Part shown: piece after piece, positions 1 through 64,000 of the stretch | How positions within the stretch are numbered: position 1 is the stretch's first letter | Layout of the letters: every line of letters begins with the position of its first letter | IMG/VR virus record: IMGVR_UViG_3300022700_000069 | Location: 38,429 to 102,428 of that record | Strand: one strand, 5' to 3' | DNA length: 64,000 nt | Source of the DNA: a virus | Position numbers and translations under genes: made by a program | Notes under the pieces: model-generated | Told to the model about the DNA's origin: nothing | Database searches by the model: none | The model's input: the letters and a program-made list of their open reading frames with translations, nothing else

Positions 1-2
1 GG

Positions 3-1904
3 ATAGAAGCAATTTTTCCTGATTTAATTAAAAAATTAGATGCTGATGGAATTGGTTATGGTATTAATACTGAATTAATTGAAGCAACATCTAATATATA
101 TACTGATTATAAAACTGGTTTTAAAACACCTGAAACACCTTGGGTTGTATCACAACTTATGGGTAGTGAAATTAACAGATTATTTAAATTTATATCAATA
201 TCTGATGGTGACTCAGCTAATGAAGAAATTAAAATAAGTATAACTAATATTAGACCAGATACATTAGAATTTGATGTAATTATTCGAGATTTTTATGATA
301 CTGATTCAGAACAAACAATACTTGAATCATTTTCAAGATGTTCATTAATTGAGGGTAGAACTAATTTTATTGGACAAAGAATTGGTACATCAGATGGTGA
401 ATATGATTTACAAAGTAATTATATAATGATTGAATTAGCTGATGAAATACCACAAACAGCATTTCCTGCTGGTTTTGAAGGATATCATTTAAATAAATGG
501 TCATCTAATATCACAGGTGATGAAAGTAATGAAGGTGTTACTCCTAAATTATTTTATAAAACACAATATAATCAAAATGAAAGATTAAATAGAGTATATT
601 TAGGTATTTCAGAAAATGGTTATGACGGTGATGGTCTTGTTGGAAATGGTATAAATCAAAATATTTTTAATTTTAATGGTTGGGAAAATGGCGGTGATAA
701 TGTTATTAGTGCTTATACTAAAACTAAAGGTTTCCATATGGATTCTGGTGCAACTGGTAATTATAAAGATGGTAATACTATTATTGGTGAATTTGAAACT
801 GGTGCTGGTCCATTTGGTAATATAAATGATGTTATTGATCCAACTGATACATATAATGACATACAATCAAGAAAATTTACATTAGCACCTTCAGGTGGTT
901 TTGATGGATGGGATGTTAATAGAAATACAAGATCAAATATTGATGGATTTCAACAAACAGGTATTTTTGATGGTGTTGATCCTAATATCACACCTAAAAA
1001 TGATCTTCAAGCATGGGAAACTGCTGTTAATACTTTTGCAAATCCTGAAGAAGTAACTATTAACTTATTTGCAACACCGGGACTAAATTGGAGTGATAAT
1101 AATATATTAGTTCAAAATACATTAAATATGATTGAAAATGAAAGAACTGATACATTATATATTATTGATACTCCTGATGTTGATATTCCAAGAACAATTG
1201 GTGAAACTAAAAAAGATGTTCTTGCAGCAGAAGATATTACTGATCTTATTAATGTTGCTGCACTTGATTCAAGTTATGGTGCAACATATTTTCCATATAT
1301 TCAAATTAGGGATACTGAAAATAATGTTAATGTATATCTTCCACCAACAGGTGAAGTTGTAAAAGCAATGGCATATACTGATAACGTTAAATTTCCTTGG
1401 TTTGCACCTGCTGGTTTACAACGTGGTGTTACTGATGCAAGAAAATCAAAATATAAATTATCTCTTGATGCCCGTGATATCTTATATGAAGGTAGAATTA
1501 ATCCAATGGCTGATTTTGCTGATTCTGGTACTGCAATATTTGGTCAAAAGACACTTCAAGTAAGAGAAAGTGCACTTGATAGAATTAATGTTCGTAGATT
1601 ATTACTTCAAATTAAAGTATTAATTTCTAATATTGCAACAAGACTTGTTTTTGAACAAAATGATCAGGCAACTATTGATCAGTTTTTATCAAAAGCAACA
1701 CCAGTTCTTGATACAATTAAAAGAGAACGTGGTTTACAAGAATTTAGAATTAAAATGGATGATAGTAATAATACACCTGAAACAAGGGATAGAAATGAAC
1801 TTTATGGTGAAATATTCCTTAAACCTACTCGTGCTGTAGAGTTTATCGGCATTACCTTTACCATTACACCGTCAGGTGCATCTTTTGATGAGGCTGGTGC
1901 GTAA
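3..1904 (+). CDS. Tail sheath protein (gp18-like), 5' truncated by window edge
   Basis: Frame is open from base 3. Sheath C-terminal motifs: PWFAPAGLQRG, IFGQKTLQ..SALDRINVRRLL, FEQND, IFLKPTRAVEFI. Confidence 0.95.
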   Translation: MEAIFPDLIKKLDADGIGYGINTELIEATSNIYTDYKTGFKTPETPWVVSQLMGSEINRLFKFISISDGDSANEEIKISITNIRPDTLEFDVIIRDFYDTDSEQTILESFSRCSLIEGRTNFIGQRIGTSDGEYDLQSNYIMIELADEIPQTAFPAGFEGYHLNKWSSNITGDESNEGVTPKLFYKTQYNQNERLNRVYLGISENGYDGDGLVGNGINQNIFNFNGWENGGDNVISAYTKTKGFHMDSGATGNYKDGNTIIGEFETGAGPFGNINDVIDPTDTYNDIQSRKFTLAPSGGFDGWDVNRNTRSNIDGFQQTGIFDGVDPNITPKNDLQAWETAVNTFANPEEVTINLFATPGLNWSDNNILVQNTLNMIENERTDTLYIIDTPDVDIPRTIGETKKDVLAAEDITDLINVAALDSSYGATYFPYIQIRDTENNVNVYLPPTGEVVKAMAYTDNVKFPWFAPAGLQRGVTDARKSKYKLSLDARDILYEGRINPMADFADSGTAIFGQKTLQVRESALDRINVRRLLLQIKVLISNIATRLVFEQNDQATIDQFLSKATPVLDTIKRERGLQEFRIKMDDSNNTPETRDRNELYGEIFLKPTRAVEFIGITFTITPSGASFDEAGA

Positions 1905-1909
1905 AAATA

Positions 1910-1947
1910 AATAAAAAAAGGGGTCGATATCGACCCCTTTTTTTATT
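1910..1947. terminator. Bidirectional intrinsic terminator (38-bp perfect palindrome)
   Basis: AAT-A7-GGGGTCGATATCGACCCC-T7-ATT between convergent genes. Confidence 0.9.
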
Positions 1948-3583
1948 ATGGTATTAATTCATATTTCTTCAATCCACAATCATATATTCTAGGCAGATTA
2001 TTATCTAACATTTCTTTATGTTCTGTTTTATTTGTAATACCCAATTTATTTTTTCTAAAATTAAATTTATGATATTTTGTTATATTTCTATAATCGCAAT
2101 ACCAATAACTTGGTTTAATATCACCCTTAAACTCAAACCCAATTTTTTGATATAAATTACCATTACTATATCTTCTATCTGCAAATGTTATGATTTTTAA
2201 TGGTTTATATTTTTTAATAAAAAAATTCAAAAGTTTACTAGCACCACCAATAACATTAGTATTTTTTTTATTTGAAAATCTATTTAATGTATAATTATTT
2301 TTATATTTTTTAAACCCCATAACTGAAACCAATGTATTATTATAATATAGTCCAATTTTTACACTACTATTAGTTTCACCAAGAATGTGATTTTCATTTA
2401 AAAACGACTTATATTCATTAACATTAATTTTATAAATTTTACACTTTCTACCATATATTTTATTTGGCGTTAAATTTAATTTATTCAATAATATCGATTT
2501 TACAATCTCATTTTTGTATACCCATTCATCTTCAAATATTTGAATTAATTGAATACCCTGTTTATTACAAAAATTCAATTTATTTAAATGATATTTATTA
2601 TCCTTAAAATATTCAGAATGCCAATATAAACCATTAAATTCAATAGCAATTTTATAATCTGGTAAATAAAAATCTAATTCATAGGGTTTTATTATTTTTT
2701 TATCGTTTCTCTGATATTTAATATTTTGTTCATCTAAAAATTTTGATATCTCTAATTCATAATTAGAAATATTTGGTGAATATGGTAAATATTTAACTGA
2801 TAATTCTCTATTTTCGTTTAATCTTATAATTAATAATGATCTTGGAATATCAAATATATGACCATCCGGATGTTTTATTGTTAATACATTATCATGGTTA
2901 ATACTAATTAATTCATATTTCTTTTTTTCTAATCTATTTTTTAATTTATCATTTAATGTATCATAGAATTTAATTCTATTATTATAATTCTCGTCTTTAT
3001 AAATTTCTTTTTTTGTTTGTTTTATTTTATTATAGTTATTATAATTTTCATTATTATATTTTTCTTTTTTTGTCTTTTTAACTTTATTATTAATAATTTC
3101 CCAATTATTCCAATATTTATTATTTCTATTTTCCTGTATTTTTTTTTGAAAATTTGTTAATTTAAATAGGCTATCAACACCATATTTATTCTTTAATACT
3201 TTTTTACTTTTATTAATTCGTTTTTCTTTATTTTCTGGTCTACTATTCCATTTTTTTCTACATTTTTCAGAACAAAAATTACGTTTATATTTTTTACGTT
3301 CTTCAAATTCATTACCACATTCTAAACAATATCTTTTTTCTATTGCTTTTTTATGTTTAGCATTTGCAGAACACTTATATGAACAATATTTTTTATTTTC
3401 TTTAATTTTTGAAGTAAATTCATTACCACAATTTTCACATGGTTTAGTAATATAATATTTCAAGTCTTGTTTTTTTCTTAATTCCCGTTTACAATCAGAT
3501 GAACAAGTCTTTTTTTCTTTACCCTTTCTTACTTCAAATTCATTACCACAATTTTTACATATTAATTTTATAAATGTTGCCAT
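1946..3583 (-). CDS. Hef-like (PD-(D/E)xK/Vsr-type) homing endonuclease with N-terminal zinc-finger repeats
   Basis: Three CxxC..CSxxC repeats; ELDFYLPDYKIAIEFNGLYWHS, IFEDEW, FADRRYS, IYDCG. Lies antisense between the sheath and tube genes. Confidence 0.8.
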   Translation of the reverse strand: MATFIKLICKNCGNEFEVRKGKEKKTCSSDCKRELRKKQDLKYYITKPCENCGNEFTSKIKENKKYCSYKCSANAKHKKAIEKRYCLECGNEFEERKKYKRNFCSEKCRKKWNSRPENKEKRINKSKKVLKNKYGVDSLFKLTNFQKKIQENRNNKYWNNWEIINNKVKKTKKEKYNNENYNNYNKIKQTKKEIYKDENYNNRIKFYDTLNDKLKNRLEKKKYELISINHDNVLTIKHPDGHIFDIPRSLLIIRLNENRELSVKYLPYSPNISNYELEISKFLDEQNIKYQRNDKKIIKPYELDFYLPDYKIAIEFNGLYWHSEYFKDNKYHLNKLNFCNKQGIQLIQIFEDEWVYKNEIVKSILLNKLNLTPNKIYGRKCKIYKINVNEYKSFLNENHILGETNSSVKIGLYYNNTLVSVMGFKKYKNNYTLNRFSNKKNTNVIGGASKLLNFFIKKYKPLKIITFADRRYSNGNLYQKIGFEFKGDIKPSYWYCDYRNITKYHKFNFRKNKLGITNKTEHKEMLDNNLPRIYDCGLKKYELIP

Positions 3584-3693
3584 AATACTGAAATTTAATT
3601 GAAACCAACTAATAATAAATACAAATATAATAGAAAAAATAAAAAAATCAAGTATTTATAAAAAAATAATAAAATTAATTAAAATTCAATATT

Positions 3694-3999
3694 ATGGCGA
3701 AAAAAAAGAAAAAAGATATTCTTGATCAAAATTATAACACTAACGAAGATAGTTTTAGAAATGAAGAAATTATTGAAAACCCAATTAATGAAGAAAATTT
3801 TTCAATAACTTCTAATAATATCAATGAAGAAAAAAAGATTGAAAATGAAGAAAAACCAAAAGAGAAAATAGTAGAAAAAGAAAAAAATTTAAAAGAGAAG
3901 ACAGTTAAAAAAAAGGAAAAACCAAAAGAAAAAACAATTAATGATTTAAGCAAAGATGAATTAAGAAAATATCAACGTACTGGTAGATTACCAAAATAA
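3694..3999 (+). CDS. Hypothetical K/E-rich protein
   Basis: 101-aa ORF preceded by GTATTTATA (3652). Confidence 0.7.
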   Translation: MAKKKKKDILDQNYNTNEDSFRNEEIIENPINEENFSITSNNINEEKKIENEEKPKEKIVEKEKNLKEKTVKKKEKPKEKTINDLSKDELRKYQRTGRLPK

Positions 4000-4067
4000 T
4001 ATTTAATATATTTTAATATAACAAGTATTTATAATAAAATAAATGAATATAATAAATAATATATAAT

Positions 4068-4556
4068 ATGGCAGAACTAATTAGAGGAATACCTTTTGAA
4101 TATGAACCGAAACGAACTAATAGATTCTTTGCAGAATTTTCAGATGAATTAGGTATTGAAGTTTGGAAGGTACAAAAATTTAAAAGACCAACAATGAAAA
4201 TAAATTCAATTGAAATTCCATTTGTCAACCAACAAAATTATGTTGCTGGTAGATATACTTGGGATACAATGGATATTACATTTCTTGATCCAATAGGTCC
4301 TTCAACATCTCAACAATTAATGGAATGGGTTCGATTACATGCAGAATCTCTTACTGGTAGAATGGGATATGCTGCTGGATATAAGAAAAATATTCTACTT
4401 AAAGCATTAGACCCAACCGGAATTGAAGTTGAAAAATGGTTTATTGAACAAGCAATGATTACAAATATTGACTTTGGTGATAATGATTATACTACTGATG
4501 ATTTAACGAATATTACATTAACAATACAACCTTGGAGATGTATACTCAATCTCTAA
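4068..4556 (+). CDS. Tail tube protein (gp19-like)
   Basis: YEPKRTNRF, GRYTW..MDITFLDPI, GYKKNI.L..LDP.G..VEKW; downstream of the sheath gene. Confidence 0.92.
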   Translation: MAELIRGIPFEYEPKRTNRFFAEFSDELGIEVWKVQKFKRPTMKINSIEIPFVNQQNYVAGRYTWDTMDITFLDPIGPSTSQQLMEWVRLHAESLTGRMGYAAGYKKNILLKALDPTGIEVEKWFIEQAMITNIDFGDNDYTTDDLTNITLTIQPWRCILNL

Positions 4557-4581
4557 TAATTGTAATTTTAAATTAAAATAT

Positions 4582-4613
4582 AATAAGCCATTCATTTATT
4601 TGAATGGCTTATT
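4582..4613. terminator. Bidirectional terminator
   Basis: AATAAGCCATTCA-6 nt-TGAATGGCTTATT between convergent genes. Confidence 0.8.
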
Positions 4614-4813
4614 TATTTAAATTTACAACCATCTTGAGTTATAATAAAATCAATATTAATTTTTTTGATTGTTTTTTGGGGTATAATAGTTTTATCAATT
4701 ATTAATTTACGATCATTAATATTAATTTCAAAATCATCAATAATTTTTAGTTTTTTTAAATTTAATAATCTATTATTTAAATTAATGTAAAAATTTGCAT
4801 CATCATTTGTCAT
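4613..4813 (-). CDS. Small protein resembling the sheath C-terminal domain
   Basis: IIPQKTIKKINIDFIITQDG aligns by eye with sheath FLKPTRAVEFIGITFTITPSG. Confidence 0.55.
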   Translation of the reverse strand: MTNDDANFYINLNNRLLNLKKLKIIDDFEININDRKLIIDKTIIPQKTIKKINIDFIITQDGCKFK

Positions 4814-5592
4814 TAGTTTAAAGTATTTATTCTTTCCCTAATAATTTGTTCAACAAAAAATTTTCTATCCTGTCCTTCAATAATTTTAAAATTATCATTA
4901 TTGTGTGACACCCAAATTAAATATGATTTACCTAATTTTAATGAAGTATTTTTTTCAATTATATATTTATACATATCCATTTGAAGTGAATATAATTCTA
5001 AATCACAATCCTCTAACATATTAAGATTTCCCAATAAATTTTGATGAGGATTATTTTTATAAAATGCTTTATTTGTTTTCCAATCCCAAATTTGAAATTC
5101 GTTTTCTTTTACATTATAAAAGAGAAGATCAACCATTCCAGCAATTTTTGATTCTTTATCATATATAACAAGTTCTGTTTTAACCGGAATTAATTTATCT
5201 TTTGATATTTGTAAAAATTTATCAACGTGTTTTTTTGTTTTTAAATATTCAAAATATATAGGATCAAATCCAAATTCATTATAAATTTCTTGTTGTGGAT
5301 ATTCAAAAACTTTATTTAATAACGCATTTTCAGCATAATCATGTATTATTGATCCTTTCATTGTACCCTTTTTATTAATGAAATCCCATGCTCTTTTTAT
5401 TTTCCATTGTGGTACATTAAATTCATTTGCTTTATAATCAGACCAATAATTTTTATCAAATTCTTCTTGATATTTATGAATTAATGTTGTAACTGAAATA
5501 TATTCATTGCCATCTAAATAATATTTATGAGGTTCATCATAATATTTTATATCATTAAATTTTTGAAAAATTTCAAATGGTATGTTATTCAT
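4813..5592 (-). CDS. PD-(D/E)xK exonuclease
   Basis: HKYY..SVTT, KG..IH, IAGMVDLL, QIWDWKT, YSLQ..MY. Confidence 0.85.
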   Translation of the reverse strand: MNNIPFEIFQKFNDIKYYDEPHKYYLDGNEYISVTTLIHKYQEEFDKNYWSDYKANEFNVPQWKIKRAWDFINKKGTMKGSIIHDYAENALLNKVFEYPQQEIYNEFGFDPIYFEYLKTKKHVDKFLQISKDKLIPVKTELVIYDKESKIAGMVDLLFYNVKENEFQIWDWKTNKAFYKNNPHQNLLGNLNMLEDCDLELYSLQMDMYKYIIEKNTSLKLGKSYLIWVSHNNDNFKIIEGQDRKFFVEQIIRERINTLN

Positions 5593-5596
5593 ATAG

Positions 5597-5626
5597 CAAA
5601 ATTAATAAAAAATTAATTAATTACAA
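5597..5626 (-). promoter_or_regulatory. Bacteroidota sigma70-type promoter
   Basis: Minus-strand TTG-N19-TAATTTTG immediately before the exonuclease start. Confidence 0.5.
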
Positions 5627-6506
5627 TATTATTTTGAACAATATTTTCAAGATTAATATTTTCTAAATCATTAATAATTGAATTTTTATCAGCAGAAATA
5701 CCTGAATATCCATGAATATGAGCGATAATTGCTTCTCTAAATATATTTAATGCTTCAATTAAAACATCTGCTCTTGCTAAAGGATGTCCATCATCAAAAA
5801 TTCGAGTACGATCATCTATATTTAATCTTGCTGCTTTAAATTTTGGGTTACCGGAGTGTGATATTAATGCAATTTTATCACTTAATACAACAGTATTACT
5901 ATAATATTCATCTTCGTCTTCTTTTTGATCAAATGATAAAGTAATAGCTGCTGGATTTTTAATATTTAATTTAAGAGGGTTATCATTTTCATGTTTACCA
6001 GCACGAAATTCAAGTTGATTATTTCTTAAAATTACATCAGTATTTACTCGACCAACAATACCAATTTCATCTTTTTGAGGAAATACACCTTGGGCATCAG
6101 GATATGTAGACGGTGCTGTTTCAGGTGCTGTTAAACCCATATTAGTTGTTGAAAGTGCTGTATATATTGAATCATATTCAACCTTATGTGGTTGTGAAAT
6201 AATACTACCCATCCAAAATCGACTTCTTTGTGGATATTTAATATCTTCTATAAAAATTCTAACCATTTCACCAACTTTGGGAAATACATGAAAAAATTTG
6301 GGTAATAGGGGGTAACAATATGGTAAATCATTTACATCAGTTATTTTATTATCAAAACCTAATATTTTTACTTTTATTCTACCACCATCTGTTGGGTCAT
6401 CAATTGACAACACTTCACCATAATAAATATTACGTGTATTAGTAACATCATCAGTAGTTTTTTCATATAATTTACTTGTTTGTAAATATTTTTTATTTAA
6501 TGACAT
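5613..6506 (-). CDS. Baseplate spike/hub, gp5/VgrG-like OB-fold
   Basis: YGEVLSIDDP..GGRIKVKI, PKVGEMV; C-terminal HxH (HIHGY). Confidence 0.8.
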   Translation of the reverse strand: MSLNKKYLQTSKLYEKTTDDVTNTRNIYYGEVLSIDDPTDGGRIKVKILGFDNKITDVNDLPYCYPLLPKFFHVFPKVGEMVRIFIEDIKYPQRSRFWMGSIISQPHKVEYDSIYTALSTTNMGLTAPETAPSTYPDAQGVFPQKDEIGIVGRVNTDVILRNNQLEFRAGKHENDNPLKLNIKNPAAITLSFDQKEDEDEYYSNTVVLSDKIALISHSGNPKFKAARLNIDDRTRIFDDGHPLARADVLIEALNIFREAIIAHIHGYSGISADKNSIINDLENINLENIVQNNIVIN

Positions 6507-6508
6507 TT

Positions 6509-6718
6509 TTATTGTCTTTTATCGATTTCTTCAACTATATTGACATATTTTTTTTCAAGTTCTTCTAATTTCAAAAGATTTTTATTAATTTTATCTTTTA
6601 ATTTATCAGCTTCATGTGTATCATCAATAATAGTTTTTTTTATTTTTTCATGCTCTGATTTAATATCATTAGCAATTTTTAATAAATCAGTTGGTGTATA
6701 TTTGCTATAATATTCCAT
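6509..6718 (-). CDS. Hypothetical coiled-coil protein
   Basis: 69-aa ORF tightly packed in the operon. Confidence 0.7.
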   Translation of the reverse strand: MEYYSKYTPTDLLKIANDIKSEHEKIKKTIIDDTHEADKLKDKINKNLLKLEELEKKYVNIVEEIDKRQ

Positions 6719-6722
6719 AATA

Positions 6723-7130
6723 TTATTGTATTACTCCATATCCTTTAAATGGTAATATTGATGAACCAACAACAGTAACTGGTCCACTTGGACCAATACC
6801 ACTTGCTTGAACTGTTATTCCCGGTGGTAAACCAACAGTAATAACAGCATCTTGTTGTAATGCGTTTATAATTTCTTCAATTCTAATTCTTTCCATTATT
6901 TCATCAGGATTCACACTACCAGAAGGTAATGCACCAACAGGTAAACCAGCTTCTGATTTTCTAGCAATAATTTTTGATGCAATTTTAGTTGGTGATAATC
7001 CAATTCTACGTGGTACACCCACTAAAATAAGTGGTGTTGGTATTGTTGGTGGACCACCAATACTTGATAAATTTAGTACTTTATCAAAACCTTGTATTAC
7101 TGAATCAATATTTGTATAATCTATTGCCAT
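6723..7130 (-). CDS. Hypothetical protein, probably baseplate-associated
   Basis: 135-aa G/P-rich ORF in the baseplate operon. Confidence 0.7.
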   Translation of the reverse strand: MAIDYTNIDSVIQGFDKVLNLSSIGGPPTIPTPLILVGVPRRIGLSPTKIASKIIARKSEAGLPVGALPSGSVNPDEIMERIRIEEIINALQQDAVITVGLPPGITVQASGIGPSGPVTVVGSSILPFKGYGVIQ

Positions 7131-7136
7131 TAATTA

Positions 7137-7307
7137 TTATTTTTTTAGTTTTTTTAATGAAACCCATTTCCATCCCAAAAATAAAAATATAAATATTTTT
7201 CTAAAAAAATTTGGTTTTTTTGTTGTTCCTAATTGTGTGCCATTTAGTTTTCCATCAATTAAATAAACACCCACAATATTTTTATTTACTTTTTGATCTG
7301 TTATCAT
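7137..7307 (-). CDS. 56-aa hypothetical protein not in the ORF track (MITDQKVNKNIVGVYLIDG...LGWKWVSLKKLKK)
   Basis: Its ATG overlaps the upstream gene's TGA (ATGA coupling) and it fills the gap exactly. Confidence 0.7.
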   Translation of the reverse strand: MITDQKVNKNIVGVYLIDGKLNGTQLGTTKKPNFFRKIFIFLFLGWKWVSLKKLKK

Positions 7308-8620
7308 ATCTCTGAACTAATTAAACTTTTTATTATATTAATAAATTGGTTTATTTTTTCTTGTATTATATCTTTAATTATTGGTGTTATTAATTTAACC
7401 AAAAAAGCAACTATTAAATTAAAAATAAATTCATATAATAATGATAATGCTTCCTTAATTAAACATTTAATATATGTTTTAAATCTTTCTAAGTCTTTTT
7501 TGGGATTACCAATTTGTGGTATACCACCATTTTGAAATGAACTAGAAAGAGCCAATAACATTCTACTTTGTGGAGAAAATGCTAATAATTTCCCTAATTG
7601 AAGTTTAATAAAATTAATAATTCTAGCAAAAAAACCATTTTTTACACTTTCCATATTTTCAGCACCAACATTTTCATTATCAGTCTCATCAAAACTTTTG
7701 CTAATACTATCACTAATTTTATTACCAACATTATTGGGGTCTGAAGAACCCGATATATTTGAAATTAAATTATCAAAATCATCAATTGGTAATTTAGTTT
7801 GCACTAAACCACAACCCATATCATAATTTACAACACCATCTTTTAATTCTTGTGCTTTTTTTATTATATCTTGAAATTCATCTTCGGGTATAACAAATGT
7901 ATCATCACCATCAATTACTTGTTGTATTAATCTATTTAATTCCTCTTCTTCTGTTATTTCTTCAATTGATTTATCTTGGTTTGATGTTGCACTACCGAAT
8001 ACATTATCTAATGTTTTTGTTGTAAATTCTTTTTTATTTATAAATTCTGTATTATCAACAAAACCATTCATAAAATCACCAATATTTTGGTTTTCAGAAC
8101 CACTACTTGGTTTAAAATTAAATGAATCAGAATTAGAATCATAATTAATTAACACATTATTATATTGTATATCAGTACCTTCATTTGTTATAGCTTCACG
8201 AGCTTTTTGATCAAAATTTGGTTTACTATTATCATATAATAACTTACCACTTGCTGAATTTGGATTAGTTTTTAATTTTCCAGACACATCAATATCTTTA
8301 GCTGAAACAGATGTACCATTTTTAAAACTTTCTGGTAATGGATCACCAGAATTAAAATTTGTTAATTGTTTTTTTGTTGCTTCTTTTAATTTAGGTTCAG
8401 CAGATTCTGCAAAATTAGTAAAAAGTTCACCAGTTAAATTTTGAAGTGCTGTTGTACCAACTGTAACACCTAATACATCAATTAAAAAACCACCAACATC
8501 ATTTTTATTATTAACTGAATCTAATGTATTATTTGTTTCGGGCAAATTAGGTTCTTCATTCATTGAAGTATATGCACCAATTGTATTAAATACATTTTTT
8601 TTATCGTCAGCCAAACTCAT
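7304..8620 (-). CDS. Hypothetical, probably structural protein
   Basis: 438-aa ORF with a hydrophobic C-terminal helix. Confidence 0.75.
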   Translation of the reverse strand: MSLADDKKNVFNTIGAYTSMNEEPNLPETNNTLDSVNNKNDVGGFLIDVLGVTVGTTALQNLTGELFTNFAESAEPKLKEATKKQLTNFNSGDPLPESFKNGTSVSAKDIDVSGKLKTNPNSASGKLLYDNSKPNFDQKAREAITNEGTDIQYNNVLINYDSNSDSFNFKPSSGSENQNIGDFMNGFVDNTEFINKKEFTTKTLDNVFGSATSNQDKSIEEITEEEELNRLIQQVIDGDDTFVIPEDEFQDIIKKAQELKDGVVNYDMGCGLVQTKLPIDDFDNLISNISGSSDPNNVGNKISDSISKSFDETDNENVGAENMESVKNGFFARIINFIKLQLGKLLAFSPQSRMLLALSSSFQNGGIPQIGNPKKDLERFKTYIKCLIKEALSLLYEFIFNLIVAFLVKLITPIIKDIIQEKINQFINIIKSLISSEI

Positions 8621-8629
8621 TATTAATCA

Positions 8630-9004
8630 TTATTTTTTTATATTTTTATCATTTTTTAATGTATGTTGATGAACCATTTCAATTAGTTGATTTCTATCTT
8701 CAGTTGAAACTTCTTTTTCATTCTCTTTAGAATTATTTGTATTTTCTTTATTAAATACAACTTCTTTTAAATATTTAAGAAGCATTATTTTTTGATCTTG
8801 ATTTTTAGCTTCAGCACTAATTAATTTAACAATTTGATCACCAATTGCTGCTATTTCACCACCTTCTTTGGCATTTTTTTCCCATTTTGTAAATAAACGA
8901 GTAATTTTTGCCTTAATATTGTGGCTTTCGTTATAAATTTCTTGAAGAAGGTCATTAACACTTTCTTCATTAAATTTTATTTTTTTTCTTTTTGGTCGTG
9001 CCAT
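8630..9004 (-). CDS. Hypothetical helical protein
   Basis: 124-aa ORF with minus-strand GTATTTATT at 9022-9030. Confidence 0.75.
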   Translation of the reverse strand: MARPKRKKIKFNEESVNDLLQEIYNESHNIKAKITRLFTKWEKNAKEGGEIAAIGDQIVKLISAEAKNQDQKIMLLKYLKEVVFNKENTNNSKENEKEVSTEDRNQLIEMVHQHTLKNDKNIKK

Positions 9005-9042
9005 AATTATATTTATTTTATAATAAATACATTTGACATTAA

Positions 9043-9924
9043 TTATTCATCCATGTATTTTATTTTTTCCAAAAAATATAATTCTTTAAATGGTTTAAGT
9101 GCGGTTCTTATTTCTTTAGTTGACAAATCTGTTTGTTCTTTTAAATATAATAATATTTTATTTTTTGCAAATTTATTTGTTACTTTTTTATCATATTTTC
9201 CACTTGGACTATCTTCTAAAAAGAGATATTCCCAATTTTTTAATATATTAATAACAGCTTCACCTACAATTATTTCATTTTTTTTCATTCCCTGTGTATC
9301 AACAATCATTTGTTGAATTTTTACTACAACATCATTTATTAATTTATCTAATAAATAATAATCTTTTTCTTCTATTTCATATTGATATTCATTTTTTTCA
9401 TTAATTTCTTCTAAATAATCATCATATGATAAATTAATTTTTTTATCCCCATAACTTTTTTTACTATGATCTATAAAATAATTACGAACAATTGTTTGAC
9501 AATAACTATATGCTTTTGAACAGAATAATCTATAATGATATTCATCATCATTTTTATTTAATGATTCTAATTTTTTATTAGCATCATCAATATTCATAAA
9601 TCTTCCTCTATCACCCAATTTATACCATTTTCTTTTTTCATTACCAGCATGAATTATTTTTCTACGTTCAATAATAAATGGTTTATATTTAATCATATGT
9701 TCAATTAAATGAGTTAAAGCATTTTGTTCAATTTCTTCTATTTCATAATTACCAATATGAATAGGATATTTTCTAAGTATTGATTGAATCATTTTTTTAA
9801 ATGGTTCTTTTAATACTTTATTATAAATTAAATTTTTTTCTTCACGTGAATTTGATTTAATATAATCAAGTACTGCTTGTTCTTCTTTTTCTGCAAAGTA
9901 ATAGTCTTTTTCTTTTTTTTTCAT
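9043..9924 (-). CDS. Phage sigma-like factor (gp55-like, putative late transcription)
   Basis: N-terminal YYF..E..A..Y and KAYSYCQTIVRNYFI resemble region 2 of gp55-type sigmas. Confidence 0.6.
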   Translation of the reverse strand: MKKKEKDYYFAEKEEQAVLDYIKSNSREEKNLIYNKVLKEPFKKMIQSILRKYPIHIGNYEIEEIEQNALTHLIEHMIKYKPFIIERRKIIHAGNEKRKWYKLGDRGRFMNIDDANKKLESLNKNDDEYHYRLFCSKAYSYCQTIVRNYFIDHSKKSYGDKKINLSYDDYLEEINEKNEYQYEIEEKDYYLLDKLINDVVVKIQQMIVDTQGMKKNEIIVGEAVINILKNWEYLFLEDSPSGKYDKKVTNKFAKNKILLYLKEQTDLSTKEIRTALKPFKELYFLEKIKYMDE

Positions 9925-9964
9925 TAATAATATTCATTAATATATATTTCCTCCAATATTATTT

Positions 9965-10786
9965 TTATTCAACATTTTTTTGATTTAAATTTGATGTATC
10001 AATAATTCTATCATTTGTAAAATTAGATTCTTTATTAGCCGTTTCAAACCAAAATTTTCTCTCTTCCATTGACATTGTTTTACTATATTTGTCAAATAAA
10101 CTATCTTTTCTAGTTATAAGGTGTTTATAACCAATTTTAGGGATTGTATATATTTTACATGCATTATTAAGAGCACGAAGTAAAAATTCATAATTAAATG
10201 TTAATTTAATATTCTTTTTTAATCCACCAAGATTTTCAAATTCCTCTTTATTAATAACAGCACCGGAAATTTTAAAATCAGTATTTTGTTTAATTGCATT
10301 TAAATTTAAAAAACCCATTTCACCATTTTCACCAACAAATTGTTGTGCCCAAACAATTTCATTAGTAATTTTCATAGCTTGATCTTTTTCATTAACTTCA
10401 ATTATCATTGAAAGAAAAATATCAATATTAGGATATGATTTAATATATTTTTCAACATTATAAAAATATGTTGTACTATATTCATCATCTAATTCAAGAA
10501 TTGAAAAATAATCAGTATCAACTTTTGAAACACCTAAATTAACCTGCGATTGAAAATCTGTTTCACCATTATTAATAACACATTCTATTTCAGGTTTATA
10601 TTCATTTTCATTGGGAGATTTTAAAAATTCTTCAATTTCATTTTTTATTGATTTAGCATATACCAAATAAATTTTTGGTAACTTATTAATTTTTTCTTGT
10701 TTAGATATTGAATAAATTGCATTTTTTAAATATTTTTCAATGCTTTCATTATATTCATGTATTGGTATAATTACACTTGTATTCAT
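9965..10786 (-). CDS. Glycosyltransferase family 2
   Basis: SVIIPIH, NLGVS..DTDYFSILELDDEY. Confidence 0.85.
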   Translation of the reverse strand: MNTSVIIPIHEYNESIEKYLKNAIYSISKQEKINKLPKIYLVYAKSIKNEIEEFLKSPNENEYKPEIECVINNGETDFQSQVNLGVSKVDTDYFSILELDDEYSTTYFYNVEKYIKSYPNIDIFLSMIIEVNEKDQAMKITNEIVWAQQFVGENGEMGFLNLNAIKQNTDFKISGAVINKEEFENLGGLKKNIKLTFNYEFLLRALNNACKIYTIPKIGYKHLITRKDSLFDKYSKTMSMEERKFWFETANKESNFTNDRIIDTSNLNQKNVE

Positions 10787-10807
10787 TATTTTATATTTTT
10801 TTATTTA

Positions 10808-11968
10808 TTATTTATTTTTTTCTGTATTATTTTTTGATGGTTCAATTGCTGAATTAAAAACTTTTTTTCTTTCATTAATTAAATTATTATACACACTAAC
10901 TATTTGTTCTTCTGATTTTTCTGGTGTATAATTTAAAGCAATGTTTTCCATATTTTTATAAAGATCATCACCAATACTATCATCAAGAAATTTAATTAAT
11001 GCTTCCCCTAAAAATGTTGGAAGGTCATAAAAATTATTACTCCAAATACCAACATTTTCTTTCATTTTACTAATTTCACCATTTTCATCTCTTTCTAAAA
11101 GATATTCAGGTGTTATATCTGGAATTAAACCAACTGGAATAACACCACTTTTCATACACTCTAATGGAAATGTACCCCATGATGCAATTCTATCAATCCA
11201 AACAGCAGCAAAATTACCTTTCAATCTTTCAGCAAAGTCTTTTCTTCTCATTGATTTTGCTGGTTTACTTTTTGTAAGCATTGGATCAAAGGTAACCCAA
11301 CTATATTGTGGATATTTTGAATAAAATAATTTTACAAATTTTGAAATTTCATTAGGGTTTCTACCAATTACTGAAATAACAGGTTTTTGTGGTTTATCAT
11401 TTTTTTCAAAATAGTTTGGAATACTTGGATTATATATAGAAACATTGAATTTGTTTTTACCATAAAATGTTTCAATAAAATCTTTTAATGTTTGAGAAGT
11501 TGTTATAATATTTTTAATACCAAATGCTGACCAATCAGTACCCGGTACTAATGCATTTAACATATAATCAACTGATTGTAATAATCCTACTCTCATACAT
11601 GGAAGATTTTTTGTTTGTTCCATTACATTTGAAAATACTTCTGGTATAATCATAATATCTTCAGGTCCAACATTTAATTTATTATTGGACATTGGTACAT
11701 GTTCATGATCTAATAATTCATTTTCAATCCATTTGGGTTTTTCATAATTTTCTTTTTCAGTTAAAATAATTACATTATAACCCATTTTTTTTGCAACAGT
11801 TGCATGAAAATATACTTCATATACCGAAGCAGATGGATTTTCTGTTTCAGGAATGGTATAAATAAATTTTAAATCTTTATTTTCTATTTTTTTTAAAGAT
11901 TCTTTTACTTTGTTAATCTTTTCTAATTCAGCATTTTGTGCTTCATTATTTAATTTTTCTTCACTCAT
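10808..11968 (-). CDS. GT-B (GT4-like) glycosyltransferase
   Basis: DIMIIPE, SWGTFPLECMKSGVIPVG. Confidence 0.75.
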   Translation of the reverse strand: MSEEKLNNEAQNAELEKINKVKESLKKIENKDLKFIYTIPETENPSASVYEVYFHATVAKKMGYNVIILTEKENYEKPKWIENELLDHEHVPMSNNKLNVGPEDIMIIPEVFSNVMEQTKNLPCMRVGLLQSVDYMLNALVPGTDWSAFGIKNIITTSQTLKDFIETFYGKNKFNVSIYNPSIPNYFEKNDKPQKPVISVIGRNPNEISKFVKLFYSKYPQYSWVTFDPMLTKSKPAKSMRRKDFAERLKGNFAAVWIDRIASWGTFPLECMKSGVIPVGLIPDITPEYLLERDENGEISKMKENVGIWSNNFYDLPTFLGEALIKFLDDSIGDDLYKNMENIALNYTPEKSEEQIVSVYNNLINERKKVFNSAIEPSKNNTEKNK

Positions 11969-12731
11969 CTTTTTCTTTTTTTAATTTATAATTAATTATT
12001 TTTTCAAATTTTTTATTACCGTTTAAATCGTTTATTTGAAGAATCTTATCATCAATTTCACCTGTTTTACCATTTTTATTATAAGGTCTTTCAAGTTTAA
12101 TTAATTTTTTTCCTTCAGGAATATCATTATTAATTATATCTGGATCAGTGGTTATTAAAATATCTATATCATCCCACATTTCCTTATTATTTAAAACAAA
12201 ATGATATTTTTTAAATCTACTAAATATTTTACTTAAGAAAAATAGTGTCGGTGGTACACTAAACCAATTTTCTTTTGATTTTAAAATAAAATCAACATGT
12301 TCTGAATATTTTAAATAAAATTTTTCAACATGTAAATCCATTTGTTTATACATAATTGGTGCTGAACCATGTATTTCAAATACATAGTCTTCATACATAA
12401 ATCTATTATATGTTTCTTTTGCAGTTAATTTTTCTTTTTCTTTTTTAAAAGCAAGATGATCAACAGGTGCTTCACCCGTTTTTTCATCAATTTGATAATC
12501 AAGTGGATTTATATCATCAGGGAGGTCTTCTTTAAGATATTTTATTTCTTCTACTTTATCTTCCCATTTATATCCCTTAAAAAAATCATAAACATATGGT
12601 TCTTTTTCAGGTACACCATCTTCACCAAATTCTTCTACATAAAATTTATCAAATTGAAGCCATCTTGCTCTTAAAATTTCATTGATGTCTATACCAATTT
12701 TAAGTTTTTTATTTTTTTTCTGTTGTTTCAT
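11961..12731 (-). CDS. HAD-fold 5'(3')-nucleotidase-like protein, degenerate motif
   Basis: IGIDINEILR, DILITTDP, RPYN. Confidence 0.55.
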   Translation of the reverse strand: MKQQKKNKKLKIGIDINEILRARWLQFDKFYVEEFGEDGVPEKEPYVYDFFKGYKWEDKVEEIKYLKEDLPDDINPLDYQIDEKTGEAPVDHLAFKKEKEKLTAKETYNRFMYEDYVFEIHGSAPIMYKQMDLHVEKFYLKYSEHVDFILKSKENWFSVPPTLFFLSKIFSRFKKYHFVLNNKEMWDDIDILITTDPDIINNDIPEGKKLIKLERPYNKNGKTGEIDDKILQINDLNGNKKFEKIINYKLKKEKDE

Positions 12732-13011
12732 TATTTTCCTTTATTTGTTTTATTTGATGTTCTAATTCTATATGTAATTCGTTCATTAATTTAGTATGTT
12801 GTTTTATTAATTTATCATTTGTAATATATTTGGGGTTAATACATTCAATACGAGTATCATATGAATTAACTGGAATTGTAATAATTTCACTTTCAATTGT
12901 TAATGGTGATATTTGATTTGTAATTTTATGTACATAATCAGCAATATCTTCTGATCTAATACCAGCAACTCCGATATAAATTACTAATAATTTACTTTTC
13001 GTTTGACTCAT
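12709..13011 (-). CDS. Hypothetical protein
   Basis: 100-aa ORF overlapping both neighbours. Confidence 0.7.
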   Translation of the reverse strand: MSQTKSKLLVIYIGVAGIRSEDIADYVHKITNQISPLTIESEIITIPVNSYDTRIECINPKYITNDKLIKQHTKLMNELHIELEHQIKQIKENNETTEKK

Positions 13012-13771
13012 AATATTCTAAAAATTTTTCTTCAATCATTGATACTAATGGGTTTCTAACATTAGTGTCTTCCATATTCATGTTAATAACACCAATTTTA
13101 GTTTCATTTTGAAATATATTTAATAATTTTTCAAGAGAACTTTCTTCTTTATTTTTCATATCAATTTGATTAATATCACCAAGTAATATTAATTTACTAT
13201 TATTTCCAATACGTGTAAGTAATGTTCGAGCATTATCCATAGTAATATTTTGTGTTTCATCAGCTATGATAATACTATTATCTAAACTTACACCTCTCAT
13301 ATATGCAAGTGGAAATGGTTTTATAATATCAGTCTCAAGTAATTGATTTATTAAATTCTTTTTTATAATTTTTTCCATGTTAATAAAATAACTCCACATA
13401 AAAGGTTCCATCTTTTCTTTTAAATCACCCCTCAAAAATCCAAGTTCTTCACCTTTTAATGTTGTTACTGATTTAACTAAATAAATTTTACTAAATTTAT
13501 TTTTTAATTTTCTTAAAAGTGCTAATGCATATGCAACAGAAACAAAAGTTTTTCCAGTTCCAGCCGGACCAGCACATATTGTTATTTCATTATTACGAAT
13601 TGAATTTATTAATTTTATTTGTTTATCATTTTTAGCTTTTACTGTTATATTATTAGGTATTATTTTTTCTATTTCTTTTTTTATTGATTGAATATTTAAA
13701 TCATTATTATATGATAAAATATTGTTAAAATCTTTTTCTTCAGTAAATTTTTTATTTTTATTTTTTCCCAT
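12992..13771 (-). CDS. phoH: PhoH-like ATPase
   Basis: GPAGTGKT, LGFLRGDLKEKMEP, YMRG.SL, IADETQN, LTRIG, GDINQID. Confidence 0.95.
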   Translation of the reverse strand: MGKNKNKKFTEEKDFNNILSYNNDLNIQSIKKEIEKIIPNNITVKAKNDKQIKLINSIRNNEITICAGPAGTGKTFVSVAYALALLRKLKNKFSKIYLVKSVTTLKGEELGFLRGDLKEKMEPFMWSYFINMEKIIKKNLINQLLETDIIKPFPLAYMRGVSLDNSIIIADETQNITMDNARTLLTRIGNNSKLILLGDINQIDMKNKEESSLEKLLNIFQNETKIGVINMNMEDTNVRNPLVSMIEEKFLEYYESNEK

Positions 13772-13867
13772 ATTAAATAATTAATTAACTATTTACTTAT
13801 ACGATTTTTAAATAAAAATCTTGAATAAAAAATAAATTTTAAGTATTTATTATAAAAAATTATAATT

Positions 13868-14797
13868 ATGGAAAATAATGAAAATACAAATCAACCACAA
13901 AAAAAATCAATAAATGATGTGGTTAATGAATATAAACAAAATTCTAATAATAATAGTAGTAATACTGAAGATAAAAACACTGCTAAATCAACATCAATAC
14001 CAGATGCTGGATCATATAATCCAAATAATTATCAATCAGCAATGGAAAAAGAAACTGATCCGGATTTAATTACAACACATGAAATTGTCCCACTTCCATC
14101 AAAAGGTTTATTATATGAACATAAAATTGATAAAGTTGAAGTTGAATATATGACAGCTAAAGATGAAGATTTATTAACAACACCTTCATTAATTGAAAAT
14201 GGGACTGTTTTAGATATTTTATTAAAAAGAAAAATAAAAACTAAAGGTATTAAAGTTAAAGAACTTTTACCCGGTGATAAAAATGCAATATTACTTTTTT
14301 TAAGAACATCATCATATGGTCTTGAATATCCTGTTGAAGTGCCTGATCCAAGAACTGGTACACCATTTAAAACAACTGCTGATTTAAGTAAATTAAAATA
14401 TAAAGAAATAAGTGAAAGTCCTGATGAAAATGGTCATTTTAATGTTTATATTCCAATGAGGAAAAAGAATGTTAAATTTAGATTATTAAGTTCGGGAGAA
14501 GATATTGAAATATTCAATAAAGCAGAAGAAATTAAAAAAGCATATAATAGAGAATTTAGTGAATATAATACAATGAAATTAAAAGCATCAATAATTTCTA
14601 TTGATGGTAATAGTGATAGAAATTATATTGAACGATTTATTAATGCTATACCAGCTAGAGATTCATTAACAATTAGAAGAAAAATAAAAGATGTTTCACC
14701 TGATATTGATATGTCATATCCATTTATTGCTAAAGATGGTTTTAAATTTGAAGCTAATTTAACAATTGGTATAGATTTTTTTTTCCCCGAAAGTTAG
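13868..14797 (+). CDS. Baseplate hub / tail assembly chaperone (gp26-like)
   Basis: LPSKGLLY, MTAKDEDLLT, GDKNAIL..LR..SYG, C-terminal DFFFP; upstream of the tape measure gene. Confidence 0.8.
   Translation: MENNENTNQPQKKSINDVVNEYKQNSNNNSSNTEDKNTAKSTSIPDAGSYNPNNYQSAMEKETDPDLITTHEIVPLPSKGLLYEHKIDKVEVEYMTAKDEDLLTTPSLIENGTVLDILLKRKIKTKGIKVKELLPGDKNAILLFLRTSSYGLEYPVEVPDPRTGTPFKTTADLSKLKYKEISESPDENGHFNVYIPMRKKNVKFRLLSSGEDIEIFNKAEEIKKAYNREFSEYNTMKLKASIISIDGNSDRNYIERFINAIPARDSLTIRRKIKDVSPDIDMSYPFIAKDGFKFEANLTIGIDFFFPES
14776..14785 (+). other. Predicted -1 ribosomal frameshift site (T9C)
   Basis: GAT TTT TTT TTC. The -1 frame is open from 14758 through the 14815 ORF. Confidence 0.65.
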
Positions 14798-14814
14798 CGG
14801 GTGATTACAAAAAA

Positions 14815-15003
14815 ATGGTTGATGAAGAAATTTATTATTTAACAAGACACGGTAAATTTGAAGCAACATATATTGAAATAATTCCAATTTATAAAAGAAG
14901 ATATTATTTACATTTATTAGAGAAAGAAGCCGAAAAACTAGAAGAAGAAGCAAATAAAAACAATAGTAATACATCAACACAACCATATAATATTCCACAA
15001 TAA
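14815..15003 (+). CDS. Tail chaperone C-terminal part (gp51/gpT-like), probably expressed as a frameshift fusion
   Basis: EIYYL..HG.F....I..IPIYKRRYYL; sits between chaperone and tape measure. Confidence 0.7.
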   Translation: MVDEEIYYLTRHGKFEATYIEIIPIYKRRYYLHLLEKEAEKLEEEANKNNSNTSTQPYNIPQ

Positions 15004-15025
15004 CCAAGATAAAATCTTGGTTATT
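14999..15025 (+). terminator. Hairpin, possible terminator
   Basis: AATAACCAAGAT-AAA-ATCTTGGTTATT. Confidence 0.55.
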
Positions 15026-15052
15026 TGTATTTATATAAAAGATTAAAATAAA

Positions 15053-17611
15053 ATGGCTGAAGATAGAAGAAAAAAAATTAAAGATATTAATGATTTAAAC
15101 TCTGAAAGAATTGAAGAACTAAGAGAAATTAGTGCTCAATTAGAAAGAGAAATAAATAGTGGTGAAGCATTATTTGATATTAGATTAAAAACATTAAAAC
15201 AAGAAAAATATCTTCAAAAACAATATGAACTTCTTCAAGCATATCAAGAAGAAATTAATAATTTAAAACAAGAAGGTTATGAAGTAGATGAAAGTATCAC
15301 CAATGATATTGAAAAACGAAATAAAATTTATAGTGATATTAATAGAAAACAAAATATATTTAATAAATCATTAAAAACATTAGATCGTTCAGTAAAAGAG
15401 GTTGCTGGTGGATTTGAATTGATTTGGGATTATTTAATGGAATCTGATAAAGCAATTCGTAATACTATTTTAAATCTTGGTTTAAGTGGTCAAAAAGCTG
15501 AATTAATGAGAGCATCTTTTGAAGGTTCTGCTCAATATGTGGCACGTTTAGGTGGTAATTTAGGTGATGTACAAACAATAATGGAAACATATGCAAATGA
15601 AACTGGTCGTGCACGTATATTATCAGCAGAAATGGTTGAAGATGTATATAAAATTGGAAAGGGAACTGGTTTAGGTGTTGAACAAGGTGCTAAATTAGCT
15701 GCACAATTTGAATTTATGGGATTAAATGCTAAAGCAGCAATGGATTATACACAAGGAGTTGTTGAAACATCAGAATTGATGGGTGTAAATACAACAAAAG
15801 TAATGAATAACATTACTGATAATTTTAAAAGATTACAAACATATACATTTAAATCTGGTGTTAAAGGATTTGCAAAAATGGCTCAATATGCTGAAAAATT
15901 TAGAATTGATATGGGTTCAGCATTAGATGTTGCTGAAAGAGCAAGAAATCTTGAAAATGTTGTTGACATGACTGCCCAATTACAAGTTATGGGAGGTGAA
16001 TTTGCAAAAACAGACCCATTTCAAATGTTATATCAAGCACGTAATGCGCCAGAAGAATTTAGTAAAAATATTGCTAATATGACTAAAGGTCTTATTCAAT
16101 TTAGAGAAACATCTGATGGTACATTTCAAAAATTTATATCACCAGCAGATCGTGATCGTGTTGCTCAAGTTGCTAAATCATTAGGTATGTCAACAGAAGA
16201 ATTAACAGAACAAGCATATCGTATGGCTGATTTACAAAAAATGCGCCAACAAATGATTGGAATGGGATTATCTGATGCTGAAAAGGATTTAATAGAAGGA
16301 ATGGCAGAATTTAATACACAAACAGGTAAATTTACAGTTCATATAGGAAATGCAACAAAAGATATAAATAAATTAACAAAAAATGAATTAGAAATATTAA
16401 AAACAGAAAAATCATCATTAGATAAGAGAGCAAAACAAGCACAAACATTTGATGATGTATATAAAGCAACTATTCAAGAATTTAAAGCAATATTATTACC
16501 AATGTTAAGAGGTGTAAATGATGTTCTTAAAACAATCAGACCATTTATTACTAAATTAGGTGATGTTATTAAAGAATGGGATATGAGTAGTTTTTTAAAA
16601 GGTGCTGGAATATTAGCGAGTAGTGCTTTATTATGGAAAGGAGTAAGTGCTGGTTTAAATCGTGCATCACAAGGTTTAATAAATGCTGGTAAAAATATTT
16701 TTGGTAAAAAAGGTGGTGGTGTTGGATCAACTGCTACCCAAACACTAGCTAAAGGTAAAGCTGCTGGTGCACGTGCTGCAGGTAGAGGTACGGGTATGCT
16801 TAAGGGTGGTGTTGGTGTTGGTGCTGCTGGTCTTGGTATCGGTGCTGGTGTTGGGCTTGCTGCAGAAGGAATTAGTTCACTTGCTGATGCTATGAGTAAA
16901 CTAACTCCCGAACAAGGAGAAACATTAAAAAAAATTGTAAATTCATTAATGATATTTTCAGGTATTGCTGTTGCTTTAAGTGTTGGTGTAGCTGCTTTAG
17001 GTAGTACAGCAACTGCTGCAGCACCCGGTTTATTAGCATTTGGTGGTGCTGCTTTAATGGTTGGTGGTGCTGTTAATTTAGCAGCAAGAGGTATTGGAAA
17101 AATGGCAGAAGGTACTGGAAAAATGGCAGAAGGTTTTGCTACATTAATTGGTAGTGCTAAAGGTGCTGGTGATTCATTATTTAAAATTGCTGGTGGTATT
17201 TCTGCAATTGCTGGTTCTGTTGCTTTAATGGGTGCTGGTGGTGTATTTGGATTACCAATGTTTGCAGCAACACTTGGATTAATAACAAAAAAATCTGATG
17301 ATCTTGAAAGAATTGGTGCTGCTTTTGGTAATATTAATGCTGTACTTAGAGGTAGTAAAGAAGATTTTGAAAGTGTAAAAAATGCTATAACAACAATATC
17401 AAAAGCTGATTTATCAAATTTAAAACAATTTAAAAATTTAAATAAAGTATTAAGTGGACCAATTAAAGTAGAATTTGCTGATAAAGAAGTTGCATTAGTT
17501 AGTAATATTACATTAAATATGGACGGATATGAAATGACTCAAAGAATAGCAGAAAGAGTACCAATTGTACAAAAAGAAATGGCTAATGGTAAAGAATCTG
17601 GTAGATATTAA
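15053..17611 (+). CDS. Tape measure protein
   Basis: 852 aa, helical, G/A-rich hydrophobic C-terminal half; follows the chaperone pair. Confidence 0.85.
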   Translation: MAEDRRKKIKDINDLNSERIEELREISAQLEREINSGEALFDIRLKTLKQEKYLQKQYELLQAYQEEINNLKQEGYEVDESITNDIEKRNKIYSDINRKQNIFNKSLKTLDRSVKEVAGGFELIWDYLMESDKAIRNTILNLGLSGQKAELMRASFEGSAQYVARLGGNLGDVQTIMETYANETGRARILSAEMVEDVYKIGKGTGLGVEQGAKLAAQFEFMGLNAKAAMDYTQGVVETSELMGVNTTKVMNNITDNFKRLQTYTFKSGVKGFAKMAQYAEKFRIDMGSALDVAERARNLENVVDMTAQLQVMGGEFAKTDPFQMLYQARNAPEEFSKNIANMTKGLIQFRETSDGTFQKFISPADRDRVAQVAKSLGMSTEELTEQAYRMADLQKMRQQMIGMGLSDAEKDLIEGMAEFNTQTGKFTVHIGNATKDINKLTKNELEILKTEKSSLDKRAKQAQTFDDVYKATIQEFKAILLPMLRGVNDVLKTIRPFITKLGDVIKEWDMSSFLKGAGILASSALLWKGVSAGLNRASQGLINAGKNIFGKKGGGVGSTATQTLAKGKAAGARAAGRGTGMLKGGVGVGAAGLGIGAGVGLAAEGISSLADAMSKLTPEQGETLKKIVNSLMIFSGIAVALSVGVAALGSTATAAAPGLLAFGGAALMVGGAVNLAARGIGKMAEGTGKMAEGFATLIGSAKGAGDSLFKIAGGISAIAGSVALMGAGGVFGLPMFAATLGLITKKSDDLERIGAAFGNINAVLRGSKEDFESVKNAITTISKADLSNLKQFKNLNKVLSGPIKVEFADKEVALVSNITLNMDGYEMTQRIAERVPIVQKEMANGKESGRY

Positions 17612-17640
17612 AAAAAACAATTATTTTTTTTAAAAAAATA

Positions 17641-17692
17641 TTGATATTCTAAAAAATTTTTTGTAACTTTGCACACAGCAATTTTAGCTTTG
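17641..17692 (+). promoter_or_regulatory. Tandem Bacteroidota sigma70-type promoters
   Basis: TTG(17641)-N20-TAACTTTG and TTG(17661)-N21-TAGCTTTG. Confidence 0.5.
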
Positions 17693-18060
17693 CATAAAAC
17701 AAAGTAAATATATATAAAAAAAAGTTTTTTTAAAAAAAAAGTTTTTTCAATTGCAAAAATTCCTGTTTTTTTATCATTCTGATAAAAATCAAAGTCACAA
17801 ATAATTTGTATTTAACTTGTACCAATTTAAATAAAATCATTTGATATTAAAGGGGCATATTATATCTAATTTTTTCTCCAAAAAAATTTTATACAAAAAT
17901 AAAAATTTTTTAATGATTATTATTAATTTAAAATAATTTACCTTCAACAAGAATGATATGATATTTTTTTTTATTCCCCCGTTAAAATTAAGACAGTTTA
18001 TCCCAATGTAAAAGTACAATATTTAAAATTAATGTGCAAGTATTTATATAAAAAATATAA

Positions 18061-21000
18061 ATGGGAAGATTAAAAGATGCATTAAAACCGAGTAATATTT
18101 GGTCTGGAACTCAATTTTCAGGATTAAATGAAGATTTAAATGAAAATGATACACCACCTTCTCGTTTACTTAATAATTCAAATGAATTAAGAAATTCATT
18201 AAAATCAAGAAATTTATATACTGAATTTACTCAATATCCATTACAACCTAATGATAGAGAAAGAATTGTAAATGCTGTATCTGGAATTTTAAATGGTATT
18301 ACACCATTTAATAGTACAAATTTAAATAATACTGCAATTGGTAGATTAATATCAACACCAACAACACCGTTAACAGATATTGGTTTGCTCATGTTAGGTA
18401 AACAATTTACGCAAAATTTTAAATCAAATGCATTACAGCAACTTATTCCCAATATTAATTTAAAAAATGCATTTGATGGAAATTCAGATACAAAATTATT
18501 TCAAGAAAATATAAATTTTAGTATAACAGAAAGAGAAGATGCTGGAAATTTTCAAAATTTTCTTGAAGATTTTTTTGGTTATAATCCAAATAGAGAAAAC
18601 CCATTTAGAAAAAATGCATCAAATGCAGAATATATATTAAATACAGGTGTTGGTCAATTAGACTTTCTTTTTGGAAATAGTGCTAAAGATGATAGTGGTG
18701 GTTTAAATAAAAATATTTATAAACCATATAAAATAGAATATTTTAATGGTGCAGAACGTAGTGGAAATAATATAGGAAGTAGAGAAAGTTCATTATCTGG
18801 TAAAGAATGGTTTAATTTTACTAATTATGATTTTTATAAATATTTACCAATAAATGTTGATTTTAATTCTGAATCTCGTGCTAATTCAGAAATGAAAGAT
18901 GGATATATTACAAGTACACCTGCTGAAGTTGAAGATTTAAGAAATCAAGAATATGCACCAGATTTAGATTATATTAATTCATATTTTGGGAGAACAAAAA
19001 ATGCAAGATTATTTAATTTAGTTAATGATTTAGAAGAAAGACCTGAAACAGAATTTGATGATAATATAAAAAATAGACTTGTTTGGGGTCGTGATGGTAT
19101 ATCAGCTAAAGCAAATGAAAGAATATCAAAATTAAGAGGTGTAAATGTCCCATCATTTGATTTACAAGATACTAAATTTAATTATAATATATATACTGGT
19201 TTATTAGAATATACACGTAATTTATTAAATGTAAGTGAAGGTCAATTAGTTGATCAAACTAAAAAAATATATAAAAATGGTGATAGTATTGATAGTGCTA
19301 ATGGGTCTAAATTATGGAAAGCACCTGAATCATCATTAAATCGATTTGCAGGTAAGAAGGGTATTAGACAACATTCAATTTTAGATCAATATGATAGATT
19401 TGCAAAAGCAATTAGATTTGATGGTAATGAAGTATATGGTGGTAATGAAAATTCTGTTATACATAAATCAGTTTTACCTAAAATTCATCCAATATTAGAT
19501 AATGAAGGTAATGTTGATAACACAAATTTGATGTTTTCACTTGAGAATCTTGCTGTTGTTGCAATTGATGGTGATGGTGAGTATGGTATTATTGATGATG
19601 AATATGGTACTCAAATACCAAGTTGTGAGGTCGGTCCGTTTAATGGTCGTATGATGTGGTTTCCACCATATGCAATTTCATTAAATGAAACAGCAAGTGC
19701 TAATTTTGAATCAACTGTAATGGTAGGTCGTAATGAACCAATATATACATATATGCATTCTGAAAGATCAGCAGTATTAACATTTACCATGCTTGCTGAT
19801 TATCCAGAACAATTAAAAAATTATATAAAAAATGGTGAATATAAAGATATTGGTGAATTTTTTGCATTTGGTGGTCCTGAATTTGAACAACCAACATTTT
19901 TAAATAATTCAGAAGAAAAACAAAGAAAAAATGAAGAAGAAATAACAAAAATAGAAGGACCAAATAAGAAAAAGAAAACACCATTAAATTTAACATCATT
20001 TAATATATCATTTCCTAATGATATACCAGCAAAAAATAATATTAATTCTAGTGTTATTGATAAGTTATATCTTGATTATAGATATGAAATTATAGAAGAT
20101 TTAAATAGTACTATTGGTACTTCAAATGGTTTAAATAGTGATATTTACATATTAAAAGGTGTTGATTTAGCTTCTGTACCACTAACATTTAATCCACCTG
20201 AAGGGTTTAGTCAATCAAACGCTGAATATGATGAAACAGAGAGACCCTTAGATGATACATTAAAAGATGCATTTAGTGATCCTGAAAATGTTAATTTTTA
20301 TGAAATTGATATTGTTGGAAGTGCAACAGCATTATATACACCAAGTATAAAAGATGATGAAGATGATGCTGAAGCATATAATAAATCAATTGGTTTAAGA
20401 AGAGCAAAAGTTGCAGAATCATTTATTAAAGCAAGAATAAAGAAAATATTTCCAGATACTGCTAGTGAAATATTAGATGGTTTAAATTTTAATTTAAGAT
20501 CAGAAGGTGCACCTAATCAAGAATATAATACTGTTGAATCCAAAAATGATTTGGGTGCAAAATTACAAAGATCAGCAAAAATAGAAATTGTTGAACGTGA
20601 AACAACACCTGATCCTAAACAACAAAATACAACGTCAGATGAACAAAGAGACATAAATGAATTAAAAAAGGAAAATCAAGGGTTACAAAATGCAAAAAAT
20701 GTTCAGGGAAAAAATTCAAAATCTGATTGCATAATGAATGAAAGAGAATCAAGTGATATTTCTGATAATGATGATGGAATTATGGGGAATGGTAGATCAC
20801 TATTAAAAAATAAATTTTATCCGGCATTTCATTCACAAACACCTGAAGATTTACATAAAAGATTAACATTTTTACAACAATGTGTGAGACAAGGTTCTGC
20901 TATTAGATCAACACCGGAAGTTGATGAAAATGGTATAAGACGTGTAAAAAATTCAGCATTTGGTCGTCAACCAGTTTGTATTTTAAGAATTGCAGATTTT

Positions 21001-21390
21001 TTTAATACAAAAGTGATTATTGAATCAGTTAATATTGATTATGATGATACTGTTTGGGATACAAATCCAGAAGGTTTTGGTATGCAACCGATGATTGCAT
21101 ATGTAACATTAAATATGAAAATTTTAGGTGGTCAATCACTTAAAGGACCAATTGATGCACTTCAGAATGCTGTATCATTTAATTATTATGCAAATTCAAC
21201 ATATACAAAGAATGGTTTATATAAAACACCAACAAAAGAAGCAGAAAAACAAGAAACATATATAAATGGTGTTTTAGATAAAAAATCACAAGATGCACAA
21301 GATGAATTTAATAATAAAACAACAGAGAGCTTTCTTGAAGATAAAACAAATAGAAATATATATAATTATAATGAAGATGATAGATTTTAA
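18061..21390 (+). CDS. Baseplate / tube-initiator-like protein with OmpA-like insertion
   Basis: WFPPY...GRNEPIYTY..SERS and FGRQPVCILRIADFFNTK..WD.NPEG.GMQPMIA blocks flank IVGSAT..YNKSIGLRRA. Confidence 0.65.
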   Translation: MGRLKDALKPSNIWSGTQFSGLNEDLNENDTPPSRLLNNSNELRNSLKSRNLYTEFTQYPLQPNDRERIVNAVSGILNGITPFNSTNLNNTAIGRLISTPTTPLTDIGLLMLGKQFTQNFKSNALQQLIPNINLKNAFDGNSDTKLFQENINFSITEREDAGNFQNFLEDFFGYNPNRENPFRKNASNAEYILNTGVGQLDFLFGNSAKDDSGGLNKNIYKPYKIEYFNGAERSGNNIGSRESSLSGKEWFNFTNYDFYKYLPINVDFNSESRANSEMKDGYITSTPAEVEDLRNQEYAPDLDYINSYFGRTKNARLFNLVNDLEERPETEFDDNIKNRLVWGRDGISAKANERISKLRGVNVPSFDLQDTKFNYNIYTGLLEYTRNLLNVSEGQLVDQTKKIYKNGDSIDSANGSKLWKAPESSLNRFAGKKGIRQHSILDQYDRFAKAIRFDGNEVYGGNENSVIHKSVLPKIHPILDNEGNVDNTNLMFSLENLAVVAIDGDGEYGIIDDEYGTQIPSCEVGPFNGRMMWFPPYAISLNETASANFESTVMVGRNEPIYTYMHSERSAVLTFTMLADYPEQLKNYIKNGEYKDIGEFFAFGGPEFEQPTFLNNSEEKQRKNEEEITKIEGPNKKKKTPLNLTSFNISFPNDIPAKNNINSSVIDKLYLDYRYEIIEDLNSTIGTSNGLNSDIYILKGVDLASVPLTFNPPEGFSQSNAEYDETERPLDDTLKDAFSDPENVNFYEIDIVGSATALYTPSIKDDEDDAEAYNKSIGLRRAKVAESFIKARIKKIFPDTASEILDGLNFNLRSEGAPNQEYNTVESKNDLGAKLQRSAKIEIVERETTPDPKQQNTTSDEQRDINELKKENQGLQNAKNVQGKNSKSDCIMNERESSDISDNDDGIMGNGRSLLKNKFYPAFHSQTPEDLHKRLTFLQQCVRQGSAIRSTPEVDENGIRRVKNSAFGRQPVCILRIADFFNTKVIIESVNIDYDDTVWDTNPEGFGMQPMIAYVTLNMKILGGQSLKGPIDALQNAVSFNYYANSTYTKNGLYKTPTKEAEKQETYINGVLDKKSQDAQDEFNNKTTESFLEDKTNRNIYNYNEDDRF

Positions 21391-21392
21391 TT

Positions 21393-21707
21393 ATGCCAAG
21401 AGAAGATTATAATAGATATGCAATATTAGAAAATGATGATGGTTCAGTGGATAGAATGCCATTTGTTAATATTTCTGAGCGTGCTAGTGATAAATATGAA
21501 TATTGGAATATAACTTTTAGTCGTATGGATAAATTAGCACAAAAATATTATGGAAATCCTTTTTATGATTTTATTATATTATATGCAAATCCTGAATTTA
21601 TTTCACAATTTGATATACCTGATGGTTCATTAATAAGAATACCATTCCCTCTTTCACAAGTAAAATCAGAGTACGAGGCGAAATTGGAACAAATAAAAAA
21701 TCAATAA
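21393..21707 (+). CDS. Baseplate wedge LysM/gp53-like protein
   Basis: RMDKLAQKYYGNP...II.YANP...IPDGSLIRIP. Confidence 0.8.
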   Translation: MPREDYNRYAILENDDGSVDRMPFVNISERASDKYEYWNITFSRMDKLAQKYYGNPFYDFIILYANPEFISQFDIPDGSLIRIPFPLSQVKSEYEAKLEQIKNQ

Positions 21708-21766
21708 TATTATTGTTTTTTTCAAAAATTTAGTATTTATTTGTAGTTCACAATTAATGTTTTATT

Positions 21767-23647
21767 ATGGAAAAAGCAATAAAAAAAATATTAAATAATA
21801 AGAAATATATTGAATCACATATAAAAAAAACATATCCAGAATTATATAATAAAATTATTTTATTTAACAAAAATTTGGATATATCATGGTTAAATAAATT
21901 ATATAATTATATATATAAAATTAAAAGTAAAAATTGTGAATATTGTGGTAAATCATTAAAATTTAAAGAAAATTTTTCTATTGGTTATGGAAAATACTGT
22001 TCAAAAAAATGCACTTCTAGGGCAACAAGAGATAAAGTAAAACAAACTAATTTAAATAAATATGGGGTTGAATTTCCATTACAAAATGAAAAAATATTAA
22101 ATAAAGTAAAACAAACTAATTTAAATAAATATGGGGTTGAATCAACATTATTAAATAAAAACGTAAAAAATAAAATAAAACAAACTAATATAGAAAAATA
22201 CGGTGTTGAAAATCCATTTCAATCAAAATTAATAAGAAATAAAATAAAACAAACTAATTTAAATAAGTATGGGGTTGAAAATATATTTGAAAATGAAGAA
22301 GTGAGAAAAAAAATTAATGTAAAGTATTGGAATAAAACAAATGACGAAAGAAAAAAAATTGTTCAAAAAGCAAAACAAACTAATATAAATAAATATGGTG
22401 TTTCAACAGTTTTATTATTGGAAGAAAATAGAAATAAACAAAAAAAGATTATTAAAAAAAAGTATGGAGTTGAATTTGCATTACAAAATCCTGAAATTTA
22501 TAAAAAGAGTCGAGAAAAAATAAGAAAAAAATATGAAGTAGATAATATATCACAATCTTTAATAATTAAAAAAAATAAAAAAAATAAATTTTTAATTAAT
22601 TGGGCAAAAAAATTAAATATTTCCATAAATAATATAAAATATGATAATGGGATTTTCATTATTAAACAATATTGTAAAAATCATAATAGTTTTAAAATTA
22701 ATTATGATGATTTATATAATAGGTTTAATATGGGGGTTATTAATATTTGTACTAAATGTAATCCCATTAATAAACAATCGAAAATTAAGGAAAGGGAAAT
22801 TGCTGATTTCATTGATAATGATTTAAATTTGAAATATGATAGAAATAATCGAAAAATATTAAATGGAAAAGAAATTGATTTTTATTTTCCTGAATATAAA
22901 TTAGGTATTGAATTTAATGGTTTATATTATCACTCAAATAAATTCATTACAAAAAAATATCATCTGAATAAAACAGAGTTTGCTGAAAAACAAAATATAC
23001 AATTATTACATATTTTTGAAGATGAGTGGATATTTAAAAAAGATTTAATTAAATCAATAATTAAAAGTAAATTAAATATTTTTGATAAAAAAATATATGC
23101 TCGTAAATGTGAAATTAGAGAAATTAATGATAATCAATTGGTTCGTGAATTTCTTGAAAGAAATCATTTACAGGGGTTTGTTGGTTCTAAATATAAAATT
23201 GGATTATTTCATAATGATGAATTAATTTCATTAATGATTTTTAGTAGAAAAAGAATTGCTTTGGGAAGTAAAAATAATAACAATAATGAATTTGAATTAT
23301 TACGTTTTTGTAATAAATTAAATACACAGGTAATTGGTGGAGCAAGTAAATTATTAAATTATTTTGTAAAAATTTATAAACCAAAATCAATTTTAACTTT
23401 TGCTGATAGAAGATATAGTAATGGTAAATTATATCAAAGATTAGGGTTTAAATTCATAAAAAAAACTAAACCAAATTATTGGTATTTTAAGAAAAATAAA
23501 TTGATCAGATATCATAGATTTAATTTTAGGAAAGATATTCTTGTTAAAAAGGGGTATGATTCTAACAAAACCGAAAAACAAATAATGACTGAAAATGGAT
23601 ATTATTACATATATGATTGTGGTAATAAAAAATATGTGTTAAATTAA
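21767..23647 (+). CDS. Hef-like homing endonuclease with KQTNxxKYGVE repeats
   Basis: About 7 KYGV repeats; EIDFYFPEYKLGIEFNGLYYHS, IFEDEW, FADRRYS, IYDCG. Confidence 0.8.
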   Translation: MEKAIKKILNNKKYIESHIKKTYPELYNKIILFNKNLDISWLNKLYNYIYKIKSKNCEYCGKSLKFKENFSIGYGKYCSKKCTSRATRDKVKQTNLNKYGVEFPLQNEKILNKVKQTNLNKYGVESTLLNKNVKNKIKQTNIEKYGVENPFQSKLIRNKIKQTNLNKYGVENIFENEEVRKKINVKYWNKTNDERKKIVQKAKQTNINKYGVSTVLLLEENRNKQKKIIKKKYGVEFALQNPEIYKKSREKIRKKYEVDNISQSLIIKKNKKNKFLINWAKKLNISINNIKYDNGIFIIKQYCKNHNSFKINYDDLYNRFNMGVINICTKCNPINKQSKIKEREIADFIDNDLNLKYDRNNRKILNGKEIDFYFPEYKLGIEFNGLYYHSNKFITKKYHLNKTEFAEKQNIQLLHIFEDEWIFKKDLIKSIIKSKLNIFDKKIYARKCEIREINDNQLVREFLERNHLQGFVGSKYKIGLFHNDELISLMIFSRKRIALGSKNNNNNEFELLRFCNKLNTQVIGGASKLLNYFVKIYKPKSILTFADRRYSNGKLYQRLGFKFIKKTKPNYWYFKKNKLIRYHRFNFRKDILVKKGYDSNKTEKQIMTENGYYYIYDCGNKKYVLN

Positions 23648-23654
23648 TAAAGTC

Positions 23655-23685
23655 TTGATATTAATTATTTTTTTATATAAGTTTG
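23655..23685 (+). promoter_or_regulatory. Bacteroidota sigma70-type promoter of the glyco island
   Basis: TTG-N20-TAAGTTTG. Confidence 0.65.
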
Positions 23686-23705
23686 TAAAAAAATTTATAT
23701 TTTTT

Positions 23706-24407
23706 ATGAAAAAAAATAAAATTATTGTAGTGTATTCTACACATTTAAGTGAACAAGAAAATATAGAATTTAATCATCATATTGAAGATACAATAGGTGA
23801 TGTTGATTTTAGTATTTTAGTGTATCCAAATTTTAATCAATACTCTCTCCCCCAAATATATAATCAGGCATTAAAGGACTATTATGATGATAATTTAATA
23901 TTTGTGTTTTGTCATAATGATATTATTTTTAAAACTAAAGATTGGGGAAAAATATTACTTGCCAGATTTAATGCTAATAATAATTTTGATATTATTGGTG
24001 TTGCTGGATCAACATATTTACCAGAATCTGGAAGATGGTGGGAAGACCCATCAAAAATGGTGGGAATTGTTGAACATACTAATAGTCTTAGAACTTGGGT
24101 AAGTAATTATTCTGAAAAATTTTATGGAATTAGAGAAACTGTTTTAATTGACGGTCTGTTTATGGCAGTTAATCCAACAACAATTGAACATCAATTTGAT
24201 GAAGATTTTAAGGGTTTTCATTTTTATGACCTAAGTTTTTGTTTACCAAATTATTTAGATGGTAATAATATTGGTGTTTTAACAGATATTAGAATTTTAC
24301 ATAAATCAATTGGAATGACAAATCAACAATGGGAAGAAAATAGACAAAAATTTATAAATAAATATAAAGATGATTTACCAATAAAATTAGAACCACATGC
24401 CAATTAA
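23706..24407 (+). CDS. GT2-like glycosyltransferase (start moved to ATG 23706)
   Basis: YNQAL, FCHNDI, IGVAG, IDGLFMA, FHFYD. Confidence 0.85.
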   Translation: MKKNKIIVVYSTHLSEQENIEFNHHIEDTIGDVDFSILVYPNFNQYSLPQIYNQALKDYYDDNLIFVFCHNDIIFKTKDWGKILLARFNANNNFDIIGVAGSTYLPESGRWWEDPSKMVGIVEHTNSLRTWVSNYSEKFYGIRETVLIDGLFMAVNPTTIEHQFDEDFKGFHFYDLSFCLPNYLDGNNIGVLTDIRILHKSIGMTNQQWEENRQKFINKYKDDLPIKLEPHAN

Positions 24408-25050
24408 AATAGATCAAATTGATGATGGATTACCAATATCGGTTATTGTACCATTAGATAAAAAAAGAAAAAATTTTTTTGAAAATTTTGTTCTACCACT
24501 TATTGAAGCAAATGAGCCAAATGAAATCATAATTAATGATAATATTGGTTCTGCACCTAAAAAAAGAAATGCTGGATTTAAAAAATCAACACAACCATAT
24601 GTATTTTTTTGTGATGATGATATTATACTTCCAGCAAATTATTTACAGACTTTATATAAAACTTTAAAGAAAAATGAATCATTAAAAAATATAAAAATTG
24701 GATATACATATACTGGATATCATGGTATTGTATTACATCCACAATCACATCCAATGAGAGGTAATTTTCAAATACCTTCAATACCTTTTAATGGTAATCA
24801 GCTTCTTAAAAGTAATTTTATTTCAACAATGACATTGATTAATAGAAAATATTTTCCAATGTTTGATGAAAATTTAAAAAGATTTCAGGATTGGGATATT
24901 TTCTTAACAATGTATCGAAATGGAATTCAAGGAGTATTTATTAATAACTTAAAGTTTTTTGCATATTATCTTGATGAGGGAATTACAGCAAATGGAAACA
25001 ATCAGCATGAAGCGTATACAATTGTTGCTAGAAAACATGGTCTATTATAA
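24397..25050 (+). CDS. Glycosyltransferase family 2
   Basis: ISVIVP, RNAG, FFCDDD, FQDWD. Confidence 0.88.
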   Translation: MPIKIDQIDDGLPISVIVPLDKKRKNFFENFVLPLIEANEPNEIIINDNIGSAPKKRNAGFKKSTQPYVFFCDDDIILPANYLQTLYKTLKKNESLKNIKIGYTYTGYHGIVLHPQSHPMRGNFQIPSIPFNGNQLLKSNFISTMTLINRKYFPMFDENLKRFQDWDIFLTMYRNGIQGVFINNLKFFAYYLDEGITANGNNQHEAYTIVARKHGLL

Positions 25051-26075
25051 TGAAAAGAGTAAGAAAGAATATAAAAAAAACAATTAAAAAGAAAATTGAA
25101 TTTACTAATAGGGATTTAAATAATAGACAATTAAGAAAAAATAATGGAGTAGTTTTAAATAATGTGATTGTGGGATTACCAAAACCGAAAAATGAAAAAG
25201 GAAATTTAAAAACTGTTGAACAAATAAGAAAAAGTGAATCATATACTGATGAAAGATTAAATAAAAGAATTGGTAATCAAAAAAAAACTAATAAAAAACA
25301 TTTAATAGATAATAAAAATAAAATAGAATATAATTTTTTTAATGAAAAATATAAAAAAAGAGAATATGTTGATTATGATTGTATTATAATCATTTCATCA
25401 TATCAAAGATATAATAAATTATATTCAATATTAAATCAATTATATACACAAAGAACTGAATATACGTTTAAGGTTATTGTTATAAATGATGGATCAGATG
25501 ATAGAAGATATAAATTATTAATAAATTTGTTTAATAATATTGATTATTTTGAAAATGATATAAATAATGGTAAAAGAAAATATTGGAAAACTATAAATAA
25601 TTTATTAAAAAAAGCATCTGAATATAAATCACATACTATCATACAAATTGATGATGATTTTATATTATGTGATAATTTTATTAACAAATTAATGAGTTTA
25701 TTTTTTAAAATAAAAAGAGAAAATAATAAATATGTGGCAATATATTATCATAATTCAGGAATTGCAAAAAATGTAAAAAGATGGGGTTTAAGACAATGGT
25801 TAGATGGTGGTTCATTATTTGATACATATTTTTTGGATGAAATTAATTATAATTTAGATAGAATAGCAGAAAGAAGATGGATTGGTGCAGCAAGTGCAAG
25901 TTCTGGTGTTTGGAGACAAATATCAGGTAAGATAAATGAATTTAATTGTATAATTTATAAACCTGAAGTATCTTATGTTATCCATAATGGAAATGATGAA
26001 TCAATGATGAATAGAGAATTAAGAAAAAAGATACCAATAATATCAAAAAAATTTATTGATAATGAATCAAATTAG
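25050..26075 (+). CDS. GT2 glycosyltransferase with basic N-terminal extension
   Basis: VINDGS, QIDDD. Confidence 0.8.
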   Translation: MKRVRKNIKKTIKKKIEFTNRDLNNRQLRKNNGVVLNNVIVGLPKPKNEKGNLKTVEQIRKSESYTDERLNKRIGNQKKTNKKHLIDNKNKIEYNFFNEKYKKREYVDYDCIIIISSYQRYNKLYSILNQLYTQRTEYTFKVIVINDGSDDRRYKLLINLFNNIDYFENDINNGKRKYWKTINNLLKKASEYKSHTIIQIDDDFILCDNFINKLMSLFFKIKRENNKYVAIYYHNSGIAKNVKRWGLRQWLDGGSLFDTYFLDEINYNLDRIAERRWIGAASASSGVWRQISGKINEFNCIIYKPEVSYVIHNGNDESMMNRELRKKIPIISKKFIDNESN

Positions 26076-26802
26076 TGTAATTTTAAATGTTTTCAAAAGA
26101 CCGTATACACTTGAAAAACAGATTGAAGCAATTAAAAATCAATCTATAAATATAAAATCAGAAAATATTCATGTGTGGTATAATAAAAGTGGTGTTAATC
26201 AATATGCACCAAAAGATAATAAAATAAAAACATATTATGCCAATTGGAATACTAAATTTTTTGGGAGATTTACAATACCATTATTATTAAAAACACCATA
26301 TATTGCATTATTTGATGATGATATTTATCCACAAAAAGATTGGTTAAAAAATTGTTTGAATACAATTAATAAATCAGAGAGTAATGGTATTTTAGGTGGT
26401 AGTGGTGTAATATTAAAAGGTAATGGATATAGACCACACTCTAAAGTAGGATGGAATGGTCAACATTTAGAAAAATCAAAAAGAGTTGATTTGGTTGGTC
26501 ATGCATGGTTTTTTAGACAAGAATGGGCAAAATATTTATGGTATGAAAAACCACATTCTTGGGATAATGGTGAAGATATAATGTTTTCATATTTAGCACA
26601 AAAATATGGTAATATTAATACATACGTTCCATCACATCCTAATAATAATAAAAATTTGTGGTCAACTGATTATGATTTTGCATTTAATAATGGGAATGAT
26701 GATAACTCATCATTTAAAAAGAGTGCACATTATGGTATAAGAGATAAAATATGTGCTTATTGTATAAATAATGGATGGAAAACAGTTAATAATATTAAAT
26801 AA
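26062..26802 (+). CDS. GT2-like glycosyltransferase
   Basis: ISVIL..FKR, LFDDD, GEDI. Confidence 0.8.
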   Translation: MNQISVILNVFKRPYTLEKQIEAIKNQSINIKSENIHVWYNKSGVNQYAPKDNKIKTYYANWNTKFFGRFTIPLLLKTPYIALFDDDIYPQKDWLKNCLNTINKSESNGILGGSGVILKGNGYRPHSKVGWNGQHLEKSKRVDLVGHAWFFRQEWAKYLWYEKPHSWDNGEDIMFSYLAQKYGNINTYVPSHPNNNKNLWSTDYDFAFNNGNDDNSSFKKSAHYGIRDKICAYCINNGWKTVNNIK

Positions 26803-27527
26803 TGAGAGAAAAAGATTTTTATAAAGAATTTTATTTTTTTCTTAATAAAATTAAGAAAAATGAATATTTTTCAATATCAAGATGGGGGGATGGTGAATTA
26901 GCAATATTAGAAAATCAATATATTGATTTAAGAAATTTAAAAAATGGTGAATTTAGATATGATCCTAAATTACCACAATATCAATCTATTAGAGATGTAT
27001 TAATGAAATCATATATTGCAAATGATAACCAATATTATATTGGTGTTGCTTGTCCTTGTTGTGTTGGACAAGAAAAATATCAATATATGAAAAATATATC
27101 AAAACAAGATGAAGATCATTTAACATGGGCGAATATTTTTGTAAATGCTAATTATAACAATTTTATTAATAATTTTATACCAGAAATGAAAAATCATGAT
27201 GTTATTATGGTTGTTAATAATAAAGCAGATACATCAAAATTACCATTTAAAGTTGAAAAAACTTATAAAGTTGGTACAGATGCTTGGTATGAGAATATTG
27301 ATATTGTTGATAACATAAAAAACGATTATTATAATTCAAAAAATAAGATATTTTTATTTGCTGCTGGTCCACTTGCAAATATATTAACATATGAATTATG
27401 GTTTAATATGAATAAAAATAATACATATATTGATATTGGTTCTACTTTAGATGTTCATATGGGAATGAAAGCAACCAGAGGATATCTTAGAGGTGCTGAT
27501 ACTCTTAAAAAGAAATGTATATGGTGA
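26802..27527 (+). CDS. GT-D-fold (DUF1792-like) glycosyltransferase
   Basis: SISRWGDGE, AAGP.A, IDIGS.LD. Confidence 0.75.
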   Translation: MREKDFYKEFYFFLNKIKKNEYFSISRWGDGELAILENQYIDLRNLKNGEFRYDPKLPQYQSIRDVLMKSYIANDNQYYIGVACPCCVGQEKYQYMKNISKQDEDHLTWANIFVNANYNNFINNFIPEMKNHDVIMVVNNKADTSKLPFKVEKTYKVGTDAWYENIDIVDNIKNDYYNSKNKIFLFAAGPLANILTYELWFNMNKNNTYIDIGSTLDVHMGMKATRGYLRGADTLKKKCIW

Positions 27528-28192
27528 ATAAAATTAAAGCCGGAAAAATAAAAGAACCAATTTTAGCTGCATATCCAAGAAGTGGTACGAATTGGACAAG
27601 ATATTGTGTTGAGTATTTTAGTAAAAAACCTACTCCGGGAAAGTTAAGATTAATTAAAAAAGATAATAAATCCTCAGTAATAGCAAGAACACATGACTTA
27701 CAAAATGTGACTTATGAATCAAGGAGATTAATTAATGGTAAAGAGCAGGTTTTACAATTTTTAGCAAAACCAGATAAAGCAAATTATTCTAAATTAATTC
27801 TTTTAATTAGAAATCCATTAGATAATTATGTATCAATGAATCGAAATTTTAAAAAAATGATTTATTATTTCAGTAATATAGATGTATATGATAAATTTTT
27901 AGGTGATAAAATATTATTACATTATGAAGATATAATTTCAGATGATTTTTTATACATGAAAAAAATATTAGATTTTATTAATATAGCTAACGACCCAAAT
28001 GAATTACAAGATTTTATAAATAATTTAGATTACCATAAAAGTAATTCTAAAAAAATGTATAATAATAATTGGAATAAAAGAACAAGAGGTAATAGTGATA
28101 TTTTATCTGAAAAGGAAAAAAATAAAATTATTAATGAAATAAAAATAAAATATCCAATGATTACTAAAAAATATTTAAATAGATATTTTTAA
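27515..28192 (+). CDS. Sulfotransferase-like protein
   Basis: YPRSGTNW (5'-PAPS loop), IRNPLD, HYEDI. Confidence 0.75.
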   Translation: MYMVNKIKAGKIKEPILAAYPRSGTNWTRYCVEYFSKKPTPGKLRLIKKDNKSSVIARTHDLQNVTYESRRLINGKEQVLQFLAKPDKANYSKLILLIRNPLDNYVSMNRNFKKMIYYFSNIDVYDKFLGDKILLHYEDIISDDFLYMKKILDFINIANDPNELQDFINNLDYHKSNSKKMYNNNWNKRTRGNSDILSEKEKNKIINEIKIKYPMITKKYLNRYF

Positions 28193-28193
28193 T

Positions 28194-28856
28194 ATGAAAT
28201 TAAAATATATTATTACAGGTACTGGTCGTAATGGGACTGGTTATTTTAGTGAATTATTAAAATTAAATGGAATTTCATGTGGACATGAACAAATTTTTGG
28301 TTTAAATGGTTTAAATATTCCATCTCAAAATTTTTATAAGAGTAATTTAAATAATAATAATAAATTTATTGCTGAATCTTCATGGTTAATAGCACCATAT
28401 TTAAATGAATCATTTATAACTAAAGATATTCAAATTATTTTTTTAATAAGAGACCCAATTAAAACGATTAAATCTTTATATGATGTAACACATATTACAA
28501 AAAAACACATGAATTCACCATATTTAAATCATATCATGAGACATTTAAATATATCAATAAATAATGATTTAGATTTTTTAATTGAATTTTATATAAAATG
28601 GTCAAATATGATTGAATCATATTTAAATAAGTTTGATAATTCATATATTTTAAGGTTTGAGGACATAAATTTGAATCAAGAAAAATTATCTAATATATTT
28701 AATAAAAAAATTGAAATTTTAGATAAAGAAGTAAATACAAAAACAATGAAAAAGAAAAGAAATATAAACATAGATGATGTTTTAAATAATGTTTTTAAAA
28801 ATTCAGAATTAAAAAAGTTTGTATATAAATATAATTATATAGATAATTATATTTAA
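28194..28856 (+). CDS. Sulfotransferase-like protein
   Basis: ITGTGRNGT, HE, IRDP..TI.S, RFED. Confidence 0.7.
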   Translation: MKLKYIITGTGRNGTGYFSELLKLNGISCGHEQIFGLNGLNIPSQNFYKSNLNNNNKFIAESSWLIAPYLNESFITKDIQIIFLIRDPIKTIKSLYDVTHITKKHMNSPYLNHIMRHLNISINNDLDFLIEFYIKWSNMIESYLNKFDNSYILRFEDINLNQEKLSNIFNKKIEILDKEVNTKTMKKKRNINIDDVLNNVFKNSELKKFVYKYNYIDNYI

Positions 28857-28982
28857 TATAAAAATTAAAAAATTTATTAGTTTGGATTTAAATAATAGAA
28901 AATTTGGTATCACTACTTGTAATAGTAACAATTATAATGTAATAATCAATATCTATTTGAACTATGAAAAAAATTATTAAAA

Positions 28983-29948
28983 ATGAAAACAATAGATAAT
29001 TTTAGTTATTATAAAAGACATCAACCAGTAAAAATTAAATTTATTGAAGATTTTATAAAAAATAAAACAGACGTTACTAATATATTTGATGTTGGTTGTA
29101 ATAATGGTGATATATCATATTTTTTCCAAAAAAAATATGATAAAAATGTTTTGGGTATTGATTTATCTAAAAATTTAGATTTACCTGATGATTATGATTT
29201 CAAAAATGTTGATATTATTCAAGATAATTTAACTTATTTTAATGATGTAACATTTTTTTTAAGTTTATATCATCATTTATTAGGTGCATATTCACTAGAA
29301 ATAGCTGATAATGTATTTTATAAATTATTGTTTAGAACAAAATATTTAATATTTGATTGTGGTAATTTAAGTGAAAAAAATAGAAATAATACATATTGGT
29401 ATAAAAAACAAGGAGAATATTTTAATAATGAAAAAGAATTATTAAATCATTTTAATATAAAATATGATATTATAGATAATTGGAATACTGGTGGTGGTTT
29501 ACGATCCGTTGTTGTGTTTTATTCATCAGATTTAAATGATAAACTTAATGTAATTAACAAATATAAGAGATTTATTGGTAGTAAAAAACAAGAATATGGA
29601 TTAATTAATGTAAATAATATTAATTCGATTAATAGTGGGGATATTTTTCATGAAAATGTTTTTTATAAATTAGAATTTAATGGAAAATATTTTTTTTCAA
29701 AAAAGCATTTTTTAGATGAAAAAGAAAAAAATGAATTAAATAATATTATTGATGTATATAATACGATTGATAAAAATAATTTAATTAATTTTTATGGTTA
29801 TATAAAAAAATATGGGTTTATTTATGAATGGTTAAACGATATTAAATATAATAGAAAATGGAAGTTAATACTAAACAACAAAACATTAAATGATGTTGAT
29901 GTTATTACCGTAAATAATAAAGAAAAATTCATTGATTTTGAAAGATAA
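28983..29948 (+). CDS. Class I SAM methyltransferase-like protein
   Basis: IFDVGCNNG, LGID, LSLYHH. Confidence 0.75.
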   Translation: MKTIDNFSYYKRHQPVKIKFIEDFIKNKTDVTNIFDVGCNNGDISYFFQKKYDKNVLGIDLSKNLDLPDDYDFKNVDIIQDNLTYFNDVTFFLSLYHHLLGAYSLEIADNVFYKLLFRTKYLIFDCGNLSEKNRNNTYWYKKQGEYFNNEKELLNHFNIKYDIIDNWNTGGGLRSVVVFYSSDLNDKLNVINKYKRFIGSKKQEYGLINVNNINSINSGDIFHENVFYKLEFNGKYFFSKKHFLDEKEKNELNNIIDVYNTIDKNNLINFYGYIKKYGFIYEWLNDIKYNRKWKLILNNKTLNDVDVITVNNKEKFIDFER

Positions 29949-29952
29949 AAAT

Positions 29953-30954
29953 ATGATACTATTTGCATATGGAACAAGACCAGAATTTATAAAAATTAAG
30001 CCAATTTTAGATAAATTTAAAGAAAATAATATTCAGCATAAGGTGTTATTTACTGGTCAACATGAAGATTTATTGGATATTATGCCTGTTGATTATCAGC
30101 TTGCAGTAATTGACGGATATAATTGTCATAATAGATTAGATTGTATCATTGAAGCTATAATGAATAAAAAAAATATTTGGAAGGGCATAACACATGTTTT
30201 AGTTCAAGGTGATACAACATCTGTATTAGCAGTAGCATTAGCAGCATTTCATCGCAATATAAAAGTAATTCATTTAGAAGCAGGGTTAAGAACATATAAT
30301 AAATTTAACCCATATCCGGAAGAAATTAATAGAAGAATTGTATCACAATTAACTGATATTCATCTTTGTCCTACTGAATTAAATAAAGAAAATCTTAATA
30401 GAGAAGGAATTGAGGGTGATAAATATGTTATTGGTAACACGGTATTAGATAATTTAGTTGAATATAAAAAAGATTGTGATTATAAAGATAAGATTCTTGT
30501 GACAATGCATCGTAGAGAAAATCATCATTGGTTAGATCAATGGTTTAAAGAGATTGATAAACTTGCTGAATTACATTTTGATCTTGAATTTATTATACCG
30601 TTACATCCAAACCCAAATGTACAAAAACATAAGAATTTATTAAAGAATGTAAAGGTAGTTGATCCATTATCACATGAAGAATTGATTAAATTATTAATTG
30701 AAACAAAATTAGTTATTACTGATAGTGGTGGACTACAGGAAGAGTGTTCATTTTTTAATAAGAAATGTTTAACTTGTAGAAAAGTAACAGAAAGACCCGA
30801 AGCAATTGGACAAAGCACAATAATGGTAAATAATCCAAATCAATTAAGTACTGAATTTAATCGACATATTATGGAATATGATATTAATTATGAAAGTCCA
30901 TTTGGTGATGGTGATAGTAGTAGTAAAATATTTAAAATAATAAAAGATTTTTAA
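29953..30954 (+). CDS. wecB: UDP-N-acetylglucosamine 2-epimerase (non-hydrolysing)
   Basis: GTRPE.IK, TGQH, VQGDT, HLEAGLR, PYPEE.NR, HRREN, TDSGGLQEE, TERPE, PFGDG. Confidence 0.95.
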   Translation: MILFAYGTRPEFIKIKPILDKFKENNIQHKVLFTGQHEDLLDIMPVDYQLAVIDGYNCHNRLDCIIEAIMNKKNIWKGITHVLVQGDTTSVLAVALAAFHRNIKVIHLEAGLRTYNKFNPYPEEINRRIVSQLTDIHLCPTELNKENLNREGIEGDKYVIGNTVLDNLVEYKKDCDYKDKILVTMHRRENHHWLDQWFKEIDKLAELHFDLEFIIPLHPNPNVQKHKNLLKNVKVVDPLSHEELIKLLIETKLVITDSGGLQEECSFFNKKCLTCRKVTERPEAIGQSTIMVNNPNQLSTEFNRHIMEYDINYESPFGDGDSSSKIFKIIKDF

Positions 30955-30971
30955 TTACATTAAACAATAAT

Positions 30972-31002
30972 TTGGAATATTTATAAAAAAGTATTAATTT
31001 TG
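30972..31002 (+). promoter_or_regulatory. Bacteroidota sigma70-type promoter
   Basis: TTG-N20-TAATTTTG. Confidence 0.55.
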
Positions 31003-31041
31003 AAAATAATTGGAATTTTTCACTTTTAAATTTAACATTTA

Positions 31042-31680
31042 ATGAAAATTGGTAATATTCTTTATGAAAAAGAATTAGTAAATCATGAAAAAGTAGATTA
31101 TATTAATTATTATGATTTTGCTGATAATTTTTCAATAAATATTGAAGATATTGATAGTTCGCTACCTACTCTTATTGTTGGATGGAAGTTTTTAAAAGAG
31201 TATTATCCAGATTTAGATGTTAATATTTTAACACACAGAATAAAAAAGGATAAATTATATTGGGAATTTTCATTTAATGAAAATAAATCTTCACATGTAG
31301 ATGGTATTCAAAATTTTATTGAAAATTTACCATATTATTATTATACTCCGTATTATAAATATAAAAATTTAGACCCTGTTTTTTTTAGGATTAGTAATAA
31401 TCAAGAACTTTTTGAAATTTTGCCAAAAAAAATTGATGGGATTTATATTTTTAAAAATAGAATGTTATACATTTTATCAAATGAAATGATTTATGGTCTT
31501 GATTTAGAAATGTATAAATTTTTTAAATTTAATATTCAGGGAATATTGGATAAATTAACATCCATTTATGGTGGTTCAATTATTTATGATTCTGATGGTA
31601 AACAATATCAAAAATATTGTGATATATTTCCTGATTTCTCTTACCTTAAAAGATATCTTGTAGTTATCTTATCAAAATAA
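31042..31680 (+). CDS. Hypothetical protein
   Basis: 212-aa ORF, LPTLIVGW. Confidence 0.75.
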   Translation: MKIGNILYEKELVNHEKVDYINYYDFADNFSINIEDIDSSLPTLIVGWKFLKEYYPDLDVNILTHRIKKDKLYWEFSFNENKSSHVDGIQNFIENLPYYYYTPYYKYKNLDPVFFRISNNQELFEILPKKIDGIYIFKNRMLYILSNEMIYGLDLEMYKFFKFNIQGILDKLTSIYGGSIIYDSDGKQYQKYCDIFPDFSYLKRYLVVILSK

Positions 31681-31702
31681 TTATTCATTATTGAAATTAT
31701 AT

Positions 31703-31735
31703 AATCGTTTAATATTTATATTAAACGATTTTTTT
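31703..31735 (+). terminator. Intrinsic terminator
   Basis: AATCGTTTAATA..TATTAAACGATT followed by a T run. Confidence 0.7.
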
Positions 31736-31826
31736 ATATATTAAAAAAATATATGAAAGAATTAGTATTAACGTGATGTTAAATTTTTTAAATAATAATA
31801 GTATTTATATGTAAAAGAATTATATT

Positions 31827-32015
31827 ATGGAAAAGGAAATTAATAAAAATTTGGATAATTTTTTATCTGATGATGAAAATACAGATGAAAAAAAGAATAA
31901 AGAAAAAAAGAACCAAAAAGAATTGGTACTTAAAAGTAGAAGTGGTTTAATTGAAAGAATTGACCGTAAAATAATTACAGAAGATGGTCGTCAATTATTA
32001 AGAGAACATTATTAA
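31827..32015 (+). CDS. Hypothetical protein
   Basis: 62-aa ORF after GTATTTATA (31801). Confidence 0.7.
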   Translation: MEKEINKNLDNFLSDDENTDEKKNKEKKNQKELVLKSRSGLIERIDRKIITEDGRQLLREHY

Positions 32016-32039
32016 AATTATTATTAATATTTAGTATCA

Positions 32040-32825
32040 ATGAATAATAAAAAAGATGATAAATCTCTCAATGAACATATTGAGAAGATTAAATATCGTG
32101 TTAAATATAATATTAGTGAAACACCTAAATATAGACCTGTAATTGAGGATGATTTGGAATTTGATGAAATTCCAGATAGTAATTATATGACTCAAGATGG
32201 TCAACCTGTACCTAATACTGGTGGTAGTGATGCGTTTCTTGAAGAGCAGGGTGATGAAGGTGATGAAAATAATGATGATAAAATTTCAGCACCTGAAGGT
32301 CCTAAAGAGCCAGCAGAACCATCAAATGCACGTGCACCTGAAAATGATGATGTTCCTGATGAAGAACCAGAAGGTGAACCAATGGATGAACCAGCAGAAT
32401 TAAAAAACACTGGTGATGAAATACCAGAGGAAGAACCAATGGAATCTGAAGAAGGTGTTGATCAAGTTCAGAATGATATTATTAAACATAATATTGAAGC
32501 AATGAAAAGTATTCAATCTAAATTAGAAAATTTAGAAAATATTGAAACTAAATTAAGTTCTCAACTTAGCATGTTAGATGATAAAGTTAAAGAAGTTGAA
32601 GAACCAACTGATGCTGAAAAGATGATGGAAAAAAAAGATGTTTCATATCCATATTATTTTAACCTTAATGATTTTTGGAAAGGTAATTGGTTTGATCAAC
32701 AAAGACAGGAATCACAGGAGAAGGGTATGAAACAATTACCTGATGGTACGTATATTGCTGATTTTGATGATTTACCAACACATAATGATATGGAAATTGA
32801 AGATAGCTTTAATTCAATTGTTTAA
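32040..32825 (+). CDS. Acidic hypothetical protein (possible scaffold or internal head protein)
   Basis: E/D/P-rich linker plus coiled coil, then SYPY. Confidence 0.7.
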   Translation: MNNKKDDKSLNEHIEKIKYRVKYNISETPKYRPVIEDDLEFDEIPDSNYMTQDGQPVPNTGGSDAFLEEQGDEGDENNDDKISAPEGPKEPAEPSNARAPENDDVPDEEPEGEPMDEPAELKNTGDEIPEEEPMESEEGVDQVQNDIIKHNIEAMKSIQSKLENLENIETKLSSQLSMLDDKVKEVEEPTDAEKMMEKKDVSYPYYFNLNDFWKGNWFDQQRQESQEKGMKQLPDGTYIADFDDLPTHNDMEIEDSFNSIV

Positions 32826-32831
32826 ATAATT

Positions 32832-33278
32832 ATGAAAATATTTCATGAACACGGTACAAAAGATAAGTTATTTGAAATGATGATTAAAGTCAATCGTTTA
32901 GATGAAGATTTATTATCAAAAAATAAAAAGAATGAAATAATTGAAAATTTTGTAGAGTATTGTTATGATTTTTTAGGTATGGAAGGTGAACCAGAAGGTA
33001 TTGAAATTTCATATAATCCAACTGAAGCAGCAGAAATGCGTTCATTTGGTAAACATACACCTGTAAATGGTGTAATAAGAGTTGTTGCAACTAATAGAAA
33101 TTTAGCTGATATTCTTAGAACATTGGCACATGAAATTGTACATCGTAAACAAATGCAAGATGGTAAATTGTATATGGGTGCTGGTGGTGATGGTACTGAT
33201 ATTGAAAATGAAGCAAATGCAAAAGCAGCAATAATAATGAGAAAATATGGTAAAGATAATCCAATAATTTTTGAATAA
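32832..33278 (+). CDS. Zincin-like HExxH protein
   Basis: DILRTLAHEIVH..Q, ENEANA.A. Confidence 0.75.
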   Translation: MKIFHEHGTKDKLFEMMIKVNRLDEDLLSKNKKNEIIENFVEYCYDFLGMEGEPEGIEISYNPTEAAEMRSFGKHTPVNGVIRVVATNRNLADILRTLAHEIVHRKQMQDGKLYMGAGGDGTDIENEANAKAAIIMRKYGKDNPIIFE

Positions 33279-33292
33279 AACACATATAAATA

Positions 33293-34843
33293 ATGAATAT
33301 TAAAGGTAAAAATGGTTCAAAAAATAGACTCTTTGAAATGATGCAAGGGGTAACTAAAGAAAATATACATGAAAATTCATGGCAAGAAGGTTTAAATAAT
33401 ACATTAAAAACAGCATTTGAGAAATTAAAAACAGATGCATTAACAATGAAACAAGGTGGATCATATACATCTAAAATACAATCAACAGATGATACATCAT
33501 ATATTGGGATTAATGGGTATGATTCTGAAGGTAATATGTATAATTTTAATTTTAGAATTGAGGCAACGGAAGGTGAGCAAGATGGTGTTGGTTATGTTAA
33601 TGATGTTGTTTTAGAAAGATTTTATTATCAAAATCCTCAAGGTGAAAAAGTATTTGATGTTAATGAAGATGATCTTAAAGAATTTAATCAACAATATGGT
33701 GCTGAATTATATGATGTTGTTGAAAAATATATTGATAGTAATGAACTTGATGAAACTATTAATAAAAAAGAAGATTCTCAACCATATGGTGGTTCAAAAC
33801 AAAAATATCAAGATGGTATGGGATATGGTGATGAAAAACCAGTAAATTCTAAATTAAGAACAAAAGCATCCGAATTAGAAAAATTTGTTAAAGAGGACGA
33901 ACCAAAAAAGTGGGGTGAAGATGGTAAGTTTAAAGATTTTGACGGTGTAATGAAATTTGTTAAAGAAGAAAATGATGAAAATGAAAATATTGAAGGAGAC
34001 GGTGAATATATAATTAAAAAGAATTTTAAACGGTTATTATCTGATATTGAATTCAGTAAAATGGCACAAGCCTATGAGAATTTATTAAAGATGAAGAAAA
34101 GTGAATATAGAGAAAAAGAATCGACACAAACTGCATTATCATCTTTAAGAAATTTAATATCTGAATATTTGCGTGAAGTAAGAGGATTAAATGTTACTCA
34201 AGAAGATGTACAAAATTTCTTTGAAAATTATTTACAAAAATTTACAAGTGTAGTGTCAGAAAATGAAGAAGAAAATAGTGAGAATATTCCTGATGAGGAA
34301 GTTCCAGCATTGGATGTTGATGATGTTGATGATGATGGTGATAAATTAGAAGGTGGTTTAGGTGACCATGCTAATGTTATGGATTTTGATCCTGAACAAA
34401 TTTTAAAGGGAATTGAAGTTGAAATGGAACATACTAAAGACCCTAAAATTTCATTAGAAATTACAATGGACAATTTAGCTAAAGACCCCAACTATTATAA
34501 TATTGATGGTGAATCTGAACCAACTCAGTTACCGGATATTGATAATGATGAAAATAATAATATATCAAAAAATGAATTACAAATTGATGATATAAAATCA
34601 TTTCCTGATGAAAATTTAAAAAAATATACAGATGATTTAAAAGGTGCGGATGATGAATTAAAAAATACTATGCTTGGTTATGGTACAGAAACACCGAACA
34701 CAATGGAAGAGTTTGAAATAAATGATAATGAACAATTTACAAGATTTAAAGAACTTGATTCAAAACCAATTGAATCATTAACTGATGAAGAAAAAGAAGA
34801 ATATTATAATTTATGGTTAGAATTTGGTGAAAAAAATGAGTAA
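33293..34843 (+). CDS. Acidic hypothetical protein with DUF5661-like segment
   Basis: GIEVEMEHTKDPKISLEITMDNLAKDPNYY. Confidence 0.7.
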   Translation: MNIKGKNGSKNRLFEMMQGVTKENIHENSWQEGLNNTLKTAFEKLKTDALTMKQGGSYTSKIQSTDDTSYIGINGYDSEGNMYNFNFRIEATEGEQDGVGYVNDVVLERFYYQNPQGEKVFDVNEDDLKEFNQQYGAELYDVVEKYIDSNELDETINKKEDSQPYGGSKQKYQDGMGYGDEKPVNSKLRTKASELEKFVKEDEPKKWGEDGKFKDFDGVMKFVKEENDENENIEGDGEYIIKKNFKRLLSDIEFSKMAQAYENLLKMKKSEYREKESTQTALSSLRNLISEYLREVRGLNVTQEDVQNFFENYLQKFTSVVSENEEENSENIPDEEVPALDVDDVDDDGDKLEGGLGDHANVMDFDPEQILKGIEVEMEHTKDPKISLEITMDNLAKDPNYYNIDGESEPTQLPDIDNDENNNISKNELQIDDIKSFPDENLKKYTDDLKGADDELKNTMLGYGTETPNTMEEFEINDNEQFTRFKELDSKPIESLTDEEKEEYYNLWLEFGEKNE

Positions 34844-35261
34844 AAAAAGATTATTTGAAATATTTTCAAAAGTAAATAAATTACCAATTAATGAAAATGA
34901 ATCGAATAGTTCGAAAAATGAAATAATTGATGATATTAAAAGACATTTTAGTGCCGGATCAAATGAGAGAATGTTTAATGATGGTATTTCTGAAGAACTT
35001 TTAATTAACATACAATCAAAAAATATTGTTTTCAATATACTTGATGAAGGTGGGTTTGAGTTAACAAATTCAACAGCAGAACAAAATCGATATAATATTA
35101 AATATAAGGGTAATTTATCTCGGATTGATGAAAATTTGAATGATGTTATTATTACAGTACCAATTCTTTTAAATATAGAAAGACAATATTTTGGTGATAA
35201 AATTGGTTTTAATTTAGAAATTTGGATACAATCAGATAATATTCAAGTTGATTTTAAATAA
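34836..35261 (+). CDS. Hypothetical protein (start ATG 34836)
   Basis: MSKKRLFEIFSKVN N-terminus is shared with neighbours. Confidence 0.7.
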   Translation: MSKKRLFEIFSKVNKLPINENESNSSKNEIIDDIKRHFSAGSNERMFNDGISEELLINIQSKNIVFNILDEGGFELTNSTAEQNRYNIKYKGNLSRIDENLNDVIITVPILLNIERQYFGDKIGFNLEIWIQSDNIQVDFK

Positions 35262-35289
35262 TGTTCTAATTATTATATTATTATATATT

Positions 35290-35320
35290 AACCTCTTTTT
35301 AGATATAAAAGGGGTTTTTT
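35290..35320 (+). terminator. Intrinsic terminator
   Basis: AACCTCTTTT..AAAAGGGGTT plus T run. Confidence 0.65.
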
Positions 35321-35350
35321 GTTTTTTTAGTATTTATAATAAAAATATAT

Positions 35351-36766
35351 ATGAGTGTATTTAAATCATATCTTTTAAAGAATAATACCTTAATTGAGGG
35401 TGTTTTATCAAATAATTCTCAAAATCCTGTTACTGAGATTAGTTATGGTACAGTTAATCAACAAGTAAGTAGGTTTATTTTTGATATTGATTTTAATAAT
35501 TTAATAAAAAGAATTAGGGAAGGGAATATAAATCCAAATAAAATAAAAAAGCATATATTACATTTAACAAACACAATACAAAATGCTCCAGAATATATTG
35601 GAAAAAGATCATATAGTCTTGATATTGAAAGAGCATCAAGTTTTAAATTGGATTTATTTAATATATCAGAAGATTGGGACGAAGGTTCTGGATATGATTT
35701 TACATATGGAAATGATGTAAATATTAATTTAAGTCAAAATGCATCAAATTGGTACTATAGAAAAACTAATGTTTTTTGGAATATTAGTGGTGGTTCGTAT
35801 AATAGTGGACAAACTAAAGTATTTGGAACACAAAATTTTGAAAAGGGTAGTGAAGATATTTATATTGATGTAACTAATTATATTAATGGAAGATTAGTAA
35901 ATGAGGGAATAACTGGTATTACTGGGTATACTGGAACATCATATGGTTTAGGTATTAAATTTTCAGATGAATTAGAAAATCTTGAAACATTATATCGTCA
36001 AGCAGTAGGTTTTCATACAAAAAATACTCATACTTTTTATGAACCATATATTGAAACATATATTGATGATGAAATTAAAGATGATAGAAATTATTTTTAT
36101 TTAAATAAAGATAATGATCTTTATTTATATAGTAATGTTGGTAATGATATTCAAGATATTATAGTAAATAAAGTAAAAATTTATGATAATAATGATATTT
36201 TAATTGATGAAATTAGTGGGGAATCAATTAATTATGTGAAAAAGGGTATATATAAGATTACTTTGAATATTGATTCTGATTTATATCCAGATGCTGTTTT
36301 ATTTAGAGATGTATGGGAATTGAATATAAATGGTAAAATAAAAGAATATGAAAATCAATTTTATTTAATATCTGATGATAATTATTTTAATTTTGATCTA
36401 TCTAATCGTATTGACTTTGATAATTATTATTTTTATTTTTGGGGTATAAATCAAAAGGAAAATATTGTAGCTGGTGATATACGAAAAATTAGATTAACAA
36501 TTAAGGAATTATATCCAGATCAAAATAATTTTATACCATTAGATATTGAATATAGAGTGTTTACAAAAGTTGGTGAAAATTATGAAATTGATGTTATTCC
36601 ATTTACATCTGTTAATAGAACCAATAGGGGATATGAAATTGATCTTGATACTTCATGGTTAATACCTCAAGATTATTGTCTGCAATTACGATTAAAAGAT
36701 GGTAATTATTATGAGAATAAAGAATGTGTAAAATTTACAATAGTGTCGAATAGCATAAAAATGTAA
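35351..36766 (+). CDS. Probable virion structural protein
   Basis: 471 aa, beta-rich; WDEG.G, SNW, HTFYEP; late motif at 35330. Confidence 0.65.
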   Translation: MSVFKSYLLKNNTLIEGVLSNNSQNPVTEISYGTVNQQVSRFIFDIDFNNLIKRIREGNINPNKIKKHILHLTNTIQNAPEYIGKRSYSLDIERASSFKLDLFNISEDWDEGSGYDFTYGNDVNINLSQNASNWYYRKTNVFWNISGGSYNSGQTKVFGTQNFEKGSEDIYIDVTNYINGRLVNEGITGITGYTGTSYGLGIKFSDELENLETLYRQAVGFHTKNTHTFYEPYIETYIDDEIKDDRNYFYLNKDNDLYLYSNVGNDIQDIIVNKVKIYDNNDILIDEISGESINYVKKGIYKITLNIDSDLYPDAVLFRDVWELNINGKIKEYENQFYLISDDNYFNFDLSNRIDFDNYYFYFWGINQKENIVAGDIRKIRLTIKELYPDQNNFIPLDIEYRVFTKVGENYEIDVIPFTSVNRTNRGYEIDLDTSWLIPQDYCLQLRLKDGNYYENKECVKFTIVSNSIKM

Positions 36767-36783
36767 AATTGATAAAAAAAGTC

Positions 36784-36814
36784 TTGTATTATAAAATATT
36801 CTAATGTATATTTG
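36784..36814 (+). promoter_or_regulatory. Bacteroidota sigma70-type promoter of the replication operon
   Basis: TTG-N20-TATATTTG. Confidence 0.7.
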
Positions 36815-36901
36815 TAAAAATAAATTAATGTAAATTTATAAAAAGTTTTATGTAAATTAATAAAAATAATAATGTAAATGTTTAATTAAAAATGTGTAAA
36901 A

Positions 36902-38227
36902 ATGGCAAAAAATGATTATTTAGAAAAGTTGAAACAACAAGTAAATTCTTACCAAGAGGAAGAAAAAAAATCAACAAAAAAGAGTGGTGGTTCAAGGGAC
37001 GATATATTAGCTAAATATTTTGTACCTCGAAACGATCAAGAAGTTTTTAGAATTTTACCACCTGATGATCCCAATTCATTGAAAACAATGCATGAAGCAT
37101 TTTTTCATGAAGTAGAAACTAATTTACCAAATGGAAAAAAGAAATATGGTACAAAAATATATTGTCCTGCTCATAATGATCCAATGGTTGAAAAAAGAGA
37201 TGAAAATGGTGATATTGTTAGAGAAGCTGATGGTAAACCAGTATTAGTTCCCAAACCTTGCCCTTTATGTCAAAAATCTAAAGAGATTTTGAAAAAACAA
37301 GATAATTCACTTAAAGGTAAAAAGAGAGAAAATTTAACTGAAGATGAAAAAGTGATTTGGGATAATAATAAAGAAATTTTCAAAGAAGCAAAAAAATGGG
37401 AAGCAAAGAAGTTTTATATTGTTAAAGGCATTGATAAGGGTAAACCAAAAGATAATGTAAAATTTTGGAGATTTAAAAAGAATTTTAGAAATCAGGGGAC
37501 ATTTGATAAAATTATGCCCGTCATAACTCAATTTATGAAAGAGTATGAAAAGCCATATTTTGATCCTGAAAATGGTTGTGATTTATCAATAACAATGACT
37601 GATGCTACTTTACCAAATGGTAGACAATATAGAACAATTTCCAGTATTATACCTAGACAGCCATCAAAACTTCATGAAGACCCAACAATAGTAGAAGGAT
37701 GGTTAAATGATAAAACTACATGGAGAGATGTATTTAAACCTAAATCAGCACCAAATATTACACCACATGAATATTTAGAAATGCTTGTTGATGGTAATGA
37801 TCCATATTGGGATGATACTGATTCAAATAATAAAAAATGGGTATTTCCGGGTCGTCCAGATTTAGAAGAAAAGGCAAATACACGTAATCAAGATTTGGGT
37901 GCTAATACTCAAAATGGTCAATTTGAACAAGCATCTGATATTGCTGATGATGGTGTTACTATTAATAATATAACTGAATCAGATGTGGGTAATTTTAATA
38001 ATAATGATGTTCCAAAAGCTAATGATGTTACTAGTGGTTTGGAATCAAAAGATGGTTTAGATGATAAATCAGATGATAAATCAGAGGATACATCAAATGA
38101 AAGTAAAGAAGATGATAATGCTACTACTAATACTAATAGTGCTGAAAATGATACTTCTTTAAATGAATCTGATGATGAATCAGAATCATATGATAATATT
38201 GATGATACTGATGATTTACCATTTTAA
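36902..38227 (+). CDS. Single-stranded DNA-binding protein (gp32-like)
   Basis: FRILP, CPAH..CPLC, KFWRF, DP..G.DL.I; acidic tail ending DDLPF. Confidence 0.85.
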   Translation: MAKNDYLEKLKQQVNSYQEEEKKSTKKSGGSRDDILAKYFVPRNDQEVFRILPPDDPNSLKTMHEAFFHEVETNLPNGKKKYGTKIYCPAHNDPMVEKRDENGDIVREADGKPVLVPKPCPLCQKSKEILKKQDNSLKGKKRENLTEDEKVIWDNNKEIFKEAKKWEAKKFYIVKGIDKGKPKDNVKFWRFKKNFRNQGTFDKIMPVITQFMKEYEKPYFDPENGCDLSITMTDATLPNGRQYRTISSIIPRQPSKLHEDPTIVEGWLNDKTTWRDVFKPKSAPNITPHEYLEMLVDGNDPYWDDTDSNNKKWVFPGRPDLEEKANTRNQDLGANTQNGQFEQASDIADDGVTINNITESDVGNFNNNDVPKANDVTSGLESKDGLDDKSDDKSEDTSNESKEDDNATTNTNSAENDTSLNESDDESESYDNIDDTDDLPF

Positions 38228-38245
38228 TATTTTTATTTTAATTGT

Positions 38246-38276
38246 AAAACAGGGGAGTAACATCCCCTGTTTTTTT
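38246..38276 (+). terminator. Intrinsic terminator
   Basis: AAAACAGGGGA-GTAACA-TCCCCTG-T7. Confidence 0.85.
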
Positions 38277-38289
38277 AAAGAGGAAAATT

Positions 38290-39429
38290 ATGGCAAAAAA
38301 AGAAAATACAACTACAAATAAAGAAGAAACAATACCAACAAACAAAAAAAGTAGAAAACCAACAAAGAAAAAAGATTTTTCTTTAGATAATTATAAGAAA
38401 AAAAAGGGTAGTGAAGATATACCACAAAAACCATTAAAGTGGTTGAAATTATCATCAGCACTTCAAAAAGCAACTGGTTTACCGGGTTTTCCAATGGGAT
38501 ATGTATCATTAGCAAGAGGATTCACGAATACAGGTAAATCAACAGCAATATCAGAAGCTGTTGTTGCTACTCAAAAAGCAGGTGCATTACCAATTATTAT
38601 TAATACTGAAGGTAATACGAATGAAAATAGATTGCAATTAATGGGGTTTGATGAAGATTTACCACATATTTTTGTTGATAATGATTATCTTTTAGAAAAT
38701 TTTGGTAAAAAACAAGATGCTAAAAGAAATGAAGCAGCAATTGAAGATTTAGCTGAATGTATTAAAGATTTTATATATGATCAAGAGCGTGGTGATTTAC
38801 CATATGATCTTGTGTTTCTTATTGATTCTATTGGTACATTAGATTGTATTCGTACAATTAATGCACAAGAAAAAAATACAAGTGATAACAATATGTGGAA
38901 TGCGGGTGCATATGAAAAAACTTTTAAATATTTATTAAATAACACAATACCGGGCAGTAGAAAACAAAATAAACAATATACTAATACCTTTATAGCGGTA
39001 CAAAAGATTTGGATAGATAATTTAGGTGCTGGTGTTGTAAAACATAAAGGTGGAGAAGCAATTTTTTATGGTTCAAGATTAGTATACCATTTTGGTGGAG
39101 TAGCTGCACATTCAACATCTGTTGTTAAAGCAACAAGTAAAAAACGTGAAGTTGCATATGCAATTGATACTAAAGTTGGTGTAGCAAAAAATCATATTGA
39201 TGGTGAACTTGGTGGTATTTCACTTGAAGGTAAAATAATATCGACACCACATGGTTTTATTTTTGCTGAAGATTTAGATAACTATAAAAAAGAGAATATT
39301 CTATATTTTAGAAATATTCTTGGTGATGATAGTATTACTGCTGATGCAATTGAAGATAAATATACAAAAAATAAAGCTGCTGACACTGATGCTGGTATTA
39401 ATTATGATGAATTTATTTCAAAAAAATAA
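38290..39429 (+). CDS. RecA/UvsX-like recombinase
   Basis: G.P.G..SLARGFTNTGKST, INTE, LIDSIG, KGGEA, KNH. Confidence 0.85.
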   Translation: MAKKENTTTNKEETIPTNKKSRKPTKKKDFSLDNYKKKKGSEDIPQKPLKWLKLSSALQKATGLPGFPMGYVSLARGFTNTGKSTAISEAVVATQKAGALPIIINTEGNTNENRLQLMGFDEDLPHIFVDNDYLLENFGKKQDAKRNEAAIEDLAECIKDFIYDQERGDLPYDLVFLIDSIGTLDCIRTINAQEKNTSDNNMWNAGAYEKTFKYLLNNTIPGSRKQNKQYTNTFIAVQKIWIDNLGAGVVKHKGGEAIFYGSRLVYHFGGVAAHSTSVVKATSKKREVAYAIDTKVGVAKNHIDGELGGISLEGKIISTPHGFIFAEDLDNYKKENILYFRNILGDDSITADAIEDKYTKNKAADTDAGINYDEFISKK

Positions 39430-40488
39430 ATGAAAATCAGAACATTATTAGTGGATTCTTCTTATCTCTTAAAGAGATCATTTAATGGTGCAAATGAATT
39501 ATATACAGATTCGTTTGGACATATTGGTGGATTATATCAGTTTTTTACTATGTTACGTAAATTAATCAAGCAATATAAAATTAATAAAGTTGTTTTAATT
39601 TGGGATGGAGAAAATGGTGGTTTAGAGAGATATTATATTGATAAAGATTATAAAGGGAATAGAAAACATAAATCATGGAATGAAAAAATTGAATTATCAG
39701 AAGCTGAATTACGTAAAGAAAAAGAAAAAGAAGAATCCATTTTAAAACAAAAAAAGAGAATACAAGCATATGCAGAGGAATTATTTTTAAGACAAATTGA
39801 AGTTGATGATATTGAAGGTGATGATTTAATTGCAGCATATTGTGTTGATTATAATAAAAAAGAAGAGATAAATATTTATACTAATGATAGGGATTTTCTA
39901 CAATTACTTGATTTAAATATTAGTATAATTTTTGCTAATATTGATATGCCAGTAACAAAAAATAATTTTATTCACTATTTTAATTATCATTATCTTAATG
40001 CCTTAACAGTAAAAATTATTTGTGGTGATACTGCAGATAATATAAAGGGAATTAAATTATTAGGTGAAAAAACATTATTAAAACATTTTCCTGAATTATT
40101 ATATAAACCAGTAATGGTCAGAGATATTTGTAAACGTGCAGATGAAATTAATAAAGAAAGAGTGAAAAATAAGAAAAAACCATATAAATCTTTAGAAAAT
40201 CTATTAAATGGTATTGATAGATTAAAGAAAAATTATAAATTAATGTACCTTAAAAAACCCATTTTAAATAAAAAAGCAATTGACGAACTACAACAATTGA
40301 AATTACCATTATCACCAGATGGTAGAGGCAGCAAAAATTTATATGAAATGATGATAAAGGATGATTTTTTAAGTATATATAATAGTACTTTTGTTAATTA
40401 TATCGAACCATTTTATTCTGTTATAATGAATGAAAAACAAATGCTTAAAGAGCATTGTGAAAATGAAAAAAAGAAAAAAAATATTTAA
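39430..40488 (+). CDS. 5'-3' exonuclease / RNase H (FEN family)
   Basis: LLVDS, WDG, YKGNR, EGDDLIA, DRDFLQL, GDTADNIKGI..LGEKT. Confidence 0.92.
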   Translation: MKIRTLLVDSSYLLKRSFNGANELYTDSFGHIGGLYQFFTMLRKLIKQYKINKVVLIWDGENGGLERYYIDKDYKGNRKHKSWNEKIELSEAELRKEKEKEESILKQKKRIQAYAEELFLRQIEVDDIEGDDLIAAYCVDYNKKEEINIYTNDRDFLQLLDLNISIIFANIDMPVTKNNFIHYFNYHYLNALTVKIICGDTADNIKGIKLLGEKTLLKHFPELLYKPVMVRDICKRADEINKERVKNKKKPYKSLENLLNGIDRLKKNYKLMYLKKPILNKKAIDELQQLKLPLSPDGRGSKNLYEMMIKDDFLSIYNSTFVNYIEPFYSVIMNEKQMLKEHCENEKKKKNI

Positions 40489-40557
40489 AAAATCTTTACA
40501 TATCAAGACTTTCTTACTATATTTGTTTTTAATATTAACTTTTAAATTTATAATAAA

Positions 40558-41166
40558 ATGACTGAAAAAGACTATAATAATCAATTTAAATTTTCATTAT
40601 TTCAAGAAGATACATTATTAGCAGAAAAAATATTTAATGCTGATAATTTTAACCCATTTACTCGTTATTCTATTGATATTAGAGATATTTTACCGTATGC
40701 AATTACAAAATTGCAAAAAACATTATCAAAAAGAAGATATGATGTTGAATTTGATTGTGGGAATGGTATTATTTATGATTTTTATAAACATACGCAAGAT
40801 ATTATTTTTTCATACCCTAAGAAAAAACAAGCAGTTATGAAATATAATCCAAAAATAAAAAGACATGAAATTGAAGATAAAACTATAAAGGGTGTTGAAT
40901 GTAAAATTGGATTATATATTAATGATAACCCTATTGTTGAGAGAGTTTTTTATGTTGATGGATTTAATCCGGTTGCAAGATATTCAGTTGATATTTTATA
41001 TACTGTTATTGATATTGCTGATGAAATTTATGATAGTATTAAAGATGTTGATGTTACAAATATGTGGGATGATTATGATTTAATTAATAAAAGAGGTTTA
41101 TCAATTAATAAAATTAGAGAATTATCATTACACAGAAGAGAAAATCTGCTTCGTAGTTTAAATTAA
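40558..41166 (+). CDS. Hypothetical protein with internal duplication (FNP..RYS.DI twice)
   Basis: 202 aa, located between the exonuclease and helicase. Confidence 0.75.
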   Translation: MTEKDYNNQFKFSLFQEDTLLAEKIFNADNFNPFTRYSIDIRDILPYAITKLQKTLSKRRYDVEFDCGNGIIYDFYKHTQDIIFSYPKKKQAVMKYNPKIKRHEIEDKTIKGVECKIGLYINDNPIVERVFYVDGFNPVARYSVDILYTVIDIADEIYDSIKDVDVTNMWDDYDLINKRGLSINKIRELSLHRRENLLRSLN

Positions 41167-41199
41167 AAAATAATATTAAAAATATTTGGGTATTGGATA

Positions 41200-42906
41200 A
41201 TGGGTAATGATACTAGAAGTAATAAAATATCAACATATTTAGGACCAAATTTTCAACAAAAATTAATATGGCAATTATTAGTTGAACCAGATTTTGCAAA
41301 AAATGTATTACCAAATATATTAGTTGAATATTTTGATGATCCACATTTAAAACGTTTTTTTCTTATCATGGACCAATATCATAAGGAACATGATAAAATA
41401 CCTAATCTACAAAATGGTAGTATTGATGATGCTATTTTTAAATATAAGAAACCAAATGATGAGGTTGAAGATAATATATTAAAAGCAGTACTTGATAAAA
41501 TAAAGTTGTGGAATGAAAGAGTAATTAATAAAAATTTATTGAATGATGGTGATATTGTTAGAACAGATACAATAAATTTTATAAAACAACAGGAATATCG
41601 TAAACTTGCTGAATATATAAATAATAAGACGAAAACAGGGGAAATTAGAACAAGTGCATTTAATCTTGAAGTTGAAGAAAAAATAAATAAAATATATCAT
41701 ATTGGTGATGATGAAGATTATGGGACTGACGTTGTTGATGATATTGATAGTGCGTTAAAAGAAGAATTTAGAAAAACAATTCCAACAGGTATTAAAGCAA
41801 TTGATGATGTTACTGGTCAAGGTCTTGGAAAGGGTGAAATTGCTTTAGTTTTAGCACCATCTGGAATTGGTAAAACAACATTTTTAACAAAAATTGCAAA
41901 TACTGGCGTAAATAATGGAAAGAAAATATTACAAATAATTTTTGAAGATACAATATCACAAATACAAAGAAAACATTATGCGATTTGGTCTAAAGTAAAA
42001 TTATCTGAAATTGATGATAATAAAGAATATGTAAAGGAAAAATCGCTTGAAAAATATAAAAAAATTAAAGAAAAGGGTGGTAAACTTGATATTGTTAGAT
42101 TTAGTCAAGAAGATACTAGTATTTTTGATATTAGAAATTGGATTGCAAGGCAGGAAAAGAAATTTGGTTATAAATATGATATGATTGTTTTAGATTATCT
42201 TGATTGTTTAGAACCAAACAAAAAGGAAAAAGAATTATTATCTGCAGAATTGTCAATCATTAAATCATTTGAAGCAATGGCTGCTGATTATGATATACCA
42301 TGTTGGTCAGCTATTCAAACAAATCGTAGTGGTTTTAGTGTTGATTTTGTTGAAGCACATAATACTGGTGGGAATATAAAAAGAGTTCAGAAATCACATT
42401 TTGTGATGTCAATTGCTAAACCATCTAAATCGGATAATTCAAATTTAGCTAATTTAAAAATATTGAAAGCAAGATTTGCTCAAGATGGGCATGAGTTTAA
42501 AGAGTGTATATTTAATAATGATTCTTTAGAAATTAGAGCAACTGATAATTTTTATAATATTCAAAATGATAAAAAATATGATGATGATGATATAGAAAAA
42601 ATCGATAATAAAGCAAATAAATTATCGGGTAATAGTATACAGCATAATATTATCAGCGAAAAAACATTTGATCATAGTGAACGTATTGGTGATACAAATC
42701 TTTTAGTTAATAATGATAAATTAAAAAAGGAATTAAATGTAAGTGATAATATAAAAAATAATAAAAATAATGATGATTTAGATAATGTTGATGATTTTTT
42801 TGAAAAATATGAAAATGAGGATTTTGAAAATGAAAATAATAATGATGATCATATAAATGATATAAAGAAAATGCGTAATGAACAGGGTGAAATAAGAAAA
42901 AAATAA
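41200..42906 (+). CDS. Replicative DnaB/gp41-like helicase
   Basis: PTGI..ID, APSGIGKTT, FED, VLDYLD, QTNRSG, KARF. Confidence 0.92.
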   Translation: MGNDTRSNKISTYLGPNFQQKLIWQLLVEPDFAKNVLPNILVEYFDDPHLKRFFLIMDQYHKEHDKIPNLQNGSIDDAIFKYKKPNDEVEDNILKAVLDKIKLWNERVINKNLLNDGDIVRTDTINFIKQQEYRKLAEYINNKTKTGEIRTSAFNLEVEEKINKIYHIGDDEDYGTDVVDDIDSALKEEFRKTIPTGIKAIDDVTGQGLGKGEIALVLAPSGIGKTTFLTKIANTGVNNGKKILQIIFEDTISQIQRKHYAIWSKVKLSEIDDNKEYVKEKSLEKYKKIKEKGGKLDIVRFSQEDTSIFDIRNWIARQEKKFGYKYDMIVLDYLDCLEPNKKEKELLSAELSIIKSFEAMAADYDIPCWSAIQTNRSGFSVDFVEAHNTGGNIKRVQKSHFVMSIAKPSKSDNSNLANLKILKARFAQDGHEFKECIFNNDSLEIRATDNFYNIQNDKKYDDDDIEKIDNKANKLSGNSIQHNIISEKTFDHSERIGDTNLLVNNDKLKKELNVSDNIKNNKNNDDLDNVDDFFEKYENEDFENENNNDDHINDIKKMRNEQGEIRKK

Positions 42907-42923
42907 AAAAAAATATAAGAAAT

Positions 42924-42955
42924 TGTAACATTTTGATTTTTTATACGTATTTATA
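42924..42955 (+). promoter_or_regulatory. ECF-type promoter TGTAAC-N16-CGTA overlapping the late motif GTATTTATA
   Basis: Same elements and spacing as 44120-44145. Confidence 0.6.
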
Positions 42956-43003
42956 GTCTCAAGTAAACAAATTAAAAATTTTTATATTTTTTTATAAAAA
43001 AAC

Positions 43004-43034
43004 TTGCATAGAATAAAAAGTTATTATATCTTTG
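43004..43034 (+). promoter_or_regulatory. Bacteroidota sigma70-type promoter of the RNA array
   Basis: TTG-N20-TATCTTTG. Confidence 0.7.
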
Positions 43035-43078
43035 TAAAAGTAAAATAAAATTGTTCTTTGAATATTTTTAAATTAAAT

Positions 43079-43219
43079 GGGGAGGTATGCAAATTAGCAT
43101 ATTTAAAATATGATCGCATTCCTCATCTACTGTGAGAACTGGTGATATTTACAGTAATATTAGGTAAAGCAAATTGTCCGTAAAACAATTGATTGTTGGT
43201 TCAAATCCAACCCTCCCCA
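43079..43219 (+). ncRNA. tRNA-Tyr(GTA)-like RNA with ~68-nt module inserted in the D-loop
   Basis: Acceptor GGGGAGG/CCTCCCC, D stem TGC/GCA, anticodon arm ATTGT-CCGTAAA-ACAAT, T arm GTTGG-TTCAAAT-CCAAC. Module at 43107-43156. Confidence 0.85.
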
Positions 43220-43232
43220 CTAAAAAAAAAAT

Positions 43233-43355
43233 GGAAAACTGTTTGTTAATTCAGTACAATTAGATCAGTTGGATAGATCACAAGCCTCTTAAGTTTGAAG
43301 TCGGTGGTTCAAGTCCACCATTGTAAAAACCATAATTTAACAAACAAATTATTCC
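43233..43355 (+). ncRNA. Module-wrapped tRNA-Lys(CTT)-like RNA
   Basis: Cloverleaf 43255-43325 with 6-bp acceptor TACAAT/ATTGTA, enclosed by GGAA-AACT-GTTTGTTAA...TTAACAAAC-AAATTA-TTCC. Confidence 0.85.
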
Positions 43356-43366
43356 TTAAAATATAT

Positions 43367-43440
43367 TGCGGGATAGAGAAGTCTGGAATCTCGTCTGGCT
43401 CATAACCAGAAGGTCGAGGGTTCAAATCCCTCTCCCGCTA
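43367..43440 (+). tRNA. tRNA-Met(CAT), initiator-like
   Basis: Canonical cloverleaf, TCTGG-CTCATAA-CCAGA, unpaired 1:72 (T/T), no encoded CCA. Confidence 0.92.
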
Positions 43441-43446
43441 CAAAAA

Positions 43447-43520
43447 GAAGAACTGTTAGTTTTTACAGTAAATTTGATGCAACTCAAAATTCTTACAAAC
43501 AAAAACTAACAAATTTCTTC
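43447..43520 (+). ncRNA. Minimal module RNA enclosing a small hairpin
   Basis: GAAG-AACT-GTTAGTTTT-TACAGTA...AAAACTAAC-AAATTT-CTTC. Confidence 0.8.
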
Positions 43521-43556
43521 TAAGTTATTAAAAAGTTCTTTAAAAAAAGATTAAAC

Positions 43557-43701
43557 GGAGGGGTAGATTAGTAATAATTTACATCAAATATTGACAAACT
43601 ACTCCTGTATTGTTGGAGAACCGACAATATTTTCAGTATAAAACGGATAAATCATTTGCATTTTAAGCAAAAGTCTGTGGGTTCGAGTCCCGCCCCCTCC
43701 G
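43557..43701 (+). ncRNA. tRNA-Lys(TTT)-like RNA with ~70-nt module inserted in the D-loop
   Basis: Acceptor GGAGGGG/CCCCTCC, D stem GATT/AATC, TTTGC-ATTTTAA-GCAAA, GTGGG-TTCGAGT-CCCGC. Module at 43587-43638. Confidence 0.85.
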
Positions 43702-43706
43702 CTAAT

Positions 43707-43855
43707 TTTGGGAAAACTAAAAGTATTTACAGTAAAATTGTAGGTTCGAGTCCTACTATTATCTCCATTAATTGATAATATGGTCAAATGGTAAAGACGC
43801 AACTCTTGAAAAGTTGATTATAAATACAATATAATACTTTTAAATTGTTCCCAAA
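43707..43855 (+). ncRNA. Module-wrapped circularly permuted tRNA-Ser(TGA)-like RNA
   Basis: Order is T arm, acceptor 3' strand+TCCA, linker, acceptor 5' strand, D arm, anticodon arm, all enclosed by the module. Confidence 0.85.
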
Positions 43856-44058
43856 TAATTATTTTGGGTGGTTTTTAATGTGGTTGATAAATTCTATAAA
43901 TAAATTGAGTAAACCCACCACTCAACGATTTTGAGGCTATTAATGCTAGAGTTTTTTATTAAAAAATGGGACGCATTATCTAACATTTGATGATTAAAAA
44001 TGGTTTTTTTCCTTTAGGAGTTTTTTCATAAAATTTTATATGGAAGAAGATTTTCATA

Positions 44059-44120
44059 AAAAAAAAATGGTGGGTTATTATTGGATAATTATATTCAATT
44101 TTAATTCATCATTTTTTTTT
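44059..44120 (+). terminator. Long terminator-like hairpin
   Basis: A9-TGGTGGGTTA...TAATTCATCA-T9, with G:U pairs on the + strand. Confidence 0.5.
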
Positions 44121-44146
44121 GTAACATTTATTTTTATAAATCGTAT
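44120..44146 (+). promoter_or_regulatory. ECF-type promoter TGTAAC-N16-CGTA
   Basis: Matches 42924-42950; about 40 nt upstream of ATG 44188. Confidence 0.6.
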
Positions 44147-44187
44147 AATATAACATTGTTTAATTTTAATAAATATAAAATCGTATC

Positions 44188-45804
44188 ATGAAGAACTTAG
44201 TGTTAGCAAATGACAAAGTAATAACAATCAAAAAGAATTTGATTGAAGGTATGACAATTGCTTCAGGTGCAAAATCATCAGCAACTTATTATCATAGTAA
44301 AGAGGAACAAACCCAAGCAATTAAAAATAATGTAAAAAAACTTTATAATCTATCTAAAGAACTTCCATTAATTGTAGCATCACAAAGAGGTGTAACTGGT
44401 AAGTTTATATCTGAGGTACTTTTAAATGAATTTAAAAGTACTCAAAGTGGTGGTGCATGTAATATTGTTAATCCTATTGATTGGTATGATGAAAGGATTG
44501 GTGATAAGGCACTTTTAACTGCATTATATAATTTGAATGAAGTTGGTATTACATATGTACTTCGTCTTTTTGTTGAGATGAAAAATGAAAAGATTAATAA
44601 TGAAAGAGCAAGAAAAATTATTCTTGGATTTTTGCTTGGTCATCCTAATTTTGAATTTTATTCATTGAAATATCGTAATAAAATTAGTGAGATATTGCAA
44701 CATGTGTATGGTATTAAAAAAACATCGGTTTTGCTTTCAATTGCAAAAAAATTCATTCAATCAGGTCTATATGATAATGATAAAGAAGCAAATATTGTTA
44801 ATGAAAATATTTTAAAATATACTTCTTTTGAAGATATTAAAATTTTTAAAATTTTGCTTTTTATCTTCAAAGAAGAGAATGGTATTTCATATCTTAAAAG
44901 GGATTTTCCAGTGCTTTTTGAATTTATGAAAGCTAAAAAAGATATTACAAATGTTACTAAAGTCCCTGAAGAAGTGCTTATTGGATTGATTTCAAATAAG
45001 AATCATCCACAATATGAAGAATTGTGGTCAACAGAATTAAAAAGAAAGACTACAAAAGCTATGTTGAGAAAAAATACTGAGGTAACATCGGTAAATCAAC
45101 AAGTTCGTCAAACAAAATCAACAGCTAAATTAGGTGTTGAAAAAAATGTTGATGTAAAAAAAGCAACTGATTTCTTAGCATTATATAAAACTGGTTATGA
45201 AAATGGATGGACTTCTGAATTGAGTAAAGCAATTGAAGAACTTGCAGAAAAGAAAAAAATTACTAATTTTTACTACAAAAATGTTGGAATTATTCTTGAT
45301 GATAGTAATTCAATGACTGGACATAAACAGCAATCTAAGAATACTCCAAAAGCAGTAGCAAATTTCACAGCAAAAGTTCTTTCAAAATCAGCAGAAAGTA
45401 CTATTGTATCAAAAGTTAACGATGAGGTAACAGATTTAGCATCAGCATTTGTTGACTTAATAAAAAGGAATGAAGATTATGATGCAATTTTTGTTGTTAC
45501 AGATGGATATGAAAATTGTTATGAGGGATTGTTTAATGAGGTATTGACAGCATATTTGTCAGAAACGAATAAAAATATGCCAATATTTCAAATTTCACCA
45601 ATTACTGGTGCTGAAATGGGTGGTAATGTTCGTAATTTGGGTGAAAATGTTGTAACAATGTCAATTAATGATCCTGTTGCAATTCAACCACAAATTAATG
45701 CAAGATTACTTGAAATTGATACCGCTCGTTGGTTGAAAAATCAAGTTCAAGCAATTGAACAAACAAATGTAACAAGAAAAGTAAATAAAAATATTAATGT
45801 ATAA
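44188..45804 (+). CDS. Ro60/TROVE-like protein: helical N-terminal region plus C-terminal vWA domain
   Basis: MIDAS IILDDSNSM, TDLA, AIFVVTDGYEN. 538-aa size and architecture are Ro-like. The vWA call is firm; the TROVE call is inferred. Confidence 0.6.
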   Translation: MKNLVLANDKVITIKKNLIEGMTIASGAKSSATYYHSKEEQTQAIKNNVKKLYNLSKELPLIVASQRGVTGKFISEVLLNEFKSTQSGGACNIVNPIDWYDERIGDKALLTALYNLNEVGITYVLRLFVEMKNEKINNERARKIILGFLLGHPNFEFYSLKYRNKISEILQHVYGIKKTSVLLSIAKKFIQSGLYDNDKEANIVNENILKYTSFEDIKIFKILLFIFKEENGISYLKRDFPVLFEFMKAKKDITNVTKVPEEVLIGLISNKNHPQYEELWSTELKRKTTKAMLRKNTEVTSVNQQVRQTKSTAKLGVEKNVDVKKATDFLALYKTGYENGWTSELSKAIEELAEKKKITNFYYKNVGIILDDSNSMTGHKQQSKNTPKAVANFTAKVLSKSAESTIVSKVNDEVTDLASAFVDLIKRNEDYDAIFVVTDGYENCYEGLFNEVLTAYLSETNKNMPIFQISPITGAEMGGNVRNLGENVVTMSINDPVAIQPQINARLLEIDTARWLKNQVQAIEQTNVTRKVNKNINV

Positions 45805-45815
45805 AACTTGAGACA

Positions 45816-46913
45816 ATGAATACAAGAGAATTTACAGAACTTTTAAAAGGCTGTCGTCCAATTAAGGATGACGAAGGAAACATCATCGTCCAAACAATTT
45901 TGAATATGCAAATTATTGGTCTTACTACTGATAAAGAATATTCTCTTGATGATCGTTTTGAAAATCCATTAACTGCATTAAGAGCATCTAATAGTTCTTA
46001 TGGTGAAGTTAGGTTTAATAATACTACTAATAAGGAAGTTATTGTACCAACTCAAATGGCTGTTATGACAAAACAACGTGCTCAAAATCATGGTATGACT
46101 AAAAGTGGTTATATTGGAAAAAATCAACAAACAACATTTCATGATGCAGGTTGTGTTCAAGGGTCTCAAGGTGGTACATTTAGAGATACTCAAGAATTCA
46201 GAATGCTTCCTGTTACAATGCGTGAAATGGCATTTAATGCAGTAAAGGATGGTCGTGGATATGACCGTATTTATCCTGCTATTCGTAATTTGGGTAAACA
46301 AACTCAATCAAATACTGCTGAATATTTGGATAAATATTTTTCAAAATATGATAAAAAATTAGAACAATTTATTGCACATTTTGAACGTCCAAAAAATTTG
46401 ATTGGTGTTATTGTAATGATCGATAATGAGATTGTTGCAATTGATAAATTTCCATCGTTTACATATGCAGAACAAGTATGGGATATGATGATTCGTGATT
46501 GCTATGGTGCATTGGCTATTATTTCTGAACTTGAGAATAAAACTGCAAACACTGTGTTTACAGATACATTTAAGGATGTTAAGCGTGAACATCAAGGAAA
46601 TGTGGTTGAAATGATTGAAACCGCATTAAAGAAAACTAAGAAATCAATAACTGATTCAGTTCAGGAAAAAATTGAGGAAATTTTAGAACTGGAATTTGAT
46701 GCAGAACGTGATAATGAAGGACATAGTTCAAATATGGGAGCACCTACATCATATATTCTAAAAAATGAGGGGTATACTGGACAAGTAATTACTGAAAGTG
46801 AGTATAATCACATGGTCAGTATTGTTAAAAAAGAATCTTTTGATGCAAATGCTCTTAGGAAGGTTAATGAATTACGTAGAAAGGCGAGATCACAAAATAG
46901 ATTTTCGTTATAG
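45816..46913 (+). CDS. ARPP-like (DUF6569-related) protein
   Basis: YGEVRF.N, AQNH, GCVQGSQ, GVIVMIDNEIVAID.F; 11 nt after the vWA gene. Confidence 0.55.
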   Translation: MNTREFTELLKGCRPIKDDEGNIIVQTILNMQIIGLTTDKEYSLDDRFENPLTALRASNSSYGEVRFNNTTNKEVIVPTQMAVMTKQRAQNHGMTKSGYIGKNQQTTFHDAGCVQGSQGGTFRDTQEFRMLPVTMREMAFNAVKDGRGYDRIYPAIRNLGKQTQSNTAEYLDKYFSKYDKKLEQFIAHFERPKNLIGVIVMIDNEIVAIDKFPSFTYAEQVWDMMIRDCYGALAIISELENKTANTVFTDTFKDVKREHQGNVVEMIETALKKTKKSITDSVQEKIEEILELEFDAERDNEGHSSNMGAPTSYILKNEGYTGQVITESEYNHMVSIVKKESFDANALRKVNELRRKARSQNRFSL

Positions 46914-46934
46914 ATAAATATTATTATTTAAATT

Positions 46935-46968
46935 AAACCCCATAAGAATTTCTTATGGGGTTTTTTTT
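46935..46968 (+). terminator. Intrinsic terminator closing the Ro-like operon
   Basis: AAACCCCATAAGA-ATT-TCTTATGGGG-T8. Confidence 0.9.
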
Positions 46969-47118
46969 ATTATTTTTTACTTTAATTGAAATTTTCTGTA
47001 TTTATAAATAACTGTTTGTATAATAGTATGCCGATTCAAAAAATGAATCGGCAACATAATTAACTAGACGGTCATTGATTTACATAAATTAATTGAAATT
47101 TTAATTAAAATAAGAAAT

Positions 47119-48135
47119 ATGACATTTTTTTCAAGACCTAATTTAGATGATATACAATTTAAACAAACACAAAATTCATCATTATCTCTTTCAGGTCAAA
47201 CAAGATTTAGAACATGGTCGGGATTAACATTAAGTGATGGTGCGGGTGGTGATATTATTGTAACAATATCTGGTGCATCATCTGCGACCACTGAAGGTTA
47301 TGTTTTAACATACATGAACGGATTAATTTCCCTTCAACCTTCAAGTGTAAGTGGTGGAACTTTCCAATTTGATACACATAGAGAAACAACACGATCAGGT
47401 ATTCCCAATGTTTGTGTTGGTGGTGATTGTACAGTAACTAATTTTCTTGAAGAATATTTTTTCCCTGCAGTTGCTCCACAAGCAACATTAAGTATTGCAA
47501 CTGGTGGTTCAACAAGAGAATTTGGTAATTGTGCTGTTGGTAATTTATGTTATGAAGGTATTAGAGAAACAAATCAAATTTGCCTTATTGCACTTGATAT
47601 AGATGCAGATGGATCATATGATGAATATCCAGAATCATCGCCAATTACCGGAGATTGTTGTGGAAATATTTCTTATACATATAGTTTTGGATGTGCTATA
47701 CCACCAACAGGAACATCTGAAACATCAATAAGTTTTAAGAATTGTGTTGAAGATGTTTGTGGTAAATGTGATATTGCAAATGCAAATATTACATGGAGAA
47801 ACAGGGTTTTTGGTTTGAAATCATCTACATTATACACAGATTCATCAATTTCTTCTGTATTAGGAAGTTCATTTATAAATACATTAGATACTAATAAATC
47901 TCGTGTAATTTCAAATGAAAATTTTAATAATCAATTTTTTTATTATTTATATCCATCATCATTTGGTGTACCAACTTTTACTGTAAATGGTTTACCAAAT
48001 AATGCTTGGGGTAATTCGACAACAGGAACATTATTTAAAATTAACTATACTAACACATATGGTTATTTAAATCAATATTATGTAGCAAGATCAGATAGTA
48101 GAATAACTGGAACATATAATATAAATATATCTTAA
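47119..48135 (+). CDS. Virion fibre-associated protein, Cys-rich
   Basis: N-terminus RPNLD..F.Q....LSLSG.T is shared with other fibre genes. Confidence 0.7.
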   Translation: MTFFSRPNLDDIQFKQTQNSSLSLSGQTRFRTWSGLTLSDGAGGDIIVTISGASSATTEGYVLTYMNGLISLQPSSVSGGTFQFDTHRETTRSGIPNVCVGGDCTVTNFLEEYFFPAVAPQATLSIATGGSTREFGNCAVGNLCYEGIRETNQICLIALDIDADGSYDEYPESSPITGDCCGNISYTYSFGCAIPPTGTSETSISFKNCVEDVCGKCDIANANITWRNRVFGLKSSTLYTDSSISSVLGSSFINTLDTNKSRVISNENFNNQFFYYLYPSSFGVPTFTVNGLPNNAWGNSTTGTLFKINYTNTYGYLNQYYVARSDSRITGTYNINIS

Positions 48136-48139
48136 TAAT

Positions 48140-50941
48140 ATGGCATTTTGGACAGGTACATTATTAGCATCACCAATTGTTAGAGGTTCCTCTGGCGATA
48201 CTTATGGAACACATCATTCAATATTAGGTGTTGGTGGTTATATGGAAGTTAATAGTATAACAGAAAGAAATGCTCTTCCTGTTGATACTGTTAATGGAAT
48301 TGGTTATGATGGAATATCATCAGGACAACGTAGATTGGGTATGCTTATTTATGTCCATGAAAATGATACAATATATCAATTAAAAATATCACAATCAACA
48401 TGGAATAGTTTAACTAATGCTGGTAAATTAACGGCTTTAGCAAATAATAATAATTGGAAAGTTTTTGTTACTGGTGAAGATCAAATTGAATCTGGTGAAA
48501 AAATTCAAAAGGAATTTATACAAACAACACATGGATTTGTTAAGGGTGATGTTATTGGATATGATGGTACTGAATTTATAATAGTTAATTCAATTACTGC
48601 TGGTAATATTGAACCACTTGGTCTAGTGAGTAAAGTTATTGATTTAAATACATTTAAATTAACATTTTCAGGATATATTTCAACATCTGGAATTACTGAT
48701 ATAAATGGAAGTGGGTTAACTGGTGGTAGTGTTTATTATTTATCGAATATTGATGGTAAATTGACACTTGATAAGCCAACTGGAATGACAGAAGTTTCAA
48801 AACCAATGTTAGTTGGTCTTTCTGGTTATACTGGTGTTGTACTTCAATATAGAGGATTATATGATCTAGTAACTTCAGGTGGTACAGTTAGTTATTCAGA
48901 ATTTACTGGTTATACTGCTTCAACACAGATAAATTTAAATAAGACTGTTACTGGTGCTACAAATATTGGATATTTTACTGGAAAAACTGGTACTCAAATA
49001 TTACCAATAAACCATTTAAGTGATAATGCTTATGACGGTAATTATATATCAGTATATAATAATTATTATAGGGGTAGTAATGGTATTATAAATATTGGTA
49101 TATCAAGTGACAACACACCAAGAAGAGGATATGTAAAAACAACAACACCAGTTAAATCGTGGATATGGAATGAATATACTGGTGATAGTGCACCAAATGG
49201 ATGGATTTTTATTGACGGTGATATAACATCAAATGATATATATGGTACATCAATAACTGGTGCAAGTATTAATTATAGTGTACCTGCATATACTGCAGTA
49301 ACATGGAATAATGGTGTATCATATAATAATGGTTCACAAATAGTTATTAATAATGTCCAAGGTAGTATAGCAACTGGTTTAACATACATTAATGGTGGAC
49401 CAGTATTTAATAATAAACAAAATAAAGAACTTAGACTTAGAACATTAATATCAGATACACCAGATATTTTTAATATATCATATGATGATTATTTTATAAA
49501 ATTATCTGCAAATACTGGAATTGCTAATGTTGAAAATATTGGTACAACGGGTGTTGGTATATTTTCTGGAACATCAGGAAATACAATGCTTTTAAAAAAA
49601 CTTGTTGGTGGTGGTGGAACAACAGTTAGCTCTACAAATGGTAATATTGTTATATCATCTTCAGTTAGTGGTGGAACGGGAGGTTCTGGTGAAAGTATTA
49701 CAAAAGGAATTACACAATTTGGACATGGATTTTCAATTGGTGATGTTGTTGGTTATTCTGGTAGTTCATATAATAAAGCAATTGGTGATGGAACATATGA
49801 CGGTGAAATTATTGGTATTGTTTCTGAAGTAATTGATATTAATAATTTTAATATAATACAAAGTGGTTATATTAAAAATTTAAGTGGTTTGGTAAAAAAT
49901 ACAACTTATTTTGTAAGTCCAACAACTACTGGTGATTATACAAATACTGCACCAACATCTTATGGATATTTATCAAAACCAATTTTATTTGCTGATTCAT
50001 CAACTACTGGTTGGGTTTTACCATATCCGGGTTATATCATAACTAAACCAGTTACTGGTGGAACAACTGGTGAAACTGGTACAATTTATTATACTGGTGA
50101 TACACCTTCAACGTGTACTGTTGGTGGTGTACCAGCAGGAACAACATTAACTGGAAGAACATTAAATAATATAATAGAAGAAATGTTAGTACCTGAATTA
50201 TTCGGCACAATTACATCGCCATCGACATCAACATCATTAAGTGCATCTGGTTTATATGAAATTGGATGTAATTTAACACAAACAGTTACATCTAATTTTA
50301 ATAGGGGTTGTATTAATCCACAATATTGCAGTGATTCACCATATAGAAGTGGACCTGCTAATGCCTATTGTTTTGATGGTCCGGGAATGCCGTCTGGTTT
50401 TCAATCATGTGTGAATACTAGTGCAAGTCAAACAACTGGTTATACAGTTGTTCAAGGAACACAATCATGGTCAACATATACAAGATATGATTGTGGTGAA
50501 TCAGCATTAGGTAGTAAAGGAACTGAATATTGTGCAGCATTACCATCTGGATGTACATCAGCAGTAAGTAATAGTATTGTGGGTGTATATCCATTATGGG
50601 CAACATGTGCAATAATTAGTTCAATAGATAAAATATCACCATTATATAATATGTCATCAGCTAATAATATTGAAATTGAATTAGTTGCTGAAAGTGGTGG
50701 AAATAAACAAAAATTTGAAGTGCCATGTGCATGGTTATCATCAAGACCATTAAATGGTGTTCAACAATATAATGATTTTTCTGATGAATGGGAATATCCG
50801 GGTGGTAGTCAATCACAATCATTAACATATTGGAATTGTAGTTCTGCAAATGAAACAGTACAAGGCAATTCAATAGGTTATTGTCAATATACCCATGCAT
50901 GTAGTGATAGGGGATCAGTATGTATAAGATTAATATTTTAA
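48140..50941 (+). CDS. Virion fibre/structural protein
   Basis: 933 aa, S/T/G-rich; duplicated HGF..GDV.GY domain; Cys-rich C-terminus. Confidence 0.75.
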   Translation: MAFWTGTLLASPIVRGSSGDTYGTHHSILGVGGYMEVNSITERNALPVDTVNGIGYDGISSGQRRLGMLIYVHENDTIYQLKISQSTWNSLTNAGKLTALANNNNWKVFVTGEDQIESGEKIQKEFIQTTHGFVKGDVIGYDGTEFIIVNSITAGNIEPLGLVSKVIDLNTFKLTFSGYISTSGITDINGSGLTGGSVYYLSNIDGKLTLDKPTGMTEVSKPMLVGLSGYTGVVLQYRGLYDLVTSGGTVSYSEFTGYTASTQINLNKTVTGATNIGYFTGKTGTQILPINHLSDNAYDGNYISVYNNYYRGSNGIINIGISSDNTPRRGYVKTTTPVKSWIWNEYTGDSAPNGWIFIDGDITSNDIYGTSITGASINYSVPAYTAVTWNNGVSYNNGSQIVINNVQGSIATGLTYINGGPVFNNKQNKELRLRTLISDTPDIFNISYDDYFIKLSANTGIANVENIGTTGVGIFSGTSGNTMLLKKLVGGGGTTVSSTNGNIVISSSVSGGTGGSGESITKGITQFGHGFSIGDVVGYSGSSYNKAIGDGTYDGEIIGIVSEVIDINNFNIIQSGYIKNLSGLVKNTTYFVSPTTTGDYTNTAPTSYGYLSKPILFADSSTTGWVLPYPGYIITKPVTGGTTGETGTIYYTGDTPSTCTVGGVPAGTTLTGRTLNNIIEEMLVPELFGTITSPSTSTSLSASGLYEIGCNLTQTVTSNFNRGCINPQYCSDSPYRSGPANAYCFDGPGMPSGFQSCVNTSASQTTGYTVVQGTQSWSTYTRYDCGESALGSKGTEYCAALPSGCTSAVSNSIVGVYPLWATCAIISSIDKISPLYNMSSANNIEIELVAESGGNKQKFEVPCAWLSSRPLNGVQQYNDFSDEWEYPGGSQSQSLTYWNCSSANETVQGNSIGYCQYTHACSDRGSVCIRLIF

Positions 50942-50955
50942 ATAAATAGAATGTA

Positions 50956-52350
50956 ATGTCAAGAGAAAAAGGAAATTTTAATTTTTCAGGAAATTTTGAA
51001 GTACTAAAAAAAGGACCGTTAGATGCTAAAGCACTTGTCGAAACATATGCTGATTTAACTAATTCAGTAACATGGGAAGATAATGATAGTTTAGTATGGA
51101 TATATGATGGTATGCCAGTATCAGTTGCAAATGATTCTGATCCATCAAAAAATGGTTTATATATACTTAAAGATGCTGCTAATTATACATCAACATCAAG
51201 TTGGGAAAAATTAGGAGCACAATCTGGTTCAACACTTAACAATGTGGAAAATATTGGTACTGGTGTTGGTATTTTTTCTGGAGTTACTGGTACTTCTATA
51301 TTATTAAGATCAATTATTGGTAGTGGTGATACGAATGTTTCGATTAGTGGTGATTCTGTAGTTATTAATTCTACAGATTCAACTGCACTTCAAGATGGAA
51401 TATTAAATTTTGATTTAAACCAGCAAACGTATTTACCATATTCTGCATATACATCGGGCATAACATTTTATACTGGAACAACATGCCCTGATAATATTGA
51501 CCGTCTTAATATTAATGCAAGATTAACAGCAACAGCATTTAGAGTATCAACTGGTTGTACTGCACTTACTGGTTTAACTTTTAGTCCCGGTGATTTATAT
51601 TGGGATGAAAAGAATATGACAATTGCTCTTAAACAAACTGATGAAGTAACACAACAAATTGGTCAGGAACTATTTATCAGAGCAAAAAATAGTGGTACAT
51701 CAACAATATTTAATGGTACTGTAATCTATATAATTAATTCTGATAATGGTAATCCAATAATTGAACCAGCACGTGCATCTGAAACAGATGGTAATAAAAT
51801 AAGTAAAGTTGTTGGTGTGACAACTGAAGATATACCTGCTGGTGGTACTGGTTTTGTAACAACAGTGGGTGTTGTAAGAGGAATAAATACATCTGGTTTT
51901 ACTGCTGGTGATACAGTATATTTATCAACATTAGCATCTGGTCAATTAACTTCAACAAAGCCATCTTATCCAGATTATGTTATAGAAATGGGTGTTATTA
52001 CTAAAGTTGATCCAAGTGATGGTGAGATTTTAGTGAAAGTATCAAATTTATCTCAAATTGGTAATATACGTGGAGTTGAAGAAGTTAATGCACCATATAC
52101 AGCAACAACAAGAACAGATGTATTAACAGTTAATGGAGAAGGAATATATTATTTACCACCATCACCATTAACTGGACAAACAATAACTGTTATTGATAAA
52201 GACGGTGATGCTAAAAATTTTAATATTATAATTGATGGAAATGGTAAGTCAATAAATGGTGAGACACAAGCAATAATTAATAGTAATTATGGTTCAATGA
52301 CATTTGTATATGATGGTGATAATTGGTTTGCAACAACAATAACACCATAA
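50956..52350 (+). CDS. Virion fibre protein
   Basis: Shares NVENIGTG, GQE..N..I.NG.V.Y and the C-terminal IDGNG..I.G..INxxYG module with neighbours. Confidence 0.75.
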   Translation: MSREKGNFNFSGNFEVLKKGPLDAKALVETYADLTNSVTWEDNDSLVWIYDGMPVSVANDSDPSKNGLYILKDAANYTSTSSWEKLGAQSGSTLNNVENIGTGVGIFSGVTGTSILLRSIIGSGDTNVSISGDSVVINSTDSTALQDGILNFDLNQQTYLPYSAYTSGITFYTGTTCPDNIDRLNINARLTATAFRVSTGCTALTGLTFSPGDLYWDEKNMTIALKQTDEVTQQIGQELFIRAKNSGTSTIFNGTVIYIINSDNGNPIIEPARASETDGNKISKVVGVTTEDIPAGGTGFVTTVGVVRGINTSGFTAGDTVYLSTLASGQLTSTKPSYPDYVIEMGVITKVDPSDGEILVKVSNLSQIGNIRGVEEVNAPYTATTRTDVLTVNGEGIYYLPPSPLTGQTITVIDKDGDAKNFNIIIDGNGKSINGETQAIINSNYGSMTFVYDGDNWFATTITP

Positions 52351-52423
52351 TAAAAAAAAAATAATTTAATTAAATTAATACTATTTATATATAAAATAAT
52401 AAGAAAAGGAAAAAAACATAAAA

Positions 52424-55400
52424 ATGGCATTTACAACAAAACTTAGATTATTTAATAATAAGGTATTTCAATGTTCTAGTGATGAACTAATTTTATCAGG
52501 TATTACATCATTTGGTACTGCTAGATATCAATCTGATGTTAGTGGATCATTTACACCTCGTTCATTTACTGATAAAGGATATGTTACAGGGTTAACAAAT
52601 GGTTTACAATCAGATATTACATATCTTTCTGGACAAACTGATTTAAGATTATTAATATCAGATTTTGAAACATATAGTGGTAATACAGAAACTACAATTA
52701 GTGGATTAAGAACAGATGTTAATACAGTATCAGGTCAAACTGACACTAATACAAGTAATATTACAAGTAATGATAATGATATTACATATATATCTGGTGT
52801 TACTGATACTAATACAAATAATATTACAAGTAATGATAATGATATTACATATATATCTGGTGTTACTGATACTAATACAAGTAATATTACAAGTAATGGT
52901 AATGATATTACATATTTAGGTTCGTTATCTGGTATTACTGATGTATCACTAACAGCAGTAACAAATGGGTTGACTAAAGTTGGTGATCATCAAGTTAAAT
53001 TAGGTGGAGCATTAACTGAAAATACTGATATTAATGCATTAGATACATATAATTTAACATTTACTGGTGGATTGTTAGCATATTCTGCTGATTATTCTGG
53101 TAGCATTACACCGAGATCAATTCCTGATGCAGCATGGATAACAGGACAAACTGGAGCGATTAGTGCAAATAATGGTCTAACAAGAGAAGGTAGTAATATA
53201 ATATTAGGTGGAGCATTAACTGGTGATACTGAAGTAACTGGTGATGGTACAAATTCATTAACATTTGGTACATCATCATCAAAAATGTCTAATTTTGATG
53301 TTGATGCAGATTGTTTATCAATTGGTACTAAATATACTAATACCCCTGTTGAATTAAATAGCAATAGTTGTAATATTGAAATGGTTAGTTGTGATACACT
53401 AACTCCATATGAAGCAAGATTAAATGTTGATAGAACTGCTGGTATTTGTTTAACATTTGATAATAGTTCAAATACTATCTTTTATGCTGCTGATTATTCG
53501 GCTTGTTATAATTCAAGATCATTACCTGATGTTGGATATGTTACAGGAATTACAAGTACATTGGTTACAACAGCAGATTTTAATTCATATACTGGTGATA
53601 CTGATATTAGAATTGATGATATTGAAACAACTTTTGTTACTGGTGCAACAAATGGATTAAATGAATCTAATCAGGATGTTAAATTAGGTGGAGCATTAAT
53701 AGAAAATACTGATATTAATGCATTAGGTACTTATGATTTAACATTTACTGGTGGTGATATAAAATATGGAGCAGATTATAGTGGACAATTTGAAGCACGT
53801 TCAATTCCTGATGCAGCATGGGTAACAGGTCAAACTGGAGCAATTGATGCAAATAATGGTCTTACAAGGGAAGGTGATAATATAATATTAGGCGGAGCAT
53901 TAACTGGTGATACTGAAATTAGTGGTACTAATACATTAGAAATTAGTTCACCACTTATCGGATCAAGTGTTGAATATTTTGATTTTTCAACAACACCAAC
54001 TCTTCCGGGAACATTAAATGAGGGAATATTATATTATTCAGCTAATACACTTACATTAAAAAGAGAATTTAGTGGTGTTAGTACACAATTAGGACAAGAA
54101 AATGTTACTAGAGTAAGTAATGTTACAGGTTCTCTTATTGAAAATGGTAGTGTGGTATATTTTACAGGTGCTGCTGCGGGTATTCCAACTGTTGCTAAAG
54201 CAATTGCTAATGATTTTACTAGTGCGACTCAAGCATTTGGTGTTGCAACTCATGATATTGCTGATGGTGATGAAGGATATATAACAACATTAGGGGCAGT
54301 AAGACATCTTGACACTAGTTCTTTTAATGCAGGTGATGTTATTTGGTTATCTGAAACAACTGCAGGTGGATTAACAAATGTAAGACCTGATTATCCAAAT
54401 TATTCAGTTGCAATTGGTGAAGTAACTCAAATAGATGTAAGTGACGGTATTATTTATGTGAAACCATTTTATGTTCCAAATTATACTGAATATGGTGATT
54501 TTACTGGATATACTGCAAGTACAGAAATAACATTAAATAATAAACTTGATACTAGTGTATTCAATACATATACTGGTAATACAGATACTAAATTAAATAG
54601 TATTGAAGATGTTACAAATATTGCTATTACTGGTCAGACAGGTGGTCTTACAAAAGTGGGTGATCATGAACTTAGACTTGGTGGTACAATAACTCAAAAT
54701 ACAATAATTGACGGTTCACATACATTAACATTAGCACCTGCTAATAGATTAGTACTTAGAACTACTGGAAATAATGATATTAATATTGATGCACAAGGAA
54801 ATGGTACTGCAATATTTAAAGCACAACAAGGAAACCTTTCAACGCCGGATGATTTTACAAATGCTGTTGGTATTTTTGCTGATTTTGATCAAACTTCAGG
54901 TTTTGTGATTTATGATAATAGAAGTAGTTCAAAACAAGAAGGTATTCAATATGATAATGATTATTCATCTAATTTTACTGATCGTTCACTTGTTGATAAA
55001 GCATATGTTGATGCTGTGGCTACAGGTCTTCAAGCTAAGTCGGCGGTTGATGTTGCTACTACTCAAAATATAACATTAAGTGGATTAACAACTGTTGATG
55101 GTGTTAGTTTAAGTGAAGGTGATAGAATATTAGTAAAAAATCAAACAGATGCTAGTGAAAATGGTATATATAGTGCAACAACTGGAAATTGGGGACGTAC
55201 TGAAGATTATGATTTTTCACCATCAGGTGAAATTGCGAATGGTGATTTAATTCCAGTTTTATCAGGTAATTCGAATACTAGTAGTCAATTTATTTTAACA
55301 ACAGAAGACCCCATTGAATCTGGTGATTCATTAAATTTTTCATTATTTTCACAATTATTAGAAGTTAGTGCGGGTAATGGTATTGCAATTTCTACTGCTG

Positions 55401-57217
55401 GTAGTACAAAACAAATAGCAGTTGATCTTGCAACAAATTCAGGATTAGGATTTAATAGTGGTAATTTAACCGTATCACAAAATATTGCTGGTAGTGGATT
55501 AACTTGGAATACGGGTGTGTTAAATGTTTGTGCTACAGATACTGCAATTAATGGTAGTGAAATAAATGTTAAATTTGGTGCGATTAATAATCTTGTTATT
55601 GATTCAAATGATATTCAAACATTAAGTGCAAATAATGGTATAACAATCGATAGTAATGATAACATAACACTTGGTGGTACGTTAACGGGTGATACATCTA
55701 TTAATGGTAATGGTTTTTCCAATAATTTGGAATTTACAGATTTAAATTCATTTAATTTACATTTTAATAATACATCAACAATATGTGATTTAAGAGTAAC
55801 ACCAGTTGGTATTCAATATGGTGGTGATTATAGTGCTAATTACACAGCACGTTCATTAGTTGATAAAGAATTTGTAAATAATCAAATTAGTGGTGATACA
55901 TTAACATTTAATAATGGTTTAACTAAAGATGGTGATACGATTTCTTGGGGTGGTACATTAACTGGTGATACCCAAATAATTCATGGTAATGGTAGAATTT
56001 GTATGATTGATGGTGGTACAAGTTGTGTTGATCTTAAATCTGATTGTTCAACAGTGCATGTTGAAAATACATCAATGTATATCCGTTCATGTCAAAATGG
56101 ATCATGTCTTGGTAAAGTAAATATAAATAATACTGGTCAAGTTGGAATAACAACAAATAATGCTTCAACAGGTATTACAATTACTGATAATGGTTCAGGT
56201 GTTGGTGCTGTATATGCTGCTGATTATTCAGCAACATTTATTGACAATTCACTTGTTTCTAAAGCATATGTCGATAGTGAAATTGATGCAAATACTTCTG
56301 GTATTACATCTAATGCAATTACTGGTGCAACAAATGGTTTAACAAAAACAGGACAAGATGTTTGTTTAGGTGGTACATTGACAAGTAATGTTGATATTAA
56401 TGGTAATGGTTATGATTTAACAATAATATCAAATTATCTTCAAATCGGTTCAATTAGTGAAATTAATAGTTCATCAAATTCAATAAGAATGGATGATAGT
56501 GTTGCTGGTACGATTACTTTCTGTGGTGGTGTTGGTGTAATGTATCTTAATGGTGGTGGTTTAGCATATGATAGCGATTATTCTTCTAACTATACATCAA
56601 GATCAATCCCTGATGTTGCATTTGTAACTGGACTTACAAATACTATTAGTTCAAATTCACTTACTGGTGCAACAAATGGTCTTACAAAAACAGGACAGGA
56701 TGTTAAACTTGGTGGCACATTAACAGGTAACACTATGATTGATGGTGCATATAATTTTAATGTGGATGTTTCAAGTATTAATCTAACTGGTGCTACAACA
56801 ATTGATAGTACACTTACACTAAATTCAGTGGCATCTGGTTCAAATGCTGATGATGTGCTTACAATCACTTCTGGTGGTGAGGTACAGAGTATATCGGCTT
56901 CTGAACTTGGTGAAGATAATAATATTTATGATATAACTAGTGTAAGTAATAGTACTGTTACATTAGATGGTAGTGAATATGTTGTATTAATTGATACAAG
57001 TTCAGGTGCAGTAACCGTTAATCTTGAAGCAACACCAACTACTGGTACTGCTGTTAAAATTAAAGATAAGGGTAATGCTCTAACCAATAATATAACAATT
57101 GATGGTAATGGTAATACTATTGATGGTTCAACACAAGCCACAATAAATACCGATTATGGTGCATTAGAACTTGTTTTTGATGGTAGAGAATGGTTCTCAT
57201 TAGCTTTTATTAATTAA
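52424..57217 (+). CDS. Long tail fibre-like protein
   Basis: 1597 aa; repeated NGLT..G....LGG.LT and DYS..Y..RS..D modules; GDRILVKNQT..SENGIY. Confidence 0.8.
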   Translation: MAFTTKLRLFNNKVFQCSSDELILSGITSFGTARYQSDVSGSFTPRSFTDKGYVTGLTNGLQSDITYLSGQTDLRLLISDFETYSGNTETTISGLRTDVNTVSGQTDTNTSNITSNDNDITYISGVTDTNTNNITSNDNDITYISGVTDTNTSNITSNGNDITYLGSLSGITDVSLTAVTNGLTKVGDHQVKLGGALTENTDINALDTYNLTFTGGLLAYSADYSGSITPRSIPDAAWITGQTGAISANNGLTREGSNIILGGALTGDTEVTGDGTNSLTFGTSSSKMSNFDVDADCLSIGTKYTNTPVELNSNSCNIEMVSCDTLTPYEARLNVDRTAGICLTFDNSSNTIFYAADYSACYNSRSLPDVGYVTGITSTLVTTADFNSYTGDTDIRIDDIETTFVTGATNGLNESNQDVKLGGALIENTDINALGTYDLTFTGGDIKYGADYSGQFEARSIPDAAWVTGQTGAIDANNGLTREGDNIILGGALTGDTEISGTNTLEISSPLIGSSVEYFDFSTTPTLPGTLNEGILYYSANTLTLKREFSGVSTQLGQENVTRVSNVTGSLIENGSVVYFTGAAAGIPTVAKAIANDFTSATQAFGVATHDIADGDEGYITTLGAVRHLDTSSFNAGDVIWLSETTAGGLTNVRPDYPNYSVAIGEVTQIDVSDGIIYVKPFYVPNYTEYGDFTGYTASTEITLNNKLDTSVFNTYTGNTDTKLNSIEDVTNIAITGQTGGLTKVGDHELRLGGTITQNTIIDGSHTLTLAPANRLVLRTTGNNDINIDAQGNGTAIFKAQQGNLSTPDDFTNAVGIFADFDQTSGFVIYDNRSSSKQEGIQYDNDYSSNFTDRSLVDKAYVDAVATGLQAKSAVDVATTQNITLSGLTTVDGVSLSEGDRILVKNQTDASENGIYSATTGNWGRTEDYDFSPSGEIANGDLIPVLSGNSNTSSQFILTTEDPIESGDSLNFSLFSQLLEVSAGNGIAISTAGSTKQIAVDLATNSGLGFNSGNLTVSQNIAGSGLTWNTGVLNVCATDTAINGSEINVKFGAINNLVIDSNDIQTLSANNGITIDSNDNITLGGTLTGDTSINGNGFSNNLEFTDLNSFNLHFNNTSTICDLRVTPVGIQYGGDYSANYTARSLVDKEFVNNQISGDTLTFNNGLTKDGDTISWGGTLTGDTQIIHGNGRICMIDGGTSCVDLKSDCSTVHVENTSMYIRSCQNGSCLGKVNINNTGQVGITTNNASTGITITDNGSGVGAVYAADYSATFIDNSLVSKAYVDSEIDANTSGITSNAITGATNGLTKTGQDVCLGGTLTSNVDINGNGYDLTIISNYLQIGSISEINSSSNSIRMDDSVAGTITFCGGVGVMYLNGGGLAYDSDYSSNYTSRSIPDVAFVTGLTNTISSNSLTGATNGLTKTGQDVKLGGTLTGNTMIDGAYNFNVDVSSINLTGATTIDSTLTLNSVASGSNADDVLTITSGGEVQSISASELGEDNNIYDITSVSNSTVTLDGSEYVVLIDTSSGAVTVNLEATPTTGTAVKIKDKGNALTNNITIDGNGNTIDGSTQATINTDYGALELVFDGREWFSLAFIN
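52739..52915 (+). repeat. 63-bp tandem repeat (~2.8 copies) encoding 21-aa coiled-coil units
   Basis: TDTNTSNITSNDNDITYISGV repeated. Confidence 0.9.
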
Positions 57218-57240
57218 TAATAAATAAATTTTTAATAATT

Positions 57241-57275
57241 AAAGGGGGACTTAATAAAAGTTCCCCTCTTTTTTT
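57241..57275 (+). terminator. Intrinsic terminator
   Basis: AAAGGGGGACTT..AAGTTCCCCTCT plus T run. Confidence 0.75.
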
Positions 57276-57356
57276 CTTGTAATTTCATATTTTTTGAAAT
57301 ATTTTAGTATTTATAAAAAAATATAAAAAATTATATTATTAAAATCTAAATAACAT

Positions 57357-58322
57357 ATGTCTGAAACTCAAAATCAAACTTATAATATAGAAAAATATAA
57401 ATCAAAAGAAGAAATAAATAATGATGAAAAATATGTAATATTTCATTCCGAAGGGGGGCATGGTAAACAAATAATGGCGACTTCGGTAATAAGAGCATTT
57501 AAAAAGAAATATCCTGATAGAAAATTAATTTGGATCACACCTTGGGATGGTCCAGCATTTTATAATGATAACATATATAGATTTTATTCATTTAATGAAT
57601 TAAAATATTTTTATGATGATTATATTAATATGAAAGATGTGAAAATATTTCGTCATGAACCATATCATGCTGAAGATCACATTTTACAACGAAAACATTT
57701 AACTAAAACTTGGTGTGATATGTATGATTTACCCTATGATGGTAAACAGCCAGAAATATATATTAACCCACGTGAGGTTGAGATTGCAAAAGATAAAATT
57801 AAACCAGAATCTGGAAAACCAATAATGCTCTTACAGACACATGGCGGTGGTCAAGGTCAATATTCAAAAAAGTCGTGGGCAAGAGATATGCCAATTGAGA
57901 TTGCTCAAAAACTTGTTAATTATTATAGTAAAAATTATCGTATTTTACATATGCGTAGGGGTGATCAACCAGCATTACAGGGAGTTGAAGTATTAAATTT
58001 ACCACTTCGAGAATTATATGCGGTATTTCAATTTTCAATAAAAAGATTATTTATCGATTCTTTTGCACAGCATGTTGCAGCAGCATTAAAATTACCATCA
58101 ACAGTTTGTTGGATTGTGAACAAACCAGAAGTTTTTGGTTATGAAATTCATGATAATATTTTACCAAATGCTAATTTACAACAAGAATTTAATAAATATT
58201 CATATTTAGATAAATATGATATTAGTGGACAAATTCAACAGTTTCCTTATGATACGGTAAATGTGTTTGATATTAATAAAATTATTGAATCAATAGATAA
58301 ACAACCAACTAAATTAATTTAG
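57357..58322 (+). CDS. GT9 (heptosyltransferase-like) glycosyltransferase
   Basis: GGHGK.IMAT, LLQTHGG, W.RD, FIDSFAQHVAAAL..PS.V.W, FGY..H.NI. Confidence 0.75.
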   Translation: MSETQNQTYNIEKYKSKEEINNDEKYVIFHSEGGHGKQIMATSVIRAFKKKYPDRKLIWITPWDGPAFYNDNIYRFYSFNELKYFYDDYINMKDVKIFRHEPYHAEDHILQRKHLTKTWCDMYDLPYDGKQPEIYINPREVEIAKDKIKPESGKPIMLLQTHGGGQGQYSKKSWARDMPIEIAQKLVNYYSKNYRILHMRRGDQPALQGVEVLNLPLRELYAVFQFSIKRLFIDSFAQHVAAALKLPSTVCWIVNKPEVFGYEIHDNILPNANLQQEFNKYSYLDKYDISGQIQQFPYDTVNVFDINKIIESIDKQPTKLI

Positions 58323-58342
58323 TTATTTTATTAATGAATTAT

Positions 58343-58383
58343 AAATAAACCTCACATTTTTTTTTTGTGGGGTTTATTTTTTT
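58343..58383 (+). terminator. Intrinsic terminator
   Basis: AAATAAACCTCACA..TGTGGGGTTTATTT plus T run. Confidence 0.7.
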
Positions 58384-58448
58384 GTTTTTATTCTGGTAAA
58401 AGTATTTATATGAAAGATAATTATTTAATTTATATAAAATAGTAACAA

Positions 58449-61400
58449 ATGGCATTAGATACTAGACCGAATCTTGATAATGGAAAATTTGAACAATTCT
58501 CAGGTGATGAATTATCTCTATCAGGAACAACAAATATATATGGTAATTTAGATGTAAAATCAAGTGGTAATTTAAACTTTCCTAATGGTGGGGATGGTAA
58601 ATTATTAATATCTGATAATTTAGGAAATGTTCAATTAGAATCATTTGGCGGTGCTAATGGTTTATCAAGGGATGGTAATAATATTGTACTTGGTGGTACA
58701 CTAACTGGTAATACTACAATAAGTAATTTAAATTCATATAATTTAAATTTTAGTGGTGATTCAATACAATATTCTGCTGATTATTCTTCTAATTATACAT
58801 CAAGATCAATTCCTGATGTTGCATTTGTAACGGGACAAACAAGTGGTTTAGAACCAGCAGGTAATAATTATGAGATTCAAATTAATTCAGGTAATACATT
58901 TATTGCAAGTCCACAATTAAAATATAATACATCAGCAAATGCATTTACTGTAGGATGTAGAGGTGGATTAGTTGGTAATAATAGTATTGTTTTGGGTGGA
59001 ACAAATATTTGTTGTAATGAAGCTAGTTGTGATTTTTCAGTAGTATTTGGTTATAATTCACGTACAACAGGTTCTACCGCAATGGCATTTGGATATAATG
59101 CAATTGCGGGTGGTTGTGAATCATTTGCATTTGGTGGTAATGTGTGTGCTATTGGTGATAATTCTGTTATATTTGGTCTTAGTTCATGTGCTTATAATAA
59201 ATATTCATTTGGAAATGGTCGCCAGTTAACATTATCTGGTGTCCATTCAATTGCATTTGGTTGTAATATATGTAGTACTGGGCAATATTCAAAAGGATTA
59301 GGGGAACAAATAGAATCATCTGGATATAATTCATTAGCAATTGGAACTTTCATTCAAGCATGTAGATCATTTTCAATAGGAATTGGTAGTTATGTATGTT
59401 CTAGGGGTAATTCTAGTACAGTAATTGGTTGTGGATTAGCAGCTAATGATTTATCAGAAATAGCATTAGGTAGATATAATGTTTCTGGTACTGGTTCACA
59501 ATATCAATGGATTAACACTGATAATTTATTTACTATTGGTAATGGGAGTGATAGTGCTAATAGAAATAATGCATTTCAGATTTTAAAGAACGGTAATACT
59601 ATAATTGACGGTGATTTATTGGTGTGTGGTAATATTAGTGGTGCTACATTTAGTGGTGCAAGTGGTGGGGGTGGAGAACCAGCAGGTAATGATTATGAGA
59701 TTCAATTTAATTCAGGTAATACATTTACTGCTGATTCAAAGTTACAATACAATTTAAATAATAATGCTTTTACTGCAGGACATAGATGTGGTAGTGTAGG
59801 TGTTAATAGTGTTGTTTTAGGAGGTAATAGTGATTTAAATACATGTAATGAAGCAAGTGGTACTGGTTCAACAGCATTGGGTGTTGGAAGTGTTGTAAGT
59901 GGTGATTATTCTATTGCAGGAGGATTTGGTTCATGTGTATTTGGTTGTCAGTCAATTGCATTAGGAAATAATAATAATTCATGTGGTTTAAGATCAGTTT
60001 CATTTGGTTCAGGTAATGATGCTATTGGTGATTATTCAACAGCATTTGGTTATGTTACATGTGCGACTGGTTGTACTTCAACAGCATTTGGTGTTAGTAC
60101 TCATGCATATGGAGATAGTTCAACAGCATTTGGTAATAGTAGTGAAGCATGGGGTGTTTCTTCAGTAGCATTTGGTTCACTTTCATGTGCAATTGGTTGT
60201 AGATCAATAGCATTTGGTAATCAATCATGTGCAAGTAATGATACATCAATAGCATTTGGTACATGTGGATATGCATTTGGTTGTAGATCAACAGCATTTG
60301 GTTTTATAACACTTGCAAATGGTTGTGTTACTACTGCATTTGGTTGTGGAACGAGAGCAACAGGTGATTTTTCAACAGCTTTTGGTAGTCAATCATGTGC
60401 ATCAAATAATTATTCAACGGCTTTTGGTTTACTTTCATGTGCAACTGGTTATGGATCAACAGCTTTTGGTAGTCAATCATGTGCATCTTGTAATTATTCA
60501 ACAGCATTTGGTAAAAATACAATAGCAAGTGAATATTATTCAACAGCTTTGGGTTGTGCATCAGAAGCTAATGGTAGACATAGTTTAGCAATTGGTGATT
60601 GTTCAATTGCAAATGATTATAACGAAATAGTGTTAGGTAGATATAACGTTAGTGGTACTGGTTCACAAACAATTTGGAATTCAACAGAAAATTTATTTAC
60701 AATTGGTAATGGTACATCAACAACACCAAATAATGCTTTTCAAATCCTAAAAAATGGTAATACATATATTGATGGTAATTTAGAAGTTAATGGTGATATT
60801 ATTGGTTTTTCATCAGAAAATTATTATTTATCAAATGCGAGTTTTAATTCAACAAATGGTGATTTAACATTAAGTGTAAGTGGTGCAACAGATCAAATTG
60901 TTAATTTAGATGGTAGATATTGTACTACTGATCGATATGTTTGTGGTTCTAATTTTGATACTAGTACTGGTATTCTTTGTTTAGTGATAGCAAATGGTAC
61001 AGAAGTTACTGAAGATTTAGATGGTAGATATTGTACTACTGATAATTATGCTACAGGTGTAAGTGGTAGTGGTAATGGAACTATTACAATTTGTAGAACT
61101 AATGGTAATATAACTGGAGATTTATCACATACTCATGATAGTAGATATTATACAGAAACTGAATCGGATAATAGATATGTTAGAAAAGATGTGTATGGTA
61201 ATAATACATTTAATGGTTCTTATTTAATGTTTAATGATGGTGGAACCAGTAGTAGAGATTTTATTGGATTTAATGAAACCAATAATTCATTTGTATTTAA
61301 TGCAGATACATCATTAACAACAACTGCTGCAAATGCTATTATATGTGCAGGAACAGTTTGTTCAACCGCATTTAGAACAACAGGTTCTGGATTGAGGTAT

Positions 61401-61790
61401 TGTGGTGGTACTGGTTGTGGTTGTGCAGTTGATTGGATAGCATCATCTGATATTAGATTTAAAAAAGATGTTGTACCAATAATAAGTGCATTATCTAAAG
61501 TTGATTCACTTTGTGGTGTTTGTTATAATTTATGTGATAATGATAATCCTGATATGGGTCTTATTGCACAAGATGTTGAAAAAATTGAACCAAGACTTGT
61601 AAGTAAAAGTGAACCAACAGATGAATATAAAAACAAATATAATATAAATGATCAAGTATATGGTCTTAAATATGACAAATTTGCTGGATTATTTGTTGAA
61701 GCAATTAAAGAACTAAAAAATCAAAATATAAATCAGCAAAATCAAATTAAAGAATTAAAAGATCAAATTAAAGAATTAAAAAATAACTAA
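58449..61790 (+). CDS. Tail fibre with YadA-like head repeats and C-terminal S74 intramolecular chaperone
   Basis: 14-aa STAFG repeats in two duplicated blocks; SSDIRFKKD, GLIAQDVE, LFVEAIKEL. Confidence 0.88.
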   Translation: MALDTRPNLDNGKFEQFSGDELSLSGTTNIYGNLDVKSSGNLNFPNGGDGKLLISDNLGNVQLESFGGANGLSRDGNNIVLGGTLTGNTTISNLNSYNLNFSGDSIQYSADYSSNYTSRSIPDVAFVTGQTSGLEPAGNNYEIQINSGNTFIASPQLKYNTSANAFTVGCRGGLVGNNSIVLGGTNICCNEASCDFSVVFGYNSRTTGSTAMAFGYNAIAGGCESFAFGGNVCAIGDNSVIFGLSSCAYNKYSFGNGRQLTLSGVHSIAFGCNICSTGQYSKGLGEQIESSGYNSLAIGTFIQACRSFSIGIGSYVCSRGNSSTVIGCGLAANDLSEIALGRYNVSGTGSQYQWINTDNLFTIGNGSDSANRNNAFQILKNGNTIIDGDLLVCGNISGATFSGASGGGGEPAGNDYEIQFNSGNTFTADSKLQYNLNNNAFTAGHRCGSVGVNSVVLGGNSDLNTCNEASGTGSTALGVGSVVSGDYSIAGGFGSCVFGCQSIALGNNNNSCGLRSVSFGSGNDAIGDYSTAFGYVTCATGCTSTAFGVSTHAYGDSSTAFGNSSEAWGVSSVAFGSLSCAIGCRSIAFGNQSCASNDTSIAFGTCGYAFGCRSTAFGFITLANGCVTTAFGCGTRATGDFSTAFGSQSCASNNYSTAFGLLSCATGYGSTAFGSQSCASCNYSTAFGKNTIASEYYSTALGCASEANGRHSLAIGDCSIANDYNEIVLGRYNVSGTGSQTIWNSTENLFTIGNGTSTTPNNAFQILKNGNTYIDGNLEVNGDIIGFSSENYYLSNASFNSTNGDLTLSVSGATDQIVNLDGRYCTTDRYVCGSNFDTSTGILCLVIANGTEVTEDLDGRYCTTDNYATGVSGSGNGTITICRTNGNITGDLSHTHDSRYYTETESDNRYVRKDVYGNNTFNGSYLMFNDGGTSSRDFIGFNETNNSFVFNADTSLTTTAANAIICAGTVCSTAFRTTGSGLRYCGGTGCGCAVDWIASSDIRFKKDVVPIISALSKVDSLCGVCYNLCDNDNPDMGLIAQDVEKIEPRLVSKSEPTDEYKNKYNINDQVYGLKYDKFAGLFVEAIKELKNQNINQQNQIKELKDQIKELKNN

Positions 61791-61802
61791 AAATATTTAA
61801 TT

Positions 61803-62264
61803 ATGGCATTACCAACATCAGGGTCTTTAAGTATTAAAGCAACAGCAGGTACAGATCGTTCAATTGCTTGTGAAATAGATGGTGATATTACAGGTAATAA
61901 AAGTTTATTAGCATTAGGTAATTCTGCATTTGGTAGTTCAGAGCAACCACATAGTATGAGTGAATTTTATGGGTATAGTTCAAAATCATTAACATTATCT
62001 ACAACAGGTTTAATATTTATGAGTTCTCCAAGCACACAATCATTATCATATACGATTTCACCAACAACTGCATACCCAATTGAATATTCATCACCATCTT
62101 GGGTATCATCAGTAACAATATATTCATTATGTTGTTGTATTGATATAAGTGTATTCTGTAATTCATCTACTTCTCAAAGATCGGGATGTGTTTGTTTTTG
62201 TCATTGTGGTGATTCAACAATTACTAAAGCATTATGTGTTAGTCAGCAAGGATCGCTCTTTTAA
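61803..62264 (+). CDS. Small fibre-associated protein, Cys-rich
   Basis: MALPTSG.LS...MSEFYG N-terminus, typical of ORFs following S74 fibres; possible BACON-like C-terminus. Confidence 0.7.
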   Translation: MALPTSGSLSIKATAGTDRSIACEIDGDITGNKSLLALGNSAFGSSEQPHSMSEFYGYSSKSLTLSTTGLIFMSSPSTQSLSYTISPTTAYPIEYSSPSWVSSVTIYSLCCCIDISVFCNSSTSQRSGCVCFCHCGDSTITKALCVSQQGSLF

Positions 62265-62293
62265 TTAATAGTATTTATATAAAAGATTAAAAT

Positions 62294-64000
62294 ATGGGAA
62301 ATAGATCAAATATTAATTTAAATGCATATGCTACGTTTGGTGAAAATGTGGGTAGTGGTGCAACAACAATATATAAAGGAAAGTGTGATGTTAATACATT
62401 ACAATTTAAGTCAATTAGTACAGTAGGTGATGGAATATTATTATTAAGCGACAATGATAATATCATTATTTCTGGTAAAACTGGTGCAACTACTACTACT
62501 GTGAATTGGGGTAATATTTGTGGCAGCATTTCAAATCAAATTGATCTTCAAAATAACTTTTTAAAACTTGATCAATCTATATCTCAAAATATAACTGGTG
62601 GAACGCCACAGTTTGATGGTATTCGATTTAATTCTAGTACTGGTATAACACATTCGCATAATACAGGTGATGTTCATTGGAATGGTGAAAGTAGAACATT
62701 AGAAGTGGATTTATTCCCACCAACTGTTAATTTACAGGTTGGTCAAGAATCACATGTATTGGTAAAAAATAATACAGGTTTATTAATACCCAATGGTAAG
62801 GTTGTATATCCAATAGGTGCAGAGGATGGATTCCCAACAATTGATTTAGCTGATGCAATAACACCAACAAAACAAATTGGTGTTACAACACATGATATTG
62901 CTGACGGTGAAATAGGATTTGTTACAACATTTGGAAAAGTTAGAAATCTTAATACTTCTGGATATACTGGTGGTACACCAATATATGTTAGTATCACCCC
63001 CGGAGAATTTACTGATACACCACCACCAGCACCATATAATGTATTATCATTGGGTTTAATTACAAAACAAGATGCTATTGATGGTACACTTATAGTTGAT
63101 TTTAAAGGAACGTTTGGATTAAATGAATTATCTGATGTTCAAACAACAACACCCATTGCAACAGGTAGTTTTCCTGTTTGGATTGGTACATATTATGATT
63201 TAACTACGAATATAAATGATTATGTTTTAAAATCAACATTTAGCGGTTTTACTGGATCAACAAGTCTACAGGGTGTAACAGAAGTTGGTTCTACTACAGA
63301 TGTTGAAAGTACATTTAATTCCGGTATAATTACAAATAGAATAAAACCAACTGGTGATACTACAACTGCTATTCAAATAAGTGATAATAGTAATAATCCA
63401 ATTGTAAATTTTGATACAATAAGTGGTTTTACTGGTTATGGAATAATATCACCACATACACGAATTCATTTATTTGGTACAGATACAAGTGGTACATATA
63501 AGCATGCTGAATTGCAATCAAATGGAATAAAAATTGATGGTGTTGCAGGTGCTGATAAAGATATTCAATGGGCAGAAAATGGAACAGTATACTGGACTAC
63601 AGGAACATTAAGGGATGAAAATAGTAAATTCTGGTATATTCATAATCATTTTGGAAATAACACACCATTTGCATCATCAAGTTCAGGTAGAATCGGTATT
63701 AATACACCTAGCGATATAATTAATAAATATGCCCTTGCTGATTTAAATAATACAGGACTAAATGATATTAGATTTTCTGGTAGATATGTTAGGAGTTTTA
63801 TATCAGTATTTCAAATAGAAATTGATAGTATTGGTACACCTGATACATTTAGATGGAGAGTATCATATGATAGAGGTGATACTTATGAAAGTTGGACAAC
63901 AGGTGTTCCAATATCAACAGGTGGTACGTTATTAGAAAATGGTGTATATGTATATTTCTTGTCAGAAACTGGACATGATCTTGGTGATTCTTGGGAAAAA
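62294..64000 (+). CDS. Fibre-like virion protein, 3' truncated (not in ORF track)
   Basis: ATG 62294 after GTATTTATA (62271). MGNRSNINL..ENVGSG..QVGQESHVLVKNNTG..IPNGKVVY..GVTTHDIADG, paralogous to the 50956 and 52424 proteins. Confidence 0.8.
   Translation, partial: MGNRSNINLNAYATFGENVGSGATTIYKGKCDVNTLQFKSISTVGDGILLLSDNDNIIISGKTGATTTTVNWGNICGSISNQIDLQNNFLKLDQSISQNITGGTPQFDGIRFNSSTGITHSHNTGDVHWNGESRTLEVDLFPPTVNLQVGQESHVLVKNNTGLLIPNGKVVYPIGAEDGFPTIDLADAITPTKQIGVTTHDIADGEIGFVTTFGKVRNLNTSGYTGGTPIYVSITPGEFTDTPPPAPYNVLSLGLITKQDAIDGTLIVDFKGTFGLNELSDVQTTTPIATGSFPVWIGTYYDLTTNINDYVLKSTFSGFTGSTSLQGVTEVGSTTDVESTFNSGIITNRIKPTGDTTTAIQISDNSNNPIVNFDTISGFTGYGIISPHTRIHLFGTDTSGTYKHAELQSNGIKIDGVAGADKDIQWAENGTVYWTTGTLRDENSKFWYIHNHFGNNTPFASSSSGRIGINTPSDIINKYALADLNNTGLNDIRFSGRYVRSFISVFQIEIDSIGTPDTFRWRVSYDRGDTYESWTTGVPISTGGTLLENGVYVYFLSETGHDLGDSWEK

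What the first reader, a model, noticed from the sequence alone, without database searches (positions are those of the whole stretch)
43079..46913. Candidate new system: array of tRNA-module chimeric RNAs coupled to a Ro60/TROVE-like vWA protein and an ARPP-like protein
Seen: five RNAs carry one module, written as [4-bp stem]-AACY-[9-bp stem]-TWCAGTA ... [stem']-6 nt-[stem']. The copies are TGAG AACT GGTGATATT TACAGTA / AATATGATC GCATTC CTCA; GGAA AACT GTTTGTTAA TTCAGTA / TTAACAAAC AAATTA TTCC; GAAG AACT GTTAGTTTT TACAGTA / AAAACTAAC AAATTT CTTC; GGAG AACC GACAATATT TTCAGTA / AATATTGAC AAACTA CTCC; and GGAA AACT AAAAGTATT TACAGTA / AATACTTTT AAATTG TTCC. Stem sequences differ widely yet pair (at most one mismatch), while loops and lengths are fixed, so structure is under selection. 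Four copies are fused to tRNA bodies. The next operon encodes a 538-aa helical+vWA protein and an ARPP-like partner. Known: Ro60/Rsr binds Y RNAs, which consist of a protein-binding stem plus an effector domain that is tRNA-like in YrlA and are encoded beside the Ro gene. Inference: the module is the docking handle for the Ro-like protein and displays interchangeable tRNA cargos, for example as decoys, repair substrates or tethers. It lacks the bulged-C helix of classic Y RNAs, so it would be a new family.
Basis: partly seen in the sequence, partly recalled or inferred. Interest (0 to 1): 0.96.

Follow-up and report, generated by a model that had tools for sequence, protein, structure and literature searches.

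The report
Diverged Ro60 particle with tRNA-mimic RNAs
A giant uncultured phage encodes five small RNAs that graft tRNA look-alikes onto one shared stem "handle", next to a very diverged structural cousin of the RNA-surveillance ring protein Ro60 and its constant partner ARPP-1; the same trio sits beside tRNA gene arrays in distant bacteria, and I found no paper or RNA library entry describing it.

Summary
Five copies of one RNA module lie at 43079-43851 and nowhere else in the 102-kb record. The module is a 4-bp helix, an ACU bulge facing 6 nt, a 9-bp helix, then UNCAG. Four copies carry tRNA bodies in three topologies.

- **Ro-like protein:** the 538-aa ORF has no Pfam hit. A confident model (pLDDT 93) matches every solved Ro60 over ring plus vWA (Z 18.1).
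- **Partner:** the next ORF is ARPP-1 and is predicted to dock on the vWA MIDAS face (ipSAE 0.66; controls 0.00).
- **Conservation:** the same module geometry, with covariation, recurs upstream of homologous gene pairs at 25-34% protein identity. These are in Planctomycetota, Myxococcota and Bacteroidota, mostly inside same-strand tRNA arrays.
- **Specificity:** nearly all genome-wide hits fall at these loci.
- **Rfam:** nothing but tRNA matches. YrlA scores 14.9 bits against a cut-off of 69.

Most likely this is an undescribed branch of the Ro60/Y-RNA (YrlA-type) particles, with the module as the protein handle. Binding is inferred, not shown.

Other agents of this scan reported the same system on other DNA (37 notes, at least 21 genomes). 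My tests were made independently and agree with theirs.

The parts
43003..43034 (+). Candidate promoter for the RNA array (TTG ... TAtcTTTG, Bacteroidota-type -33/-7 look-alike)
   Evidence: Read from the sequence. This is inference only. The sigma-70 scan is not above shuffles.
43079..43219 (+). E1: tRNA-Tyr(GUA)-like body with a 7-bp acceptor, a T arm and anticodon loop CCGUAAA (C33). The module (43107-43156), permuted and capped by a 7-nt loop, is inserted in the D loop 5' of G18G19.
   Evidence: Sequence. Partial tRNA hit of 25.7 bits. Module parse. Orthologues in relatives.
43233..43355 (+). E2: the module encloses a complete tRNA-Lys(CUU) cloverleaf (43254-43327). Its acceptor end is sealed into the 9-bp helix, and there is no CCA at the canonical place.
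   Evidence: ARAGORN and Rfam tRNA, 55.1 bits. Model R1 scores 45.8 bits, E 2.7e-10, and E2 was not in its training set. The same class occurs in Pirellulaceae.
43367..43441 (+). Plain tRNA-Met(CAU) without a module, inside the array
   Evidence: 62.7 bits.
43447..43520 (+). E3: minimal module RNA (74 nt). The cargo is a short GUAA/UUAC-closed hairpin, which in relatives looks like an anticodon stem-loop.
   Evidence: 65.6 bits; a training member.
43557..43701 (+). E4: tRNA-Lys(UUU)-like body with the permuted, capped module (43587-43638) in the D loop
   Evidence: Sequence. Partial tRNA hit of 25.0 bits..
43711..43851 (+). E5: the module encloses a circularly permuted tRNA. Order: T arm, acceptor 3' strand, U-CCA, 6-nt linker, acceptor 5' strand, D arm, anticodon arm (UGA). 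The module stands where the variable arm would be. This is a YrlA-like topology.
   Evidence: Sequence. tRNA half hit of 28.1 bits. R1 scores 33.1 bits, E 1e-6, not in training. In orthologues the acceptor hairpin covaries and most keep NCCA.
43855..44187 (+). Spacer between the array and the Ro-like gene. It holds a terminator-like hairpin at 43850-43868. Relatives have a sixth module RNA here, which this window lacks.
   Evidence: fold z = -3.6.
44188..45804 (+). Ro60-fold protein (538 aa): HEAT-repeat ring plus a C-terminal vWA domain with an intact MIDAS motif (D371, S373, S375, D439)
   Evidence: No Pfam or PHROG hit. AF2 pLDDT 93, pTM 0.90. Foldseek's top 12 hits are all Ro60. VIA-align Z 18.1, rmsd 4.6 A, 408 residues aligned to 1yvr. 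Conserved columns.
45816..46913 (+). ARPP-1 protein (365 aa), starting 11 nt after the Ro-like stop codon. It is predicted to dock on the vWA MIDAS face.
   Evidence: PF20208, 56.4 bits against a cut-off of 27. Invariant Q26, Q90, H92, C113, E190. Complex ipSAE 0.66 against 0.00 for controls.
46935..46963 (+). Intrinsic terminator (13-bp stem followed by a T run) closing the two-gene operon

Best explanation
This is a ribonucleoprotein system of the Ro60/Y-RNA type, built from very diverged parts.

**The handle.** The five RNAs are Y-RNA analogues. Their shared module is the docking handle for the Ro60-fold ring protein. The module is a purine-rich 4-bp outer helix, an ACU bulge opposite a 6-nt strand with a fixed U, a 9-bp helix with fixed G-C and U-A pairs, then single-stranded UNCAG. 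It most likely binds the outer alpha8-alpha10 face of the ring, as Y-RNA stems bind Ro60.

**The display.** The handle presents a tRNA-shaped domain through A-rich linkers. The domain can be a whole cloverleaf, a cloverleaf tethered through its D loop, a permuted tRNA, or just an anticodon-like hairpin.

**The effector.** ARPP-1, an uncharacterised enzyme-like protein with invariant Cys, His and Gln, docks on the MIDAS face of the ring's vWA domain. It takes the place that PNPase or RtcB holds in known Ro60 systems.

**E5.** It is probably opened by RNase P at its 7-bp acceptor hairpin and ends in its encoded CCA, as shown for M. smegmatis YrlA.

**Likely role.** The tRNA mimics engage a factor that recognises tRNA, in a conflict over the tRNA pool. 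That could be bait or decoy for anticodon nucleases, or surveillance and repair of damaged tRNA.

**What is shown and what is inferred.**
- Shown: the RNA structure and its covariation, the Ro60 fold, ARPP-1 family membership, and the conserved three-part linkage.
- Predicted: the Ro-like/ARPP-1 contact.
- Inferred: RNA-protein binding, RNA processing, and the biological role.
For: **Module is real and local.** There are five exact copies, only in the array. There are 164 distinct instances upstream of the gene in 79 related phage loci.

**Helices covary.** On 35 phage and bacterial sequences, 89.4% of cells pair against 66.4% when shuffled. Double-change cells number 109 against 33, with 0 of 500 shuffles as high. 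Slid controls give 35-61%.

**Geometry is conserved across phyla.** The 4/4/9/UNCAG // 9/6/4 layout and its invariant letters are shared by the phage and by bacteria whose proteins are only 25-34% identical.

**Hits are specific to the locus.**
- The 5'-half pattern gives 14 hits in five genomes of 6.7-10.8 Mb. Ten are at the Ro-like locus; the reversed control gives 0.
- All 18 hits in five complete 327-365 kb phage genomes lie in the array.
- All five covariance-model hits at E <= 0.001, in four of five whole genomes searched, lie beside the gene.
- In 151 sampled Planctomycetota genomes the protein is in 4. The model hits 2 of those 4 and 0 of the other 147 (Fisher p 5e-4). A third positive genome has a weaker copy about 400 nt upstream.

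**Protein.** The fold matches Ro60 at full length. All solved Ro60 entries rank first, and vWA-only hits follow at Z <= 11.6. Near-invariant polar and basic residues (N137, N138, R140, Y162, K165, H172) lie in alpha8-alpha10 of the model. That is the ring region holding the Y-RNA-binding residues of phage phiLo Ro60 (PMC12135203).

**ARPP-1.** It lies directly downstream in 54 of the 62 genome-collection loci (53 of the 61 bacterial or archaeal ones); most of the rest have contigs that end just after the Ro-like gene. The predicted interface uses the MIDAS residues and the invariant DGYEN motif, against ARPP's invariant F189-E190.

**Parallels with YrlA (PMC4201824).** YrlA RNAs are encoded within 4 kb upstream on the same strand, come several per locus, can be polycistronic with tRNAs, and contain a permuted tRNA-like domain. 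M. smegmatis YrlA is cut by RNase P and carries CCA.

**Anticodon loops vary.** Among 11 near-identical Pirellulaceae copies, 5 of 7 anticodon-loop columns vary against 10 of 89 other columns (p 9e-4). Phage orthologues also carry many different anticodons.
Against: - No binding or expression data exist.
- Sequence methods do not link the protein to TROVE. Pfam TROVE hits 0 of 86 family members. hhalign against a canonical Ro60 aligns only the vWA part, at 10% probability.
- The handle lacks the CGAA / GNCGAAN0-1G motif that canonical Ro60 proteins read.
- Some genomes encode a canonical Ro60 as well, so this family is a paralogue whose RNA partner need not follow the Ro60 rule.
- Linkage cannot tell whether the handle is read by the ring, by ARPP-1 or by a host factor, because the two genes never separate.
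- E1 and E4 keep perfect 7-bp acceptor stems, so they could still be working tRNAs.
- Anticodon variability could reflect relaxed constraint rather than an arms race.
Confidence: 0.65

Rival explanations
1. The module is a processing or splicing signal, like the archaeal bulge-helix-bulge that serves intron-containing, permuted and leader-trailer-paired tRNAs alike. It would be cut out and the ends ligated, releasing working tRNAs. The Ro-like/ARPP-1 pair would be the processing machine, or merely a neighbour.
For: The three topologies (insert inside a tRNA, permuted tRNA flanked by the two halves, whole tRNA flanked by the halves) mirror those handled by one endonuclease in archaea and red algae (my own knowledge; sequence). 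E1 and E4 keep 7-bp acceptors, G18G19 and T loops. E5 keeps an encoded CCA. ARPP-1 has enzyme-like invariant residues.
Against: - The internal loop is 4 nt facing 6 nt. It is not two 3-nt bulges staggered around a 4-bp helix.
- Variable A-rich linkers of 5-16 nt separate the module from the tRNA body, so no fixed cut would restore a normal D loop.
- The Pirellulaceae wrapped tRNA has only a 3-bp acceptor, and E2 has no CCA in place, so excision would not give a chargeable tRNA.
- Minimal forms carry no tRNA at all.
- Only 1 of 5 complete phage genomes encodes RtcB.
- Cargo anticodons are not conserved between orthologues.
Confidence: 0.12
2. The handle is real but is read by ARPP-1 or by a host protein, not by the Ro-like ring. 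The ring would instead thread the single-stranded ends of damaged RNAs, as Ro60 does with misfolded RNAs.
For: The two genes are always together, so linkage cannot separate them. The handle lacks the canonical Ro60 recognition motif. ARPP occurs in other nucleic-acid or sugar-linked contexts (PMC9503650).
Against: ARPP-1 in its other published contexts is not reported with such RNAs. In every known Ro60 system the adjacent same-strand structured RNAs bind the ring (PMC4201824, PMC12135203). The family's conserved polar and basic residues lie in the ring region that binds Y RNA in phiLo Ro60.
Confidence: 0.1
3. The module is only a structural or transcript-punctuation element of tRNA operons, for example an RNase III/E site or a stabiliser. 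Its nearness to the gene pair would be inherited synteny without a specific RNA-protein complex.
For: It always lies within tRNA-rich transcription units. Within the phage clade alone, co-occurrence could be plain synteny.
Against: - The linkage survives divergence down to 25-34% protein identity across phyla and between phages and cells.
- Single-stranded letters (ACU, UNCAG, a U in the 6-nt strand) stay invariant while the helices covary, which is the signature of a specific reader.
- Most tRNAs of the bacterial arrays have no module. Only the 1-5 RNAs next to the gene do.
Confidence: 0.08

Closest known systems
Bacterial and mycobacteriophage Ro60 (Rsr) with YrlA/YrlB or Yrn1 Y RNAs (Chen et al. 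2014, PMC4201824; Rfam RF02553)
   Same: - A ring-plus-vWA protein.
- Several structured RNAs within 4 kb upstream on the same strand, sometimes polycistronic with tRNAs.
- A terminal stem with an internal loop as the protein handle.
- A tRNA-like effector domain that is circularly permuted (T arm before D arm).
- A 7-bp acceptor hairpin with RNase P cleavage and a CCA end in M. smegmatis, which E5 matches in design.
   Different: - The protein is not detectable by the TROVE HMM or by profile comparison.
- The handle has ACU/UNCAG instead of GNCGAAN0-1G.
- The YrlA model scores 14.9 bits against a cut-off of 69.
- Cargos include whole cloverleaves with anticodon arms, D-loop-tethered tRNAs and bare hairpins.
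- The constant protein partner is ARPP-1 rather than PNPase or RtcB.
- The unit is embedded in tRNA arrays.
- Canonical Ro60 coexists in some of the same genomes.
Thermus phage phiLo Ro60 with Yrl1 and Yrl2 (PMC12135203; PDB 9KOP, 9L5Y)
   Same: A phage-encoded Ro60-fold protein with Y-like RNAs just upstream (Z 14.9 to my model). Its RNA binding uses basic residues of alpha8-alpha10.
   Different: phiLo's RNAs are simple stem-bulge-stem RNAs with a CGAA motif and no tRNA grafts. Its partner is host PNPase. No ARPP-1 is involved.
[quoted passage not shown] 2021, PMC8421152; Tran et al. 2016, PMC4758250)
   Same: The bacterial homologues of this unit sit inside dense same-strand arrays of up to 37 tRNA genes in 9 kb. 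L-arrays are horizontally transferred, stress-induced, and neighbour RNA-processing genes such as rtcB.
   Different: The passages I read in these papers name HNH endonuclease, rtcB and dpsA as neighbours, and do not mention a Ro-like/ARPP-1 pair or handle-bearing tRNA mimics. The phage window itself has only two plain tRNAs.
Intron-containing, permuted and split tRNA genes processed through the bulge-helix-bulge motif (archaea, Cyanidioschyzon merolae; my own knowledge)
   Same: One RNA motif occurs as an insert within a tRNA, and as paired flanks of a permuted or whole tRNA.
   Different: The motif here is not a 3-4-3 bulge-helix-bulge. The linkers are variable. Several cargos cannot become chargeable tRNAs. 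No splicing endonuclease was looked for or seen.

Membership tests
Ro60 / TROVE protein family (Pfam PF05731) | Match to the TROVE profile HMM above its cut-off | tested here: not met
   No Pfam hit for the window protein at E <= 1. 0 of 86 family members hit TROVE at E <= 0.01. A family profile against PDB sequences finds no Ro60. The TROVE HMM finds other genes, not this one, in carrier genomes.
Ro60 / TROVE protein family (Pfam PF05731) | Profile-profile similarity to a canonical Ro60 over the HEAT ring | tested here: not met
   hhalign of A2 against a canonical Pirellulaceae Ro60 aligns only the vWA part (132 columns), with probability 10%.
Ro60 / TROVE protein family (Pfam PF05731) | One chain of about 530 aa folding into a HEAT-repeat ring closed by a C-terminal vWA domain | tested here: met
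   AF2 pLDDT 93, pTM 0.90. All solved Ro60 entries rank first in Foldseek (E 2e-7). VIA-align gives Z 18.1, rmsd 4.6 A, 408 aligned residues spanning 16-510. phiLo Ro60 gives Z 14.9, rmsd 5.5 A, 397 aligned; Rsr gives Z 12.2, rmsd 5.3 A, 402 aligned. The best non-Ro hit covers the vWA only, at Z 11.6, rmsd 3.9 A, 167 aligned.
Ro60 / TROVE protein family (Pfam PF05731) | MIDAS motif in the vWA domain | tested here: met
   D371 is invariant, S373 and S375 nearly so (DxSxS), and D439-G440 are invariant across 86 diverse members.
Ro60 / TROVE protein family (Pfam PF05731) | Binds Y RNA on the outer ring surface and RNA ends in the central hole | not testable with these tools
   Indirect only: the conserved residues N137, N138, R140, Y162, K165 and H172 lie in alpha8-alpha10, the region that binds RNA in phiLo Ro60. 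No residue-level superposition was made.
Y RNA / YrlA (Rfam RF02553, RF00019) | Covariance-model score at or above the gathering cut-off | tested here: not met
   The best YrlA match is 14.9 bits against a cut-off of 69 (E 8.7), and it spans parts of two different RNAs. There are no non-tRNA hits at gathering score in the window or in 16 bacterial loci, and none at E <= 1 in L106.
Y RNA / YrlA (Rfam RF02553, RF00019) | Conserved Ro-binding motif GNCGAAN0-1G / CGAA in the 5' strand of the terminal stem | tested here: not met
   The 5' strand reads RRRR-(A)ACU-N4-GU...UNCAG in both phage and bacterial copies. No CGAA is present.
Y RNA / YrlA (Rfam RF02553, RF00019) | Encoded within about 4 kb of the Ro gene on the same strand, often in several copies | tested here: met
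   In the window the array lies 337-1109 nt upstream of the gene. The same holds in the 79 phage loci and in the bacterial loci. Genome-wide hits are confined to these loci.
Y RNA / YrlA (Rfam RF02553, RF00019) | Terminal stem interrupted by an internal loop, supported by covariation | tested here: met
   13 pairs. 89.4% of cells pair against 66.4% when shuffled. 11 pairs have double changes. 0 of 500 shuffles reach the observed covariation score.
Y RNA / YrlA (Rfam RF02553, RF00019) | Permuted tRNA-like domain (T arm, acceptor hairpin, D arm) | tested here: met
   E5 and its orthologues show it. The acceptor hairpin covaries and most copies keep NCCA. The other four RNAs use other topologies.
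ARPP-1 (Pfam PF20208) | HMM match above the cut-off and the family's conserved Cys and Gln | tested here: met
   56.4 bits against a cut-off of 27, E 3.8e-15. C113, Q26, Q90 and H92 are invariant in 39 sequences. The nearest ESM Atlas clusters are all ARPP-1.
Functional tRNA (Rfam RF00005), for the four chimeras | Full-length model match above 29 bits, a free acceptor end, and U33 in a 7-nt anticodon loop | tested here: inconclusive
   E2 scores 55.1 bits but its acceptor end is sealed and there is no CCA in place. E1, E4 and E5 score 25.7, 25.0 and 28.1 bits. E1 has C33. U33 is present in 73-76% of phage chimeras against 89% of array tRNAs, measured with my own hairpin finder.
Bulge-helix-bulge tRNA intron / permuted tRNA processing motif | Two 3-nt bulges on opposite strands separated by a 4-bp helix at the exon-intron borders | tested here: not met
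   The 4-nt and 6-nt strands face each other on one side of the 4-bp helix. Variable A-rich linkers lie between the module and the tRNA body.

The most novel reading that the evidence does not exclude
The particle is a programmable bait. The handle fixes a tRNA look-alike, with a fast-evolving anticodon loop, onto a Ro-like ring that carries the ARPP-1 enzyme. An enemy anticodon nuclease or tRNA-modifying toxin would then be captured, or its cut sensed or chemically reversed, on the particle. Phages would use this against host tRNA-cleaving defences. Bacteria would use it together with back-up tRNA arrays against phage or toxin attack. That would be a new kind of RNA-guided, tRNA-shaped decoy or sensor immunity, and a first function for ARPP-1.
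Probability: 0.25. Interest if true: 0.9.

Novelty: new variant of a known kind. Interest (0 to 1): 0.8.

Why it matters
**What it adds to Ro60 biology.**
- Ro60/Y-RNA particles are conserved from bacteria to humans, yet what their RNA modules recruit is still poorly understood.
- This branch is invisible to sequence libraries: it has no TROVE hit and no Rfam hit.
- It has a sharply defined RNA handle, a fixed protein effector predicted to sit on the MIDAS site (whose ligand is unknown in canonical Ro60), and natural swaps of tRNA cargos.
- Together these make the logic of a Y-RNA-type particle directly testable.

**Links to other open questions.**
- It ties Ro-type particles to supernumerary tRNA arrays and to phage-host conflicts over tRNA.
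- It gives the uncharacterised ARPP-1 family a concrete molecular context.
- Cultured carriers exist (Stieleria, Novipirellula, Thalassoglobus, Minicystis), so experiments are feasible.

Tried and rejected
- **Pseudoknot.** I tested whether the loop capping the outer helix pairs with CAGUA. This looked possible in E1 and E4. It is rejected: in 39 orthologues the caps vary freely and include GNRA tetraloops.
- **First AF2 model.** Built from 20 close homologues, it was poor (pLDDT 67, pTM 0.39). I replaced it with a model from 86 diverse sequences.
- **Sequence routes to Ro60.** Pfam, PHROGs, phmmer and a family profile against PDB sequences, and hhalign all gave nothing beyond weak vWA signals.
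- **Near-identity search in GenBank phages.** It found only a tRNA-Met match.
- **Apparent Ro-like/ARPP fusions.** Long ORFs in three Myxococcota loci turned out to be spurious open frames in GC-rich DNA. The two genes are in different frames.
- **Phage-encoded RtcB.** It is present in only 1 of 5 complete relatives, so it is not part of the core.
- **Permuted copies.** A linear covariance model cannot match them (E1, E4). They were found by pattern and pairing scripts instead.
- **Partner-finding control.** In AT-rich phage DNA the false-partner rate was high. Shuffled stems found a partner 18.7% of the time, against 78% for real 5' halves. For that reason the argument rests on covariation and cross-phylum conservation.
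- **G082.** This genome has a Ro-like gene matched in two pieces, and I found no module within 3 kb.

Full report
**What the window is.** The window is part of a 102-kb IMG/VR virus record estimated to be 34% complete. It encodes tail fibre, virion, DnaB-like helicase and homing-endonuclease proteins. Homologues of the 538-aa protein lie on phage contigs of 327-365 kb rated 100% complete. This is therefore a jumbo phage. Its DNA is AT-rich.

**The observation.** The motif AACY-N9-TWCAGTA occurs exactly five times, all on the + strand between 43137 and 43734. There is no other exact hit in the whole record. Each copy has a partner strand with fixed geometry: 9 nt pairing with the N9, then 6 nt, then 4 nt pairing with the 4 nt before AACY. 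Three copies pair perfectly and two have one mismatch.

From the sequence, ARAGORN, Rfam and folding I read the five RNAs as follows.
- **E1 (43079-43219) and E4 (43557-43701)** are tRNA-Tyr(GUA)-like and tRNA-Lys(UUU)-like bodies. Each has a perfect 7-bp acceptor stem and a T arm. The module sits in the D loop just before G18G19. There it is circularly permuted, and a loop caps its outer helix.
- **E2 (43233-43355)** wraps a complete tRNA-Lys(CUU) cloverleaf. Its acceptor end runs into the 9-bp helix.
- **E3 (43447-43520)** is a 74-nt minimal form.
- **E5 (43711-43851)** wraps a circularly permuted tRNA. The order is T arm, acceptor 3' strand, UCCA, a 6-nt linker, acceptor 5' strand, D arm, anticodon arm. 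The module stands where the variable arm would be.
- A plain tRNA-Met lies between E2 and E3.

**The proteins.** ORF 44188-45804 has no Pfam or PHROG hit.
- A first AF2 model from close homologues was poor.
- A search of 1.84 billion representatives gave 314 relatives down to about 25% identity.
- With 86 of these the model reached pLDDT 93 and pTM 0.90.
- Foldseek then ranks every solved Ro60 first, 12 entries, E down to 2e-7.
- VIA-align gives Z 18.1, rmsd 4.6 A and 408 aligned residues to Xenopus Ro60, spanning residues 16-510, which covers ring and vWA. Thermus phage phiLo Ro60 gives Z 14.9 (rmsd 5.5 A, 397 aligned) and D. radiodurans Rsr gives Z 12.2 (rmsd 5.3 A, 402 aligned). The next hits cover only the vWA domain, best Z 11.6 (rmsd 3.9 A, 167 aligned).
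- The MIDAS residues are conserved across the family.
- Sequence methods do not see the relationship. TROVE hits 0 of 86 members, and hhalign to a canonical Ro60 aligns only the vWA part at 10% probability.

ORF 45816-46913 is ARPP-1 (56.4 bits against a cut-off of 27). Q26, Q90, H92, C113 and E190 are invariant. Iyer, Burroughs and Aravind described ARPP as a probable enzyme acting on ribose-containing molecules. They list its contexts, and none of them is this one (PMC9503650).

A complex prediction with both family alignments gave ipSAE 0.66 (three runs: 0.65-0.67) against 0.00 for the best of three controls. The runs share at least 85% of their contacts, and the partner's pLDDT is at least 84. 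That mark was reached by 58 of 80 solved complexes and 2 of 110 mismatched pairs. These counts hold only roughly here, because my own alignments were used. The interface joins the MIDAS serines 373-375 and the invariant DGYEN stretch 439-448 to ARPP residues 24-29, 187-193 (including the invariant F189-E190) and 244-278. This supports binding but does not show it.

**The module within the phage clade.** In 79 related viral loci the 5' half-motif lies on the + strand within 4 kb upstream of the gene in nearly all. There are 164 distinct paired instances, falling into about six orthologous classes. The window lacks the class that relatives carry just upstream of the gene. In five complete phage genomes all 18 matches to the 5'-half pattern are in the array, and none is elsewhere.

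**The module beyond phages.** This is the key result.
- A scan of one genome per prokaryote species found 62 loci. Apart from one mis-binned phage contig, protein identity is 25-46% over the best-aligned segment, and 25-34% where most of the protein aligns. They are mostly Planctomycetota (Pirellulaceae), Myxococcota and Bacteroidota.
- ARPP-1 follows directly in 54 of the 62 (53 of the 61 non-phage loci). Most of the others have contigs that end just after the Ro-like gene.
- These loci are packed with tRNA genes, up to 37 in 9 kb. Every one is on the strand of the two genes and none is on the other strand.
- Immediately upstream of the Ro-like gene lie 1-5 RNAs with the same architecture as the phage module. 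They read RRRR, ACUN, a 9-nt strand with GUCAW, UNCAG, cargo, the complementary 9 nt, a 6-nt AMMYUN strand, and YYYY.
- The following are shared from phage to Planctomycetota while the helices change: the ACU bulge, the G-C and U-A pairs at positions 5 and 6 of the inner helix, UNCAG, and a U at position 5 of the 6-nt strand.
- On an alignment of 35 minimal forms from both groups, 89.4% of cells pair against 66.4% in shuffles. There are 109 double-change cells against 33, and 0 of 500 shuffles reach this. Slid controls give 35-61%.

**Specificity across whole genomes.**
- A 5'-half pattern gave 14 hits in five genomes of 6.7-10.8 Mb. Ten are at the Ro-like locus, and the reversed control gave none.
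- A covariance model built from the minimal forms (R1) finds E2 (45.8 bits) and E5 (33.1 bits), which were not in its training set. It finds nothing else significant in the 64-kb window.
- In five whole genomes its five hits at E <= 0.001 fall in four genomes (6.6-10.8 Mb), all beside the gene; three of the five were among its training sequences, and the 16-Mb Minicystis genome gave none.
- In 151 sampled Planctomycetota genomes the protein is present in 4. R1 hits 2 of those 4 and none of the other 147 (Fisher p 5e-4).
- A third positive genome has a weaker copy (20.7 bits) about 400 nt upstream. In the fourth the gene is matched in two pieces and I found no module.

Rfam offers nothing but tRNA. 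YrlA scores 14.9 bits against a cut-off of 69.

**The cargos.** They are always tRNA-derived.
- Wrapped forms: in Pirellulaceae the acceptor is only 3 bp.
- Bacterial minimal forms carry an anticodon-like arm plus a T-like arm.
- Phage minimal forms carry an anticodon-like hairpin.
- E5-class orthologues keep a covarying 7-bp acceptor hairpin, and most keep NCCA before a variable linker.

The last point parallels M. smegmatis YrlA. That RNA is cleaved by RNase P, carries CCA, and stays bound to Rsr as two halves (PMC4201824).

Between orthologues the anticodon loop is the most changeable part.
- In 11 near-identical Pirellulaceae copies, 5 of 7 loop columns vary against 10 of 89 others (p 9e-4). 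The anticodons seen are CUU, UAG, UUU and AUG.
- Phage orthologues of E1, E4 and E5 also show many anticodons, and U33 is less frequent than in ordinary array tRNAs.
- The loops that cap the outer helix in the permuted forms are free to vary and include GNRA tetraloops. A pseudoknot with CAGUA is therefore rejected.
- Variable A-rich linkers join the module to the tRNA body. That looks like tethers rather than splice sites.

**Interpretation.** The closest known systems are these.
- Ro60 with YrlA-type Y RNAs. These RNAs are structured, lie within 4 kb upstream on the same strand, come several per locus, can be polycistronic with tRNAs, and have a terminal stem as the Ro handle plus a permuted tRNA-like effector domain (PMC4201824).
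- Phage phiLo Ro60 with Yrl1 and Yrl2 (PMC12135203).

The present unit has the same logic with different parts: a ring that only fold comparison recognises, a different handle motif, tRNA grafts in several topologies, and ARPP-1 as the fixed partner.

I therefore think the module is the docking handle of the Ro-like ring. The family's near-invariant N137, N138, R140, Y162, K165 and H172 lie in alpha8-alpha10, the region that binds RNA in phiLo Ro60. This point is suggestive only, because I made no residue-level superposition.

I think ARPP-1 rides on the MIDAS face, and the tRNA-shaped domain engages a factor that recognises tRNA. The setting inside supernumerary tRNA arrays, the fast-changing anticodon loops, and the Tyr and Lys identities of the window's cargos point to conflicts over the tRNA pool. 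The role could be bait or decoy, or surveillance and repair.

RNA binding, processing and role are inferences. I put 0.65 on the Ro/Y-type particle with the module as its handle, and less on any specific role.

The main rival is a splicing-type processing signal. Against it stand the loop geometry, the linkers, the cargos that could never be charged, the cargo-less forms, and the lack of a conserved ligase.

**Novelty.** Searches of the held literature found papers on YrlA, phiLo Ro60, jumbo-phage TROVE proteins, ARPP and tRNA L-arrays. I found none describing this protein family, its handle, or its link to ARPP-1 and tRNA arrays. This is absence within the library searched, not proof.

Other agents of this scan have reported the same system on other DNA (37 notes in at least 21 genomes). 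I read those notes after my own tests. They agree with my results but are not independent evidence.

I rate this a new variant of a known kind. This window is a particularly rich example, because it shows all three graft topologies side by side.

Noticed in passing
L156:1378-3075 and L104:619-945 (Minicystis rosea chromosome): A canonical TROVE/Ro60 gene (E 1.6e-35) lies at the head of the same tRNA array that holds the Ro-like/ARPP-1 pair about 4 kb downstream. After one plain tRNA it is followed by two tRNAs, each carrying a roughly 50-nt hairpin inside the anticodon loop (CCNUCUUC ... GAGGAWGG UUAUCG). These may be Y-like partners of the canonical Ro60.
   Followed up: partly
window 43855-44187: Relatives carry a sixth module RNA (class GAAG AACU UGUUGUGAA UACAGUA) about 250 nt upstream of the Ro-like gene. 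This window lacks it. It has instead a structured spacer (fold z = -3.6) with a terminator-like hairpin at 43850-43868.
   Followed up: partly
L093 (JBAZIW010000001.1, 362,763 bp): A contig deposited as a Candidatus Paceibacterota MAG has the same length and the same matched range as the IMG/VR jumbo-phage record behind L065. It is probably a phage genome binned as a bacterium.
   Followed up: no
window 43367-43441: The plain tRNA-Met(CAU) in the array has a U1.U72 mismatch at the top of its acceptor stem. It is 90% identical to a tRNA-Met of Caulobacter phage CcrSC.
   Followed up: no
window 21767-23647: A 626-aa HNH/homing-endonuclease-like protein (phrog_3339, E 3e-138). Homing endonucleases are reported next to tRNA arrays elsewhere (PMC8421152).
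   Followed up: no
G008:C1:348880-349941 (complete 357-kb relative, record of L021): Only one of five complete related phage genomes encodes RtcB (409-aa frame), and it lies far from the Ro-like locus.
   Followed up: no
G082:C1:63068-64453: In one Planctomycetota genome the Ro-like gene is matched in two pieces, and no module was found within 3 kb upstream. This may be a decaying copy.
   Followed up: partly
L106:3160-3700 (Thalassoglobus neptunius): A cultured planctomycete carries four to five module RNAs in tandem, with wrapped tRNA forms and minimal forms alternating, directly upstream of the gene pair. It would be a convenient experimental model.
   Followed up: partly

What the first reader, a model, noticed from the sequence alone, without database searches (positions are those of the whole stretch)
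43707..43855. Circularly permuted tRNA-Ser(TGA) with internal CCA, opened at the variable arm
Seen: T arm (43740-43756), acceptor 3' strand TATTATC + T-CCA (43757-43767), linker TTAATT, acceptor 5' strand GATAATA (43774-43780), D arm GTC-AAATGGTAAA-GAC, anticodon arm CAACT-CTTGAAA-AGTTG. The module occupies the place of the long variable arm of tRNA-Ser. YrlA is also T-before-D, but its Ro-binding stem replaces the anticodon arm, whereas here the anticodon arm is intact. Inference: RNase P plus 3' trimming of the linker would give a two-piece, CCA-ended tRNA held together by pairing.
Basis: partly seen in the sequence, partly recalled or inferred. Interest (0 to 1): 0.85.

Follow-up and report, generated by a model that had tools for sequence, protein, structure and literature searches.

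The report
Inside-out tRNA mimic beside phage Ro60
An uncultured giant phage encodes a small RNA built like a complete tRNA whose chain ends have been moved to the variable-arm position; about 70 related phages keep it, with compensating base changes, next to a Ro60-shaped protein gene, so it is most likely a new variant of the tRNA-mimicking Y RNAs and not a working serine tRNA.

Summary
At 43709-43853 (+) lie, in this order: a closing stem, a T arm, a 7-bp acceptor stem capped by U-CCA-UUAAUU, a D arm, an anticodon arm, and the other strand of the closing stem. A terminator-like hairpin follows.

A covariance model finds one full copy (at least 121 bits) in 72 of 80 related phage stretches, and exactly one in each of three complete genomes. 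It always lies just upstream of the same 538-aa gene. All 7 acceptor pairs and all 5 anticodon-stem pairs show changes on both sides.

The neighbouring protein has no Pfam TROVE match, but it folds as Ro60 (pLDDT 93; Z 17.7 over 411 residues).

The best reading is a YrlA-like Y RNA partner of a divergent phage Ro60. What is new is that it keeps a full anticodon arm and carries its protein 'handle' at the variable-arm position.

The tRNA-Ser reading is not supported. Among relatives the anticodon is hypervariable (15 triplets) and U33 is present in only 27 of 42. N-CCA is present in 28 of 42, and some caps are sealed 5-nt loops. RNase P cleavage into two pieces remains plausible for this copy, as shown for M. 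smegmatis YrlA.

No expression data could be obtained. Earlier notes of this scan describe similar phage Ro60-like genes with RNA arrays on other DNA.

The parts
43710..43714 (+). Handle stem S1, 5' strand (GGGAA); pairs with 43848-43852
   Evidence: In 42 homologues the pairs are nearly invariant, and one sequence changes G-C to A-U at two pairs.
43715..43717 (+). Invariant AAC, the 5' side of an asymmetric internal loop of the handle
   Evidence: Invariant columns A7 A8 C9 in alignment A3. The motif AAC-N8-WTTWCAGTA occurs only in this RNA cluster: 4 exact copies in 102 kb, 0 for the reversed control.
43718..43727 (+). Handle stem S2, 5' strand; pairs with 43833-43842
   Evidence: 5 of 11 pairs change on both sides. 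The N8 differs between the cluster's RNAs, and the opposite strand matches it each time (read).
43729..43739 (+). Single-stranded junction ACAGTAAAATT; C-A-G-T-A is invariant
   Evidence: Invariant columns C22 A23 G24 T25 A26.
43740..43756 (+). T arm (GTAGG-TTCGAGT-CCTAC)
   Evidence: 100% paired, 3 of 5 pairs covary, and G53, T54, T55, C56, A58 and C61 are invariant.
43757..43763 (+). Acceptor stem, 3' strand (TATTATC)
   Evidence: 7 of 7 pairs change on both sides, 99.3% paired. The nearest relative has T3-A70 changed to C3-G70.
43764..43773 (+). Cap of the acceptor stem: discriminator T, CCA (43765-43767), linker TTAATT
   Evidence: Among 42 homologues N-CCA is present in 28, cap length is 5-23 nt, and the last cap base is T in 36.
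43774..43780 (+). Acceptor stem, 5' strand (GATAATA)
43781..43799 (+). U8-G9, D arm (GTC-AAATGGTAAA-GAC), G26
   Evidence: U8, G10, A14 and G18 are invariant and G19 nearly so; 2 of 3 stem pairs covary.
43800..43816 (+). Anticodon arm CAACT-CTTGAAA-AGTTG (triplet TGA at 43807-43809)
   Evidence: 5 of 5 stem pairs covary. The loop is always 7 nt, positions 37-38 are AA in 38-39 of 42, and positions 33-36 change 5-10 times faster than the rest.
43817..43832 (+). A-rich single-stranded linker to the handle
   Evidence: consensus AAAAACAACA.
43833..43852 (+). Handle 3' strand: S2' (43833-43842), internal loop AATTG (43843-43847), S1' TTCCC (43848-43852)
43850..43877 (+). Terminator-like hairpin CCCAAA...TTTGGG plus T run, sharing CCC with S1'
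   Evidence: 3 terminator-like sites against 0.4 expected, and this is the only one that is not the T arm.
44188..45804 (+). Partner gene: 538-aa protein with the Ro60 fold (helical ring plus vWA domain with a DxSxS...D MIDAS motif)
   Evidence: AlphaFold2 pLDDT 93.3. The top 13 Foldseek hits are all Ro60/Rsr/phage phiLo Ro60. Z 17.7, 411 residues aligned over 16-509. D371, S375 and D439 are invariant and S373 nearly so.
45816..46913 (+). ARPP-1 domain protein, conserved neighbour of the Ro60-like gene
   Evidence: Pfam PF20208, E 3.8e-15. Present downstream in 75 of 80 stretches. Fused to the Ro60-like protein in P0269.

Best explanation
The element is a gene for a non-coding RNA of about 145 nt of the Y RNA kind, closest to YrlA. 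Its 5' and 3' ends pair into a conserved 'handle': GGGAA, an AAC internal loop, a 10-bp stem, then the single-stranded junction ACAGUAA. This handle is the likely docking site for the phage's own Ro60-shaped ring protein, encoded 335 nt downstream. The rest folds into an L-shaped tRNA mimic with T arm, capped acceptor stem, D arm and, unlike YrlA, a complete anticodon arm. It would present a tRNA-like surface to a host or phage tRNA-binding factor while tethered to Ro60.

Shown here: the permuted cloverleaf and the handle are conserved with covariation; there is one copy per genome, always beside the Ro60-fold gene; the protein has the Ro60 fold.

Inferred: the RNA is transcribed; the handle binds the Ro60-like protein; the particle acts in RNA surveillance, tRNA repair or counter-defence. 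In this copy, and in about two thirds of relatives, the cap has the marks of an RNase P substrate with an encoded CCA. The RNA may therefore be opened into two paired pieces, as M. smegmatis YrlA is, but that step is not needed family-wide.
For: Structure: 95.7% of pairs form, 25 of 37 pairs change on both sides, and shuffled and slid controls are far lower. The nucleotides that make the tRNA elbow (U8, A14, G18, G53, T54, T55, C56, A58, C61) are invariant and G19 nearly so.

Distribution: model R1 gives 72 hits of at least 121 bits in 80 stretches fetched through the neighbouring protein, with the next class at 51 bits or less. Each of three complete 349-365 kb genomes has exactly one full hit, beside that gene.

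Partner: Ro60 fold with Z 17.7 over 411 residues, the ten best matches all Ro60/Rsr, and a conserved MIDAS motif.

Modularity typical of Y RNAs: four further RNAs of the same cluster carry the same handle motif, which occurs nowhere else in 102 kb or in a 247 kb relative.

Precedent: YrlA RNAs lie next to Ro60 genes in more than 250 bacteria and phages and are described as resembling circularly permuted tRNAs with closed acceptor stems. M. smegmatis YrlA is cut by RNase P and gets CCA. Thermus phage phiLo Ro60 binds two phage-encoded Y-like RNAs. One homologue of this element scores 37 bits on Rfam YrlA, with T arm, acceptor hairpin and D arm aligned.
Against: No transcript or binding data: no RNA run holds the sequence. 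The window copy has no Rfam YrlA match, and the best homologue is below the gathering score (37 against 69 bits). The handle lacks a conserved GNCGAA/CGAA Ro-binding motif: the base after AAC is G or T. Sequence models do not recognise the protein as TROVE, even at E 10, so 'Ro60' rests on the predicted fold. The handle could instead bind ARPP-1 or be a processing signal. A distant homologue of the protein (27% identity) has no such RNA within 3.5 kb.
Confidence: 0.62

Rival explanations
1. It is a true decoding tRNA made from a permuted gene. One route is a two-piece tRNA: RNase P cut at 43773/43774 and trimming to CCA at 43767. The other is joining of the ends by a phage RNA ligase, then opening of the cap, as in Cyanidioschyzon merolae. 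The handle would serve as a long variable arm, so that SerRS could charge it whatever the anticodon.
For: This copy has all four arms, U33, A37, a 7-nt loop, a 7-bp acceptor stem, N-CCA, U at -1 and G at +1. 28 of 42 relatives keep N-CCA, and 36 of 42 have T before the acceptor 5' strand. Relatives encode a CCA-adding-type nucleotidyltransferase and Rnl-type RNA ligases. SerRS does not read the anticodon (established knowledge).
Against: The anticodon triplet is not conserved: 15 kinds in 42 sequences, and positions 33-36 differ at about 0.4 per site between copies that are about 95% identical elsewhere. U33 is kept in only 27 of 42. The discriminator varies (A 18, G 16, T 4, C 4) and is U here, whereas bacterial tRNA-Ser has G73 (established knowledge). 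A sublineage has sealed 5-nt caps without N-CCA. 9-16 unpaired bases flank the 'variable arm' on each side. There is no bulge-helix-bulge motif, and no RtcB was found in five relatives. Ordinary tRNA clusters exist elsewhere in these genomes.
Confidence: 0.07
2. It is a decoy or bait for host defences that attack tRNA. The exposed anticodon loop imitates whichever host tRNA the local anticodon nuclease cuts, and the Ro60-like ring (with ARPP-1 and, in some lineages, an RNA ligase) holds, protects or repairs it. Different phage lineages carry different anticodons because their hosts carry different nucleases.
For: Positions 33-36 evolve 5-10 times faster than the rest, while positions 32, 37 and 38 and the stem stay tRNA-like. 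The ordinary-order tRNA-like RNA in the same cluster shows the same anticodon turnover, with about 20 anticodons among relatives. In Salmonella the rsr-yrlBA-rtcBA operon is regulated by damaged tRNAs (paper PMC7790460, abstract seen). An RNA ligase lies two genes downstream in one lineage.
Against: Fast change can equally mean no constraint on those four bases. No nuclease, host or cleavage is known. No relation was seen between the anticodons of the two RNAs of one phage. The RNA ligase is absent from most loci (2 of 80).
Confidence: 0.15
3. The leader/trailer stem is only a processing signal of a polycistronic tRNA operon (RNase III-like excision), and the permuted part is a rearranged leftover of a tandem tRNA pair with no function of its own.
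For: The ordinary-order tRNA-like RNA at 43254-43327 lies in the same kind of stem, and its 5' end falls at the G of CAGTA. YrlA itself is thought to derive from a dimeric tRNA transcript.
Against: A leftover would not keep 37 pairs with compensating changes in about 70 loci, nor an invariant elbow. In two other RNAs of the cluster the handle sits inside the tRNA-like body, closed by a loop, which a flanking excision signal would not do. The single-stranded AAC and CAGUA are invariant.
Confidence: 0.06
4. It acts as DNA: a small mobile inverted-repeat element or recombination site that happened to capture tRNA pieces.
For: A handle-only module is present in the nearest relative (L002:3780-3850) and absent at the matching site of the window (about 44040-44060).
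Against: The stems differ in sequence between copies but stay complementary. They contain many G-T pairs that are valid only as RNA on the + strand: 35 of 42 at one pair. All copies share one orientation and sit in one RNA cluster.
Confidence: 0.03

Closest known systems
YrlA (Y RNA-like A; Rfam RF02553; Chen et al. 2014, PMC4201824; Wang et al. 2018, 10.1101/312249)
   Same: It is encoded next to a Ro60-type gene. The ends pair into a stem. The order is T arm, acceptor stem closed by a loop, UA, D arm. The elbow nucleotides are conserved. Phage examples are known.
   Different: YrlA has no anticodon loop; its stem to the Ro-binding module stands in place of the anticodon stem. Here a full 5-bp/7-nt anticodon arm is kept and the stem leaves from the variable-arm position. 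There is no conserved GNCGAA motif. The window copy gives no Rfam match (best homologue 37 bits against gathering 69). The partner protein is not recognised by the TROVE sequence model.
Mycobacterium smegmatis YrlA, cleaved by RNase P and given CCA in vivo (Chen et al. 2014)
   Same: A 7-bp acceptor stem closed by a loop that can be opened by RNase P to give a two-piece RNA with a tRNA-like 3' end.
   Different: There the CCA is added after nibbling; here it is encoded in the cap in 28 of 42 copies. Cleavage is untested here.
Thermus phage phiLo Ro60 with Yrl1/Yrl2 (PMC12135203; PDB 9KOP, 9L5Y)
   Same: A phage Ro60 with Y-like RNAs encoded just upstream. The structure matches the model (Z 14.8-14.9).
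   Different: The phiLo RNAs were identified by a CGAA bulge and are not described as tRNA mimics in the passages read. About 14% identity.
Circularly permuted tRNA genes of Cyanidioschyzon merolae (Soma et al. 2007, as cited)
   Same: The 3' half lies before the 5' half, the acceptor stem is first closed by a linker, and leader and trailer pair.
   Different: Those are opened at the anticodon loop or other sites and are processed by the splicing endonuclease and a ligase into ordinary decoding tRNAs with fixed anticodons. Here there is no bulge-helix-bulge motif and the anticodon is hypervariable.
Two-piece (permuted) tmRNA (Rfam RF01850, RF04321)
   Same: The gene order is T arm, acceptor 3' strand, CCA, spacer, acceptor 5' strand. 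There are weak partial Rfam matches over that stretch.
   Different: No G3-U70, no tag reading frame, no pseudoknots; scores of 16-20 bits against gathering scores of 47-84.

Membership tests
YrlA / Y RNA | Encoded adjacent to a Ro60 (Rsr/TROVE) gene | tested here: met
   A gene for a Ro60-fold protein starts 335 nt downstream of the RNA. The synteny holds in 72 of 80 stretches and in 3 of 3 complete genomes.
YrlA / Y RNA | 5' and 3' ends pair into a long stem that carries the protein-binding site | tested here: met
   S1 and S2 stems with covariation. Binding itself was not tested.
YrlA / Y RNA | Conserved GNCGAA(N0-1)G / CGAA motif in the Ro-binding helix | tested here: not met
   The handle consensus is GGGAAAAC[G/T]nAAAGUG; the base after AAC is G in about half of the copies and T in the window.
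YrlA / Y RNA | tRNA-like domain in the order T arm, closed acceptor stem, D arm, with elbow nucleotides conserved | tested here: met
   The Rfam YrlA model aligns these parts in L171.
YrlA / Y RNA | No anticodon loop; the stem to the Ro module replaces the anticodon arm | tested here: not met
   A separate 5-bp/7-nt anticodon arm is present in all 42 copies, and 5 of 5 pairs covary.
YrlA / Y RNA | Score at or above the Rfam RF02553 gathering score (69 bits) | tested here: not met
   No match for the window copy. Best homologue 37 bits.
Bacterial tRNA-Ser (class II decoding tRNA) | Conserved anticodon, U33, G73, and a long variable arm joined by 1-2 unpaired bases | tested here: not met
   15 anticodon triplets, U33 in 27 of 42, discriminator U in the window and mixed in relatives, and long unpaired linkers beside the stem. 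That tRNA-Ser has G73 and this arm geometry comes from established knowledge.
Bacterial tRNA-Ser (class II decoding tRNA) | Free 3' CCA end that is aminoacylated | not testable with these tools
   CCA is encoded inside the cap (43765-43767). Processing and charging need experiments.
Permuted tRNA genes (C. merolae type) | Bulge-helix-bulge at the leader/trailer junction, and a splicing endonuclease plus ligase route to a normal tRNA | tested here: not met
   The internal loop is AAC opposite 5-6 bases, not 3-4-3. No RtcB in five relatives. The endonuclease was not searched for.
Ro60 / TROVE proteins (the partner) | Ring of helical repeats plus a C-terminal vWA domain with a MIDAS motif | tested here: met
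   pLDDT 93.3. Z 17.7, rmsd 4.5 A, 411 residues aligned to 2i91_A over model 16-509. The next unrelated class reaches Z 9.8 or less and covers the vWA domain only. The DxSxS...D motif is conserved.
Ro60 / TROVE proteins (the partner) | Match to the Pfam TROVE model (PF05731) | tested here: not met
   No match in the protein, in 10 distant homologues, or in five genomes at E up to 10.
Two-piece tmRNA | G3-U70, tag reading frame, pseudoknots | tested here: not met
   The acceptor has U3-A70 (C3-G70 in L002). ARAGORN finds no tmRNA. Rfam scores are 16-20 bits.

The most novel reading that the evidence does not exclude
The phage makes a Ro60-tethered, RNase P-opened two-piece tRNA whose anticodon loop is a fast-evolving, swappable 'bait'. 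The loop copies the host tRNA that the local anticodon nuclease or other tRNA-targeting defence attacks, and the Ro60-like ring with ARPP-1 captures, shields or repairs it. That would be a programmable tRNA decoy particle. It would also give Ro60/Y RNA particles a defined role in phage-host conflict.
Probability: 0.13. Interest if true: 0.88.

Novelty: new variant of a known kind. Interest (0 to 1): 0.68.

Why it matters
Y RNAs that mimic tRNA are known, but what their tRNA-like part binds is still open. Every described YrlA lacks the anticodon loop. This family keeps the whole cloverleaf, usually with an encoded CCA, and hangs the protein handle from the variable-arm position. It therefore widens the known design space of tRNA mimics.

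It also offers a natural series in which the anticodon loop changes while everything else is fixed. Together with the Ro60-fold protein that sequence models miss and the tightly linked ARPP-1 gene, it defines a conserved RNA-protein module in a large clade of uncultured 350-kb phages.

The module could be tested directly: binding, RNase P cleavage, charging, and the effect of loop swaps. It also gives a covariance model for annotating an RNA that neither ARAGORN nor Rfam reports.

Tried and rejected
- My first collection pattern allowed too short a gap and could not match; one scan was wasted.
- A 14-base handle pattern against all viral contigs returned mostly single chance matches and was not used.
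- Expression: no RNA holder was listed for the stretch, and DNA holders had small shares only.
- Sequence-level identification of the partner failed: Pfam, NCBIfam, a PDB profile search (only a weak vWA match, E 0.7) and the TROVE model in five genomes.
- The first structure model, from 3 sequences, was unusable (pLDDT 47).
- GenBank phages hold only one distant homologue of the protein (27% identity, LR756500.1), and no copy of the RNA lies within 3.5 kb of it.
- No RtcB in five relatives.
- The window's third gene (47119-48135) is not the RNA ligase found at that place in L003.
- No relation was found between the anticodons of the permuted RNA and of the ordinary-order RNA in the same phage.
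- Earlier notes of this scan suggest that the junction motif (UUACAGUAA) resembles the 11-nt motif of Dictyostelium Class I RNAs. I could not verify this: the paper read gives the motif only as a logo, and a text search did not find it. It is left as an untested lead.

Full report
WHERE THE WINDOW COMES FROM
The window is bases 38429-102428 of a 102-kb IMG/VR virus record, judged about one third complete, with about 25% G+C. Relatives fetched later have genomes of 349-365 kb, so this is an uncultured giant phage. The nearest GenBank phages are very distant: the DnaB-like helicase is 25% identical at best.

The finding lies in a 1.3-kb gene-free stretch (42907-44187). The stretch sits between a DnaB-like helicase gene and a 538-aa gene, all on the + strand. 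ARAGORN and Rfam report only tRNA-Lys(CTT) at 43254-43327 and tRNA-Met at 43367-43441 there.

THE OBSERVATION
In order along the + strand:
- T arm, 43740-43756
- acceptor 3' strand TATTATC, then T and CCA
- linker TTAATT
- acceptor 5' strand GATAATA
- U8-G9
- D arm GTC-AAATGGTAAA-GAC
- G26
- anticodon arm CAACT-CTTGAAA-AGTTG

The whole is closed by pairing of 43710-43714 with 43848-43852 and of 43718-43727 with 43833-43842. The chain ends therefore sit where a tRNA's variable arm would be. A terminator-like hairpin with a T run follows at 43850-43877.

The minimum-energy fold recovers the closing stem, the T arm and the acceptor hairpin, but it is only weakly better than shuffled sequence (z -1.69). 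One sequence alone would not prove anything.

COMPARATIVE EVIDENCE
The downstream protein has hundreds of homologues. With an alignment of them I fetched 79 related viral loci. Nearly all carry the motif AAC-N8-WTTWCAGTA upstream of the gene, and most have a T loop about 30 nt after it.

I aligned 42 distinct copies (A3).
- 95.7% of cells form standard pairs. Shuffles give 77% and slid partners give 40-53%.
- 25 of 37 pairs change on both sides.
- The acceptor stem covaries at 7 of 7 pairs (99.3% paired) and the anticodon stem at 5 of 5.
- The nearest relative already shows T3-A70 changed to C3-G70.
- The bases that build the tRNA elbow (U8, A14, G18, G53, T54, T55, C56, A58, C61) are invariant and G19 nearly so.

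A covariance model built from A3 gives 72 hits of 121-153 bits in 80 stretches. The next class scores 51 bits or less and consists of other RNAs that share only the handle. In three complete genomes there is exactly one full hit each, next to the same gene. The many G-U pairs fix the strand as +.

WHAT THE RELATIVES SAY ABOUT A tRNA-Ser READING
- Discriminator followed by CCA: 28 of 42. Six have CAA. A sublineage has sealed 5-nt caps (CAATG, CATTG, CAGTG, CTTTG).
- Cap length: 5 to 23 nt.
- Anticodon loop: always 7 nt, with C32 in 30 of 42 and A37 and A38 in 39 and 38 of 42. Position 33 is T in only 27 of 42.
- Anticodon triplet: 15 different forms (CTT, TGA, GTT, ATT and others).
- Rate: between copies that are about 95% identical elsewhere, positions 33-36 differ at about 0.4 per site, 5-10 times the rate of the rest.
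- Discriminator: mixed, and U in the window.

A decoding tRNA would not change its anticodon while keeping the same body. Bacterial tRNA-Ser has G73 and a variable arm joined by one or two free bases (established knowledge); here 9-16 free bases lie on each side. The serine-tRNA identity is therefore not supported.

The proposed processing is another matter. This copy has the marks of an RNase P substrate: a 7-bp acceptor stem, U at -1, G at +1 and an N-CCA. T precedes the acceptor 5' strand in 36 of 42 copies. Chen et al. 2014 showed that M. smegmatis YrlA, which also has a 7-bp closed acceptor stem, is cut by RNase P in vitro and is cleaved and given CCA in vivo. Opening into two paired pieces is thus plausible for this copy. 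The sealed-cap lineage shows that it is not essential to the family.

THE NEIGHBOUR DECIDES THE READING
The 538-aa protein has no Pfam, NCBIfam or PDB sequence match beyond a faint vWA signal. The TROVE model finds nothing in five genomes, even at E 10.

With a 96-sequence alignment, AlphaFold2 gives pLDDT 93.3. The 13 best Foldseek matches are all Ro60, D. radiodurans Rsr or the Ro60 of Thermus phage phiLo. VIA-align gives Z 17.7 with 411 residues aligned across the whole chain. The next unrelated class (vWA domains only) stays at Z 9.8 or below. The MIDAS residues are conserved. The gene thus encodes a very divergent Ro60-fold protein.

An ARPP-1 domain gene follows it in 75 of 80 loci, and one distant homologue has the two fused. 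An RNA ligase lies two genes downstream in one lineage only. Relatives encode a CCA-adding-type nucleotidyltransferase but no RtcB.

THE HANDLE
The motif (GGGAA, AAC, an 8-10-bp stem of free sequence, WUUWCAGUA) occurs only in this cluster: four exact copies in 102 kb, and three in a 247-kb relative, all in the matching cluster.

Four other RNAs carry it:
- It wraps the ordinary-order tRNA-Lys-like RNA (one mismatch in the motif).
- It wraps a short RNA at about 43447-43530.
- It is inserted, closed by a loop, inside two further tRNA-like RNAs at 43080-43213 and 43556-43702.

One protein handle joined to varied 'effector' parts, in several RNAs encoded beside Ro60, is the pattern described for Y RNAs.

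COMPARISON WITH WHAT IS KNOWN
YrlA RNAs are described as resembling circularly permuted tRNAs with closed acceptor stems, and as lacking the anticodon loop, because the stem to the Ro module stands in place of the anticodon stem.

The present RNA shares the neighbourhood, the end-to-end stem, the T-acceptor-D order and the elbow. It differs in four respects:
- It keeps a full anticodon arm.
- Its stem is placed at the variable-arm position.
- It lacks a conserved CGAA-type motif.
- It fails the Rfam model: no match for the window copy, and 37 bits against a gathering score of 69 for the best homologue.

I therefore class it as a new variant of a known kind, not as a member of RF02553. I found no description of it in the papers searched. 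A review of jumbo phages notes only that a few carry a TROVE protein with a tRNA-like partner. Earlier notes of this scan describe similar phage Ro60-like genes with arrays of handle-bearing RNAs on other DNA. Those are unchecked leads and I did not use them as evidence.

VERDICT
The RNA and its permuted cloverleaf are real (about 0.95). That it is the RNA partner of the Ro60-fold protein is the best-supported mechanism (about 0.6), but it rests on synteny, modularity and precedent. No transcript or binding data could be obtained. The fast-changing anticodon loop is the most intriguing unexplained feature. It fits either lack of constraint or a bait for tRNA-targeting defences.

Noticed in passing
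window 43231-43357 (tRNA-Lys CTT at 43254-43327): The ordinary-order tRNA-Lys(CTT) is wrapped by the same handle: GGAAAAC-TGTTTGTT-AATTCA|GTA before it and TTAACAAACA...TTCC after it. Its counterpart in relatives keeps the same body but carries about 20 different anticodons (Ser, Ala, Ile, Asp, Thr, Leu, Glu, Arg, Cys, Asn, stop-reading and others). It looks like a tRNA mimic with a hypervariable anticodon, not a lysine tRNA.
   Followed up: partly
window 43080-43213 and 43556-43702: Two tRNA-like RNAs with a 7-bp G/C-rich acceptor stem, a T arm and an anticodon-like arm have the handle inserted after U8-A9 and closed by a loop. This is the inside-out form of the wrapping copies. The second folds with z -4.56. 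A homologue lies in L003:3211-3350.
   Followed up: partly
window 43445-43522; window about 44040-44060 compared with L002:3780-3850: Short handle-only RNAs (about 78 nt) occur in most relatives (hits of 35-46 bits). One such module is present in the nearest relative and absent at the matching site of the window, where only a short hairpin remains. Modules are therefore gained or lost.
   Followed up: no
L171:847-1276: A GOLLD RNA (Rfam RF02032, 205 bits, above gathering 150) lies directly upstream of the small-RNA cluster and the Ro60-like gene in one relative.
   Followed up: no
window 45816-46913; protein P0269: An ARPP-1 domain protein (an enzyme-like domain of unknown activity, described from conflict systems, PMC9503650) follows the Ro60-like gene in 75 of 80 loci. 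It is fused to a Ro60-like protein in one 884-aa homologue, which argues that the two work together.
   Followed up: partly
L003:7255-8250: In one lineage an RNA ligase (PHA02142 OB fold plus RNA_ligase domain) lies two genes after the Ro60-like gene. The window has an unrelated 338-aa gene at that place.
   Followed up: yes
window 43880-44040: The stretch between the terminator and the Ro60-like gene is well conserved with L002 and contains a GGGTGG...CCCACC hairpin. It could be another RNA or a regulatory leader.
   Followed up: no
G001:C1:72023-72412 and matching places in G002-G004: All four larger relatives encode a CCA-adding-type nucleotidyltransferase domain inside very long open frames (749-2259 aa).
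   Followed up: no
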